Below are positions 1-64,000 of a stretch of DNA of 64,000 nucleotides, one piece after another. The DNA is from Octopus sinensis (taxonomy: Eukaryota). Each line of letters begins with the position of its first letter. Position 1 is the first letter of the stretch. The stretch lies in NCBI RefSeq assembly GCF_006345805.1, contig NC_043014.1, forward strand, positions 45,818,001 through 45,882,000, given 5' to 3'. The notes beneath the pieces were generated by a model. It made no database searches. It had not been told where the DNA came from and saw nothing but the letters and a program-made list of their open reading frames with translations. The position numbers and the translations under genes are program-made.

Positions 1-31
1 TATATATATATGTATGTATACATATATACAA

Positions 32-192
32 TGGGCTTCTTTCAGTTTCCGTCTACCAAATCCACTCACAAGGCTTTGGTCGTCCCGAGGCTATAGTAGA
101 AGACACTTGCCCAAGGTGCCACGCAGTGGGACTGAAACCGGAACCATGTGGTTGGTAAGCAAGCTACTTACCACACAGCCACTCCTACGCCT
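32..192 (-). mobile_element. SINE family A, 5' part
   Basis: Reverse complement of the head aggcg-aggagtggctgtgtggtaag...ggttcagtccc (A-box/B-box-like) shared by about 30 copies in the window; abuts (TA)n at the window start. Confidence 0.85.
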
Positions 193-444
193 ATGTATGT
201 ATATTTTCTTTTTTTTTTTTACCTTTAAATCTTGAGTGATTCTCGTTATTTCAGGTGGCCACAAGACACCACTGGACAATGATTAGAATATGGACATTTG
301 GTTTCACTGATAATGATGATGATGATGCTGATGAGGACAAGGAGGAAAATGAGAATAACAGATGGTGGTATGCCAGCATGGAACATGAACATTAAATGAT
401 GATGATGATGATAATGATATAAAAACACAAGTACAGTGAGTGTA

Positions 445-594
445 GGTGGCATGTAAAAAGCACCAGCTACAATCACGGAGTGGTTGGCATTAGGAAAGGC
501 ATCCAGCTGTAGAAACACTGCCAAATCAGACTGGAGCCGTCCAACCCATGCTAGCATGGAAAACGGACGTTAAACGATGATGATGATGATGATT
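445..594 (+). mobile_element. Family C element, RTE-like 3' tail
   Basis: ggtggcatgtaaaaagcacc module, then tggttggcattaggaaaggcatccagctgtagaaac...catgctagcatggaaaacggacgttaaac and a (GAT)n tail. Confidence 0.75.
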
Positions 595-613
595 TTCATG
601 TTATTTTTTCCCC

Positions 614-1018
614 CAGAAATGTTAGCACGCTGGGTGAAATGCGTAGCCGTATTTCGTCTGCCGTTACGTTCAGAGTTCAAATTCCGCCGAGGTCGAATTT
701 GCCTTTCATCCTTTTGGGGTCGATAAATTAAGTACCAGTTACACACTGGGGTCGATGTAATTGACTTAATCTGTTTGTCTGTCCTTGTTTGTCCCCTCTG
801 TGTTTAGCCCCTTGTGGGGTAGTAAAGAAAAACGAATTTTGTCTGCCGTTATGTTCTGAAATCAAATTCCGCCGAGGTCGACTTTGCCTTTCATCCTTTC
901 GGGGTCGATAAATTAAGTACCAGTTACGCACTGGGGGATCAATGTAATCGACTTAGTCTCTTTGCCTGTCCTTGTTTGTCCCCTCTGTGTTTAGCCCCTT
1001 GTGGGTAGTAAAGAAATA
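614..1018 (+). mobile_element. SINE family B, tandem dimer
   Basis: Two head-to-tail units: B-box gagttcaaattcc, central gcctttcatcctttcggggtcgataaattaagtacc, tail agccccttgtgggtagtaaagaaa. Confidence 0.85.
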
Positions 1019-1920
1019 TATTTTATTTCCCAATCATATTTAGATCCCCACCACCACCACCACCACTCCTCCTGCCATTTTTTTGTGATCTGTTCTGGTT
1101 AATGCCTCCCCACCTGTCCTATCACCTATGCTAATAAAAGAAATTCCTTTCTTCTTATTGTCATCAACATCATGTATAGTTTATGACATTCATGAACTTT
1201 GCAGGTAAAGTCATCGCTTGTAAAGAAAGAAAGGTCAACCCTTTGGAAACTACAACAGAGGCTTAGATGAGGTCCCCTTTCCTCCAGCACCCACATCTAC
1301 CCCCTTAACGTCATTTACATACCTACAGACTTATTTACCTACCTACCTGTAAAGCCATGCATTATTTATAAAGTGATTTTACATTAAGAGCGGGGGGGGG
1401 GTCTAGTATCCACAATAAAACAGCTCTTCACTTTGAATGTTCCAGACAGATATACAAGAGATAAACACTTGTTAGGAGGGGGGGAAGGGTAGGAGGAACA
1501 GTTGTTACAAAAGATAAAGAGGATAAAAAGAAGGAACACTTATTAGGAAGGAGGGAGGGGATGAGGAACACTTGTTAGAAAGAAAAGGGGGTGGGCGGGA
1601 GAGAGAGAGAGAGAGAGTAGTTTTGATTTATGTCAACATATGTAGTAAACCAACACTCCATTAAAAGGCCATCCAGTAGATCCTTAAAGTTTCTCATAAA
1701 TATACATACAAGAGAGGAAACCAGGAGAGTTTTAGATGTTCATGCCTGCTCCCTTTTAACAAGGACATCACTTGTAAACCCAACTACAGCACTAAAATAA
1801 GACAAAAATCAAACACAAAAAAAAAAGGTTTCTGGTTTTCGTCCCTCTATCCTTCTTTCCCTAGTATCCCTTTCATCTAAATACCCATGAGCTAATATCA
1901 CCTGAGCACCTCTATACTCT

Positions 1921-2323
1921 TACTCTCTTTTACTTGTTTCAGTCATTTGACTGCGGCCATGCTGGAGCACCACCTTTAATCGAGCAACTCGGCCCCGGGA
2001 CTTATTCTTTTGTAAGCCCAGTACTTATTCTATCGGTCTCTTTTGCCGAACTGCTAAGTAACTGGGACATAAACACACCAGCATTGATTGTCAAGCAATG
2101 CTAGGGGGACAAACACAGACACACAAACACACACACGCATACATATATATACATATATACGACGGGCTTCTTTCAGTTTCCGTCTACCAAATCCACTCAC
2201 AAGGCTTTGGTCGGCCCGAGGCTATAGTAGAAGACACTTGCCCAAGGTGCCACACAGTGGGACTGAACCCAGAACCATGTGGTTGGTAAACAAGCTACTT
2301 ACCACACAGCCACTCCTGCACCT
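1921..2323 (-). mobile_element. SINE family A, full length
   Basis: Head, internal (CA)/(TA) microsatellite and tail ggtgctccagcatggccgcagtcaaatgactgaaacaagtaaaaga all present. Confidence 0.9.
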
Positions 2324-2358
2324 ATGTTTATTTCTCTTTTTAACATCTTTCTCTAAAG

Positions 2359-2455
2359 CAGTGTTTTTCAACCATTTTTTGCCCATGGACCCATTTGATA
2401 CCTTTTTCTTTACTACCCAACAAGGGGCTAAACACAATATTTTGTCCATCTTAAC
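2359..2455 (+). mobile_element. hAT-like MITE terminal fragment
   Basis: Begins cagtgtttttcaacc...tggaccc, similar to the terminus of the TSD-flanked element at 40003-40385. Confidence 0.4.
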
Positions 2456-2459
2456 ATTC

Positions 2460-2617
2460 TAAGTTCTAATTCTGCCGAGGTTGACTTTGCCTTTCATCCT
2501 TTTGGGGTTGATAAAATTAGTACCAGTCACACACTGGGGTCGATGAAATCAACTAATCCCTTATCCTTACCCCAAATTTCAGGCCATGTGCCTTTAGTAG
2601 AAAGGATTATTATTATT
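2460..2617 (+). mobile_element. SINE family B2 (B core, different tail)
   Basis: B-type central region followed by tail cccaaatttcaggcc-tgtgcct-tagtagaaaggattattatt. Confidence 0.7.
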
Positions 2618-2619
2618 CT

Positions 2620-2880
2620 GGCCTCCGTGCCGGTGGCACGTAAAAAGCACCATCCGACAGTGACCGTTTGCCAGCCCCGTCTGGCACCTGTGCCGGTGGC
2701 ACATAAAAAGCACCCACTACACTCACAGAGTGGTTGGCGTTAGGAAAAGCATCCAGCCGTAGAAACATTGCCAGATCAGACTGGGCCTGGTGCAGCCTTC
2801 TGGCTTCCCAGACCCCAGTTGAACCGTCCAACCCATGCTAGCATGGAAAGCGGATGCTAAATGATGATGATGACGATTAC
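2620..2880 (+). mobile_element. Family C element with two modules and RTE-like tail
   Basis: Two gccggtggcac(g/a)taaaaagcacc units, then the RTE-type tail and (GAT)n. Confidence 0.8.
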
Positions 2881-2927
2881 TATAATAATAATAATGATTA
2901 TTATTATTATTATTATTATTAAACTGT

Positions 2928-3150
2928 GGCGGTGAGCTGGTAGAATTGTTAGCATGTTGGATGAAATGATTAGCGGTATTTTGCCTGTTGCTACGTTCGG
3001 AGTTCAAATTCCACCACGGTCAACTTTGCTTTTTATCCTTTCAGGGCCAATGAAATAAGTACCAGTGAAACACTGGGGTTGATGTGATCAACTAGTCCCC
3101 TCCCCCAAATTTCAGGCCTTGTACCAATAGCAGAAAGGATCATTATTATT
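2928..3150 (+). mobile_element. SINE family B2, near full length
   Basis: Head ggcggtgagctggtagaattgttagc, B-box gagttcaaattcc, B2 tail with (ATT)n. Confidence 0.75.
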
Positions 3151-3160
3151 ATTATTATAT

Positions 3161-3303
3161 TGGCGTTAGGAAGGGCATCCAGTCGTAGAAACACTGCCAG
3201 ATCAGACTGGGCCTGATGCAGCCTTCCGGCTTCGCAGTCCCCAGTTGAACCGTCCAACCCATGCTAGCATGGAAAGCGGACGCTAAATGAAGATGATGAT
3301 GAT
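3161..3303 (+). mobile_element. Family C 3' tail
   Basis: tggcgttaggaagggcatccagtcgtagaaac...gacgctaaatgaagatgat. Confidence 0.75.
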
Positions 3304-3599
3304 GTTATTAGTATTATTATTATTATTATTATCATTATTAAACTACATGGAGAGAACAAGAAAGAAAAACAGAAGTCCATTAGAGACAGGACAGTCAATA
3401 AATATCACATTCTCAGGGTGGACCTTAAATAAATAGTAAAGAGTAGGAAAGGTGAGTCAGTGAAGGGTGGGGAAGAATCAAGAGGGTGTGTGAGTGTATG
3501 AATGTCTAGGTAAATATAGTGACAGAAAGGGTAGGAAAAGGGAAAGAAAGTAACACACAGAAGATGTAGAAAGAAAAAGAAACGATAAGGACAATGTAC

Positions 3600-3766
3600 T
3601 GTTAGTGAGAGAGAGATAGAGAGAGAGAGAGAGCATGAAAAAGGAAAAGAGGGTGGGAAAGAGAGCATTGTGGAAAGAGAATGAGAGAGACGCAGGATAC
3701 CGAAGAAAGAGAAAGAATGAGAAACATATAGGAGAGAGAGAGAGACAGACCGACAGACAGACCAAC

Positions 3767-3798
<32 letters not shown>

Positions 3799-3860
3799 CG
3801 ACAGACAAACAGACAGACAGACCAACAGAGAAAGAGAGAAAAGGAGAGAAGGAAAAAGAA
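3600..3860. repeat. (GA)n/(GACA)n purine-rich tract
   Basis: Directly visible GA and GACA runs. Confidence 0.9.
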
Positions 3861-4085
3861 ATAGAAAATAGGCCAAAAATTTGTAACTTTAAATGCTTCT
3901 AACTCTTTTATTATTAATTTTACCCCAAAAAATTTTTTTAAATGAATGCAATTTTTACCATCAACAAGTAAAACTACATCAAAAGAACATTTTTTTTTTT
4001 TGAAAATTTTCAGATTAAAATTTGAGAAAATATGAGTGGTTAGAAAAAAATAGAGAAAGATCCAACAAAACATTGGAGCCTAGGG

Positions 4086-4200
4086 CAGTGGTTCTTGACC
4101 ATTTTTGACCTATGGACCCCTTTAATTGCTGTTTTACTTGGAGGGGGCCCTTCTAACCATTTGATGTTTAAGAAATTAAATTATATTTTTAGAATTCAAA
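4086..4200 (+). mobile_element. hAT-like MITE terminal fragment
   Basis: Begins cagtggttcttgaccatttttgacctatggacccc. Confidence 0.45.
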
Positions 4201-4277
4201 CCTTTTACTGGTTTCAGTCATTTGACTGTGGCCATGCTGGAGCACCAAAAATTGTTGAAGTAGCCGTATAAGCAATT

Positions 4278-4370
4278 TCATCATCATTATTTAACCTCTG
4301 TTTTTCCATGCTAGCACGGGTTGGACGGTTCGACCGGGGTCTGGGAAGCCAGGAGGCTGCACCAGGCACA
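4278..4370 (-). mobile_element. Family C 3' tail fragment
   Basis: Reverse complement of cctggtgcagcctcctggcttcccagaccccggtcgaaccgtccaacccgtgctagcatggaaa. Confidence 0.7.
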
Positions 4371-4461
4371 GCTATTGCATGTAAATATGAACAATGAAGT
4401 CTTATGTGGACCCCACCCACCAAGGGCCATATGGGACCCTGGCTGTGAATCACTGGAGTAC

Positions 4462-4497
<36 letters not shown>

Positions 4498-5359
4498 TGA
4501 GTGAGTGATGGAGTATGCATGAGAGAGAAAGAATAAGAAATGGAGTATGCATGAGAGAGAAAGAATAAGAAATATAGTGGAAAAAGAGAGAGAGAGAGAA
4601 ATAGACTGAGAAACAGAGAAAAAGAGAGGAAAATAGAGGGAGAGTGAGTAAAAGGTTGTACTGCTGGGCTCTTGTGACAAATGCCAAATCTTTATTGCTC
4701 GGCTCCTCTGTGTGTGTGTAGATGTTTGTTTAACAAAGGTCAACCAAGAAGTACACAGGAAAATAATGAAGAGAGCAAATGATGTCTGTTTGAAGGAGGA
4801 CATCAAGAATTTGACCAACTGTTTATCTTAACACTAGCCACCCCCACTTCTTTACCCATGCACTCATCCTCAATAAAAGTTGTTGTCGTTTAACCCCAGG
4901 TCAGTCAGCCCTATGACGACTTGAAGAAATATTCTTTAGACACCCCTGAAAATATGACCAGCATAATCTTTTCAAGGATATATAAATACTACTTTCTTTG
5001 TCCTTTCTTATCTAAAAACTGTTTCTGCTTCAATAAAACAAAGTTTTTCAAGAATAATCAAATCCATTTAAATATGAAATGATGCTTCATCAGATTGACA
5101 TACCTTCTTAACTATTTGACGAAAAATATAGTTAATATAAACCACTAAATTCTTCGGATATTTAATATCCCTTAGGTGTATTTTACACCTAGCTAAACTG
5201 ATATATAACATGGCCAAGATATATATATATATCATCTATAAAAAAGAAACAAACAAATTCACTACTAACAACATTGGCTAATTATATAGGGTACACAATT
5301 TCTTGGTGGGGAAGATGATCATGGGGTCTGAAGATGTAATATATATATATATATATATA

Positions 5360-5467
5360 CAAGCAATGCCTTGATATATGAGTTAATTCATTCTTGGAAA
5401 AAACTCGTAAAAGCATGTAAACCTAGGGGTTTCAGAAAGTGGGTCCTCATAAAGTGAGGGGTTACTG
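5360..5467. mobile_element. Possible tiny pogo/Tigger-like MITE
   Basis: TA-flanked; degenerate inverted termini caagcaatgccttgatatatgag and (reverse complement) cagtaacccctcactttatgag. Confidence 0.35.
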
Positions 5468-5665
5468 TATATCTAATTAAAAAAAAAAAAAAAGAATGGG
5501 GGTGGGGATGAATTGAAACATTTACAAACTATTAGTTTGTGGCTATAATGAATTCAGCCACTATTTAGAGTAATGTCATTTAAAATTTTTAAAAATTACT
5601 TTGTTTTTACCATCTTAGGTATATCATCTTATCAAATAGAAAAGAAAAAGAACAAAAGAACTCAC

Positions 5666-5755
5666 CAGATTTTCGGTTAATTCATAACAGATAAAAGTAG
5701 TGTGGAATACACACACACACACTTACCTACAAATAAAAAAGAGAGAATATGTCAG
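5666..5755 (-). other. Candidate recursive splice site with 61-nt cryptic exon
   Basis: Minus strand reads CTGAC-atattctctcttttttattt-GTAG|GTAAGT; second donor CTG|GTGAGT 61 nt downstream; stops in all three frames between them. Confidence 0.5.
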
Positions 5756-5879
5756 AAGACGTGTCTTTTATTCAATACACATGATAACTTGTTTTCAAAA
5801 ACAAACATTATTCTTATCACAAATAACAATAATACTATTACTATAAACAGTATGAATAATAATACTTTCTGTTATTGGC

Positions 5880-6012
5880 ACAAAGCCTGAAATTTTTGGG
5901 CAGGGGTCTAGTCAATTATATTGACCCCAGTGCTCAACCGGTGCTTAATTTATCAACCCAAAAAGGATGAAAGGCAAAGTTGACATCGGTGGAATTTGAA
6001 CTCAGAATGTAA
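5880..6012 (-). mobile_element. SINE family B2 fragment
   Basis: aaggatgaaaggcaaagttgac...gaatttgaactcagaatgt is the reverse complement of the B core. Confidence 0.7.
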
Positions 6013-6184
6013 AGAAGGCGCAGGAGTGGCTGTGTGGTAAGTAGCTTGGTTACCAACCACATGGCTCCGGGTTCAGTCCCATTGCGTGGCACCTTGGGCA
6101 AGTGTCTTCTACTATAGCCCCAGGCCGACCAAAGCCTTGTGAGTGAATTTGGTAGACAGAAACTGAAAGAAGCTTGTCATATAG

Positions 6185-6378
6185 CTCCTGCACGCATTTT
6201 TTTTCTCTCCTTGTTTCTCTCAGTGTTTCTTTTCTGTGTATCTTTCTGTTGAAGAGCGTAGGCTCGAAACATAAAAGACTTGTTTTACTTCTATTCCTGA
6301 GCGCCATACTAATACAATTGTTTATTTGTACTCCACCTGCCTTCGTCTTTTGTTTATTTTCATAAAGTTTCCCATTAT
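6185..6378 (+). mobile_element. Penelope-like element terminal fragment
   Basis: Pyrimidine-rich leader, hammerhead-like motif, downstream ttcctgagcg...taata motif shared with 25875-26060 and 61625-61826; ends at (TA)n. Confidence 0.6.
6241..6278 (+). ncRNA. Minimal type-I hammerhead-like motif, variant core CUGUUGA
   Basis: Stem I tcttt/aaaga; core ctgttga+a; stem II gagc-gtag-gctc; gaa; stem III acat (one change from palindromic acgt); then a. Confidence 0.55.
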
Positions 6379-7811
6379 ATATATATATATATGTAAGTGT
6401 GTGTATATGTTTGTGTGTCTGTGTTTGTCCCCCTAACATCGCTTGACAACCAATGCTGGTGTGTTTATGTCACTGTAACTTAGCGGTTCGGCAAAAGAGA
6501 CCGATATAATAAGTACTGGGCTTACAAAGAATAAGTCTTGGGGTCGATTTGCTCGACTAAAGGTGGTGCTCCAGCATGGCCGCAATCAAATGACTGAAAC
6601 AAGCAATAGAGTATGGATGCAATGCCACTAAGCATGTTGTCTGCCATGCTAACAATGCAAATAACAACGAATGACGACATATTCATTCTTAATAGATTCT
6701 GGCAGATTCAAATATGAATATGTTAATTGCTGTTGTATTTTGTCATTGTAGAACAACTCCATTCAGACAATGTGTGTTCACGATACACTCGATTCATTAG
6801 CATAAAGGAGACTTTAGAACACCTAATGTTTCAACATCATTGTATCCCCTCAGCTAAAGTTGCTCTGGACAAATAAATCTAAGTCTGTATCTCTTCATCA
6901 TAAATTCAACAAACAAATTGTTTGCTGGTGCATGCTGATATCTACCAGTTGATAATAATATCTACTATAGGTATACGAACCAAAGAAGTCCATCATATGC
7001 ATATTAAATTATGTATGCGTGCATGTATGCATGTGTGTGTGTCTTGTTTGTCACCCATCACTACTTGACAACTAGTGTTGGTTTGTTTTCATCCCCATCA
7101 CTTACTGATTCAACAAAAATGAATGATAGAATAAGGTACAAGGCCATTTGGGTAGGGTGTAATTTGAGGAAGATTTACTGCTGTTTCTAGCAGATTGAGT
7201 GACTGCTGACCTAAATTAACCCTCAAGTCAACAACATAGCTTCAAAGTGAGTTGTTCAATGTGGAAGACATAGCAGCGTAATCTCCCTCGAATCACACTT
7301 TATCATCTATAAAAAACAAACAAACAAATTCACCACCACCAGCATTGGCTAATTATATAGGGTACACAATTTCTTGGTGGGGAAGATGATCATGGGGTCT
7401 GGGGTCTGAAGATGTAATGCCTTTGATCTTCACCAGGAGCTAACAACACCAACAACAACGGCAATGATAATAATAACCCACACAAAGTCCAAGAGGACAT
7501 TTTAATTTATTTTTAAATCAACAAGTTATTGGCTGCGACTGGATAATTACAGGTACTGAGGAGTCAGTGAAGTGAATGAATTCAAGCGTGAAATGAACCG
7601 ATGTGACATAACAAACTTAAATAACAGGCAAGAGAACAAACAGTTTAACCCTAATAAGACCAACCAGCCTGAGACCGCTTCTGGATCTATGATACAACCT
7701 TCCCTCTTTTAAAAGTTTATCAAAATTACAACCTTCCATCAAAATTCCAAGTTAATTTATGCTCCAAACACCAGCTTAATATAGAGTTATTTTAATAATA
7801 ATAATAATAAT

Positions 7812-7975
7812 GCGCAGGAGTGGCTGTGTGGTAAGTAGCTTGCTTACGAACCACATGGTTCCGGGTTCAGTCCCACTGCGTGGCACCTCGGGCAAGTGTC
7901 TTCTACTATAGCCTTGGGCCAACCAAAGCCTTGTGAGTGGATTTGGTGGACGGAAACTCAAAAGAAGCCCGTCGT
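7812..7975 (+). mobile_element. SINE family A, 5' part
   Basis: Head gcgcaggagtggctgtgtggtaag through gaagcccgtcg. Confidence 0.85.
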
Positions 7976-7976
7976 A

Positions 7977-8013
<37 letters not shown>

Positions 8014-8077
8014 GTGTGTGTGTGTATGTGTGTGTGTGTTTGCATCCCCATCACTTATATATATATACATATATACA

Positions 8078-8230
8078 ACGGGCTTCTTTTGAGTTTCCGT
8101 CTACCAAATCCACTCACAAGGCTTTGGTCGGTCCGAGGCTATAGTAGAAGACACTTGCCCAAGATGCCACGTAGTGGGACTGAACCCGGAGCCATGTGAT
8201 TCATAAGCAAGCTACTTACCACACAGCCAC
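8078..8230 (-). mobile_element. SINE family A, 5' part, inverted relative to 7812-7975
   Basis: Reverse-complement head about 100 bp downstream of the plus copy. Confidence 0.85.
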
Positions 8231-9199
8231 ACTTTATAATAATAATAATGATCCTTTCTACTACAGACACAACACCTGCAGTTTTAGTAAGACACCACAA
8301 GTACCATCTTCACTACAACCACCACTAGGGCCAGAGTTAACCATCCTTACTACCAACTAAACAACAACCTCTCAACAAGTATAGCCATGGGCCCCACCAT
8401 CAGTATAATTACCACTGCCACCACAAACTGCTAGAGTCACCACCACAGTTCCCTTCACCACCACTGCTGCCACTGCCATCACCAGACTACGGGTATTGTG
8501 TTTGAGACCTGACCCTTGAAGGCCCTCTCCTTTTACATTTATTGCTCTTCCCTCCTCACCCCTAGCTCTCTCTTTCTCAGTCATATTTTAAGGGTGTTGA
8601 GTTCAATTATACCCTTTTCACTCCAGTACAGATTTTATTTTATGGTCTACAGAGATGTGAACAGACTTGAGAGGAGGTGGAGGAGGAGGTTGAAAACCAG
8701 AGGGAGGAGGAGGTGGCGTGAAATATTTTAACACAATCTATGTAAAGAGGGGGGATTGCTTAACAGAGGTGGAGAGTACTGTTGAACTGAAGTGATTTAC
8801 AAGGGATATATTTCATTGCCAAAGCTTCCAGTTCAAACTCTGTGTCAGTAGAGAGAGAGAGAGAGAAAGCAATGGTGGGATGCGAGGTGGGGGATAAAGA
8901 GAAAGAAGAGAGATGAAATATGCTCCAGTATTTTCTGATTTTTTTGGCTTACTCCTTTGGTAAGAAAAATTCTCAGTTGGAGATGGAAGGAAAAATAATG
9001 ACAGTAGCTGTGAAGATGATGATGGCTACGGTTGCAATTAATGATGATGATGATGGTGGTGGTGGTTCTGATAGCTGCTACACCCCCACCACATCACCAC
9101 AATACTAAATGTCCCTACTGTCAAGATTCTGCTTTTTTTTGTTGTTTTTTTTCCTAGTCAGGTAGGAAAAAAAAAACAAGAAAAAAATAGAATCTTGAC

Positions 9200-9478
9200 A
9201 GTGGCTTACTGGTTAAGAAACTTGCTTTGCAACCAGCCATATGGTTTTGAGTTCAGTTTCATTGTGAAGCACTTTGGTCGGCCCAGGGTTATAGTAGAAG
9301 ACACTTGCACAAAGCCTTGTGAGTACATTTAGAAGACAGAAACTGGGTGGAAGCCCAACATACGTAGGCATTTGTCTGTGTGTGTGAGTATGTGTGTTTA
9401 TACCACCCACCAACTAGAGTTGGTTTGTTTACATCCCTGAAACTTAGTGCTTTGCTACAAGAGTCTTAAAGAATAAGT
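9200..9478 (+). mobile_element. SINE family A, old diverged copy
   Basis: gtggcttactggttaagaaacttgc...gttcagtttc...agtagaagacacttgc...aagaataagtac. Confidence 0.6.
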
Positions 9479-9479
9479 A

Positions 9480-9620
9480 CTCTTTCGCCACAACTTTCTC
9501 TCACTCTTCTGTTGGCCTGCTTGCTTAGCCAGCAGGGTGGTGTCACTTGAAGGCTAAAACAATGCAAAGCGCATTGTGACCAGCGATGTGTAGCAACATC
9601 TGATAGCCTGGTCGGTCACG

Positions 9621-9624
<4 letters not shown>
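9480..9624 (+). mobile_element. SINE family E, 3' part
   Basis: Tail gaaggctaaaacaatgc...gcaacatctgatagcctggtcggtcacggtg running into (TA)n. Confidence 0.75.
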
Positions 9625-9672
<48 letters not shown>

Positions 9673-9695
9673 ATATATAGATATATCTATATATA

Positions 9696-9991
9696 TCACG
9701 TGACTGACCAGTCCATCAGATGTAGTTACACATTGCTGGTCACAATGCGTTCGCATTGTTTTAGCCTTCGAATGACACCACCCCGCTGGCTAAGCGAGCA
9801 GGCCAACAGAAGAAAGAGTGGGAGAAAGAGTGGTGAAAGAGTACAGCAGGGATCACCACCCCCTGCCGGAGCATCATGGAGCTTTTAGGTGTTTTCGCTC
9901 AATAAACACTCACAACGCTTGGTCTGGGAATCGAAACCGTGATCCTATGACCGCGAGTCCGCTGCCCTAACCACTAGGCCATTGCACCTCC
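9696..9991 (-). mobile_element. SINE family E, full length (tRNA-Arg-like head)
   Basis: Head gg-ggtgcaatggcctagtggttagggcagcggactcgcggtcataggatcacggtttcgattccc; (TA)n on both sides. Confidence 0.85.
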
Positions 9992-10002
9992 ACATATCTA
10001 TA

Positions 10003-10042
<40 letters not shown>

Positions 10043-10395
10043 GTGAATGTGTGTGTAGCACTTATTGCATCACTGAAATCCAAGTGACATTCTTAGCAAA
10101 AATGTTTTAATTCCCTTAGAGACTGCCATTAACTGTGACTTTCCTTGGCTTCCAGAATTTGAAGAAAATCTATTTCAAGCAACAAATATCAACCAGCACT
10201 AGAAACCACTATTAACACTTTTAAATTTAATTAAAAGTAAGTAAAATAACACAAACATACACATAGGTGTGTTGAGTCTATGTAATTGCTCAGTATGCTA
10301 GAGAGAGCAGCCAAATCTCCCAACCCCCACCAAAAAAAAAACACCCTGACCCTATCAGTTTGGTGCTGATTTCCCTTGAGGATTACACGAAGCAT

Positions 10396-10560
10396 AGGCG
10401 CAGGAGCGGCTGTGTGGTAAGTAGCTTGCTTACCAACCACATGGTTCCGGGTTCAGTCCCACTGCATGGCACTTTGGGCAAGTGTCTTCTACCTATAGCC
10501 TCGGGCCGACCAAAGCCTTGTGAGTGGATTTGGTAGACGGAAACTGAAAGAAGCCTGTCA

Positions 10561-10605
<45 letters not shown>

Positions 10606-10831
10606 ATATATATATATGCGTGTGTGTGTTTGTGTGTCTGTGTTTTTTCCCCTAGCATTGCTTGACAACCGATGCTGGTGTGTTTATGTCCCCGTTACTT
10701 AGCAGTTCGGCAAAAGAGACCGATAGAATAAGTACTAGGCTTACAAAAGAAGAAGTTCCGGGGTCGAGTTGCTCGATTAAAGGCGGTGCTCCAGCATGGC
10801 CTCAGTCAAATGACTGAAACAAGTAAAAGAG
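10396..10831 (+). mobile_element. SINE family A, full length
   Basis: Head, internal (TA)/(TG), tail. Confidence 0.9.
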
Positions 10832-11636
10832 CAACTAAATTAGCAGCTTCTGGATAAATCTATCAGGTTATTTATGAACCAAAAATGAAGGTATCTACAT
10901 GGTTGCCTAATCTGCTAAAAATAGCAGCCAATTTCCCTTGCATTACAATCTAGCATTTGAAAGTTGGGATGGTCACATTACCGAAGTATTTTTGATCTGT
11001 TAGATCTGGGTTAACATAAGCAAAATAACCTGGTTATTATTTTCATGCATTTTGAAAGAAAATTTATTTTTTTTAACTATATACTTCAAAACAATTGTTG
11101 CCGGACAACTTAGCAAGTCGCATGAAAACAAACCAATATATATATATATATATATGAATAAATAAAACATAAAAAATAACCACAACCCATTCTCATGTGC
11201 ACACACAATTAATCTTTGTACTTATCTGTGGAAATAAAAACCTTGTTTAGATAAAGCAGTTTGTCCCATTATATAGGACAATGACAACTAAGCGAGCAAT
11301 TGATACTTTGCTGGGTGACTAATTCAAAGGTAATACAAGATTACTTTAGTTTAAGATAAGCACTTGATTGTTGAAATTCAAAAATTATATACTATGCAGA
11401 AGAGCAGGTTAGAGTAAACGTGTTGCGTTTGTAGGAAAACTGTAACAAGGCCTGCCATTATTTTTTTTTTTATCTTCTGCTTGTTTTGGTCATGCTGGGG
11501 CACTCTTCCTTGAAGGTTTTTAATAGAACAAATTGACTCCATTTCTGTGTGCTTGTGTACATGCATATTCACGAGTATGCACACTTTCATATATGTGAGT
11601 GCACACTCTTACACACACACACACACACAGAGTTCC

Positions 11637-12052
11637 TTATTTCTTTATTGCTCACAAGAGGCTAAAGATACAGGGGACAAACAAGGACAGATAAAGGGAT
11701 TAAGTCGATTAGATCGACCCCAGTGCATAACTAGTACTTATTTAATCGACCCCGAAAGGATGAAAGGCAAAGTCGACTTTGACAAAATTTGAACTCAGAA
11801 TGTAACTGCAGATGAAATACCTATTTCTTTACTATCCACACGGGGCTAAACACAGAGGGGATGAACAAGGACAGACAAACGGATTAAGTCAATTACATCA
11901 ATCCCAGTGCGTAACTGGTACATATTTAATTGACCCCGAAATGATGAAAGGCAAAGTCGACCTTGGCGGAATTTGAACTCAGAATGTAACGGCAGACGAA
12001 ATACTGCTATGCATTTCCCCTGGCATGCTAACGTTTCTGCCAGCTCGCCGCC
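11637..12052 (-). mobile_element. SINE family B, tandem dimer
   Basis: Two units joined at gaaatag|gtatttc (11820/11821); head ends gcggcgagctggcagaaacg. Confidence 0.85.
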
Positions 12053-12804
12053 ATAGGAACACACACACACAGTTCCTATGTACCAATTTCACTCATGAGG
12101 CATTGTTCAGCCTAGAGCAATAATAGAAAACACTCGGCCAAGGTGACATGCTGTGGGACTGAACCTGAAACTATGTGGCTGCCAAGCAAACCTCTTAACC
12201 ACACAGCCATGCCTGCACCTAGACTATATACATCAAAAGCAGAATATTGAAGACTAAAAATACTATTTCACCCACCACCCTCTATTAATTACACCCATCC
12301 ACCCTTTTCTTGCTCTTCCACCACTGCAACCATTCAACACAAGCTCTTTCCAACTGCAAAAGAAAAAAATTCCCCAAGAGAAAACTGGTATTTTTAACAG
12401 TAAATTTAGAAATATGTTTCAAATCAAAATGGCCATTAGCATTTAGGAATAGTCTCTCTCTCTCTCTCTCTCTTCCTCCTCCTCTTTTATCAACACTCCT
12501 CCTTTCTCACTCCCACTGGTAGTATCATCTGAGGCTAACTTCAGATACAAATGAGGTCCCAAGGTGGTGAAAGAAGCAATGTTGCCAACATACCAATCCA
12601 ATTACGTAACTCAAAAGGAGAAACGTATGCACAGAATTCAGATTATATTCTAAAGGATTAACAAATTCACCATTCCATTGCTATGCTTCTACCAAATTAC
12701 ACTATCTCTAGGTTTCAATTAATTCTGAAACTTTAGCCGCTCACCTCCTAGTATTAAGCTTATCTCACTTTCTACTACATACTCACTCTGTGCCGCCAGT
12801 TGCT

Positions 12805-13072
12805 ACTTTATCAACCCCGAAAGGATGAAAGGCAAAGTCGACTTCAGCGGAATTTGAACTCAGAATGTAACTGCAGATGAAATACCTATTTCTTTACTAC
12901 ACACAAGGGGTTTAACACAGAGGGGACGAACAAGGACAGACAAACGGATTAAGTTGACCTTGGTGGAATTTGAACTCAGAACAAAATACTGGCAGATGAA
13001 ATACTTATTTCTTTACTACCCACAGGGGGCTAAACACAGAGGGGACAAACAAGGACAGACATACGGATTAAG
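12805..13072 (-). mobile_element. SINE family B, tandem partial multimer
   Basis: Junctions at about 12885 and 13004 fall at the same register as 11820. Confidence 0.8.
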
Positions 13073-13288
13073 TAAGACTAAGATCCCCTTCTACCCAGTT
13101 AGAGGGAATCTTAGTTTTAAGAGTTGCATGACAAACCTACTGGTGTTGGCGCCGTGAAAATGGTGCTCAGTAAACTCTGTAAAGTGAGAGGAAGGGCAAT
13201 CAGCTGTGTCAAAACAAACATTGGAGCACAATGCAATTCTTGCACTTGTCAGATCCTGTTGAACTGTTCCATCATTGCCAGCATGGAA

Positions 13289-13673
13289 TACTCTCTTTAC
13301 TCTTTTTTACTTGTTTCAGTCATTTGACTGCGGCCATGCTGGAGCACCGCCTTTCGGGACTTATTCTTTTGTAAGCCCAGTACTTATTCTATCGGTCTCT
13401 TTTGCCGAACCGCTAAGTAACGGGGACATAAAGACACCAGCATCGGTTGTCAAGCGATGTTGGGGAGACAAACACAAACACACACACACACACATATATA
13501 TACATATATACAACGGGCTTCTTTCAGTTTCCGTCTACCAAATCCACTCACAAGGCTTTGGTCAGCCCGAGGCTATAGCAGAAGACACTTGCCCAACATG
13601 CCACGCAGTGGGACTGAACCCGGAACCATGTGGTTGGTAAACAAGCTACTTACCACACAGCCACTCCGCGCCT
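13289..13673 (-). mobile_element. SINE family A, full length
   Basis: Head, microsatellite, tail; flanked by family C fragments. Confidence 0.9.
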
Positions 13674-14000
13674 ATGGATTTTCAAAGATGTCGATGCACC
13701 AGATTGGAGCCTGGTGCAGCCAGCCATCTGGTTCGCCAGACCTCAGTCAAATCGTCCAACCCATGCTAGCATGGAAAGCGGACGTTGATGAGGAATCAGA
13801 ACTAGAGGCAGTTTCAGGTTGGTTGGAACCATAAGGATTAACACACACACACACATACATACGCACAGAAATTTACGTAAAAAGAAATACATTTTTTTAG
13901 GACAACACAACAATTATAATCAATCCCTACAACTTGCAATACTGGACTTTTTGTGCGTGTATGAGTGTGCATGTGTATAACCTAAAGAGCTAAATGGTAA

Positions 14001-14330
14001 GGATTCAAAGAGTTGGGATTCAAAGAGTCAGGATTCAAAAAGTCGGGAATCAAGAGTCAAGATTCAAAGAGTCAAAATCGAAGAGTCAAAATTCGAAGAG
14101 TCAAAATTCAAGGAGTCAAAATTCAAAGAGTCAAAATTTCAAGGAGTCAAAATTCAAGGAGTCAAAATTCAAGGAGTCAAAATTCAAGGAGTCAAGATCC
14201 AAAGAGTCAAGATCCAAAGAGTCAAGATCCAAAGAGTCAAGATCCAAAGAGTCAAGATCCAAAGAGTCAAAACTCAAAGAGTCAAAATTCAAAGAGTCAA
14301 AATTCAAGGAGTCAAAATTCAAAGAGTCAA
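14001..14330. repeat. 15-bp minisatellite, about 22 units
   Basis: Units gagtcaaaattcaaa, gagtcaaaattcaag and gagtcaagatccaaa; flanked by taaatggt at 13991-13998 and 14342-14349. Confidence 0.95.
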
Positions 14331-14694
14331 CTTGACTTAGATAAATGGTGAAGAGCAATTAAGAAATAAACAAGCCTGTGCAGGCACACATACTCAATAA
14401 CCCATAGACTATTGGACATGCATAGCGGAAAGGAGCAGGGGGGGGGATCCCATCATGTGTGTGTGTGTATATGTGTATATGTATATATATATATCATACA
14501 TACATTCACACACATGTACACTACCCTTCTGAGAGGATCCTTTCAGACAGTAATTACATTCATACAATGCAGACACAATAAATATAGGGGTACACCACAA
14601 GGAGAGAGAGAGATTTTTCCCTGTTAGTTAAACATGAGTTAAGTAAATATGAATAACAAGTTAAAAATGTGATAACTAACATTAAGCTGCCACA

Positions 14695-15300
14695 TCATGT
14701 ATGTATGTATGTATGTATATATATATATATATATATACATACATACATATATATATATATATACATATACACACACACATATATATATATACATATACAC
14801 ACACACATATATATATACATATACACACACACATATATATATATACATATACACACACACATATATATATATACATATACACACACACATATATATATAC
14901 ATATACACACACACATATATATATATATATACATATACACACACACATATATATATATAATACATATACACACACACACATATATATATATACATATACA
15001 CACACACACATATATACATATACACACATATATATACATATACACACATATATATACATATACACACATATATATACATATACACACATATATACACATA
15101 TACATATATACATATATATATACATATATACATATACATATACAATATACATATATATACATATACATATACAATATACATATACATATATATACAATAT
15201 ACATATACACATACACACATACATATATACACATATATACGTGTGTGTGTATGTTCATATACAAACACATGTATACACACACACACACACATAGAGACAG
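14695..15300. repeat. Compound (TA)/(CA) microsatellite
   Basis: Alternating purine-pyrimidine tract with recurring longer units. Confidence 0.95.
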
Positions 15301-15584
15301 ACAGACAGACAGACTGAGCAAACGAGAGTGAGAAAGTCATCTGTCATCAGTTTAAATATAAACGATGGTATGTAAATATGTGAGGGGTGGGGAGTGGGTA
15401 GGTGGGTGGGTGGGTGATCGAGAGAAATGTTTGGAGAAGCAACAGACAAATCAGTGATTTCCTTGACACCACCAACACCACCACAACCACGTTGCTGCCG
15501 CCAGTGAAAACTGGGGGTTAGTTATATAGGTGTGGAAAGGACAGTAATATTCAAGAATTTTGTTTCTTTTAATCAACCTCAAAC

Positions 15585-16226
15585 TGCACAGAGAGGGAAA
15601 GAGAGGAGAGGGGAGAGGGGGTGAAGAAGAAACTCCATGCAAAAACTGTAAACATAAGCTACGTGGTTGTGGTGGGGGGAAGGAGTGAGAGGAAAAGAGA
15701 GAGGGAAAGAGAGGAGGGAAAAGAGAGAAGAGGGAGAGAGGAAGAGAGAAAGGACGAGAGTGAAAAAGAGAAAGGCGAAGAGATAGGCAGAGAGAAAAAA
15801 AGAAGAGGAAAAGAGGGATGAGAGAGAGAAAGGAAGAGAGGTGGAAGAAGAAAAAAAAGAGCAGAGAAATGGGAGAGAGAGAGAGAGAGAGGGGGAGAGA
15901 GAGGAAGAGAGAGGGGGAGAGAGAGAAGAGAGAGGGGAGAAGAGCGTAGAGAGAGGGGGAGATAGAGGAAGAGAGAGTAGAGAAAGAGAGAGATAGAGGA
16001 AGAGAGAGGGGAGAAGAGACAGTAGAGAAAGAGGGAGATAGAGGAAGAGAGAGGGGAAGAGGAGAGAGTGGGGGAGAAGAGAGAGAGGAGAAGAGCGTAG
16101 AAAGAGGGGGAGATAGAGGAAGAGAGAGTAGAGAAAGAGAGAGAGAGAGAGGAAGAGAGAGGGGAGAAGAGACAGTAGAGAAAGAGGGAGGTAGAGGAAG
16201 AGGAGAGAGAGAGAGAGAGAGAGAGA
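15585..16226. repeat. GA-rich polypurine tract with internal tandem units
   Basis: Almost only A/G on the plus strand; recurring gagatagaggaagagagag units. Confidence 0.9.
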
Positions 16227-16560
16227 GTGTGTGTGTGTGTGTGTGTGTGCGTGTGTGTGTAAAAGGGGTGGCGAAGAAAAGGCAGCCGAAGAAACATGTT
16301 AAGGTTGGCAGGAATGTGAAGAATTGATGGCTACGTGAAGATATATGGACATTCCTGCAGCAGAACATGCTGGTGCTAAAAGTTGATTTACTTTAGTTAT
16401 TTACTTGATTTAATTCCTTGAAGAATAACTTGCTTTCTTCACCTCGAACTAATTGACATGTTGCTGCGGTTGTTATTGCTGTCGCTGTAAACAGCCCCGG
16501 GTCACCGGTAATTGAGGTCTTACAACCGTGACCATATCTTTCTTTCTTTTCTTTTCTTTC

Positions 16561-16932
16561 TTTTACTTGTTTCAGTCATTTTGACTGCGGCCATGCTGGA
16601 GCACCGCCTTTAATCGAGCAACTCGACCCCGGGACTTATTCTTTTTTGTAAGCCCAGTACTTATTCTATCGGTCTCCTTTGCCGAACCGCTAAGCTACGG
16701 AGACGTCAACACACCAGTATCGGTTGTCAAGCAATGCTAGGGGGACAAACACACACATATATATATATACATATATACGACAGGCTTCTTTCAGTTTCCG
16801 TCTACCAAATCCACTCACAAGGCTTTGGTCGGCCCGGGGCTATAGCAGAAGACACTTGCCCAAGATGCCACGCAGTGGGACTGAACCCGGAACCATGTGG
16901 TTGGTGAGCAAGCTACTTACCACACAGCCACT
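16561..16932 (-). mobile_element. SINE family A, full length
   Basis: Head, microsatellite, tail. Confidence 0.9.
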
Positions 16933-17139
16933 GCCATCGTTTTTTATTTTATTTTATTTTTTAAATTCATTTTGGAAGCGAGAAGAGGAAGAAACTTGGA
17001 TTGCACTAACTAATGTGCCCTTCCCTTGTTCAGACAGAGGGCGTGGAGATTTGAGAAAGATTTGGCTGTTATTTCTAGTAACCAAGTCGAAACTCATTCA
17101 TTTGAGGTATTTATGGGTTAAACGTGCGTTTATATGCAT

Positions 17140-17300
17140 ACGTGGCTGTGTTGTAAGAAGTTTGCTCCCCAGCCACATGGTTCCAGGTTCAGTCCCATTG
17201 CGGAGCACTTTAGGCAAGTGTCTTTTTACTGTAGTCTCGGGCCGACCAAAGCCTTGCGAGTGGATTTAGTAGACGGAAACTGAAAGAAGCCCGTCGTAAA
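17140..17300 (+). mobile_element. SINE family A, 5' part, diverged
   Basis: gtggctgtgttgtaagaag...ggttcagtccc...gacggaaactgaaagaagcccgtcg. Confidence 0.75.
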
Positions 17301-18065
17301 TATTCTTTTACTTGTTTCAATCATTTAACTGGAAGAAATAAGGGTTATATACAAATAGTAGAGTTTACTTGAAATACCGAAACGAAGACAACAGTTTACT
17401 ATACGAAGAAAAAATACTCCCATTTTAAAAGCACGTATTTAAATTAGAGAGAGAGAGAGAGAGTAAAAACAAAAAAGGAAAGACACATTTAGAAAACTTT
17501 CATAAGTATTTAATTATAAACAGCATTAAGAAAACATTAATTTTAAGATGTAATGATACGAGTCTGCAATACTATCACTTCAAGAGCATGTGTATTATGA
17601 GGAAATAAAAACATGTAAGGTAACTTAGAAGTATTTAATAATAAAAACAACAAGTCAGCATAAATCATGCACTTCCTATGTCTGCAACCACTGCAGTACC
17701 GCCTTTGAAATAAAAAAAACACTCTTGTCATTTTCGTTTCGGTATTTCACATAAACCATGATGTTTTTATACATTCTTCATTTCTTTGAAATTACGGAGG
17801 AAGGGTATTCTATTTTATTTTTTATTCCAAGTCAACTAAGGTCAAGTTGATTTATCGTCGAAGATATCCCATCCCTGGCTTATTTTCAGGATATCATATA
17901 CTCAGAACATCAAGACGGTGAGACACGATTTAAAGGAGATTTGGCTGTTATTTATAACAGTTTGAGCGACTATGAAAAGAGTCCCTCGTTGGCTCTCGCA
18001 GTTATTAAAGTTGAATCCAGTGTGATGAAAAATGAAAAAAAAATTAATATCCTGTCCCAAATATA

Positions 18066-18458
18066 TACTCTTTTACTTGTTTCAGTCATTTGACTGTGGC
18101 CATGCTGGAGTACCACTTTTAGTTGAGCAAATCAACCCCAGGACTTATTCTTTGTAAGCCTAGTACTTAGTCTATCAGACTCTTTTGCTAAACCGCTAAG
18201 TTACGGGGACGTAAACACACCAGCATCGGTTGTCAAGCGATATTGGGGGGACAAGACACACAAACACACACACACACACATATATATATATACATATATA
18301 CGACGGGCTTCTTCCAGTTTCCGCCTACCAAATCCACTCACAAGGCTTTGGTCGGCCTGAGGCTATAGTAGAAGACACTTGCCCAAGGTGCCACGCAGTG
18401 GGACTGAACCTGGAACCATGTGGTTGGTAAGCAAGCTACTTACCACACAGTCACGCCT
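18066..18458 (-). mobile_element. SINE family A, full length
   Basis: Head, microsatellite, tail. Confidence 0.9.
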
Positions 18459-19549
18459 ACGAAAACTTTTGCATTTTATTTGAATCGAAAGCCATCTCCT
18501 AGATACAGATACAATCTGACTTGTGTAGATTAACACGAAAAATTATATCTAACGAAGTAACTATTTTGTGACGTTTTCGATATTTTTTGTCAACTCTTAT
18601 GGTTCATTAAAGAAAGGAATGTTAACAGAATCGTTCGAGCGTTGAACAAAATGCTTAGCGGCATTGTTCTGGCTCTTTAACGTTCTGAATTTCATCCTTT
18701 CGGGGTCGATAAGATAAAGTACCAACCAAGTACTGGGGTCGATGTAATCGTTTTACCCGCAGCTGGTCCTGTGCCAAAGAATTATTTCGTGTCTATAAAT
18801 CTTCACTCTCTCTCTCTCTCTCTCTCTGATTTAGTACAACTTTTCTGGGGGGATTTTCCCCCCAAAACCATAAACATTTCAAACGAGGAATTTAATATTG
18901 GGCAAGCCAGCAGGTATACTGGACTGCACCACGTACACATGTGAAAATCAGCTGAAATGTCAAAAAAGCATTTCCTTATTGGTTCTGGGTAGGATCCAGC
19001 CTCACCAGAAACTCCGAAATAAAAAAAAAAAATAGGCGCTGGAGCACAGACACGGTGGAATTTGCTTATCTGACAGCAAGCTTGTCAGCAGTTTATTAAA
19101 GTTTGGCGGTTAGTTATGTGAAAACTTCATTTCAAGACCAGCTTTTATTAATAAAGTGAATATGGACAGGAGTTTTGGCGATATGCTAATTTGACAGGTT
19201 AACATTTTTAACAACAGCAGTTATGTTAAAGATTTCATTCCAAACAACATAGTTCGCCAATATAGACATTGTTAACAATGAGATGGTTTGTGGCACTAAT
19301 TTTTGATGGTGATAATAAGCAGTAATGGTGGCGGAAACTGTTAGAAGTCATGATGGTGGTGGAAAAAATGGTGGGAGTCAAAATGGTGATGGTGAGAGTA
19401 GCTGCCTGGACGGTGGTGATTGTGGTAGTAGTGGTAGTCAAAACGGTGGTGGATGTGGTGGTAACAGATGACAATGGTTGAAACACCTCCCCCCCCCCCC
19501 CGCAATTATACATCCCGTAGTTGTTACAGTGGTGGTGGGGTAATGACTA

Positions 19550-19967
19550 GGATCTTTTCGGTTTGAACGGCAGTTTTTAACATAATTTCTAGGTAACTAA
19601 AAAATTTTAAACTTCGTATACTGGTAGAATGTGTTTATAAAAACATCTTTTTCTCTTGGCTTTATTGAGAAAATTCTATAGTTTGTAAGATATTTGTTGT
19701 TTTTTTTCTCTTAAATTTCTGCAATTTCAACCAATCACTGACGTCTATTGAGGTAAAAAAAAACATTGTGCCGTATGAATATGTCCCCAGTTTAAGAAAC
19801 AGGTTGGGTTTATTTACATTTGTGAAGAAAAAAAAAAGATACCCTTCCCCCCACCCCTAACCCTAAAATAGATTGAAATGCGATAGATCGATACTAGGGT
19901 CATAATTATGGGTGGCAATTTTATATGACACCGCTAGAAAAAACAGCCGTTCAAACCGAAAAGATCC
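19550..19967 (+). mobile_element. Unclassified MITE (TIR GGATCTTTTCGGTTTGAACGGC)
   Basis: Left end ggatcttttcggtttgaacggc, right end gccgttcaaaccgaaaagatcc; three copies in the window. Confidence 0.85.
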
Positions 19968-20566
19968 AATGGTGGTAGTACCAACAAATAATGGTGGGGG
20001 TAGTGACGGCGGCGGCGGCGGAGACTGCAGGTGTGGCGGTGGTGGTGGTGGTAGTGACGAACCACATTTAAATTCTTCAGAATCTTCCATCAACCCCTGT
20101 ATCAGTTATGGCACCATGGGTCATAGGTAATGAAGCTAATATGGTGGATGCTTAGCTAAGAAACAAGAATTTAAAAAAAAGATATCAGAGAGAAACATCT
20201 GCAGAATGTCAGCGATGTGATGGTGATGCTGTTTCTTGTTTGTGTGAGTCGGGTGGGTAAACATGGCGGTTAGTTTGTAGAGCAAGGCTTTGTCTCTTTT
20301 CGCCTGTTGCTCCCTTTCTCTCTTCCCACCCCTGCACATACATACAAATACGTAAAACAGCCCAAATACACCGACTGATGACAGTCTATTACAGGAGTGA
20401 TAAATGTAACAGATACAGATTCCTCAGATTGCATGCTAATTCTTTGATGACAACACTTGATCCCAAACAATTTCAAGAAAGGAAACACAGAAGAACCGCC
20501 GCTACTAAAATCAACAGCATCAGTACAAAAGCAAGAACCAACGAGGCGGTAGTGGGCGGTATAGTT

Positions 20567-20963
20567 GGAGGCGCAATGGCCCAGTGGTTAGGGCAGCGGA
20601 CTCGCGGTCATAGGATCGCGGTTTCGATTCCCAGACCGGGCGTTGTGAGTGTTTATTGAGCGAAAACACCTAAAAGCTCCACGAGGCTCCGGCAGGGGAT
20701 GGTGGTGATCCCTGCTGTACTCTTTCACCACAACTCTCTCTCACTCTTACTTCCTGTTTCTGTTGTACCTGTATTTCAAAGGGCCGGCCTTGTCGTCACT
20801 CTCTGTGTCACGCTGAATATCCCCGAGAACTACGTTAAGGGTGCACGTGTCTGTGGAGTGCTCAGCCACTTACACGTTAATTTCACGAGCAGGCTGTTCC
20901 GTTGATTTGATCGGATCAACCGGAACCCTCGTCGTCGTAACCGACGGAGTGCTTCCAACAACA
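20567..20963 (+). mobile_element. SINE family D (tRNA-Arg-like head, (CAA)n tail)
   Basis: Same first 180 bp or so as family E, different 3' half ending cttccaacaaca. Confidence 0.85.
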
Positions 20964-21124
20964 GTGGGAGGTGGAGAGCTTCTACGTGATCGCCCAACTT
21001 GCTAGAAATAGCAGCCGAATCTCCACTAAATAACATTACACTATCTTAGAAGTGAAAAGAAGTTGGACAATGTGGTCCCATGTTTCCTGTATATAAAATC
21101 CTCTCACCCCCAAAACAAAATACC

Positions 21125-21345
21125 TATTTCTTTACTACCCACAAGGGGCTAAACATAGAGGGGACAAACAAGGACAGACATAGGTATTAAGTCGATTACA
21201 TCGACCCCAGTGCGTAACTGGTACTTATCGACCTTGAAAGGATGAAAGGCAAAGTCGACCTCGGCGGAATTTGAACTCACAACGTAACGGCAGACGAAAT
21301 ACCGCTAAGCATTTCGCCCGGCGTGCTAACGTTTCTGCCAGCTCG
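21125..21345 (-). mobile_element. SINE family B with 18-bp TSD
   Basis: Identical cccccaaaacaaaatacc at 21107-21124 and 21346-21363. Confidence 0.92.
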
Positions 21346-21527
21346 CCCCCAAAACAAAATACCCATAGCTGGAATGCCTGTGTTCGTGGGTCTGCTTGAT
21401 CAGGGCTGACTTGGGACTAAACAACAAAAGTAACCAATGAGGGGGAATCCTCTATCTGGTTGGTCGCCCTGCTAGAAATAGCAACAGACTTTCTTAAATG
21501 CCATTGGATTGTTTTAGGAATGACGGA

Positions 21528-21936
21528 GTATCTTTTCGGTTTGAACGGCAGTTTTTTTTTTCTAGCGGTGTCATATGAAATTGTCACTCATAATTATGAC
21601 CCTAGTATCGATCTATTGCATTTCAATCTGTTTTGGGGTTAGGGGTGGGGGGAAGGGTATCTTTTTTCTTCACAAATGTAAATAAACCCAATCTGTTTCT
21701 TAAACGAGGGACATATTCATACGGCACAGAATGTTTTTTTTACCTCAATAGACGTCAGTGATTGGTTGAAATTGCAGAAATTGAAGAAAAAAAACAACAA
21801 ATATCTTACAAACCACAGAATGAAGCCAAAGAGAAAAGGATGTTTTATAAACACATTCTACCAATATACGAAGTTTAAAAGTGTTTAGTTACGTGGAAAT
21901 TATTTTTAAAAACTGCCGTTCAAACCGAAAAGATCC
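21528..21936 (-). mobile_element. Unclassified MITE, same family as 19550-19967
   Basis: Same TIRs with the internal sequence in the opposite orientation. Confidence 0.85.
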
Positions 21937-22229
21937 CACGGTTGGAATGCCTATGATGGAAGCTCTTTTCGAACAGACCTGACCCAGGGCTAAACGACTA
22001 AGAAATTTACGAAGCAAGATGGGGGTAGTGAAGAATAACAGGGAGTGGTCAAGACAATTTTAGACAGACAAAAGGGTGCTTTGTGTACAACTGTGTAGGA
22101 GTTTGTAAGAAATATGTGAAATAAAGGAATTTATATGTGTGTATAAATGTATGACTGTATAGGTGGAGGTGGGTAAAGTGAGAGAGATTAGATAGATAAA
22201 TATAGACAGATGGAGAAACAGAGAGGGAA

Positions 22230-22610
22230 AGACAGACAGACAGACAGACAGACATAGATAGATAGATAGATATAGATGGATAAATAGATAGATAAATAGA
22301 AAGATAGATATAGATAGATGGAAAGATAGAGATAGATAGACAGATATATAGATAGAAAGATAGATGGAAAGATAGATAGATAGATGGAAAGATAGATAGA
22401 TAGATAGATGGAAAGATAGATAGATAGATAGATGGAAAGATAGATAGATAGATAGATGGAAAGATAGATAGATAGATAGATGGAAAGATAGATAGATAGA
22501 TAGATAGATGGAAAGATAGATAGATAGATGGAAAGATAGATAGATAGATGGAAAGATAGATAGATAGATAGACAGATAGATAGACAGATAGATAGACAGA
22601 TAGATAGATA
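22230..22610. repeat. (GATA)n with periodic GGAAA interruptions
   Basis: Units gatagatagatggaaa visible. Confidence 0.95.
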
Positions 22611-23464
22611 TACGAACAGAACTATTTCTAGAGTTGTACGAGATACATGTGTTGGCGATCAAGAAAATGGTGGCAATGAATTTCAAGATATCTAAGAATG
22701 TGTGTGTATTTCTGAGAATATATAGGAGTGATAGTAAATCTATGTTGAGGCGTTGTGTGTTTTGCATGTGTGTGTGTGAATTATACGAATGGGGGATGTA
22801 GGAAACGGATATATGTGTGAATGAATGAACTGTTTATGCTTAGTAATCCCAAGTTGATGCTTAAACAGTGATATTTTCCTTTCAAAGCCAGCAATGTATG
22901 CATATGGCATTCAAAGAAGCAGAGAGAAAGAGAACGAGAGAGACCTTTACTATATTAGAGAGGGAGATAGACCTTTACTATATTAGAATACACATGGTCA
23001 GCATTATATATCTGTTGTGTGTGAGGGTGAATATAAAGAACAGAGGCACACGTTCTTCTCCCGTTTGTATGATGAATTAAAGGATGGGTGTGCGTGAGTT
23101 TTTATGTATATTAGGGTAAACAAATAAGAACAGATTTCTACTAAAGAATGATACAGGTGTGCATATGTGGTGTGTGTGTGTGTGTGTGTGTGCTGTGAAG
23201 CGAGAGTGAATAGAAGACACAGAAGACAGTCATCGAACCATTCATGAAAGCATAAGTGGGGTAGCAGCAGTTATAATTGCATGTGTGTGTGTGTGTGTGT
23301 GTGAGAAGAGAGCGTGCGTGCTGTTATACAAATAGAGGAACAAGACCTTCATTAAAGCATGATAGAAGTGTGTGACTACAAATGTCTATCTATGCGCGAC
23401 CGTATGGATAAACAAAACCAAATGTAGAAGAAAATAGTGTACACTATATGTGTGTGTGTGTGTG

Positions 23465-23575
23465 TGGAGTCGCGTGGCTTAGTGGTTAGGGTGTCAGCAT
23501 AATGATCGTAAGATTGTGGTTTCGATTCCTGGACCGGGCGACGCGTTGTGTATTCTTGAGCAAAACACTTGGTAC
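23465..23575 (+). mobile_element. tRNA-derived SINE head fragment (D/E-related)
   Basis: gtggcttagtggttagggtgtc...ggtttcgattcctggaccgggcg. Confidence 0.6.
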
Positions 23576-23691
23576 CTAATCTATCGCTTTCTTTTGTCGA
23601 ATCTCTGCGTTACAGGGACACAAACATATCAAGATGAATGTCTTGTGTGTAATAATAAATCTCAGAGCGAGTTATAAACAGTAGCTACAAC

Positions 23692-23935
23692 ACATCGTGA
23701 CGTATATTTGCCATTTGAATATGGCTAACCCCTAAGGGTGGATGCTACTGTAGTTTGTAGCCCCAGGAGGACATCTCCTCCAGCTGGCTATAGACACACT
23801 TTTGCAAATACTGATAGGGCACAGAAAGTGTGTCTATGGCCAGCTGGAGGAGGTGTCCTCCTGGAGTTACAAGCTACAGTAGCATCCACCCTTAGGGGTT
23901 AGCCATATTTAAATGGCAAATATACGTCACGATGT
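23692..23935. mobile_element. Fold-back element / MITE with about 110-bp arms
   Basis: 23692-23802 is a near reverse complement of 23825-23935; 22-bp spacer. Confidence 0.8.
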
Positions 23936-23964
23936 CTTGTGTGTGTTTGTGGGAAAATAAGCAC

Positions 23965-24112
23965 AACAGGCTTCTTTCAGTTTCCGTCGACCAAATCCAC
24001 CAACAAGGCTTCTGGTTGCCTGGAGGAGAGACATTTGTCCAAGTTGCCCCGCAGACGGACTGAACTCGAGACACTGTGTTTGGGAAGCAAACTTCTTATC
24101 ACACTGCCACAT
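23965..24112 (-). mobile_element. SINE family A 5' part, diverged
   Basis: Reverse-complement head directly abutting the plus copy at 24115. Confidence 0.65.
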
Positions 24113-24114
24113 AC

Positions 24115-24533
24115 AGGCGCAGGAGTGGCTTTGTGGTAAGTAGCTTGTTTACCAACCACATGGCACCTTGGGCAAGTGTCTTCTACTATAGCCTCGGGCC
24201 GACCAAAACCTTATGAGTGGATTTGGTAGACGGAAACTGAAAGAAGCCCGTAGTATATATGTATATATGTGTATGTATATATATATATATTATATATATA
24301 TATATATATATAGGATATGTGTGTGTGTGTGTGTCTGTGTTTGTCCCCCTAGCATTGCTTGACTACCGATGCTGGTGTGTTTATGTCCCCGTAACTAGCG
24401 GTTCGGCAAAACAGACCGATAGAATAAGTACTGAGCTTACAAAAAGAATAAGTCCCGGGGTCGAGTTTCTCAATTAAAAAAGGCGGTGCTCCAGCATGGC
24501 CGCAGTCAAATGACTGAAACAAGTAAAAGAGTA
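24115..24533 (+). mobile_element. SINE family A, full length
   Basis: Head with a small deletion, microsatellite, tail. Confidence 0.9.
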
Positions 24534-24702
24534 TACACACGCATACACACAAAGAAAGAAAGATGTACGAGCGAAAGAAAAGAATACTCAACACAGATCG
24601 TAAGAATTTATGTTTCTTTGTATTAACAGGAAGCTTGATGGAAGTTTTAAGTAAAGCAATCCGGCGTCAAATTGCTAACACAAACACGCGAACCAAACTC
24701 TT

Positions 24703-24733
<31 letters not shown>

Positions 24734-25465
24734 CACCGGTTATATTTATATAAGAATAAATATTTATGTATCCCGTAAGAAAGAAACAATCAGTTTGGTA
24801 AAGGCTTCTCCTCATCAATTTACACGCACGTACGCACATCTCTTGTTGTGTTGTTTGACAAAAGAGATTTGATCTAGAATCGCCTGTTAAAAAGACTTTG
24901 GCTGCCTGTTGACATATAATTCCAAACGGTTGTTTATTATTAGTTAAACATACACCAATTGTTATTTACTCAACCGTTTTCTTCCTTTTTTTCTTTTCCC
25001 ATAGATTATGTTAGACCATTTACAACCTAGTGTCATATATATTCCCCTATATATATTTTTTAGTATCTTTTAGTCACTGGACTGCGGCCAGTCTGGGGCA
25101 GAGGCTTGAAGGTGTTTTAGTTGAACAGATCGGCCCTGGCTCTTTTTTTTTTGTTTTTTGGTGGAGGTGGAAAAGAAAAGTCCGGTGCTTGTTCTGTCAG
25201 TCACTTTTACCTCACCTCTACGTTACGGGGAAGTAAACAAACCAATACCGGTTGTCGAGCAGTGGGAGTGGGGCAAACAAACACATATGTATAAATATAT
25301 AAAAATACACACACACACGATTGGCTTCCATACATTTTTAAGCTACGAAAGCTAAAACAAAAGTCTTTTCTACAATCCAAGCCAGACGTCTACAAAACGA
25401 TACGAGCAAACCGGAACAAATTTCATCAATTTGTTGATCTGTTATTAGAGTCAATGAAATATATA

Positions 25466-25866
25466 TCTTTATATATAAAAGTAAGGTTGTGTGTCTGTCT
25501 CCTACGATTTAGATTCCTAACTACTCCCACATTTTGCGGTGCAGTTTAACCAAAAGCGGGTATCTTATAGTCGTGATTCATATCGAGCCCTTCTTGGTAT
25601 TAGCGCGCGTCTACGATGAGTCTACGATTTAAAAATAAATTTACCATCATTTTTTTCCATTTTAATGCATTTTTTCGCTATTATATAAGGGAAGTAACTC
25701 TCTAAAAATGTCTACGATGAGTCAACGATTTAAAAAAAAATTTACCATCATTTTTTTTTCCATTTTTAATGCTTTTTTTTTTGCTATTTTTTGGCTATAA
25801 CTCTCTAAAAATGCTTATATAGTTATTTCCCTTACAAACCCGAGCAACGCCGGGCGATACTGCTAG
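25466..25866 (+). mobile_element. Non-autonomous Helitron
   Basis: 5' TC after A; 3' hairpin cccgagcaacgccggg (25839-25854) then CTAG before T; no TSD; internal ~100-bp tandem duplication. Confidence 0.85.
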
Positions 25867-25874
25867 TTATATAT

Positions 25875-26060
25875 AATTCGACGTGTGAAACCATTAATCC
25901 TGACACTTTTTTTTTTCTCCTCCCCATTTTCTTCCCTCATTCCTTTATGTTGAAAGTGCATAGGCTCGAAACGTTAAAGACCTTTCCATTTTTCCAAAGC
26001 GTCAAACTAATATACTTTCTTCGTCATTTCCTTACCTGTCTTTTGTACTCTTGAACCATG
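25875..26060 (+). mobile_element. Penelope-like terminal fragment, decayed
   Basis: Same layout as 6185-6378 with a degenerate hammerhead motif. Confidence 0.5.
25943..25979 (+). ncRNA. Decayed minimal hammerhead-like motif
   Basis: cttt/aaag stem I; core atgttga; stem II gtgc-atag-gctc (one mismatch); gaa-acgt-t. Confidence 0.4.
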
Positions 26061-26143
26061 TATGTGTGTGTGTGTGTGTGGTAAGAAGCTTGCTCCTCAA
26101 CCAAATGGTTCCGTGTTCAGTCCCACTACATACATAATGCATG

Positions 26144-26240
<97 letters not shown>

Positions 26241-26249
26241 CTGTGTGAA

Positions 26250-26620
26250 GAAGTTTGCTTCCTAACACATGGTTCTTGGTTCAGCCCCACTGCATAGCAC
26301 CTTGAGCAAGTGTTTTTTTTTTTTTACCATAGCATCCAGCCAACCAAAGGCTTGTGAATGGATTTGGTAGACGGAAACAGAAAGAAGCCAGTAGTATATA
26401 TATTATATATATGTGTGTGTGTGTGTGTGTTTGCTCATCATCGCTTGACTACTTGTGTTGGTTTGTTTATGCACCCATAACTTAGCGGTTCAGCAAAGCA
26501 ACCGATAGGATAAATACTAGGTCTAAAGACAAGTCTTGGGGTCAAATTGTTTGACAAAAACACTTCAAGCTGGTGCTCCAACATGGCCACAGTCAAATGA
26601 CTAAAACAAGTAAAAGAATA
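26250..26620 (+). mobile_element. SINE family A, diverged
   Basis: Head, microsatellite and tail recognisable. Confidence 0.75.
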
Positions 26621-27382
26621 AAAGGACACACATACACATTTATATATATATATATATACATACATACAAGCTGGCCCTGTGCCGTCAAAAACGATGGCTA
26701 ATTGTGGTATTTTATATATAAATATCGATGGTAAATCAAATTCATACACTTGTCAATGTTCACAAGCATACATATACTTCCCTTGTACACGCACGCACAT
26801 ATATTCACACAGAGTTGAAATGCTGTTTGATTTTCCATTTCGGTGTTGAAAGCTCACCATCCCACTACCACTTTGCCATCACCCCTCCCTTTCTCATTCA
26901 TGTGTTATGATGGAGAAAAACACAAGAGTATTATTATAGTAGATACCATGATGGTCTTCTGTAGCGTTTCTATCAACTGAGTGCTCTGACAAGTCCATTT
27001 GTCAGCCCAGTGATTTAGTGGAAAGCACTTACCGCAAATGCCATGTAATGGAACTAAACTCAAAACGATTCAACCATGTCTATAATTATACTGTTTTTTT
27101 TTTTGTTGTTATTTTAAATATTGACACTGACATACCTCTTAGCCGGACACTTAACTCTATATTCCTCAGTCTATTAATTTCCAGTTCTTGAAGAAATTTA
27201 CTGTTTTCTGAAGACTTATATCCTATATTTTTTCATCCACTTAACAACAGGAAGTTATAAAAACCTGAAAACCTCAAAAGTGCTGGGTTCAATATGAATT
27301 TACCAGGATCTCTTGGAGAATATTTCTACTGTTTCAAGCACACATTGACACAAGCTGTCATTCAAATCAAATGATTCCTTCT

Positions 27383-27775
27383 GCATGGCTGTGTGGTAAG
27401 GAACTTGCTTCCCAACCACATGGTTCCGGGTTCAGTCCCACTGCATGGCACCTTGGGCAAGTGTCTTCTACTATAGCCTCGGGCTGATCAAAGCCTTGTG
27501 AGTGGATATGGTATGGTAGATGGAAACTGAAAGAAGCTTGTTGTGTGTGCGTCTTTGTGTCTGTTTGTCCCCCTACTCCACCACGCATTGTTTGAAACTA
27601 GTGTCGGTGTGTTTACATCCCTGTAACTTAGCAGTTCAGCAAAAGAGACTGATAGAATAAGTACTAGGCTCGACTAAAAAGAAAACAGAGTCCTGCGATG
27701 TATTTGGTTGACGAAAACCCTTCGAGGAGGTGCCCCAGCATGGCCACAGTCTAATGACTGAAATGATGAAAAGGT
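27383..27775 (+). mobile_element. SINE family A, diverged
   Basis: Head, short microsatellite and tail recognisable. Confidence 0.75.
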
Positions 27776-29835
27776 ACAAGATCCACAAGATTTGAACTTA
27801 AAACATAAACGATCATAATTAAATGCTCCTGACGATTCTACAAACAATCTACCCACATCTTAATAGTCGAATATACCAATTCAGTATTTTACCGGGATTT
27901 TATTTTGGGACTCTAACGAAGGAAGGCGAAAGGCGAAGTCGATCCCATCCCGGCACGATTCTCTTAACTCAGACCTTGTTGTTATGTCATTGAGTAAATG
28001 CAGAGCACACGGCCTTTGTCCACCACTGTTCCACTGATTCTATCTTACCGTTTAATGTGTGTTTTTTCTATCAAGGAAACAGCTGTCACTGTAGATCTAA
28101 ATACACTGTGAAAGCAGTTTATATTGGTCTCCTTGCCAGACTTCAAAGTCACACAACACAGATCTTATCAAAGAATAATAATAATAATAATAGTGATAAG
28201 GATTTGTAAACAAAGGCGCAAGGCCACGAATTGGGAAGGGGACGATAATAATAATAATAATGATTATAATAATAAAAAAATTTTGACGAATAAAAAATAT
28301 TAAAAATCAGTAAATGGATAAATATATACAGTATATATTTTATCTTAGTAAGTTTATCTCAAATTTAATTTTGTGAAAAATTCTTATCAGTAAATCTATT
28401 AGATGACAGCTTTGCCCTGCAGCCAGGGTGCGCATGTGTGTGTGTGTGAGAGAGAGAGGGGGGAGGAGAGTAGGGTAGTAAGCAGGTGTGGGTGAACAAC
28501 AAAAAAATGGAGGGGTTATGCACTGGGATTAAGGGATGTTTTTTTTTTTTTTTTTTTTTTTAATGTGCCTAAGTAATAATGCCCGGGGAAGCAAGTCCCC
28601 ATCTTTGAAACTAATATGCCTTCTTTCTTTCTTTCTCTCTCTCTTTAAAATAATTGCCAAAATTGCAGTTATGCTATTATATTTTTATATGTGGAAAGCA
28701 GCATAAAGCAATCACACACACACACACACACACACACACTTTTATAGATCCTGAAGTTAAATCTAAATGTGAGAGAGAAAAAAAAGTGAGAGGTGGAGTG
28801 AAAATAAAAATAAAAATAATTTGATAAAAAATATTGATGGCAAATCATATTTTGAATCCCCCCCCTCCACACACACACATATGTACCAAGACACACAGCT
28901 TCGTTAAAATTGGTTGTATGTGGTTCAATGAATAAATACAAAGGAAACTTTGGTTTGGCACTGCAGCAATAGGTGTACAGAATGTAGTGTTGGTGGTGGC
29001 AGTAGAGGTAGATGTATTCCAATGACAGCATGGAACAACGAATTTTCCCCCCCCCGTTTTTAAAAAAATTTTTATAGCAATAGTAACATTGATAAGGACC
29101 AAGAGAGCCAGAAGTGTGCATGTGTGTGAAGGGGAGAAATGGGTCAACTAGGCCAGTCTGCTAGAAAGAAAAGAACTGATGACAGGGGAAAATAGGTTGG
29201 AAATGATGGAGAAGTCAAGGTCTGACACTGCGATATCAAAGACATAAGAGAAATGAATTTAGAGAAGAGGGGAGAACGGGGATGGAGAAGGAAAAAAGGA
29301 GAGAGTATAAGAAGGGTTAGGTGTAGATAGATTGGTAAATAGATAGAGAGAGAGGGGGTTGTTTAAGCATAAGAATATAAAGTTAGTATATAAAGAGGGA
29401 TGAAGAGAGCAGGGCAATCAGAAGAAAGGAAGGTAAAGCTAGAGGAAAGAGAGACAGATGGTAAATAGGGAGAAATGGAAAGGAAAAAGAGGAGGAGAAA
29501 GAAGGAAAAGGAGAGGAGAGAAAGATGGATAATGGTGATAAAAGGAGTGTAAACAATTGGTTTATGAAACCAAGGGTTTTGCTCAGTTTCAAAAAAAATT
29601 ATATTTTGATGTTATTTTGTATTTGGAAGAATGGGTAAAATGGCTGTGGGATAGTGGACGAGCTGGTTTGACGGTTGTGGGAGAAGCTGGGTTTGACGGT
29701 CAAGGGAGAGAGAGAGAGAGAGAATGGGCTGCTTTGGTTGTTAGAGCATGAACAGACTGGTTGGTTGTAGTAGAGCGAACAAGATGCTTTAACCCTTTAG
29801 TATTCAAATTACTCTGACAAATGTAAAGCTTATTT

Positions 29836-30186
29836 ATTACCTCCACCTTCGTGAAGTCGGAGGTATTGTTTTCAGTTGTGTTTGTTTGTCTGTGGACAAG
29901 ATACCTCAAGAACTGCTGGATAGATTCGGATAAAACTTTCAGGGATGTCTGGCCTCATGACTGGCACAAACTGATTAGATTTTGGGATCAATCCGATACC
30001 GGATAAGGATCCTGGATTATTTTTCTCTTTTTTTTTTTTTTTTACTTAATTTTTTAGTGTGGTCATGTTCATTTTTAATATTCTCGTTTGTGAGAGCTGT
30101 CGAGTTTATTTCAGATATTCTCATTTTTAAAACCATCTCTGGCTAATCGTTGAGAGGACATTGATGTTATCTCTAGGCATTTCGAC
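29836..30186 (+). mobile_element. Helentron-like non-autonomous element
   Basis: Starts attacctccacc...ggaggtattgttttc (short terminal inverted repeat) followed by gtttgtttgtctgt; homologous to 57003-57190. Confidence 0.55.
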
Positions 30187-30194
30187 CGATAATA

Positions 30195-30352
30195 ATAATA
30201 CTGTTCAGTTCTATACCTTAAGAATGAGAACCCAAGTTCGAAATTTCCCCAAGACACCTGATGAAGGCTGGAGGGTATATCAGCCGAAACGTTGTGTTAA
30301 CAACAAACAAGATGAGGACAAATATCCGTCAAATGTAAATAATGTAAATAAA
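30195..30352 (+). mobile_element. Penelope-like terminal fragment
   Basis: Contains an intact hammerhead core; ends in repeated aatgtaaata. Confidence 0.6.
30253..30298 (+). ncRNA. Minimal type-I hammerhead ribozyme, intact core
   Basis: Stem I gacac/gtgtt; CUGAUGA+A; stem II ggctg/cagcc; GAA; palindromic stem III ACGU; predicted cleavage after GUU (30293). Confidence 0.75.
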
Positions 30353-30724
30353 GCTGTTGTTGTCACGAACAGAAATTCTTGCTGGATATAACAAATAGGT
30401 TTTAAGACTTTTGGTAGTTTATAAATGATGAAACATTTGAAATATGAGCGAAGATTACATAATGATAGTAATGATAATGATGGTGGTGTGTGTAGCATTT
30501 AAGTAAGATGACGGTGATAGAGATATAATAATAGAGCTGAATTTTACTATGGTGATGACAAAAACCAACAATTCTATAAAGACACAAACAGCATCAGAAA
30601 AAATCTGTTTTGTTTTATTTTTAACTTTTAAAAAAAATAATAATAAAATGAAATGAAAATAAAAAAAATAAAACAAAAAGACATCTGAATCAACTCTGAT
30701 AACACTTTACATCCTCTCTCTCTC

Positions 30725-30999
30725 TTTCTCATACATATATATACATATACACATATACATACATACACATATACACATATATACACACACATATATACAT
30801 ATATACACACACATATATACATATATACACACACATATATACATATATACACACATATATACATATATACACACATATATACATATATACACACATATAT
30901 ACATATATACACATATATACATATATACACATATACACACATACACAATATACACATATACACACATACACATATATACACATATACATATATATATAC

Positions 31000-31032
<33 letters not shown>

Positions 31033-31330
31033 TATACATATATATATACATATATACACATACACATATATATATATACATATATACACATACACATATA
31101 CATATATATATACATATATACACATACACATATACATATATATATACATATATACATACATATACACATATACATATATACACATACACATATACACATA
31201 CATATACACACACATATACACACACACACACACATACACACACACATATACACACATACACACATACATATACACACACATACATATATATATATAACAC
31301 ACACACACACACACATGCATATACATATAC
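30725..31330. repeat. Compound (TA)/(CA) microsatellite
   Basis: Alternating purine-pyrimidine tract with about 20-bp recurring units. Confidence 0.95.
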
Positions 31331-31958
31331 GTTGATATACATACACTCACATGAATGCCTGTATGAAAGAAGGCCTTTGTGATACCACATGAAGTGGAGT
31401 TGCAGAGAGTAAGAAACAGTACCAAATTGACTCCAATGTAGTAGATATTTTGCTGTAATAATGTGTTAACCCCCACCGCCCCCCCAAAAAAAAACAACAA
31501 CAACAACACAACATCACCATAATGGAACTGTTACAGACTGTCTTGGGGTCTAGTTTACTACTGAAGAATTTTAGCTTGAACCAAACTCAGAAACCACCAA
31601 CAGAGTGAAGTGAGGTCACAATAGTCTAGTCTCAGTTAGGAAGTTTGGGCAGATTTATCTCGGAAATAGGTTAAAAGAGAACAAAAAGATGGCGAGCCGA
31701 CAATCAACAGCAGCAAGGAAGTTTTATGAAGACATGTTGGAAAGAAAGAGAGAGAGAGAGAGAGAAAGAGAGAAATGCATTATCTGAGCCACTGAAAATG
31801 CTAGAAATAGCAGCCAGTATTTAATCCTTTCGCATTTAACCCATAAAGCACTGGGGGGTTTGCACTTACATGGCATGGACTGCTCAGCATATTTTATGAA
31901 AATGAGACTACCATGCACACATAAAAAACAAAAAAAAAAATAGTTAAAATATCTTCTT

Positions 31959-32352
31959 AGGTGTAGGAGTGGCTGTGTGGTAAGTAGCTTGCTAACCAGC
32001 CACATGGTTCCGGGGCTTCTACCATAGCCCCGGGCCGACAAATGCCTTGTGAGTGGGTTTGGTAGACGGAAACTGAAAGAAACCTGTCATATATATGTGT
32101 ATATATATATGTATGTGTGTTTGTTTGTTTTGTGTCTGTGTTTGTCCCCCTAGCATTGCTTGACAACCGATGCTGGTGTGTTTATGTCCCTGTCACTTAG
32201 CGGTTCGGCAAAAGAGACTGATAGAATAAGTACTGGGCTTACAAAAAGAATAAGTCCCGGGGTCGATTTGCTCGATTAAAGGTGGTGCTCCAGCATGGCC
32301 GCAGTCAAGTGACTGAAACAAGTAAAAGAGTAAAAGAGAGTAAAAGAGTATA
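31959..32352 (+). mobile_element. SINE family A, full length
   Basis: Head with an internal deletion, microsatellite, tail with (GAGTAAAA)n. Confidence 0.88.
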
Positions 32353-33014
32353 TACCGTGGCAAGTTTTACATCCTCTGGAAAGTCATTAGTTGAATAATT
32401 AGTCCTCTTGCATTCGGGGGGGGGGGCATCGGAGCATTTGAGTGACATTAGACCCCAACAAACGCCCATAAATTAAATGCATCTATCTGGGCCATGATCG
32501 TGGCCTGTCGATCTGTACCTGATGGCCACAATCGTGGCCTGTCATGCTTTATGTGTTAAACCAGTCACGTCTGGCCCAAATATTCTACTTGGACAAAATG
32601 CTAAGTGGCATTTCTCCTAGCTCTACATTCTGAGTTCAAATTCCATTAAGGTTGACTTTGCTCATTATCCTTTCAAGATCAATAAAGCAAGCGCCAGCTG
32701 TGCTCTAGGGTTGATGTAGTAATCTACAAGCCCTGTTCCCCTAAACTTCAGGCCTTGCACCTACAATAGAAAAAGTTATTCTTATTTTCAATATCGTATG
32801 GCATTTTGCCACAGGCTTTTATGCTCTAAGTTTAAACCCTGAAGGTTACCTTTGCCTTTCATCTCTCTGGGGTAAATTGAACAATGTACCAGTCAGGTAT
32901 TGGAGTCAATTTAATGAACTAACCTTCTCTAAATCTCAGGCCCTGTGCCTGAATGAGAAACCATAAATATTATTATTATTATCATTATTATTATTGTTAT
33001 TATTATTATTATTG

Positions 33015-33392
33015 AGCAAGAGTGGTTGTGTGGTAAGATGCTTGCTTCCCAACCACATGGTTCTAGGTTCAGTCTCACTGTGTGGTACCTTGGCCAAGTG
33101 CCTTCTACTATAGCTTCGGGCTGACCAAAACTTTGCGAGTGGATTTGGTAGATGGAAACTGAAAGAAGCCCATCATATATGTGTGTGTGTGTTTGCGTCT
33201 GTCCCTCCACCATTGCTTGACAATTGCTGTTGGTATGCTTATATTCCTGTAACTTAGCGGTTCAGCAAAAGAGGCTGATAGAATAAGTACTAGGCTTACA
33301 AAGCATAAGTCCTGAGGTTGATTTGTTTGACTAAAGGCGGTGCACCAGCATGGCCACAGTCAAATGACTGAAACAATAAAAGAATAAAAGAA
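33015..33392 (+). mobile_element. SINE family A, diverged
   Basis: Head, short microsatellite, tail. Confidence 0.8.
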
Positions 33393-33688
33393 AAGGTGGC
33401 TGCAGTGTAATGATGATCAGATATTTAGAAAAAAAACAGAAGGCATAATTTTCACATATAGCTCACAATTTAATTGTGCTCAGCAGCTGTTTCATTGACA
33501 TTAAACAAGGTAATATAATTATGTAATTGAGGTACATAATTTAAAAGTGATTTTACCATATTGTTAGCTTGTTTATATATTAATCTTCTCTCTATATATA
33601 GATGCATAAGAGTGTATGTGCATGTATATAGATATGGAGATAAGTTTTATCTATCTATCTATCTGTCTGTCTGTATCAGTATAATATA

Positions 33689-33734
<46 letters not shown>

Positions 33735-33737
<3 letters not shown>

Positions 33738-33987
33738 CGTATACATTCGATGCTTTTTTCCAAGGAATCTAATGCTCTTAGCTTAGTTTTTTCCTTGGGG
33801 CTGGCCAGATTGGAGCAATCTCAAGATTAATCAGCCGAAATTGCGAAGATGATCTGGTTCTTGACTGAAGATAAAAGGCTTCGAATGACCCGTCTGTGTT
33901 TTTTTGTATCGTCTATCTGGATGTTTTGTTGTCCCTTTTGTATCACCTAGTTGTCCGGATGTTTTGCGTTCTTGTCCCATTTTGCAT
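33735..33987 (+). mobile_element. Element inserted in (TA)n, possibly Penelope-like
   Basis: (TA)n on both sides; ggctg...cagcc-gaaa hairpin resembles hammerhead stem II but the core is missing. Confidence 0.4.
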
Positions 33988-33988
33988 T

Positions 33989-34022
<34 letters not shown>

Positions 34023-34289
34023 TACACAAATCTATTATCTGTCAGTCTTATATATCTAAGTAGATCAGACAAATTAACTCAGTGTAAACATAGAAGTTTC
34101 AGGATAAAATTTAAACATCTTAAAGGAAGGAATGAAATAATGAGCGGGGAATAAACCCCAAACACCATGGCAGTGTGATAGACACATCAGTGGCATATCA
34201 CTGATTCAGTGATGAGCAGGAGAGGCGGGGGAGATAAAACTCCAGAGTATTCTTCCCACTTAACGCTTAAGTAGATGAGCAGAAGACAA

Positions 34290-34563
34290 TCACTTTAAGT
34301 GATGGCTTATAATAATAATAATAATAATAATAATGATAATAATAATAATGATAATAATAATGATAATAATAATAATAAATAAAAATAATGATAATAATAA
34401 TAATAATAATAATAAAAATAATGATGATAATAATGATAATAATAATGATAATAATAATAAATAAAAATAATGATAATAATAATAATAATAAATGATGATG
34501 ATAATAATAAAAATAATGATAATAATAATAAAAATAATGATAATAATAATAATAATAATAATG
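34290..34563. repeat. (TAA)n/(TGA) trinucleotide array
   Basis: Directly visible. Confidence 0.95.
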
Positions 34564-35080
34564 ATCAAGTATAAGAGTAATTAGTTCAAACTGCATTGCC
34601 TTTAACTACTGCCCCAGCCAGGGTCATCATCATTATCATCATCATCATCTGCATCCCGTCTCCTCTTTCAAACCGTCTACCCCCACCCAACCAACCAAAC
34701 CATAATGAAAAGGATCTTGCAGCCTGCTGCTACTGTTGTTGCTGCTGCTGCTGCCGTAGAGGGAATTGCATAGAAATAGGCATAAAAATAAGGATAATGT
34801 CTTGTTCGGTTCTTTCAGAAAGCATGAAAACAGAAAATAAATAAATAAATAAATAGATATCAGAAGGCATGGTAGTAATAATATTAATCACCATAATGAT
34901 GTTAGTAACAATTAGTATGCTTCATTAAAATAATATGTACATGCATACAAAGACACATACATGCATGCATACACATATATACATACACACACATACACAC
35001 ATACACATATATACATACACACACATACACACTTGTAAATTATCATTTTAATTCTCCACTTTGCTATTTAAGAATATATA

Positions 35081-35450
35081 CTTTTACTTGTTTCAGTCAC
35101 TTGACTGCGGTCATGCTGGAGCACCACCTTTAGTCGAGCAAATCGACCCCAGGACTTACTCTTTAGTAAGCCTAGCACTTATTCTATCGGTCTCTTTTGC
35201 CGAACCGCTAAGTTTCGGGGACGTAGACACAATAGCATCGGTTGTCAAGCGATATTGGGGGGACAAACACAGACACACAAACACACACATATACATATAT
35301 ACGACAGGCTTCTTTCAGTTTCCGTCTGCCAAACCCACTCACAAGGCTTTGGTCGGCCCGAGGAGAAGACACTTGCCCAAGATGCCACGCAGTGGGACTG
35401 AACCCGTAACCATGTGGTTGGTAAGCAAGTTACTTACCACACAGCCACTC
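35081..35450 (-). mobile_element. SINE family A, full length
   Basis: Head, microsatellite, tail. Confidence 0.88.
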
Positions 35451-36019
35451 CCCCTAATTTCAACCCTTATAACTATAGTGGAAAGGATAGGATATTATTA
35501 TTATTATTAAATAAGAGAAAGGATCCTGATATTAGAAATCATCAGCTATATTTATATTTACCCCTTCAGCAAATAAACCATAATAATAATAATAATAATA
35601 ATTATTATTATTATTATTATTATTGTTATTATTATCCCTGTCAGTTGTATCAGCCTTTAAAACATACTCACAAGAGATTAACAGATTTCATTTGCAAACG
35701 GGGGTCTAATGACTCATTAGAGTTTAATAGAAACAGCATCAAGTGAAGGATGTTTTTTCTTTTTGATTTTAAGACCTTACAATCTCTTAATTAATGAGAT
35801 CAGAACAGAGAAACATTACACATACAGACTGACCTTAAGGGCCTCTGGTGCTTATTTGTATTGAAGCGCTAGAAATGCTTACAAGATACACAGCTTCCAC
35901 AAGCTTAATCCCTCTAAAACAGCTAAACGATTTCACTTAATCTCCTCCCACTCACACCCCACCTTCTCCTTCACTCCCTCTCTCCAGGTGTAGTTTCTTA
36001 ATTCTACACACACACATAC

Positions 36020-36207
36020 ATCTATCTATATCTATCTCTATCTATCTATTTATCTATCTCTATCTATCTATCTATCTCTATCCATCCATCCATCTATCTA
36101 TCTATCCATCCATCTCTATCTATCTATATCTATCTATCCATCCATCTCTATCAATATCTATCGATCTATCTATCTATCTCTATTTATCTATATATATCTA
36201 TCTATCT
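36020..36207. repeat. (CTAT)n/(CCAT)n microsatellite
   Basis: Directly visible. Confidence 0.95.
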
Positions 36208-36407
36208 CCCTCCCTCCAAAGTTAGGGAATGGAGTAGATAACATCCAGGTTACATGTTTTTTCATCTTATTGAATTTCAATACGGGAAAAATTTACAACC
36301 TTCTTTGTCAATAAACCATTATTGTTTCTGAAAGTTGATTTTTATACCTTCTACAGACTGCTTGAAGCGTACTACCTTCCTACACCTTGCTCCTTGGATC
36401 TTACCTT

Positions 36408-36439
<32 letters not shown>

Positions 36440-36642
36440 TATAAATATAAGCTTTCATCTTTAACTTGTTTCTCAGTCATTGGGCTACGGCCATACTGGA
36501 GCACCACTCAGAAGGGTTTAGCTAAATGAATGAATTCCAGTATTCATCCCATTTGTCACCTTGGCAGGACTACAAAGTTACAGCGACATAAACAAACTAA
36601 CACTGGTTGTCAAGTGGTAGTGGGACAAACAACACAAACAGT

Positions 36643-36682
<40 letters not shown>

Positions 36683-37510
36683 TAGCCGCCTTTCAGTTTC
36701 CATCTACCAAATCTACTCACAAGACATTGGTTGGTCTGTGGCTATAGTAGAAAAGACATTTGTTCAAGGTGCCGTGCAGTGGGATTGAACTCAAGACCAC
36801 AGCTTCGAAAAGCAAGCTTATCAACCACACAAACCACTTATTTTCTGCATGTGTGGGAATTTTCTTTTTCTGATTAATGTTTGTGTTCCATTTTCATATT
36901 TTATTTAGAAAATATTATTTATTCCTCCCCGGTTCTCCCCTCAGCCCCATCTTCCCCCCCTAAACACTAACCTCTTTGCATCGCTGAACTCTATGAATAT
37001 TACAACAAAAACGTATAAAAATAAAATTAAGCAAAATAAAATACCTGTTTGATACAAAAAAAAAAATAATAATAATAAATAAGGTAGTACAATTAGTCAT
37101 CAGCATAAAGGGAGGTGGGTGTATTCATTATCTGTCAACCTAATTTCAATATTTAAAAAACGTGCACGACTCTCACTCGAGTGTAGCCTGAAAGTTTTAG
37201 TGAGTGTGCGAGAATAAGTGTGAATGTGAGAATATTTGTATTTTTTATTTCTTTTATTTGTTTTTTCTGCCGGAGCTGCGTGGAGCTTAGGTGTTTCGCT
37301 CATAAATACACATCGCCCGGTCGGAAATTCGAACCCACGATCCCTCGACCGCTGCTCTAACCACTAGGCCTTGTGCCTACACCGTAACATTATTGGCGAC
37401 GAGATATTCAAAATATCCCCGAAGATATAATAACAAAGTGTGACAGGCTGGATCTGGCCAGTTTTAACATTAGGACAGGTAAAATATTCAAGCTGGATAT
37501 TTTTTTAATT

Positions 37511-37707
37511 TTTTACTTGCTTCAGTCATTTGACTGCGGTCATGCTGGAGCACTGCCTTTAGTCAAGCAAATCGATCCCCAGGACTTATTCTTTGTAAGC
37601 CTAGTACTTATTCTATCGGTCTCTTTTGCCGAACCGCTAAGTGACGGGGACGTAAACACACCAGCATCGGTTGTCAAGCAATGCTAGGGGGACAAACACA
37701 GACACAA

Positions 37708-37748
<41 letters not shown>

Positions 37749-37946
37749 TACATTACATACATACATACATACATATATATATATACGACAGGCTTCTTTC
37801 AGTTTCCGTCTACCAAATCCACTCACAAGGCATTGGTCGGCCCGGAGCTATAGCAGAAGACACATGCCCAAGATGCCACGCAGTGGGACTGAACCCGGAA
37901 CCATGTGGTTGGTTAGCAAACTACTTACCACACAGCCACTCCTGCA
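37511..37946 (-). mobile_element. SINE family A, full length
   Basis: Head, microsatellite, tail. Confidence 0.9.
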
Positions 37947-38414
37947 CCAGGATATGGCCGGTTTAAATGCTAAAAGCGTTAAAGACATATTTGGAATGGA
38001 ATTTTAAAGCGGCAGCATAGTCAAAACTCATTTTTAATTTTTTAATTTCATACGCATTTTTTGCGAATACATCATCATTGGTTACAGGTTTCTGGCAGAC
38101 ACCATAATTCGCTGTTTCATAGGATGCTGTGAGCATAAATAGACAATGCCAGAGGAAAGAACTACATAGCTTTGGCTGAAACACCTCTACCATAAGTTTA
38201 CTCAGTTGGAGCTTCAGCTAGGGCTGAACAGCAACAGATGGCAAACTACAGTAGTTGCAGTGGTTTTTATAATAATAATAATAATAATAATAGCAATAAT
38301 AATAATAATGTCGAATTAAAAATGTCATTTGCTCTGTGTTAAATAAATGCCTTAACTTCACAAGTGTCCTTAAAGCAATATTTCAAAATTGCATTAGTTA
38401 TACTTCCATGTTTT

Positions 38415-38424
38415 AAATACATGC

Positions 38425-38471
<47 letters not shown>

Positions 38472-38540
38472 TATATATATACACGCACACACATATACAT
38501 ATATATACACACACACACACAAATATATATATATATATCT

Positions 38541-38571
<31 letters not shown>

Positions 38572-38574
38572 CAC

Positions 38575-38609
<35 letters not shown>

Positions 38610-38667
38610 CACACATATATAATATATATACACATATACACACACAACATATATATATATATATAGA

Positions 38668-38706
<39 letters not shown>

Positions 38707-38819
38707 TATAATATACACATATACACACACACAAATATATATATCTATAGATATATTATATAACACACACACATATATATATATACACATATACACACAA
38801 CACAATATATATTATACAC

Positions 38820-38886
<67 letters not shown>

Positions 38887-38889
38887 CAA

Positions 38890-38932
<43 letters not shown>

Positions 38933-38985
38933 TATATATACACATACATATATATATACACATATACACACACATATATGTAAAT
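38415..38985. repeat. Compound (TA)/(CA) microsatellite
   Basis: Directly visible. Confidence 0.95.
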
Positions 38986-39143
38986 ACATCCACTTCTTTG
39001 TGCATATTTACATTTGCGTATGAGCATCTAAATATCTAAATACATGCACCTAAACACACATGCCCATGTTACATAAATACACACACACACACACGGTTCA
39101 TGTGAAAAAAAACATTGAAAAAAAATGCATTTGCACGTGCAGA

Positions 39144-39212
<69 letters not shown>

Positions 39213-40002
39213 CAATCAGACAGACAGACAAAGATAAAAAGCAGAACGTCCTCTTGGAGATTTGAATAATTATAAAAAAAAGTCAATCAGCCAAGATTCT
39301 AAAGCGAGTCTTAATTAACAAGGCCAGTCAGTCCTTCTGATGGAATCCTTCATGAAAATATATTTGGTAAGAAGAAGAAAAAAAGAAAGAAAATATTTGC
39401 CACAACAACAAAAAAAAAATGCAATTATTATGTTATTATTGCTATTATTATTATTATTATCATTATTATTATTGTTACTATTATTATCATTATTATTATT
39501 ATCATTATTATTATCATTATTGTTATTATTATTTTAGTTCTTTGCTATATGTTTTTAACTTGATGTCTACCCATGAATACAGACCTATTTTATGTGTCTT
39601 CTGTGTGTGTATGTGTTTGGCTAAGTGTGTCACAATCTGGGTGTGTTGAATGTTTTTATAGCTTGAATCTATTGCACAACAAAATCCATTATACAATCTT
39701 TTCATATTTTCCAGTAATATTTAAGCTCCCGGTAAAAAGCTTATTTCAACTGCACATTGATCTTAATTTCACATCAACTGTTTTTTTTGGGGGGGGGGCA
39801 TGCCAATGGAGAAGCCTCTATGTGGTTGCTCAGTGACCAACTCAACCTGCTTGAAATAATAGCTAAATCTCTCCCCAAATCACACCCCATTGTCTTAAGG
39901 AAAAAGAAATGATATATTTATATGAAATGATCTGATTCCTAAGATATACCTGATGAAGACGGGATGGTCATAACTGGAATGCCTTTCCATATAGGTCTAC
40001 TT

Positions 40003-40385
40003 CAATGGTTCTTGGCTAGAGTCTATAAGGCCCCTGAGGGTCCATATAAAATTTTTGGGGATCCACAAGGCCCCTGAAAAAATTTTGCTTTAGGTGTATG
40101 TAATGGTATGTATTGCAAAGATTTTTGGGGATCCACAAAAGTATTTTAAGGGCCCCTGAAAAAAGTTTGCTTTAGATGTATGTAATGGTATGTATTGCAA
40201 GAAACAGCTGGGTTTCTTTCTTTAATGTTTTATAGAGTTCAAACTACACACATGAATGAGTGAAAATACAAAATAGGAATTATGAAAGCAGTTTCTATAA
40301 TTTTTTTTTTGGGGGGGGGGGTCCACCAGAATAAAATAGTAATCAAAGGGATCCATAGATAAAAAAAAATGGTTGAGAACCTCTG
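40003..40385. mobile_element. hAT-superfamily MITE with 8-bp TSD
   Basis: Exact gtctactt at 39995-40002 and 40386-40393; termini caatggttctt and (reverse complement) cagaggttctc; internal ~70-bp tandem duplication. Confidence 0.85.
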
Positions 40386-40436
40386 GTCTACTTGATGAGA
40401 ATTCTTAAACATTGGCTTGTTTATTAAATGTCTTAA

Positions 40437-40643
40437 CCCTTTCGTTACTGTATTTATTTTGAGATGTTCTGTGTTTCTTTCAATTACTTTAAATATAACA
40501 AAAAATTTCATAAAATAACTTGGTTATCATTAAGCTAGTGTTAGGAAGATAAACTGTGACTAAGGTTTAATTCAAAACTTATGAAAACAAGACATTTGTA
40601 ATCAGTACCAGAGCCAGTTTCAGCAGGGTTGGTAACAAAAGGG
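40437..40643 (-). mobile_element. piggyBac-type MITE
   Basis: TTAA|CCCTTT...AAAGGG|TTAA; reverse complement of 47375-47595. Confidence 0.9.
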
Positions 40644-40726
40644 TTAAATATTGGCTTGTTTATAAAACGTCTTGTAGTTCTCTAAAAGACCCTCTGATAG
40701 TCCATGAGCTCAGGGGTCATGGTGAA

Positions 40727-40757
<31 letters not shown>

Positions 40758-41431
40758 GAATATCTAGTTCGTTAAGTACTTTTGATACCAAACAGTGCAT
40801 CAAGACATCAAGAAGAGCCCTTCTTACATACAATGAAGGGCAATAGATCTAATATAGGTGAGGGCAAAGCTGCTGGAGGAAGAGAAGGGGGAGACGTGTG
40901 ACAAGGTGTGGAAAGAGCAGAACAAAGGAATGACTCTGCTGTTCTGCTTCTTGTTTAGAGCCTTCTATGACTCAGGTGCTTTTCTGTGAGGGGGGTGGGG
41001 AAAACAAAACAAAACAAAACAGAAAACATTTTACTGTGGCAGCTTTGAATTCAGTGAAAAGAGATCAACCAAAAGGAAAAATAGCTATTCACTATTTAGC
41101 CTTCCATGACTTTTTATGTTGTGACTGGTGGGAAGAGAAGAGAAGCAGTGGAGCATTAAAGAAGGGAGGAAGTGGAAATAAAAATCATAGTAAAGAGTAG
41201 ATTTGCTCAATGTTGCTGCTGTTGTTTAACCCCGAGTAAGCTAACCCTGATGATGAAAGTAGGCTAGGATTGAAGTCATCGCTCAATGGTAAAGACGCTC
41301 CTTGTCAGAATCATTTGGCTTCAGGTTTGATCATGCTGCATAATAAATACCTTGAGCAAGCATCTTCTAACAACAGCTTTGGGTTGTCCTTGCCCTTTGG
41401 AAGTTAACAGAGAGAAACTGCATGAAGCTTG

Positions 41432-41466
<35 letters not shown>

Positions 41467-41559
41467 TGGTATAGGCTGAGGTTATTTCTTCATGGTAAAA
41501 TGTTCCACATAGTTTCTCTACACCATTGCTCATATGAGTATTCACATGTTTATGTATGT

Positions 41560-41915
41560 TTTTATATATACATATACATACATACACATACATATACATA
41601 CACATACATATACATACACATACATACATATATATACATATACATACATACATATACATACATATATATACATACATATACATACATATATATATATATA
41701 TATATACACAAATATATATACACAAATATATATACACACAAATATATATACACACAAATATATATACACAAATATATATGTATATATATATATAAACACA
41801 AATATACACACACACATATACACAAATATATATATATATATAAACACAAACACAAATATACACACCATATATATATATATATATAATATATATATACATA
41901 AATATATATATATGT
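41560..41915. repeat. Compound (TA)/(CA) microsatellite
   Basis: Directly visible. Confidence 0.95.
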
Positions 41916-42804
41916 ATTTTATATGTTTGTTAATGTTGTTGTCATATCTATTATATAGCTAACAAGGTTATGAAATAGCTATAAATGAATGGAATAAACA
42001 TCTATTCTCTCGCTTCACTTCTCATACCTATTCTATAAATGTATGTGTGTATATATATATATATATATACATACACGCACATATACACGCGCATATAGAC
42101 AGACACTATGTAACCGTTGAAAATTAAATGTTAAAATGACATACATTCACACAACATAATTGTATAAAACACAATTAGATGCGCACCAAACATGACAATA
42201 CACAAAACCTTCATACAAAACAAAACAAAAAAAAATAATACCTTGTAGTGTCTACTTCACCCTGATTCTCACAGACACTCCCTTATCACTCGTTACTGGA
42301 AATACAGCAAACCACTGATTGACTCATTGGAAACCAATTAGCAATGCTTCTAGTTTTAACACAAAGAAGATCTATTCAATCTGTGACCATCCTATCATTT
42401 CTTCTTTATGTCATTTTATTTTATTTTTTTATTTTTTTTATTTCGTCTAGTTTCAGCTCAGGAGCTGTGGCCATGCTGGGGCACCGCCATTTAGTGTTGC
42501 TACATGATTTTACTTCACGAATGCTTTTTAGCAATTGACATTTGGTGCATGAGAGAGTTCGATGCAGCTGCCCTCATCTGCACCTCCTGCCGCGAAGTTA
42601 AGTTCATCTGGGACACCTGACAGGATTTTCTCAATTTCTTTCTCCCCACCACTTTTTTTTTGGGGGGGGGACTTTCAAGAACAGGGTCCCTAGAACTACA
42701 TTTTTTCAACCCTTTAGCATTCAGGTTATTCTTGTCAAATTTAATACTTTTTCATTCATATTGTTTTCAATTAATCATGCATTATTTTTTTTATTATTAT
42801 TATT

Positions 42805-42930
42805 GCCCACAGGGGGCTAAACAGAGGGGACAAACAAGGACAGACAAAGGAATTAAGTCAATTACATCGACTCCAGTGCGTAACTGGTACTTATTTAATT
42901 GACATTGACCCCGAAAGGATGAAAGGCAAA
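42805..42930 (-). mobile_element. SINE family B, 3' part
   Basis: Tail variant ...gtgggcaataataat ending in (ATT)n. Confidence 0.75.
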
Positions 42931-43056
42931 TTGAATGAACCCGAAATCATGTGGTTGGTAAGCAAGCTACTTACCACAAAGCCACTCCTGCACCTATATA
43001 TATATATATATATATATATATTAATAATATATATATATAGTGGAGAGAGAGAGGAG

Positions 43057-43092
<36 letters not shown>

Positions 43093-43428
43093 AAATTTGG
43101 AGTCTAGCCAACTCCTGTCAAACTCTCCAATCCATGCCAGCACGGAAAACGGCAGATAAACAATGACACGATGATGATGATGATGATATATGTTGTGTGC
43201 GTGTGTGTCCACCACCATTACTTGACAACTGCCGATGGTTTGTCTATGTCCCTGTAACTTAGTGGTTCAGTCAAAGAGACTGATGGAATAAGTATCAAGC
43301 TTAAATATAAAAAAATAAAATAATGGTTAGTACTGGGGTCACTTCATTTGACTAAAATTCCCCCAAGGTGGTGCTCCAGCATGGCCACAGTCTAATGACT
43401 GAAGCAAGTAAAAGAATAATGAATAAAT

Positions 43429-43493
43429 GCGCAATCTGTTAGCGCGTTCGGCTGTTAATTGAAAGGTTGGTGGTTCATGCCCACCTGGGGACG
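43429..43493 (+). pseudogene. tRNA-Asn(GTT)-derived sequence, 5'-truncated
   Basis: gcgcaatctgttagcgcgttcggctgttaattgaaaggttggtggttcatgcccacctggggacg differs at 7 of 65 positions from the metazoan tRNA-Asn as I recall it; GTT at 43454-43456; the 5' acceptor strand is missing and the B-box is mutated. Confidence 0.8.
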
Positions 43494-43576
43494 AACAAAC
43501 ATATTAATTAAAATGGCGGTGCCCCAACATGGCCACAGCTTGTGAGCTGAAACTAGATGAAATAAAAAATAAAATA
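43429..43576 (+). mobile_element. Short tRNA-Asn-headed retroposon
   Basis: tRNA head joined to tail aaatggcggtgccccaacatggccacagc...gagctgaaactagatgaaataaaa; the same tail variant occurs reversed at about 42425-42495. Confidence 0.6.
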
Positions 43577-43904
43577 GGCATTTTTTTTTTATATTCTCTG
43601 AAACAAAATATATTTTTAACACATCCCAAACCATAAATTCTGTATACTGGTCCAGGCATGCTCATTATCTTCTCCAGTTTCTTTGCGGGGGGGGGGTACT
43701 TTTTATAGCATTTTAGAAGAGGAGAGGCCTAACAGCCTCTTCGCTCAGGGCAATCAACTCTCCTCTTCTTCTTGGAGAAAAGGAACAGGGCATGACATCT
43801 CTTGTGGCTCTCTCACAGAATAGCTGGTTGAGAGGGAGAGAGAGAGAGAGAGAGAGAGAGACGAAGGGGTTAGACAGGAAAGGGAAGAGAGATGAAGGGG
43901 AGAG

Positions 43905-44470
43905 TGCTGAAGAGAGGAAGAGAGAGAACTGAAGAGAGGGATAGAGAGCTGAAGAGAGAGAGGGAGAGAGCTGAAGAGAGGGAGATAGAGAGCTGAAGAG
44001 AGGGAGATAGAGAGCTGAAGAGAGGGAGATAGAGAGCTGAAGAGAGGGAGATAGAGAGCTGAAGAGAGGGAGATAGAGAGCTGAAGAGAGGGAGATAGAG
44101 AGCTGCTGAGAGGGGAGATAGAGAGCTGTGAGAGAGGGAGATGAGAGCTGAAGAGAGGGAGATAGAGAGCTGAAGAGAGGGAGATAGAGAGCTGAAGAGA
44201 GGGAGATAGAGAGCTGAAGAGAGTGGGGAGAGAGAGAGCTGAAGAGAGTGGGGAGAGAGAGAGCTGAAGAGAGTGGGGAGAGAGAGAGCTGAAGAGAGTG
44301 GGGAGAGAGAGAGCTGAAGAGAGTGGGGAGAGAGAGAGCTGAAGAGAGGGAGAGAGAGAGCTGAAGAGAGGGAGAGAGAGAGAACTGAAGAGAGGGAGAG
44401 AGAGAGAGCTGAAGAGAGGGGAGCGCGAGCTGAAGAGAGGGGGAGCGCGAGCTGAAGAGAGGGAGAGAAA
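43905..44470. repeat. About 20-bp GA-derived minisatellite
   Basis: Unit gagctgaagagagggagata and variants. Confidence 0.95.
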
Positions 44471-44815
44471 GAGATGAAGAGAGGGAGAGAGAGAGATGAA
44501 GAAAGGGATATAGAGAGATGAAGAGATGAAGAGAGGGAGATAGAGAAATGAAGAGAGGAGTAAGAAGATAGAAGATGGATGAAGAAGAAGAGGGGGAAAG
44601 AATTGGTAACAGTATTTGGAAGGCACTTTATCAATCCTGGAAGGATGAAAGGCAGATATGAACCTTGGTGAGATTTGAACCCAGAATGTAAAGAGCTGGA
44701 ACAAACTACTGCAAGGCATTTTGTCCGATGATCTAACAATTCTACCAACTGATGACCTTTCTGTACCGAAATACAACTTTAACAAACGAGAAAGAAGAGA
44801 GTAAAACATTGTGTG

Positions 44816-44846
<31 letters not shown>

Positions 44847-44893
44847 TGTGTGTGTTTGAGTGTGTGTGTGATTGAGTGAGTGTGTGTGTGTGT

Positions 44894-44930
<37 letters not shown>

Positions 44931-44984
44931 TGTGTGTGTGTGTGTGTATGTTGTGGTGATGTGTGTGTGTATGTGGAGTGTGCG

Positions 44985-45392
44985 TGTGTGTGATTGAGTG
45001 TGCGTGTGTGTGATTGAGTGTGCGTGTGTGTGTGTGATTGAGTGTGCGTGTGTGGTGTGATTGAGTGTGCGTGTGGTGTGTGTGAGGTGCGTGGTGTGTG
45101 TGTGTGATTGAGTGTGCGTGTGTGTGATTGAGTGTGCGTGTTGTGATGAGTGTGCTGTGTGTGTGATTGAGTGTGCGTGTGTGTGATTGAGTGTGCGTGT
45201 GTGTGATTGAGTGTGCGTGTGTGTGATTGAGTGTGCGTGTGTGTGATTGAGTGTGCGTGTGTGTGATTGAGTGTGTGTGTGTGTGATTGAGAGTGTGCGT
45301 TGTGTGTGATTGAGTGTGAGTGCGGTTGTGATTGAGTGTGTGTGTGATTGAGTGTGTGTGTGATTGAGTGTGCGTGTGTGTGATTGAGTGCA
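44985..45392. repeat. About 20-bp GT-derived minisatellite
   Basis: Unit gtgtgattgagtgtgcgtgt and variants. Confidence 0.95.
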
Positions 45393-46487
45393 TGCACAGT
45401 TGTGTGCAGGTGAAAGAGATGAGAGCATGGCGTGAGAACTTAAGATTAGTGTCAGAAAGAATAAGGAAGAGGTAAAGTGACAAACAACGGTTGTATATAG
45501 AAGGAAGCAAGGGCTTTGTTCCTCTATGAAAATAGGGAGCAAACAACAGCAACAACAACAACAACAAGGGTTTTCAGGTTATAACTTAGGGAGCAGTTTC
45601 ATATGTACAAGGTGAGTTCTTTCTGCTTTCTGGGGGAGAGGGAGAGAAACAGAGAGAAGAGAGGTACTGATCCCTATTTTTTTTGGGGGGGGGCTGCTGA
45701 AGACAGCCTCCCTGCAGTCAGGGACAAATGGGAGGAGGTAAGGAAAGAAATGAATTACAGGGTTGTTAGGGCATAATAGAAACAAACAAACAAAAATAAA
45801 TAAAATATATATGAAGGCCTGGATGTAGAGAAAGCAAAAAAAAAAAAAAAAAAAAAGGTGGGGGGTTGTCAACGAAAAAAAAAAAGGAGCAGTAATAGGG
45901 AAGCTCCCTTTCATTTAATTAGTATTTTTTTGTTAATATATATGCATTTTTTTTTTTCATCTTCAGTCGTCTCTGCCCCGCATCACAGAATGGATGGGCA
46001 ATGACGTACACCCGTTTGCTTAAAATGAAATAAAATAAAAATACAATTGAATATATGAAGAGAATAACGAAAAAAAAATCAACTTGTGACATAACGTCTT
46101 AAGTAAACTTCTTTTGACTTTGGTTGATTTTGGAAGAAAGAAAGAGAAAAATGTAAAAAAAAAAAAAAAAGGATTTTAATCAATGAGAAAGATGGTAACC
46201 GAAAGAGCAGATGGTTTTTTGGATGCGACAGGCATCATGCGAACAGTTTGAGAACTTATTGTAATAGAAAACACACATTCAACATGGGGCATCCACCCTA
46301 TCAATAGGATACCAAATGTCATGTTAGCCATTTGTCATGCTAGAAAACAGAGTTAAAGACAAGCAGGACTTCTGAAAAGAAGGCTGGCTGGCTGGTTGGC
46401 TGTCAGGTCAGGAGGTTTGAATGATAACCACACTGCATGCCATCTTGGCAAGTGGCGCCTACTATAGAATTTGTAAACCTTTATTCT

Positions 46488-46835
46488 TTTATTAGTTTGT
46501 CATTTGACTGTGGCCATGCTGGAGCACTGCATTTAGTCGAACAAATCGACCCAAGAACTTATTCTTTATACCACCTAGTATTTATTCTATCGGTCTCCTT
46601 TGCCAAACTTATGGGGATGTAAACATACCAACATCGGTTGTCAAGCAATGGTGGGGGGAGGGCACAAACACAGACATACACACATGGGCTCCTTTCAGTT
46701 TCCGTCTACCAAATCCACTCACAAGGCCTTGGTGAGCCTGAGGCTGTAGTAGAAGACACTTGCCCAAGGTGCCATGCAGTGGGACTGAACCCGGAAACAT
46801 GTGGCTGGTAAGCAAGCTACTTACCACACAGCCAC
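46488..46835 (-). mobile_element. SINE family A, near full length
   Basis: Head, short microsatellite, tail. Confidence 0.85.
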
Positions 46836-47374
46836 TGTAGATGTTATTGTAGATTGGTATTTACTTTATCAAGCCAGATGGATGAACAGCAAATGATACA
46901 TGCATATATAAAACACATGTATATATGTAATACATTAGAAGAAAATAAACTTTACAGTAGAATTTACTTATTCAGCTGATTCTAATAACCATTGAGATTC
47001 TTTCTTGTATTTATTTGAGCAGTTGTGAGAACCAACGCATAGAAGTGTCACAGTGAATCATCAATGTGTGTGTGTGTTATAGACAAGATAAAGTTCTGGA
47101 GGAGCGAGAGGTGAATATATTTATTTAGCCCCTAGACATCCTGTAGGACTGCAGCCGGTTTTGAGTTGAAGCATTGACGCATCCATGATATTCAGATGAT
47201 CTGAAAAACCAACCTGCTGTATTATCTGCATTGATTTGTTAATGTACAATTGTTACTGTACAATGTCCAGCATGTATATTAGTGCGGACATGTAAAATAA
47301 TTTATTAAACACTGAAATTATTGCATGATAAAGGTTGTGAAACAGCTGTACTCCTAAGGATGTCAAGTGCTTAA

Positions 47375-47595
47375 CCCTTTCGTTACCAACCTGGCTGAAA
47401 CTGGCTCTGGCTCTGTAGTACAAATGTCTTGTTTGTATAAGTTTTGAATTAAAATCTTCCAATAAACCTTAGTCACAATTTATGTTCCTAACACTAGCTT
47501 AATGATAACTAAGTTATTTTTCTAAGTTCATTGTTATATTTAAAATAATTGAAAGATACACAGAGCATCACAAAATAAATATGGTGACAAAAGGG
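47375..47595 (+). mobile_element. piggyBac-type MITE
   Basis: TTAA at 47371-47374 and 47596-47599; termini CCCTTT and AAAGGG. Confidence 0.9.
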
Positions 47596-47802
47596 TTAAA
47601 TAAATATAGCCACCTCTCATATTTCTCAACATTGTATGGTTTATATATGCCTCATGAAATAATTTCATAGATTGGATCTCTTGGATTTCAGCTGCATGGA
47701 ACTCTACATTACTATGTAGAATGGTAGCCAGATCCACTACAGGAGCTTTCTGTGATTGCCACAGGTTCTTTGAATCCATATATATTGCACTATATATATG
47801 CG

Positions 47803-47888
47803 GGGTGGCGTCATTTGAAGGCTAAAACAATGTGAAGCGCATTGTGACCAGCGATGTGTAGCAACATCTGATAGTCTGGTCGGTCACA

Positions 47889-47891
<3 letters not shown>
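47803..47891 (+). mobile_element. SINE family E, 3' tail fragment
   Basis: gcggggtggcgtcatttgaaggctaaaac...ggtcggtcacagtg followed by (TA)n. Confidence 0.75.
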
Positions 47892-47922
<31 letters not shown>

Positions 47923-47949
47923 AGAGAGACTTAGTAATTTTAATATTTC

Positions 47950-47988
<39 letters not shown>

Positions 47989-47989
47989 A

Positions 47990-48530
47990 TCATCATCATC
48001 ATCATCGTTTAGCGTCCGTTTTCCATGCTAGCATGGGTTGGACGGTTCTACTGGGGTCTGTGAAGCCAGAAGGCTTCATCAGGCCCAGTCAAATCTGGCA
48101 GTGTTTCTACGGCTGGATGCCCTTCCTAACGCCAACCACTCCGTGAGTGTAGTGGGTGCTTTTTACGTGCCACCCGCACTGTGCCAGACAGAGCTGGCAA
48201 ACGGCCACGAACGGATGGTGCTTTTTATGTGCCACCGGCACGAGGGCCAGGCGAGGCTGGCAACGGACACGAAACGGGGCGGTGCTGGCAATGGTCGCGA
48301 AACGGAAAAGTTCTCTTACATGCCACCGGCACTGGTAACACATCTGCAATTTCCATTGATCGATTCGATTCTGATCGTCACTTGCCTCAACGGGTCTTCA
48401 CAAGCAGAGTTTTGACATGCCACCGGCACTGGTAGCACATCCGCAATTTCCATTGATCGATTTCGATTCTGATCCTCACTTGCCTCATCACGTCTTCACA
48501 AGTAGAGTTTTGTGTCCCAAGAAGGGAAGG
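47990..48530 (-). mobile_element. Family C, long form with four modules
   Basis: RTE-like tail plus repeated gccggtggca(c/t)gt modules, including an ~85-bp tandem duplication at 48320-48505. Confidence 0.85.
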
Positions 48531-48542
48531 TATGCATACGTA

Positions 48543-48590
<48 letters not shown>

Positions 48591-48593
<3 letters not shown>

Positions 48594-48621
48594 CGTGACC
48601 GACCAGGCTATCAGATGTTGC

Positions 48622-48653
<32 letters not shown>

Positions 48654-48940
48654 CACCGTGACCGACCAGGCTATCAGATGTTGCTACACATTGCTGGTCA
48701 CAATGCGCTTCACATTGTTTTAGCCTTTGAATGACGCCACCCCACTGGCTAAGCAAGCAGGCCAACAGAAGAAGGAGTGGGAGAAAGAGTGGTGAAAGAG
48801 TACAGCAGGGATCACCACCCCCTGCCGGAGCGTCGTGGAGGTTTTTAGGTCAATAAACACTCACAACGCCTAGTCTGGGAATCGAAACCGCGATCCTACG
48901 ACCGCGAATCCACTGCCCTCACCACTGGGCCATTGCGCCT

Positions 48941-48942
<2 letters not shown>
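48591..48942 (-). mobile_element. SINE family E, full length, duplicated 3' terminus
   Basis: tRNA-Arg-like head at the right; terminal 33 bp duplicated with (TA)n between; (TA)n on both flanks. Confidence 0.88.
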
Positions 48943-48982
<40 letters not shown>

Positions 48983-49553
48983 CAAATATTAACTCAGAAT
49001 CTAATGTGCTACAGTCCCAAGTCATATCCCACCTAAATATTCTGCCAGATTTATGTTTGAACTGGCCACTTCCGCCCTCTTACAACAACTACAATGTCAC
49101 TGTAGAGATAAACAATCATACCCTTGAAATCTTGAAGCTACAAGATAATGCATGATTAATTAGAACAATCTGAATAAACAAGCATTACAATTAAGAGAGT
49201 AATCTGAAAGCCTAAAGGTTAAGACTGCAGGGACTTTCATATATCAGAAGTCAACCAGATAAGGACTTGGGTACTTGGTAACTTAGTAATCTCTAGTACC
49301 CCTTTACATTTATCTTATCCAGAGAGAATTTCCTTAGAGACAGACCAATGTCCTAAATCGTAGCTCTTCTAACTTATCTCAGCTACTTCAAATTTGTGCA
49401 TGTGCAGTGGTGCTGTCTGCATATTTGTCCATGCATGTTCACATGCATATCCATGTGAATTGTGTATGTATTGCACGTGGTTGGTGTGTGTTTGCATGCA
49501 TTCATGTGTGAACCCATGCAGCCATGCGGGCTTATTTCATTATATATATATAC

Positions 49554-49608
<55 letters not shown>

Positions 49609-49712
49609 CATATCCATAGGATGAGTTCAGCAAAAATTTAGATTCAGATGAATATGGTACTTAAGTTGAGGCACCAGAATTTATCCAGACAATTTTAAAG
49701 TAAGGTGATTAA

Positions 49713-49778
49713 AACCAAAATAAACAACAAGGATACCCAGAGGATATCCTCTGGATATCCTTGTTGCTTATTTTGATT
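49713..49778. repeat. 66-bp spacerless palindrome
   Basis: 33-bp arms centred at 49745/49746 with three mismatches (49715/49776, 49724/49767, 49736/49755). Confidence 0.9.
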
Positions 49779-50027
49779 ATATATATATATCTTAAAATCA
49801 GTGATTTTTCTAACATTTCTCATATATATATATATATATATTATATACCTATTGGTATGTGTTTATATATATATAGATAGATGTGTGCATGTGTGTGCAT
49901 GCGTTTATGCTGTAAATATATGTAAATGTTAAATGAGAAGAATGAGTGCACAACACTAATTATATATATATTTATTTATTTGTATCTGCACATACATGTT
50001 TATATGCATATATATATACACACACAC

Positions 50028-50084
<57 letters not shown>

Positions 50085-50474
50085 CCCAAGGATGTGCATT
50101 GTGAGTGCACGTGTAAACACGTGCACACATGCATGAGTGTCAGTGCGACGAAGCCAACGGTCAAAATAATTGACAAGTGATGTGAAGGAGTCAAGTTGAA
50201 GACGACAGACACCTACCCGCCTCGCTCCAACCCCCACCCCTACCCACTTCCACCCCATACCTCTCACACATGCCACCTCCTTCGCTTCTTGCACTTTCGG
50301 AACAGACGCGACAGGAAATATAAAGATGAGGCTGGATGCAGCGGAAAGCCTTCTAAGTAACCACTCTCCCCCTACTGAATGCAATATCCATTCAAACGCA
50401 TATGTTTGCACATATGCATAAGATGCACATACACACGTGCATGCATGCACACACACAGAAAAGACATTTGTGTA

Positions 50475-50510
<36 letters not shown>

Positions 50511-51048
50511 CATACATATATATATACACACACACATATACATACTTATTTATATATACACATATTTATATATACACAGAAAAACAGATATACACACACA
50601 TATATATATATACACACAGAAAGATATGTACAAATACACATATATACATAGACGCAACCCCCACCACCACAACACACACATACACACAAAAACGTGCGTA
50701 TGCGTTTGTATACATTTAATGGTGACATTTGAGCAGAAGCTAAAAAAAATTTTCTTTAATGATAAAAAAAAGAAAAAAAGCTAAGTTTCATTCAAGTGTG
50801 CAGCAATTAGATTTTTCTTCCCTTGCATAATGCACACTGACAAGCACATTTAACAAGAATAAACTGCATTAGAAATAAAAAAACAAAGAAAAGCATCCAA
50901 GTTCCTTCAATTTGAAGGAGGATACTTCTGGTTCCAGTCATCAAATATTTATTTTTTCTGTTGCAGTTTATTGTCTTGTAGCTCTGAGTTTGTAGACATG
51001 GCTTTGTGGTTAAGAAGTTTGCATATTTTCTTTTCTTCTTCTTTTTTT

Positions 51049-51410
51049 ACTTGCTTTCAGTCATTGGACTGCAGCCATGCTGGAGCACTGCCTTAAAGAG
51101 ATTTAGTCGAACAAATCAATCCACCCCTGGACTTATTTTATTTTTATTTAAGCCTGGTACTTTTTCTATCAGCCTAAACTGCTAAGTTACAGGGACATAA
51201 ACAAACCAGCACTGGTTGTCCAAGCAGCTGTACGGGACAAACACAAACACATACATGATGGCTTTTACACGGTTTCCATTTACCAAATTACCTCACAAGG
51301 CATTGGTTGGCCCAAGGTCATAGTAGAAGACACTTGCTCAATGTGCCACACAGTGGGACTGAACCTGAAGTCATGTGGTTGCAAAGTGAGCTTCTTAACC
51401 ACACAGCCAT
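51049..51410 (-). mobile_element. SINE family A, diverged
   Basis: Tail and head recognisable. Confidence 0.7.
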
Positions 51411-51499
51411 ACCAGCTTGTGAGTTGATGTGATCAACTATCCCCCCAAAAATTTCAGACCTTGTGCCAATAATAGAAAGGATTATTATTATTATTATTA

Positions 51500-51690
51500 T
51501 CGTTATTATTATTAAGGCAGCAAGCTGGCAAAATGCTTAGTGGTGTTTCATCCATCTTTATGTTCTGAGTTCAAATTACACTGAGGCCAACTTTACGTCT
51601 TATTGTTCTAGGGTCGATAAAATAAGTACCAGTCATGTAATCAACTAACATGCCCTTAAAATTTCGGGCCTTGTGTCTATAACAAAAGAT
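51500..51690 (+). mobile_element. SINE family B2, diverged
   Basis: aaggcagcaagctggcaaaatg...gagttcaaatt...aaatttcgggccttgtgtctat. Confidence 0.65.
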
Positions 51691-51939
51691 TATCATTATT
51701 ATTATGATTAGGTGCAGGAGTGGTTGTGTGGTAAGTAGCTTGCTTACCAACCACATGGTTCTGGGTTCAGTCCCACTGCATAGCACCTTGGGCAAGTGTT
51801 TTCTACTATAGCCCCAGGGTCGATAAAATAAGTACCAGTTGAGTACTGGGGTTAATGTAATCAACTAGTCCCCTCACCCAAAATTTCAGGATTTGTGTCT
51901 ATAGTAGAAAGGATTATTACTATTATTGAGAGAGCAGAG

Positions 51940-52470
51940 CAAGCCATCAGATGGACATTGGGGTAAAATATACAAAGCACAGTATACCCATCCTGACTAC
52001 CTGTCTGATAAGGGTACACTAGGCATGTGCATCACAATCATATGTGCGCGACATGGTGATCTCATATCAAAATAAACAGCACATGACCTTACAGGTGGGG
52101 CCCAGTAAGAATTTTCTTCTGGTCGAGTAACCCATTCTGCTTAAAAGGTCCTTGAATAAGGGTTGTTTAAGGATGCTGAATGAAACACCCATGTTTCCAG
52201 AGGTGAATTATCCAAACCCAAAAGAATTCCTCTCAACATATGGCTATGATTGCTCCCCCACTACTTCTGCTCGTGATCAGAGATGCACATATCATCAGCC
52301 ACCAAAGGACATGCTGAACTGTTTATGGTCAAACAACTGACAAGCAAATCTGTGGTATTGAGCAGAATATTTGCTGTAGCCATCTTTTATACCAAGACAA
52401 AACAATGTACATGATAACACTTGCAATCAGTTAAGATGAGAAGCCATGAAAGCCACTGCCTGGTACTGCA
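51940..52470 (-). mobile_element. Unclassified probable interspersed repeat
   Basis: Complex sequence of higher GC between repeats, ending on the minus strand in ctctctcaataatagtaataat like a retroposon tail; single copy here, so not provable from the window. Confidence 0.35.
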
Positions 52471-52480
52471 TCAGGGCATT

Positions 52481-52660
52481 ATAACCTTTCAAAGCGCCTC
52501 CCCCTATTGGGAGTTTTAATTGTTATTTATATTTCGTTGTTATCCTGCTTTTGTACATGGGCTTTTTTCAAACAGACAAAACCCTTTGTAACTTTGGTCC
52601 TGTGTTTTGTCCCTTTATGTTTTAATTGATTTTTGTTAGCCCTTGTGGCCAATAAATGAA
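52481..52660 (+). mobile_element. Tx1/L1-clade LINE 3' UTR fragment
   Basis: aacctttcaaagcgcctccccctatt...tagcccttgtggccaataaa matches the 3' UTR at 59285-59445. Confidence 0.7.
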
Positions 52661-54387
52661 TTAATTATTATTATTATTATTATTATTATCAAGGTACTCA
52701 ACTATCAGGATCATAGGTGTGTCAAACGAAATGTTTAATGGCTTTCCTTCTGGCCCTCTACGTTCAGAGTTCAGATTACGTCGGGGGGTCAACTTAGCCT
52801 TTCATCCTTTTGGAGTTGATAAAATAAGTTTAGCAATAAAGGCGGTGCTCCAGCATGGCCGCAGTCAAATATGACTGAAACATGTAAAAGAGTAAAAGAG
52901 TAATAGTTGATCAGCTGTTGCAGAGGTTGCTGGCTGGCTGGTTGGATGGCTGGCCATTTGGAAAGAGGGAAGTGGGAGGAGAGAAGAAGAGGAAGAGGTG
53001 GATGAGGTTTGTTTAAAGATATGCTGTTGACTGACTGACTGACAGTGTACGCGCGTGCGCACAATGATTTCTGGAAATTCGATGAAAAAAGAAGTGACAA
53101 GCAACTTCTTTCTCTTTCGTTCTTTATATATATATATATAAAAAAAAAGAAATATTGCAAATAAGCCTGTAATGATATTTCAATTTTAATAATGAATGGA
53201 TACTTAAGAATGAATCCATAAATGGATAAATAAATAAAGTTCGGTTTGTAAGAAGAGATAGAGAGAGAAAAATGGAAAAGAAAAATGAAAAGGAACTAAG
53301 GAGAAAAAAAAACTATAAAAACAAACCATAACGATGAGAATTTATATTGAAAAAATATATAAAAACGTATATTTAAATCAAAATAAAATCAAATTTAAAA
53401 AAGCAAAACGGGAATAATGCACCATAAAAATGTCAAAGTAATATTGTAAATTTAAAAGGAAAGATGGCAGGAAAATGAAGAACTGAATAATAGAGGTCCC
53501 TTTTCTGCCATTAAATACACACACACGCGCGCTTTCCACCACACATGAGATGCAAAATACAAACACACAATTTCGTACAATGGCACATTTTCAAAACGTA
53601 CACATACGCGCTTATATACACATACATACAGACGTGTCTACATGCACGCACACATATGTTCATATAAACACATACACACACACACACACACACATACAAA
53701 TAGAAGCATCATCCAGTGTGTCTCGCCCTCCCTCCCCCAATCATTCTTCTTCCTCCTCCTGTTGTATTAGAATGAAGCTAGATTAAACCGTGATCTCATT
53801 CATTTAAAATCATAAACGATATTTTACGGAGCTGTAAGAATCTGCCTGGCTGCCTGCCTGTCTGTTCATCTTCCACCCTCACCTTTCTCTCTCCACTTTC
53901 TCTCTCGCTGTGTTCCTCAGACACACGTATTATACTTCTTTTCTCATGTCTCCAGGTAGACTGAGCAATGTGAAATTGTGGTGGTGGGGGTACAGATTAG
54001 TAGAAAGCGATTTATAGACGAAGTGTATGTGTGTGTGTGTGTGTTACAGGGTGGTGTAGGATATTGCTGTCATTTCATTTAAGTCTTTTTTCCTTTCATA
54101 AATGTAATAAATATAGTTATTTCCAACACACACACATACTAAAAAAAAAGCTATCAATATGATATTTAAAGACACTCCCAACACACACAAATAAGCATAA
54201 CGTCAATATGTCTCAGAAACAGTTTTAAACACACACACTACATACATACATACACTATAAGTAAAGACACTTTCCGACATACATATATACAAAGAGTATA
54301 CACACAAATACACAAGAGTTTAATATATAAAGACATAATAGACAGCATACATACACAAACATTGGTATAATATACAGACATTATATA

Positions 54388-54436
<49 letters not shown>

Positions 54437-54524
54437 AGTACACACACACATTATCATCATCATCATATCACAACCAATAAGTTAACACTCATCATTTCAC
54501 ATAAAAATTAGTTTCTCACATTAT

Positions 54525-54651
54525 ATATATATGTGTGTGTGTGTGTATGTATGTATATATATATGTATAAATATATGTATGTATGTATGTATAAATATAT
54601 ATATATATATATGTATATGTATGTATATAATAATATGTATTATATATATAT

Positions 54652-54682
<31 letters not shown>

Positions 54683-54714
54683 GTATATATATATATGATT
54701 ATATATAATGTATG

Positions 54715-54759
<45 letters not shown>

Positions 54760-54861
54760 GTATGTATATATATAGGTATATATATATATGTATATAATAT
54801 ATATGTATATATATTATAGTAGTATATATGTATGTATATATAATGTATGTATATATATATG

Positions 54862-54911
<50 letters not shown>

Positions 54912-55135
54912 CATATAGTATATATATATATATGTATATATATACATATTGTATATATATACATATATATACACACATATATATATGTATATATTATATA
55001 CATATATATATATACACACACATATATATATACAACATATATTATTATAATATATATATACACATATATATATATAACACACATAAATATATACACCCAC
55101 ATTATATACCACACACACATATATATATATATATT
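54525..55135. repeat. Long (TA)-dominated compound microsatellite
   Basis: Directly visible. Confidence 0.95.
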
Positions 55136-55534
55136 TTTTCTTATATTTTCATGTTTCTGCTGTTTTTTTTTAATATCAATTTTATTATTGTTGTTGTTGT
55201 TATTATTATTATGACATTTATTTAACAAAAAAACACGTTTCCTTCCTGCTCAACAGCAACAGATATGGCAATTTCTGAGTGCATCACATTTCTTTAGAAA
55301 ATTCCATTAGACAGCGCAGATATCAGAAGAATGAGTTTTAAAGTTTACGTCTTCCTAGGACTGCATGGATGCACCACCGACCCACGTCAGTTACAGAGGG
55401 GGGGAGGGAAGAGAAAGCGCGCAATAGATGCAGTGTGTGTGTGCGTGTGTGTGAGTGAGAGAGTGTGTGTGTGTGTTGTTTACTAGAATAAGAGTGAAAA
55501 TGGAGAGAGCGAGAGATCATTAGATAGTGTAAAA

Positions 55535-56060
55535 AGGAGAGAGAGGAGGAGAGGAGAGAGAGGGAGAGAGAGAGGGGAGGGGGAGAGAGGGGAGGGGGAG
55601 AGAGAGGACGGAGAGACAAGGGGGAGAGGGATGGAAACGGGAGGAAAGAGGAGGGTGGGAGGGGAGCACGAGATACAGTATGAAGAAGAGAGAGAGAGAG
55701 GAGAGAGAAAGAAAGAGCATAAGAGATAGCACGAAAGGGAGAGAGGGGGATGAATGAGTACGTTACAGATACAATGTGTAAAGGAGAAGGGAGGGGAAAG
55801 CATAATAGTGTGGAAATGAGAGAGAGAGAGAGAGAGGGGGGAGGAAGGAAAGAGCATAACAGTGCGGAAACGAGAGAGGGAGGGGGAGAAAAGAGCATAA
55901 TAGATAACATGAAAAGGAAAGATGGGAGAATGAGTAAGTTACAGATACGATGTGTAAGAGAGAGGGGGGAAAGAGAGGAAATAGTGTGGAAAGAAGAGAG
56001 AGCAGAGATAGCGGAGGGAGGAGGGAGAAAGGAAGAAGAGCACAACGAGGGAGGGGGGAA
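55535..56060. repeat. GA-rich polypurine low-complexity tract
   Basis: Directly visible. Confidence 0.85.
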
Positions 56061-56302
56061 CAGAGTAGATACAATATATGTAACAATAAAACAAAGGCTT
56101 AGAGATCTTATTTCTTACAGATGTCTCCTCTATTAAACATATACGATCATTCATTATATACTTTACTGTTCACTTAATTAAAATATCTTAGTTATTTACT
56201 TTCAGTTTCTTTAATATATGGTATTTCAACTCCATCCGTCCCAAATTGTGAGTGTGAGCTATATATATTATATATATAATATAATATTGATATAATAATA
56301 TA

Positions 56303-56348
<46 letters not shown>

Positions 56349-56436
56349 GAAATATGTTACAAAAAGAAAATAGAAAATACACGTGGAAATGTAAGGGAAA
56401 AATAAGAAAAATCAACGAAAATGCACATTGTAAATA

Positions 56437-56470
<34 letters not shown>

Positions 56471-56514
56471 TTACACGTATATGTATACAACGTGGTAACG
56501 TAATTTGTACATAT

Positions 56515-56961
56515 GTGTGTAAACGTATTTGAATTTACAAACAAGAGGGAAAAAATGTACTCAAACACAGAGTTTCCTTTCTCTTGAAAAAATCGGCTGC
56601 CTTCAAACCGGGAGAGAACTGGGCTCCGCCATGTTTGAAATTTTCGACGACACGACCTATGTCAAGGCGATGCCTCTGCGATGCCTTCGAGAGTGAAGAG
56701 ACCAAGGAAAGGACCCGAAACACACACACAGACGAATGAATACGTACGTATTCTCCTTTCCTTGGTTTCTTCACTCTCGAAGGCGTCGCAGAGGCAATCA
56801 CCTTGACATAGGTCGTGTCGTGGACATTTCAAACATGGCGGAGCCCAGTTCTCTCCCGGTTTGAAGGCAGCCGATTTTTTCAAGAGAAAGGAAACTCGTG
56901 TGTTTGAGTATTTAAAAAAATTTTTTTTAATCTCTTGTTTGTAAATTCAAATACGTACACA
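56515..56961. mobile_element. Fold-back element with about 190-bp arms
   Basis: 56523-56713 is a near reverse complement of 56754-56956; the spacer holds the perfect palindrome gaatacgtacgtattc (56738-56753). Confidence 0.85.
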
Positions 56962-57002
56962 CAGACGTGTCATCGATCGCTCTGCAAAGTCAAGTAAAAA
57001 AA

Positions 57003-57190
57003 AACCGGAAACATAATCCAGAATCCTTATACGGTATCGGATCGATCCCGAAATCTAATCAGTTCGTGCCAATCACGAGGCCAAACATTCCTGGATGGAT
57101 TCGCCAGCGGTTCTTGAGATATCTTGCCCACGGACAAACAAACAAACACGACCGAAAACAATACCTCTGCCTTGGCTAAGGCGGAGGTAA
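57003..57190 (-). mobile_element. Helentron-like element, 5' part
   Basis: Reverse complement begins ttacctccgccttagccaaggcagaggtattgttttc; homologous to 29836-30186. Confidence 0.55.
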
Positions 57191-57347
57191 CAACAACAAC
57201 GAAACGACAGAACAAAATTGGAACGCTTTTGAATATTCCTAATCAATCAAAACTGAACAGCTGAACAACATAATTTATTGATATTATATAACTCTACAGC
57301 TGAACGAACTAAGCAAGCATACGAACTGTCAATCGTTTATTTTTATG

Positions 57348-57395
<48 letters not shown>

Positions 57396-57437
57396 GATAG
57401 AGAGAACTATAAATATATAGTTCTCTCTCTTTTATCT

Positions 57438-57800
57438 TTTACCTTGTTTTAGTCATTAAGACTGCGGCGATGCTGGGGCACCGCATTGAAGAATTTTTAG
57501 TTGAATGAATCAACCACAGTATTTCATATCTTTCGCTAAGCCTGGTACTTACTCTATCGTCTCGCATGCCGAGCCGCTAAGTTACGGGGACGTAAACACA
57601 CCAACATCGGATGTCAAGCGGTGGTTTGGAAAACACAATCACATACACACACACACACACATTAATGTATATATATGACGGGTTTCTTTCAGTTTCTGTC
57701 TACCAAATCCGCTCACAAGGCTTTGGTCGGCCCATGGCTATAGTAGACACTTGTCCACGGTACCCAGAACCTTATGGTTAGGAAGCAAGCTACTTACTAC
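57438..57800 (-). mobile_element. SINE family A, diverged
   Basis: Tail, microsatellite and partly deleted head. Confidence 0.75.
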
Positions 57801-57838
57801 ACGCTACCAATGTATATATATATATGTGTATATATATA

Positions 57839-57876
<38 letters not shown>

Positions 57877-58680
57877 TCTTAGCATAAATAGATCAGTTTG
57901 AAATGACAGAAACACTGATGCAACGATAAAAAAAAGAATTTCAGACATCCAATAAACGCCAAGAAAAGAGATGAGAGAGGAGAGAGAGAGAGAGAGAGAG
58001 AAAGTCGATGGTCTTTCGCAAACTTTTGGGAGCCATTTTGGTTAAATTTAAATAAAAATTCAGTGGATTATAATAGAGTTTATCTATGTTGACATCTAGA
58101 CAAAACTACAAGTCAAAACAAAACACCACACACACACACACATATGAACAACAGTTTTATTCTATTTCTATTTTAAATCATTTGGGTGTGTTAAAAGTAC
58201 CATTGTACATTTTATTTTTATTTCGAAAATGAAACCTAAAAATTCAGCTTAATTTATATGTACATTTTATTTATTGACTTGACAAGAGTGATTGCTAGCT
58301 GACTAATTTAATAGGAAGCCGGATATTCTTTTGAAAAGTATTTCTTTTCCTAAAAAAAGAAACTGTAATGCGACCAACTCACGCTTCAGCAACTAATTAG
58401 AAAATGGAGAATTTTAATATTTCTAATGAATTTATCTTTTAACATTCTTTTGGTGCTTGAAGCGTGTAAAAGTTCTCGAGAATTCTTTTTTTTAGGACGT
58501 TTGTGATTTTAGTTCTTACTTATTCGCCTGTCCCACCCCCACTTTGCGCTCAGGCGCAGTCAATTCAATGCAACGACTCGCTTCCATATCAAGTCCTGGT
58601 GCGCGGCACCTTGGGCAAGTGTCTTCTACAATATCCCCGCTATGGTAGACGAAAACTGAAAGAAGTCCGTCGTGTTACCG

Positions 58681-59450
58681 GTCTGTTCTGAAGGTCTTTC
58701 GCGGCCGGAGCCTATGAATAACTTCCAGAAATCCCTCACCTGGCAGCGTTACCGAGGGGCGCTGCCTGTTCGGGATAAACTTTACAGGTACGGAAGTGCT
58801 GACAGCCGGGCCTGCCCGTTGCGCGCGTAGAGCGACGAAACCGTTCTGCACACCCTCGTGCAGTGCCTGAGCATTGCTGGCACGTGGTTTTATGTCGAAC
58901 ACTTGCTGTCACATGTGGGACCGATCCGGCTATCAGCTGAATCCATACTGAAGATTGCCCCGTCGCCCTCATTTGGCCGGGAAGGGCAGGCAACATTTAT
59001 TTGTCTGGTGGCTGTAGCGAAAGAAGTAGTCTGGTGGACTCATTTGACACTTTCCTCTTAGGCCAAGACCTCATCAACTTCTTCAAGTTTCACTTGAAGA
59101 GGAAAGTGAGGGTGGAGAGGGAAGTGTTGCCTCCAGAGCAAGTTTAGTGAAAGGTGGGTGAATGTTGGTTGGAAGAACGGTCAGCGTGAAAGGACCAATT
59201 CTGAATATACACCTGTGAGAAATAAAAGAAGGGCTCTTGCCCTGTTGGGCAGGTACCTATGGCTTTTCTGGGTTTTTCCACGAGTAACCTTTAAAGAGCC
59301 TCCCCCTATTTCGGAGTTTTATATTTTCTGTTATTTACTGTGTACACGAATGTGAAAACCCGTCGTATCGTCCGTTTATTTTTGTCTTTAAATGTTATAG
59401 CATGTCCTTTTATGTTTGTATATATTAGCCCTTGTGGCCAATAAAATATT
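58681..59450 (+). pseudogene. Tx1/L1-clade LINE 3' end: ORF2 C-terminal zinc-binding (zf-RVT-like) region and 3' UTR
   Basis: Translates FQKSLTWQRYRGALPVRDKLYRYGSADSRACPLRA*SDETVLHTLVQCLSIAGTW...LVAVAKEVVWW, matching the W..GALP...CP.C...ET..H...C...W pattern of L1/Tx1 ORF2; in-frame TAG at 58828-58830 and later frameshifts. Confidence 0.8.
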
Positions 59451-59495
59451 ATTATCATCATACCCAGATAAATCAAGTGACCTGAGATAATTTAT

Positions 59496-59545
<50 letters not shown>

Positions 59546-59789
59546 TGCGTGTTTGACAAGCTAGTCTTACGTTTCGGTAAAAAGAGCAAACAGAATAGGT
59601 GTCAGACCTTGATTGGCCGGGACGATCTAACAGGAATACTCGCAGCGCAGATGCCTTACAATAGTGCGACATCCGCACCGACAGTGTTTCACGAAGTACC
59701 ATAGACATACAGAGGCCGGCACCTCTTGTCACAGAGCAATTAATGTGCATGCATGTCCTACTTCCTCGCCCGTCTACCGTCACAGCGGG

Positions 59790-60040
59790 ACGATTATGTC
59801 TTCGATGTTGTTCCATAGTTAAAAGCTTTTAACACGGGAAGTCGTCTTGGCATGAGGAGCATTATCTTATAGATAATTTCGATTAGTCAATGCCCTGTTT
59901 GTATTAGTTTATTATCTACCGCCACCGTGATACGATTATATCCTCGATGTTGTTCTGTAGTTAAAAGCATTAAAACAGGAACTCGTTATAGATAATTTCT
60001 ATTAGCCACTGGTATATCTATTTGTATTAGTTTATCATCA
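59790..60040. repeat. About 140-bp diverged tandem duplication
   Basis: acgattat-tc-tcgatgttgttc--tagttaaaagc...ttatagataatttc-attag...tttgtattagttt occurs twice. Confidence 0.8.
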
Positions 60041-60084
60041 TTTTGATTGATACCAATAGAAAATATCAAGTGTGTGTGTGTGTG

Positions 60085-60116
<32 letters not shown>

Positions 60117-60329
60117 TATATTTCTTTATTGCCCACAGGGGGTTAAACATAGAGGGGACAAACAAAGACAGACAAACGGATTAAGTCGATTACATCGACC
60201 CCAGTGCGTAATAATAATAATAATAACAATAATGGTTTCAAATTTTGCCGCAAGGGCAGCCATTTTGGGGGAGAAGATAAGTCAATTATATCGACCTTAG
60301 TGTTTCTCTGGTACTTAGTTTATTAACTT

Positions 60330-60790
60330 GCATCCGTGCTAGTGGAGCGCTAAGAGCACCATCCGAGCGTGATCGTTGCCAGAGCGGCTAACTAATTGGC
60401 TTCCGTGCTGGTGGCACGTAAAAAGCACCATTCGAGCGTGATCGTTACCAGCGTCGCCTTGGTGGCACGAGAAAAAATAAAACATTCGAGTGAGGTCGTT
60501 GCCAGTGCCGCTGGACTGGATCCTGTGCAGGTGGCACGTAAAACACACCATTTGAGCGTGGCCGTTGCCAGTACCGCCTGACTGGCCCTCGTACCGGTGG
60601 CACGTAAAAGCACCCACTACAGTCTCGGAGTGGTTGGCGTTGGGAAGGGCATCCAGCTGTAGAAACTCTGCCAGATCAAGATTGGAACCTGGTGCAGCCA
60701 TCTGGTTCGCCAGTCCTCGGTCAAATCGTCCAACCCATGCTAGCATGGAAAGCAGACGTTTAAACGTTGGTGATGATGATGATGATGATA
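60330..60790 (+). mobile_element. Family C, long form with four modules
   Basis: Repeated cgagcgtgatcgttgccag...ggtggcacgtaaaa units, then the RTE-like tail and (GAT)n. Confidence 0.85.
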
Positions 60791-61624
60791 GACGCCCTTG
60801 TGACCGAAGTCTGTCGTGATCTTACTGAATCTCAATAAAAGCAGAAATCCTTACAAGTTTGAAGTAGTGAATTAAATGCAACAGAAATTGCTTGATAATG
60901 GAGTATATTTTCCTTAATTTCGATAGTCAAAAAAAAAAAACATTTTTAATATTTTTATTCATTTATTATTAGCTTATTAGCTGAGGTTGGTTGCTCGGTT
61001 GGTTTTTCTAGTAATGTAATGGACTTATGAAAAATTGGGGTTACAGCTGGATACCCTTATTTTAACGTCATGCATTGAAACGTGAAGAGCAAATAGTTTG
61101 TTTCTATTTTTGACATTTTATCCTCTCCGTCGTTGAATCACACATTAATATGGCGCTTTTAAATCTACAATTACTATATTTTTCTATTTTTGTAAGCGCT
61201 GTCAATCCTACATCTTGAACGATCACTGCTCTAATAAACTGACTGCCGATGGTGGTTGTTTCTTAGCTACCAGGTTAGTCCTGAGCGAGTAAACCTCCTA
61301 TGACCAAAAGCATTCCAACCATCATATCAATGGCTCTTGGTCTTGCTGGATTCGTGGCGCACTTGGACATCAGATTATCTCTCGTCTTTTAATTGCTTTA
61401 GTCATTAGAGAGCGGTCATGCTGGAGCACCGCGCTGAAGAATTTTTTTGTCGAATGAATCGACCGCCAAGACCTATTTTTTTGTTTAAGCCTGATACTTA
61501 TTCTATCGGTGTCTTTTGCTGAACCGCTAGGCTACGTGAACATAAATACACCAACACTAGTCGTCAAACTGTGACGTGGGATAAATACACACACAATATT
61601 TTTTATTTATATATATATATATTT

Positions 61625-61823
61625 CAAAATGTGACCTCGTGTGTACCGTTGGCGATTTTTTTTCCTCTGTCTTCCCTTCTCTGGATCTTTCCTTCTCCTA
61701 TGTTTCCGACGAAGAGCTCCGCTCGAAACGTTAAACCCTCCATCTTTCCTGAGCGTCCAATAATACTATATTTGTTCCACGTCCTCGCGTAGTTTTGTTT
61801 TTTTTCTGCTTTCTTGTTTGGAT

Positions 61824-61826
<3 letters not shown>
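61625..61826 (+). mobile_element. Penelope-like terminal fragment
   Basis: (TA)n on both sides; pyrimidine leader, hammerhead-like motif, tttcctgagcg...taata motif. Confidence 0.6.
61702..61736 (+). ncRNA. Minimal type-I hammerhead-like motif, variant core CCGACGA
   Basis: Stem I gttt/aaac; ccgacga+a; stem II gagc-tcc-gctc; gaa; acgt; t. Confidence 0.6.
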
Positions 61827-61875
<49 letters not shown>

Positions 61876-62185
61876 ATATATATATGCATGGTCTTGAGGA
61901 TCGAATTCGGAACTGAGTCATAGTCGGTGTTGGGTGGTTTCGAATTTGGGTGCGGGCGAAATTTCATCCTCGGGTAAGCGATTCCCTTGCTCAATAGTGC
62001 AAGTTTGTTATTTATTTGAGGGAGATCGTCTCTACACCTTCTTTTAGCACGTCGAAGGACTACGTAAAAGAAGATTTTCAAACTTCTCAAGTTTCGCGAT
62101 AGTTTTGTTTATAAATAGTTGCCGGCAATTTATAATATACATTTATCTTCTTAACTCCATGATTCCGGCCAGATTTGAATTTAAG

Positions 62186-62310
62186 ATGCTAAAGGGAAGA
62201 AAAAAAGAACTAGTCAGCATGGAAAACCATTTACAGTCTGGCATTTACAGTTCTTTCCGCCAACTTGCAACTTTTAACAATTTATTAATTAACACACGTA
62301 GAAGGGCGAG
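62186..62310 (+). CDS. Speculative first coding exon of an unknown gene
   Basis: ATG at 62186 is open to the donor GAG|GTAAGA at 62310 (MLKGRKKELVSMENHLQSGIYSSFRQLATFNNLLINTRRRA); TATAAATA at 62110-62117; no homology recognised. Confidence 0.2.
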
Positions 62311-62409
62311 GTAAGATCACGTACTAACCTAAACGAGAGTGGGACGGGGTCACATACTAACTTACAAGAAAAATAATCTATTACTCGTTAGTTAAGATAA
62401 ACTGTCGCC

Positions 62410-62479
<70 letters not shown>

Positions 62480-62972
62480 TGCCCACATACATTATATACA
62501 CCCACCCACACATATACATAGATACATACATACGTACACACATATATACATACATGCATACATGTGCGCGGAAACAGAAATTTAAGAAGTCTTCTCTTAG
62601 CTCGTTCGAAAAGCAGTTCAGATTATGCTTAATGCAACCACATCCCGTATTAATTAGTTTAAAAGATAATCTTGACGCTGGTATAAAACAGAACTCAGCG
62701 TGCATGCATACATAATCTAATTAATTGAGTAGGAACAATTAATAGTATTAATTATTACAACAGCCACTAGATTTCTCCATTGATGTAATTTCGGTAAAAT
62801 AATTCTATGAAATTTATGAATGAATTTATTTGCTTTTATTTGAATTAGTTTGTTACATAAAAGAAGAAAAGAAGTAGAGCTCATAGCCCCTTGATTTCAG
62901 GGGAGATGAGAGGGAATGGACTAAATTTTAAGGACTGATAGAGTTAACTAACTACAGAGGGTGCCTCTATAT

Positions 62973-63090
62973 CAGTGGTTCTTAACCGGGGTCCAAATGG
63001 TCTTCTGAGGGTCCGTATAAGCCTTTGCTGTTAAAATTCATGTACAATAAATTGCTTATTTTTTCTACAATGCACGAAATATAGTAGTAT
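62973..63090 (+). mobile_element. hAT-like MITE terminal fragment
   Basis: cagtggttcttaaccggggtcc...ctgagggtccgtata resembles the left end of 40003-40385. Confidence 0.55.
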
Positions 63091-63115
63091 TTTTTAATAT
63101 ATATATATATGCATA

Positions 63116-63478
63116 GGCGTAGGAGTGGCTGAGTGGTAAGTAGCTTGCTTACCAACCACATGGTTCCGGGTTCAGTCCCACTACGCGGCACCTTGGGCAA
63201 GGGTCTTCTACTATAGCCTCGGGCCGACCAAAGCCTTGTGAGCAGATTTGGTAGAGGGAAACTGAAAGAAGCCTGCTGTATATACACACACTTCTGTGTG
63301 AATCTTTGTCCCTCACCACCGCTTGACAACCAATGAACTTAGCGGTTCAGCAAAAGAGACCGATAAAATATATACCAGGCTTAAATAAAAAGTACAGGGA
63401 TCACTTCATTGGATTAAAATTATTCAAGGTGGTAACCCCAGCATGGCCGCAGTCTAATGACTGAAACAGTTAAAAATA
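63116..63478 (+). mobile_element. SINE family A
   Basis: Well-conserved head, diverged tail. Confidence 0.85.
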
Positions 63479-63489
63479 CAGAAGAGAAC

Positions 63490-63695
63490 TGCTAAGTTAC
63501 AGGGACATAAAGGACACCAACACCGGTAGGGGACAAACACAGACGCACACAGAAGCTTCTTTCAGCTTGCCAAATCCACTCACACAGGCTTTGATCGGCC
63601 CGAGACTTATTGCACTATGTGCCACCCATTGGGACTGAACCTGAAAGCATGTGGTTGAGAAACAAGCTTCTTACCACACAGCCACATCTGCGCCT
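63490..63695 (-). mobile_element. SINE family A, diverged and deleted
   Basis: Reverse-complement head ending cttaccacacagccacatctgcgcct. Confidence 0.65.
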
Positions 63696-63809
63696 ATTTG
63701 CATGAAATAAATAAAGAAAAATGAAAAGGGGCTATGGTGTGTGACCCAAATAGATCTATGGCATGTATAATATACAGGTGTCCCTTATCCCTCGTTTTAT
63801 ACGATTTCG

Positions 63810-64000
63810 GGATCTTTTCGGTTTGACCGGCAGTTTTTTTTAAAATAATTTCCACGTAACTAAACACTTTTAAACTTCGTATACTGGTAGAATGTGTTTA
63901 CAAAACATCTTTTTCTCTTGGCTTTATTGAGAAAATTCTATAGTTTGTAACATATTTGTTGTTGTTTTTTCTTCAATTTCTGCAATTTCAACCAATCACT
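63810..64000 (+). mobile_element. Unclassified MITE (same family as 19550-19967), cut by the window end
   Basis: ggatcttttcggtttgaccggcagtttt and collinear internal sequence. Confidence 0.85.

What the first reader, a model, noticed from the sequence alone, without database searches (positions are those of the whole stretch)
5666..5755. Candidate recursive splice site (ratchet point) with a poison exon, minus strand
Seen: branch-point-like CTGAC (5755-5751), a 17-nt pyrimidine tract, TAG acceptor fused directly to a perfect GTAAGT donor (junction 5727/5726), a second strong donor CTG|GTGAGT 61 nt on, and stop codons in all three frames of that 61-nt exon. Established: this layout is how very long introns are removed stepwise in Drosophila and vertebrates, where the cryptic exon typically carries premature stops. 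Inference: the window is part of a giant minus-strand intron that is recursively spliced; I am not aware of this being described in cephalopods. It lies in non-repeat sequence. AGGTAAGT alone can occur by chance in 64 kb; the combination of signals is the evidence.
Basis: partly seen in the sequence, partly recalled or inferred. Interest (0 to 1): 0.78.

Follow-up and report, generated by a model that had tools for sequence, protein, structure and literature searches.

The report
Recursive-splice-site look-alike in octopus DNA
A stretch of octopus non-coding DNA carries a textbook-quality "splice in, then splice straight out again" signal of the kind that lets flies and vertebrates remove giant introns in steps, but nothing available here shows that it is transcribed, conserved or used, so it remains an untested candidate.

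Summary
They are CTGAC 25 nt upstream, a 17-nt pyrimidine tract, TAG|GTAAGT at 5727/5726, a second donor CTG|GTGAGT 61 nt on, and stops in all three frames.

The joint acceptor+donor score is the clear outlier of the window: 22.3 bits against 16.5 for the next best on either strand. Null sequences reach that score in 0-2% of simulated windows. The full combination is expected about once per thousand windows, which still means tens to hundreds of chance sites in an octopus-sized genome.

Repeat content shows the window is octopus DNA.

I could not find a host gene, a transcription strand, an orthologous sequence or any RNA evidence. The three defining tests of recursive splicing are location in a long sense-strand intron, conservation of AG|GT, and junction or saw-tooth reads. 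All three remain untested.

The stop codons are uninformative. The donor abuts a (GT)7 microsatellite. No second such site occurs in the 64 kb.

My estimates:
- about 50% a fortuitous, unselected look-alike
- about 35% a recursive site that is really used
- about 15% another kind of exon boundary

If real, it is a new member of a known kind, in a new phylum. Interest is modest.

The parts
5751..5755 (-). Branch-point-like CTGAC. The branch A at 5752 is 25 nt upstream of the acceptor, with no AG between them.
   Evidence: sequence. CTRAY occurs in the -45..-12 zone of 8% of positions by chance.
5731..5747 (-). Polypyrimidine tract TTCTCTCTTTTTTATTT (16 of 17 Y, with a U6 run).
   Evidence: In one search, 16 of the 19 positions upstream of the AG are Y. 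Only 3.9% of 19-nt windows reach that.
5727..5729 (-). Acceptor TAG. The junction lies after G5727.
   Evidence: The 3'ss part of the score is 13.4 bits.
5721..5726 (-). Consensus donor GTAAGT fused directly to the acceptor (the candidate ratchet point).
   Evidence: the only AGGTAAGT in the window. The 5'ss part of the score is 8.8 bits.
5709..5722 (-). (GT)7 microsatellite. Its first unit supplies positions +5 and +6 of the donor, and it lies inside the putative cryptic exon.
   Evidence: exon sequence GTAAGTGTGTGTGTGTGTATT....
5666..5726 (-). Putative 61-nt cryptic (RS) exon. Its length is not a multiple of three, and it has stops in all three frames.
   Evidence: Stops in all frames are found in 21-24% of random 61-mers.
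5660..5665 (-). Downstream donor CTG|GTGAGT that would define the cryptic exon. It matches the consensus less well than the regenerated donor.
   Evidence: GTRAGT lies 20-200 nt downstream of 10% of positions by chance.

Best explanation
The most likely reading, by a narrow margin, is a fortuitous and unselected juxtaposition of splice-site-like motifs in T-rich, microsatellite-flanked non-coding octopus DNA.

How it would arise. AGGTRAGT octamers are expected a few times per 64 kb. One position in ten (one in seven on this strand) already has a pyrimidine-rich run upstream. The donor's last two bases come from the edge of a (GT)7 array. GTRAGT hexamers are common, partly because every copy of the local SINE carries two of them. 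In a genome of about 2.7 Gb (size from general knowledge), such coincidences must occur many times.

How it would behave. On this reading the site is either not transcribed from the minus strand, or it is an unselected pseudo-site. If it does lie in a sense-strand intron, the sequence is good enough that the spliceosome would probably use it, and would then re-splice from the regenerated GTAAGT. That is why the recursive-splicing rival stays close behind.

What is shown: the sequence anatomy and its chance rates. What is inferred: everything about use.
For: Chance rates on the real sequence:
- The core plus Y tract is expected about 0.1-0.3 times per window, and the full combination about 1e-3 times.
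- Extrapolated by me to about 42,000 windows per genome, that gives thousands of core sites and tens to hundreds of complete look-alikes.
- The accessory features and their distance windows were chosen after seeing the site, which inflates the apparent rarity.

Base rates in large genomes are low:
- Mouse brain shows 19-20 recursive sites among 28,382 transcribed long introns (PMC8797253).
- In human, 36,870 conserved strong-acceptor AGGT sites in long introns gave 342 candidates and 16 saw-tooth sites (PMC6110456).

Local observations:
- No second comparable site occurs in the window on either strand. In flies most introns over 40 kb carry recursive sites (PMC6110457).
- No gene, exon or RNA family gives a transcription strand.
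- The stop codons are uninformative.
- The local SINE supplies many GTAAGT and GTGAGT hexamers.
Against: - The joint score of 22.3 bits is about 6 bits above anything else in the window on either strand. It was reached by 0-2% of simulated windows and by nothing in 40.7 kb of O. vulgaris DNA.
- Every accessory feature sits where the recursive-splicing model needs it. The branch point is at -25 with an AG-free zone. There is a U-rich tract. A cryptic exon of 61 nt compares with the fly norm of about 50 nt. The downstream donor is weaker than the regenerated one, as in 67% of human cases. The exon length shifts the reading frame.
- The site is not part of any repeat family seen in the window.
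Confidence: 0.5

Rival explanations
1. It is a genuine recursive splice site (ratchet point) in a long minus-strand intron.

Proposed steps:
1. The upstream exon is spliced to G5726, using branch A5752 and acceptor TAG5727. Exon definition is helped by the donor at 5665.
2. The junction regenerates a consensus donor, xxx|GTAAGT. This out-competes CTG|GTGAGT, so the 61-nt cryptic exon is removed together with the rest of the intron.
3. If the regenerated donor failed, the frame-shifting, stop-containing exon would be included and the mRNA would probably be degraded.
For: - The anatomy matches the published definition exactly (PMC8605326; PMC8797253). In mouse, real sites are enriched for AGGTAAGT, pyrimidine tracts and strong acceptors.
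- It is a strong statistical outlier in the window, with a joint chance rate of about 1e-3 per window.
- No coding exon can end at 5727, so it is not an ordinary coding-exon donor.
- The window contains no recognisable protein-coding ORF. This fits a very long intron, and fits intergenic DNA equally well.
- In human, 60% of strong conserved intronic AGGT sites have at least one junction read. A site this strong would therefore probably be used if it is transcribed in sense.
Against: - There is no evidence for minus-strand transcription, a host gene, conservation or RNA intermediates.
- Only one such site occurs in 64 kb.
- The base rate is low if octopus behaves like mouse or human.
- The selection of features was partly post hoc.
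Confidence: 0.35
2. It is a conventional 61-nt alternative exon: a poison or NMD exon, a UTR exon, or an exon of a long non-coding RNA. It would be bounded by the acceptor at 5727 and the donor at 5665. The GTAAGT at its 5' end would be incidental or only occasionally used.
For: - A strong acceptor, a branch point and a good donor 61 nt apart are enough for exon definition.
- In mouse, 46 of 84 junction-supported AGGT candidates turned out to be unannotated exons (PMC8797253).
Against: - Fly mutagenesis shows that the stronger of the two donors wins (PMC8605326). A consensus GTAAGT at the exon's first base should therefore cause skipping.
- There is no transcript evidence.
- There is no coding potential, with stops in all three frames.
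Confidence: 0.1
3. It has some other origin:
- the ordinary donor of a non-coding exon lying upstream (5728 and beyond), or
- a splice-site pair carried by an old transposable element whose other copies lie outside the window, or
- a feature of the plus strand, whose sequence ACTTACCT resembles the 5' end of U1 snRNA.
For: - The site lies about 100 nt from the A/T-rich tail of an interspersed repeat.
- Only 64 kb could be searched for further copies.
Against: - No similarity to the SINE or to any other repeat in the window.
- Rfam finds no U1 or any other credible family at the site, even at E up to 1.
- The frames upstream are closed.
Confidence: 0.05

Closest known systems
Drosophila intronic ratchet points with cryptic RS-exons (Ubx, kuz, Bx; Hatton 1998, Duff 2015, Joseph 2018/2021, Pai 2018)
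   Same: - A juxtaposed polypyrimidine tract, YAG|GTAAGT.
- A short cryptic exon (61 nt here, about 50 nt in flies), closed by a second donor that is weaker than the regenerated one.
- Exon content that shifts the frame and contains stops (PMC8605326).
   Different: - Fly sites are defined by location in long sense-strand introns, ultraconservation of SA|SD, and junction or saw-tooth reads. None of these is known here.
- Most fly introns over 40 kb carry recursive sites. This 64-kb window holds only one candidate.
- The organism is a mollusc, in which no recursive splicing has been reported in the held literature.
Vertebrate recursive splice sites with RS-exons (for example Cadm2, Lsamp, Hs6st3; Sibley 2015, Zhang 2018, PMC8797253)
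   Same: - An AGGTAAGT core complementary to U1, a pyrimidine-rich 20 nt upstream and a strong acceptor.
- An exon-definition donor downstream.
- A stop-containing RS exon, as in 68% of human RS exons.
- A large, repeat-rich genome with sparse sites.
   Different: - Vertebrate sites lie in introns over about 50 kb of brain-expressed genes over about 300 kb, mostly in the first or second intron, and are highly conserved. None of this could be checked here.
- The vertebrate base rate is very low, at tens of saw-tooth sites per genome.
Pseudo-exons, decoy splice sites and UG-repeat-flanked cryptic exons (TDP-43-repressed type; from general knowledge)
   Same: - A splice-competent acceptor and donor pair in deep non-coding sequence.
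- No coding capacity.
- A (UG)7 run inside the putative exon.
   Different: - Those exons do not begin with a consensus donor.
- No TDP-43 dependence or inclusion data exist here. The resemblance is recalled, not tested.

Membership tests
Recursive splice site / ratchet point (fly and vertebrate) | Juxtaposed strong 3' splice site (branch point, pyrimidine tract, YAG) and 5' splice site (GTRAGT) around AG|GT | tested here: met
   The sequence is TAG|GTAAGT, with 16 of 19 Y upstream and CTGAC at -25. The joint score is 22.3 bits, against 16.5 for the next best in the window.
Recursive splice site / ratchet point (fly and vertebrate) | Short cryptic RS-exon closed by a downstream donor that is weaker than the regenerated donor | tested here: met
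   The interval is 61 nt and ends in CTG|GTGAGT. Strength was judged only by consensus match; MaxEntScan or NNSPLICE were not available. Compare PMC8605326 and PMC6110456.
Recursive splice site / ratchet point (fly and vertebrate) | Location on the sense strand of a long intron (tens of kilobases) | not testable with these tools
   - No annotated octopus locus containing the window could be reached. Exact ORF look-ups failed.
- The concatenated-ORF homology searches failed their positive control.
- Pfam and Rfam gave no strand information.
Recursive splice site / ratchet point (fly and vertebrate) | Evolutionary conservation of the SA|SD core above its flanks | not testable with these tools
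   No cephalopod genome collection is searchable by DNA. The metagenome scan with 27 nt around the junction found nothing. The ORF overlapping the site has no relative among 1.84 billion representative proteins.
Recursive splice site / ratchet point (fly and vertebrate) | RNA evidence: reads joining the upstream exon to the site, a saw-tooth coverage step, and recursive lariats | not testable with these tools
Fly-type regime specifically | Recursive sites in most introns over 40 kb, often several per intron | tested here: inconclusive
   Only one site above 17 bits occurs on either strand of the 64 kb. Whether the window is one intron is unknown.
Poison / NMD cassette exon | Inclusion of the exon in some transcripts, with a premature stop that triggers decay | not testable with these tools
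   The stops and the 3n+1 length are present. Stops in all frames occur in 21-24% of random 61-mers. No transcript data are available.
U1 snRNA gene or pseudogene on the plus strand | Match to the U1 covariance model | tested here: not met
   Rfam at gathering threshold over the window and at E up to 1 over 5300-6100 gave no U1 hit.
Copy of the local tRNA-derived SINE (which carries TG|GTAAGT and TT|GTGAGT) | Sequence similarity to the SINE consensus | tested here: not met
   Self-BLAST of 4800-6700 finds no SINE similarity within 5370-5827. In the SINE alignment the two donors are 103 nt apart, not 61.

The most novel reading that the evidence does not exclude
The site is a selected, constitutively used zero-nucleotide recursive splice site in a giant intron of an octopus gene. 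That would be the first such case in a mollusc or lophotrochozoan. It would imply that fly-style ratchet points with cryptic RS-exons are an ancestral bilaterian way of handling very long introns, and that cephalopods, with their vertebrate-sized introns, use them.
Probability: 0.25. Interest if true: 0.5.

Novelty: new member of a known kind. Interest (0 to 1): 0.3.

Why it matters
Recursive splicing is documented in Drosophila and in vertebrates. These are two of the three great bilaterian branches, and they use it very differently: hundreds of constitutive sites in flies, against a few tens of clear sites in mouse.

Cephalopods combine an invertebrate lineage with vertebrate-sized genes and a huge nervous-system transcriptome. 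The library held here contains no study of recursive splicing in any mollusc.

A verified site would extend the mechanism to Lophotrochozoa. It would also give a concrete locus for asking which regime cephalopods follow.

A splicing specialist would not be greatly surprised, because the mechanism needs only the standard spliceosome. A single motif-only candidate also carries little weight until it is placed in a gene and checked against RNA.

Tried and rejected
1. Exact look-up of 11 window ORFs in the 15-billion-protein collection, to reach the source contig or allelic contigs. None is on record.

2. Two homology searches with concatenated window ORFs, intended to find coding exons or orthologous annotated ORFs. 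Both returned nothing. One search contained a SINE ORF that on its own hits Octopus proteins at E of 1e-34. The format therefore failed its positive control, and neither result is evidence of absence.

3. A Pfam scan of 61 unique ORFs found no family. This is a weak test for short exons.

4. Rfam over the window found only a tRNA-like SINE head at 43429-43485. ARAGORN found nothing. So no intronic snoRNA or miRNA gives a host strand.

5. A metagenome scan for the 27-mer around the junction found no match.

6. An exhaustive phmmer search with the ORF overlapping the site gave one weak hit (29% identity over a short stretch, E = 3.6e-4), which I did not inspect and take to be spurious.

7. Three O. 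vulgaris loci were fetched through SINE-derived proteins. They contain mostly short single-exon gene models, too little intron sequence to calibrate strand skews or to test for sense-strand enrichment of the motif. L002 was not exported to the script area, so only L003 and L004 were scanned.

8. Rejected readings:
- a U1 pseudogene on the plus strand
- a decayed SINE
- the donor of a coding exon ending at 5727, because the frames are closed within 13 codons

9. Strand composition: the minus strand has T>A and C>G. It is dominated by microsatellites and has no octopus calibration, so I drew no conclusion from it.

10. One literature query was badly built and uninformative. Duff 2015 is not held.

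Full report
OBSERVATION

On the minus strand the window reads ...gtcttCTGACatattctctcttttttatttgTAG|GTAAGTgtgtgtgtgtgtattccacactacttttatctgttatgaattaaccgaaaatCTG|GTGAGTtc....
- CTGAC lies at 5755-5751. The presumptive branch A at 5752 is 25 nt upstream of the acceptor, with no intervening AG.
- A 17-nt tract at 5747-5731 is 16/17 pyrimidine and contains a U6 run.
- TAG|GTAAGT has its junction at 5727/5726.
- CTG|GTGAGT has its junction at 5666/5665.
- The 61-nt interval has stops in all three frames.
- AGGTAAGT occurs exactly once on the two strands of the 64 kb.

Two details need correcting. First, the G and T at donor positions +5 and +6 are the first unit of a (GT)7 microsatellite (5722-5709) that lies inside the putative exon. 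The site also sits in locally T-rich sequence (45% T over 5600-5760), about 100 nt from the A/T-rich tail of an interspersed repeat. 'Non-repeat' is therefore true only in the sense that 5370-5827 has no other copy in the window. Second, stops in all three frames occur in 21-24% of random 61-mers of this window, so that item carries almost no weight.

IS IT MORE THAN CHANCE?

I used two approaches.

(a) Rule-based counts. I counted AGGTRAGT with at least 14 of 19 pyrimidines upstream.
- It occurs once in the window.
- It is expected 0.07-0.29 times in Markov order-1, -3 and -5 simulations of the window.
- Adding a GTRAGT 20-200 nt downstream lowers the expectation to 0.003-0.027.
- No simulation out of 900 had the full set including a CTRAY branch motif.

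(b) A juxtaposed acceptor+donor weight matrix. The frequencies are my own approximate metazoan values, so this is a heuristic and not MaxEntScan.
- The site scores 22.3 bits (13.4 for the acceptor, 8.8 for the donor).
- The next best AGGT on either strand scores 16.5, about what the null predicts for the best site (15.0-17.6, SD 2.0-2.4).
- A best score of at least 22.3 occurred in 0, 0.5 and 2% of simulated windows.
- In 40.7 kb of Octopus vulgaris DNA fetched for other reasons, the best score was 12.6.

Rates taken from the real sequence rather than from simulations:

| Feature | Rate |
|---|---|
| AGGTRAGT octamers expected per window | about 3.3 |
| Positions with at least 14/19 Y upstream | 10% (13.5% on the minus strand) |
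| Positions with at least 16/19 Y upstream | 3.9% |
| Positions with GTRAGT 20-200 nt downstream | 10% |
| Positions with CTRAY at -45..-12 | 8% |

Multiplying these gives about 0.1-0.3 per window for the core plus tract, and about 1e-3 for everything together.

The site is therefore a real outlier in this window. However, an octopus genome holds about 42,000 such windows (genome size from general knowledge). It should therefore contain thousands of chance cores and tens to hundreds of complete look-alikes. The accessory features and their distance windows were also chosen after the fact.

WHAT IS THE WINDOW?

It is 38% G+C and extraordinarily rich in microsatellites, with 109 TRF rows. It also carries more than 20 copies of a tRNA-derived SINE.

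An ORF spanning one SINE copy hits only Octopus vulgaris and O. bimaculoides proteins, at E of 1e-34 to 1e-12. The hits map to O. vulgaris chromosomes, and other repeats are shared with those loci. The cephalopod assumption is therefore supported: this is octopus DNA. The species is not established. None of eleven window ORFs is on record, although the annotation of the three O. vulgaris loci I fetched includes several such short ORFs, so the window may come from another species or from an unannotated stretch.

All ORFs of at least 120 aa are low-complexity or repeat-derived. Sixty-one ORFs in unique sequence match no Pfam family.

I tried to detect exons, and orthologous annotated ORFs within 10 kb of the site, with two concatenated-ORF homology searches. 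Both returned nothing. The second contained the SINE ORF that on its own gives strong hits, so this query format failed its built-in positive control. I draw no conclusion from either search.

Rfam and ARAGORN give no intronic RNA gene that would reveal a host strand.

So the window may be a giant intron or intergenic DNA. Its transcription strand is unknown.

WHAT THE SITE WOULD DO IF TRANSCRIBED FROM THE MINUS STRAND

This section is inference from established mechanism.

In flies, a ratchet point is a tandem acceptor|donor. It is recognised through a cryptic RS-exon of about 50 nt closed by a downstream donor. After the first splice, the regenerated donor competes with the RS-exon donor, and the stronger one wins. 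The cryptic exons are poorly conserved, usually out of frame, and harmful if included (PMC8605326).

In human, 67% of regenerated donors are stronger than the RS-exon donor, and 68% of RS exons carry a premature stop (PMC6110456).

In mouse, real sites are enriched for AGGTAAGT, for pyrimidines in the upstream 20 nt, and for strong acceptors (PMC8797253).

The present site has all of these:
- a branch point at a canonical distance
- a U-rich tract
- YAG
- a perfect GTAAGT
- a 61-nt (3n+1) interval
- a good but less perfect donor, CTG|GTGAGT

The predicted course has three steps:
1. The upstream exon is ligated to G5726.
2. The regenerated xxx|GTAAGT is used in preference to 5665.
3. The 61-nt segment leaves with the downstream part of the intron.

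No coding exon can end at 5727, because the upstream frames close within 13 codons. So this is not simply the donor of a coding exon.

WHY I DO NOT ACCEPT THE INTERPRETATION YET

Three features define a recursive site beyond its motif:
- location on the sense strand of a long intron
- conservation of the SA|SD core
- RNA intermediates

All three are untestable with what is available here.

Base rates differ by orders of magnitude between the two known regimes.
- Flies have more than 500 sites, and most introns over 40 kb carry one. In that regime a site this good would almost certainly be real.
- In mouse brain only 19-20 sites were found among 28,382 transcribed long introns. Most other junction-supported AGGT candidates were unannotated exons.
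- In human, 36,870 conserved strong-acceptor AGGT sites in long introns gave 342 candidates and 16 saw-tooth sites, although 60% had at least one junction read in 70 billion reads.

Octopus has vertebrate-like intron sizes (general knowledge), so I weight the vertebrate-like regime more heavily.

The window contains no second comparable site on either strand. This mildly disfavours a fly-like regime, or disfavours the idea that the whole window is one recursively spliced intron.

Weighing these points, I estimate:
- about 0.5 that the site is a fortuitous, unselected look-alike that is not used
- about 0.35 that it is really used as a recursive site, with about 0.25 that it is a selected one
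- about 0.1 that it bounds a conventional non-coding or poison exon
- about 0.05 for other origins

COMPARISON WITH KNOWN SYSTEMS AND NOVELTY

The layout is that of the known ratchet point or RS-exon, with nothing architecturally new. If real, it is a new member of a known kind in a phylum where the held literature has no report.

The (UG)7 run inside the putative exon recalls UG-repeat-flanked cryptic exons repressed by TDP-43. That is a recalled resemblance and was not tested.

VERDICT

Interest is modest (0.3), because the claim is an expected extension of a known mechanism and rests on motif evidence alone. Placing the window in an annotated assembly would settle its gene context, and public octopus RNA-seq would then test whether the site is used.

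Noticed in passing
window, more than 20 copies, e.g. 6016-6183 (+), 8060-8240 (-), 2140-2320 (-), 13490-13670 (-), 16760-16940 (-), 18280-18460 (-), 37770-37950 (-), 46660-46840 (-): A tRNA-derived SINE (consensus ...GGCTGTGTGGTAAGTAGCTTGC...GGTTCAGTCCCACTGCGTGGCA...CCTTGTGAGTGGATTTGG...). It carries two invariant donor-like motifs, TG|GTAAGT and TT|GTGAGT, 103 nt apart. It accounts for most GTAAGT and GTGAGT hexamers in the window. Its ORFs hit only Octopus proteins.
   Followed up: partly
window 56509-56970: A palindromic element of about 460 bp. It has perfect 72-nt inverted arms (56570-56641 / 56826-56897) nested within further inverted arms of 83-95% identity. It looks like a MITE or a hairpin-forming repeat.
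   Followed up: partly
window 58660-59260 (+): A G+C-richer stretch with frame-shifted ORFs (...ALPVRDKLYRYG...CPLRA / SDETVLHTLVQC...W...). By eye these resemble the C-terminal zinc-knuckle region of a non-LTR retrotransposon ORF2. The Pfam scan of these ORFs gave no hit, so this is unconfirmed.
   Followed up: partly
window 43830-45390: Very long compound microsatellite arrays with higher-order periods. There is a (GA)n-rich array with 22- and 44-nt periods, followed by a (TG)n-rich array with a 20-nt period. GC skew reaches 0.65 over 44-46 kb. Similar kilobase-scale arrays lie at 14.7-15.3, 15.7-16.2, 22.2-22.6, 30.7-31.3, 38.4-39.0, 41.5-41.9 and 54.5-55.1 kb.
   Followed up: no
window 14003-14330: A 15-nt minisatellite (ATTCAAAGAGTCAAA), 22 copies at 90% identity.
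   Followed up: no
window 43429-43485 (+): The only Rfam match at gathering threshold is a partial tRNA-like sequence (31.8 bits, model positions 10-63). ARAGORN does not call it, so it is presumably the head of a SINE.
   Followed up: no
window 249-569, 2616-2837, 3036-3263, 48038-48415, 60339-60746: A second interspersed repeat family, recognisable by translated motifs such as HGLDGSTG..EARRLHQAQS.LAVFLRLDALPNANHSV.VVGAFYVPP. It contains internal tandem duplications of 62-66 nt (TRF rows at 48155-48273 and 60483-60609).
   Followed up: no
tool behaviour: Concatenating many ORFs with X spacers into one long query made search for homologous proteins miss hits that the same ORF finds on its own. 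Negative results from such queries should not be trusted.
   Followed up: yes
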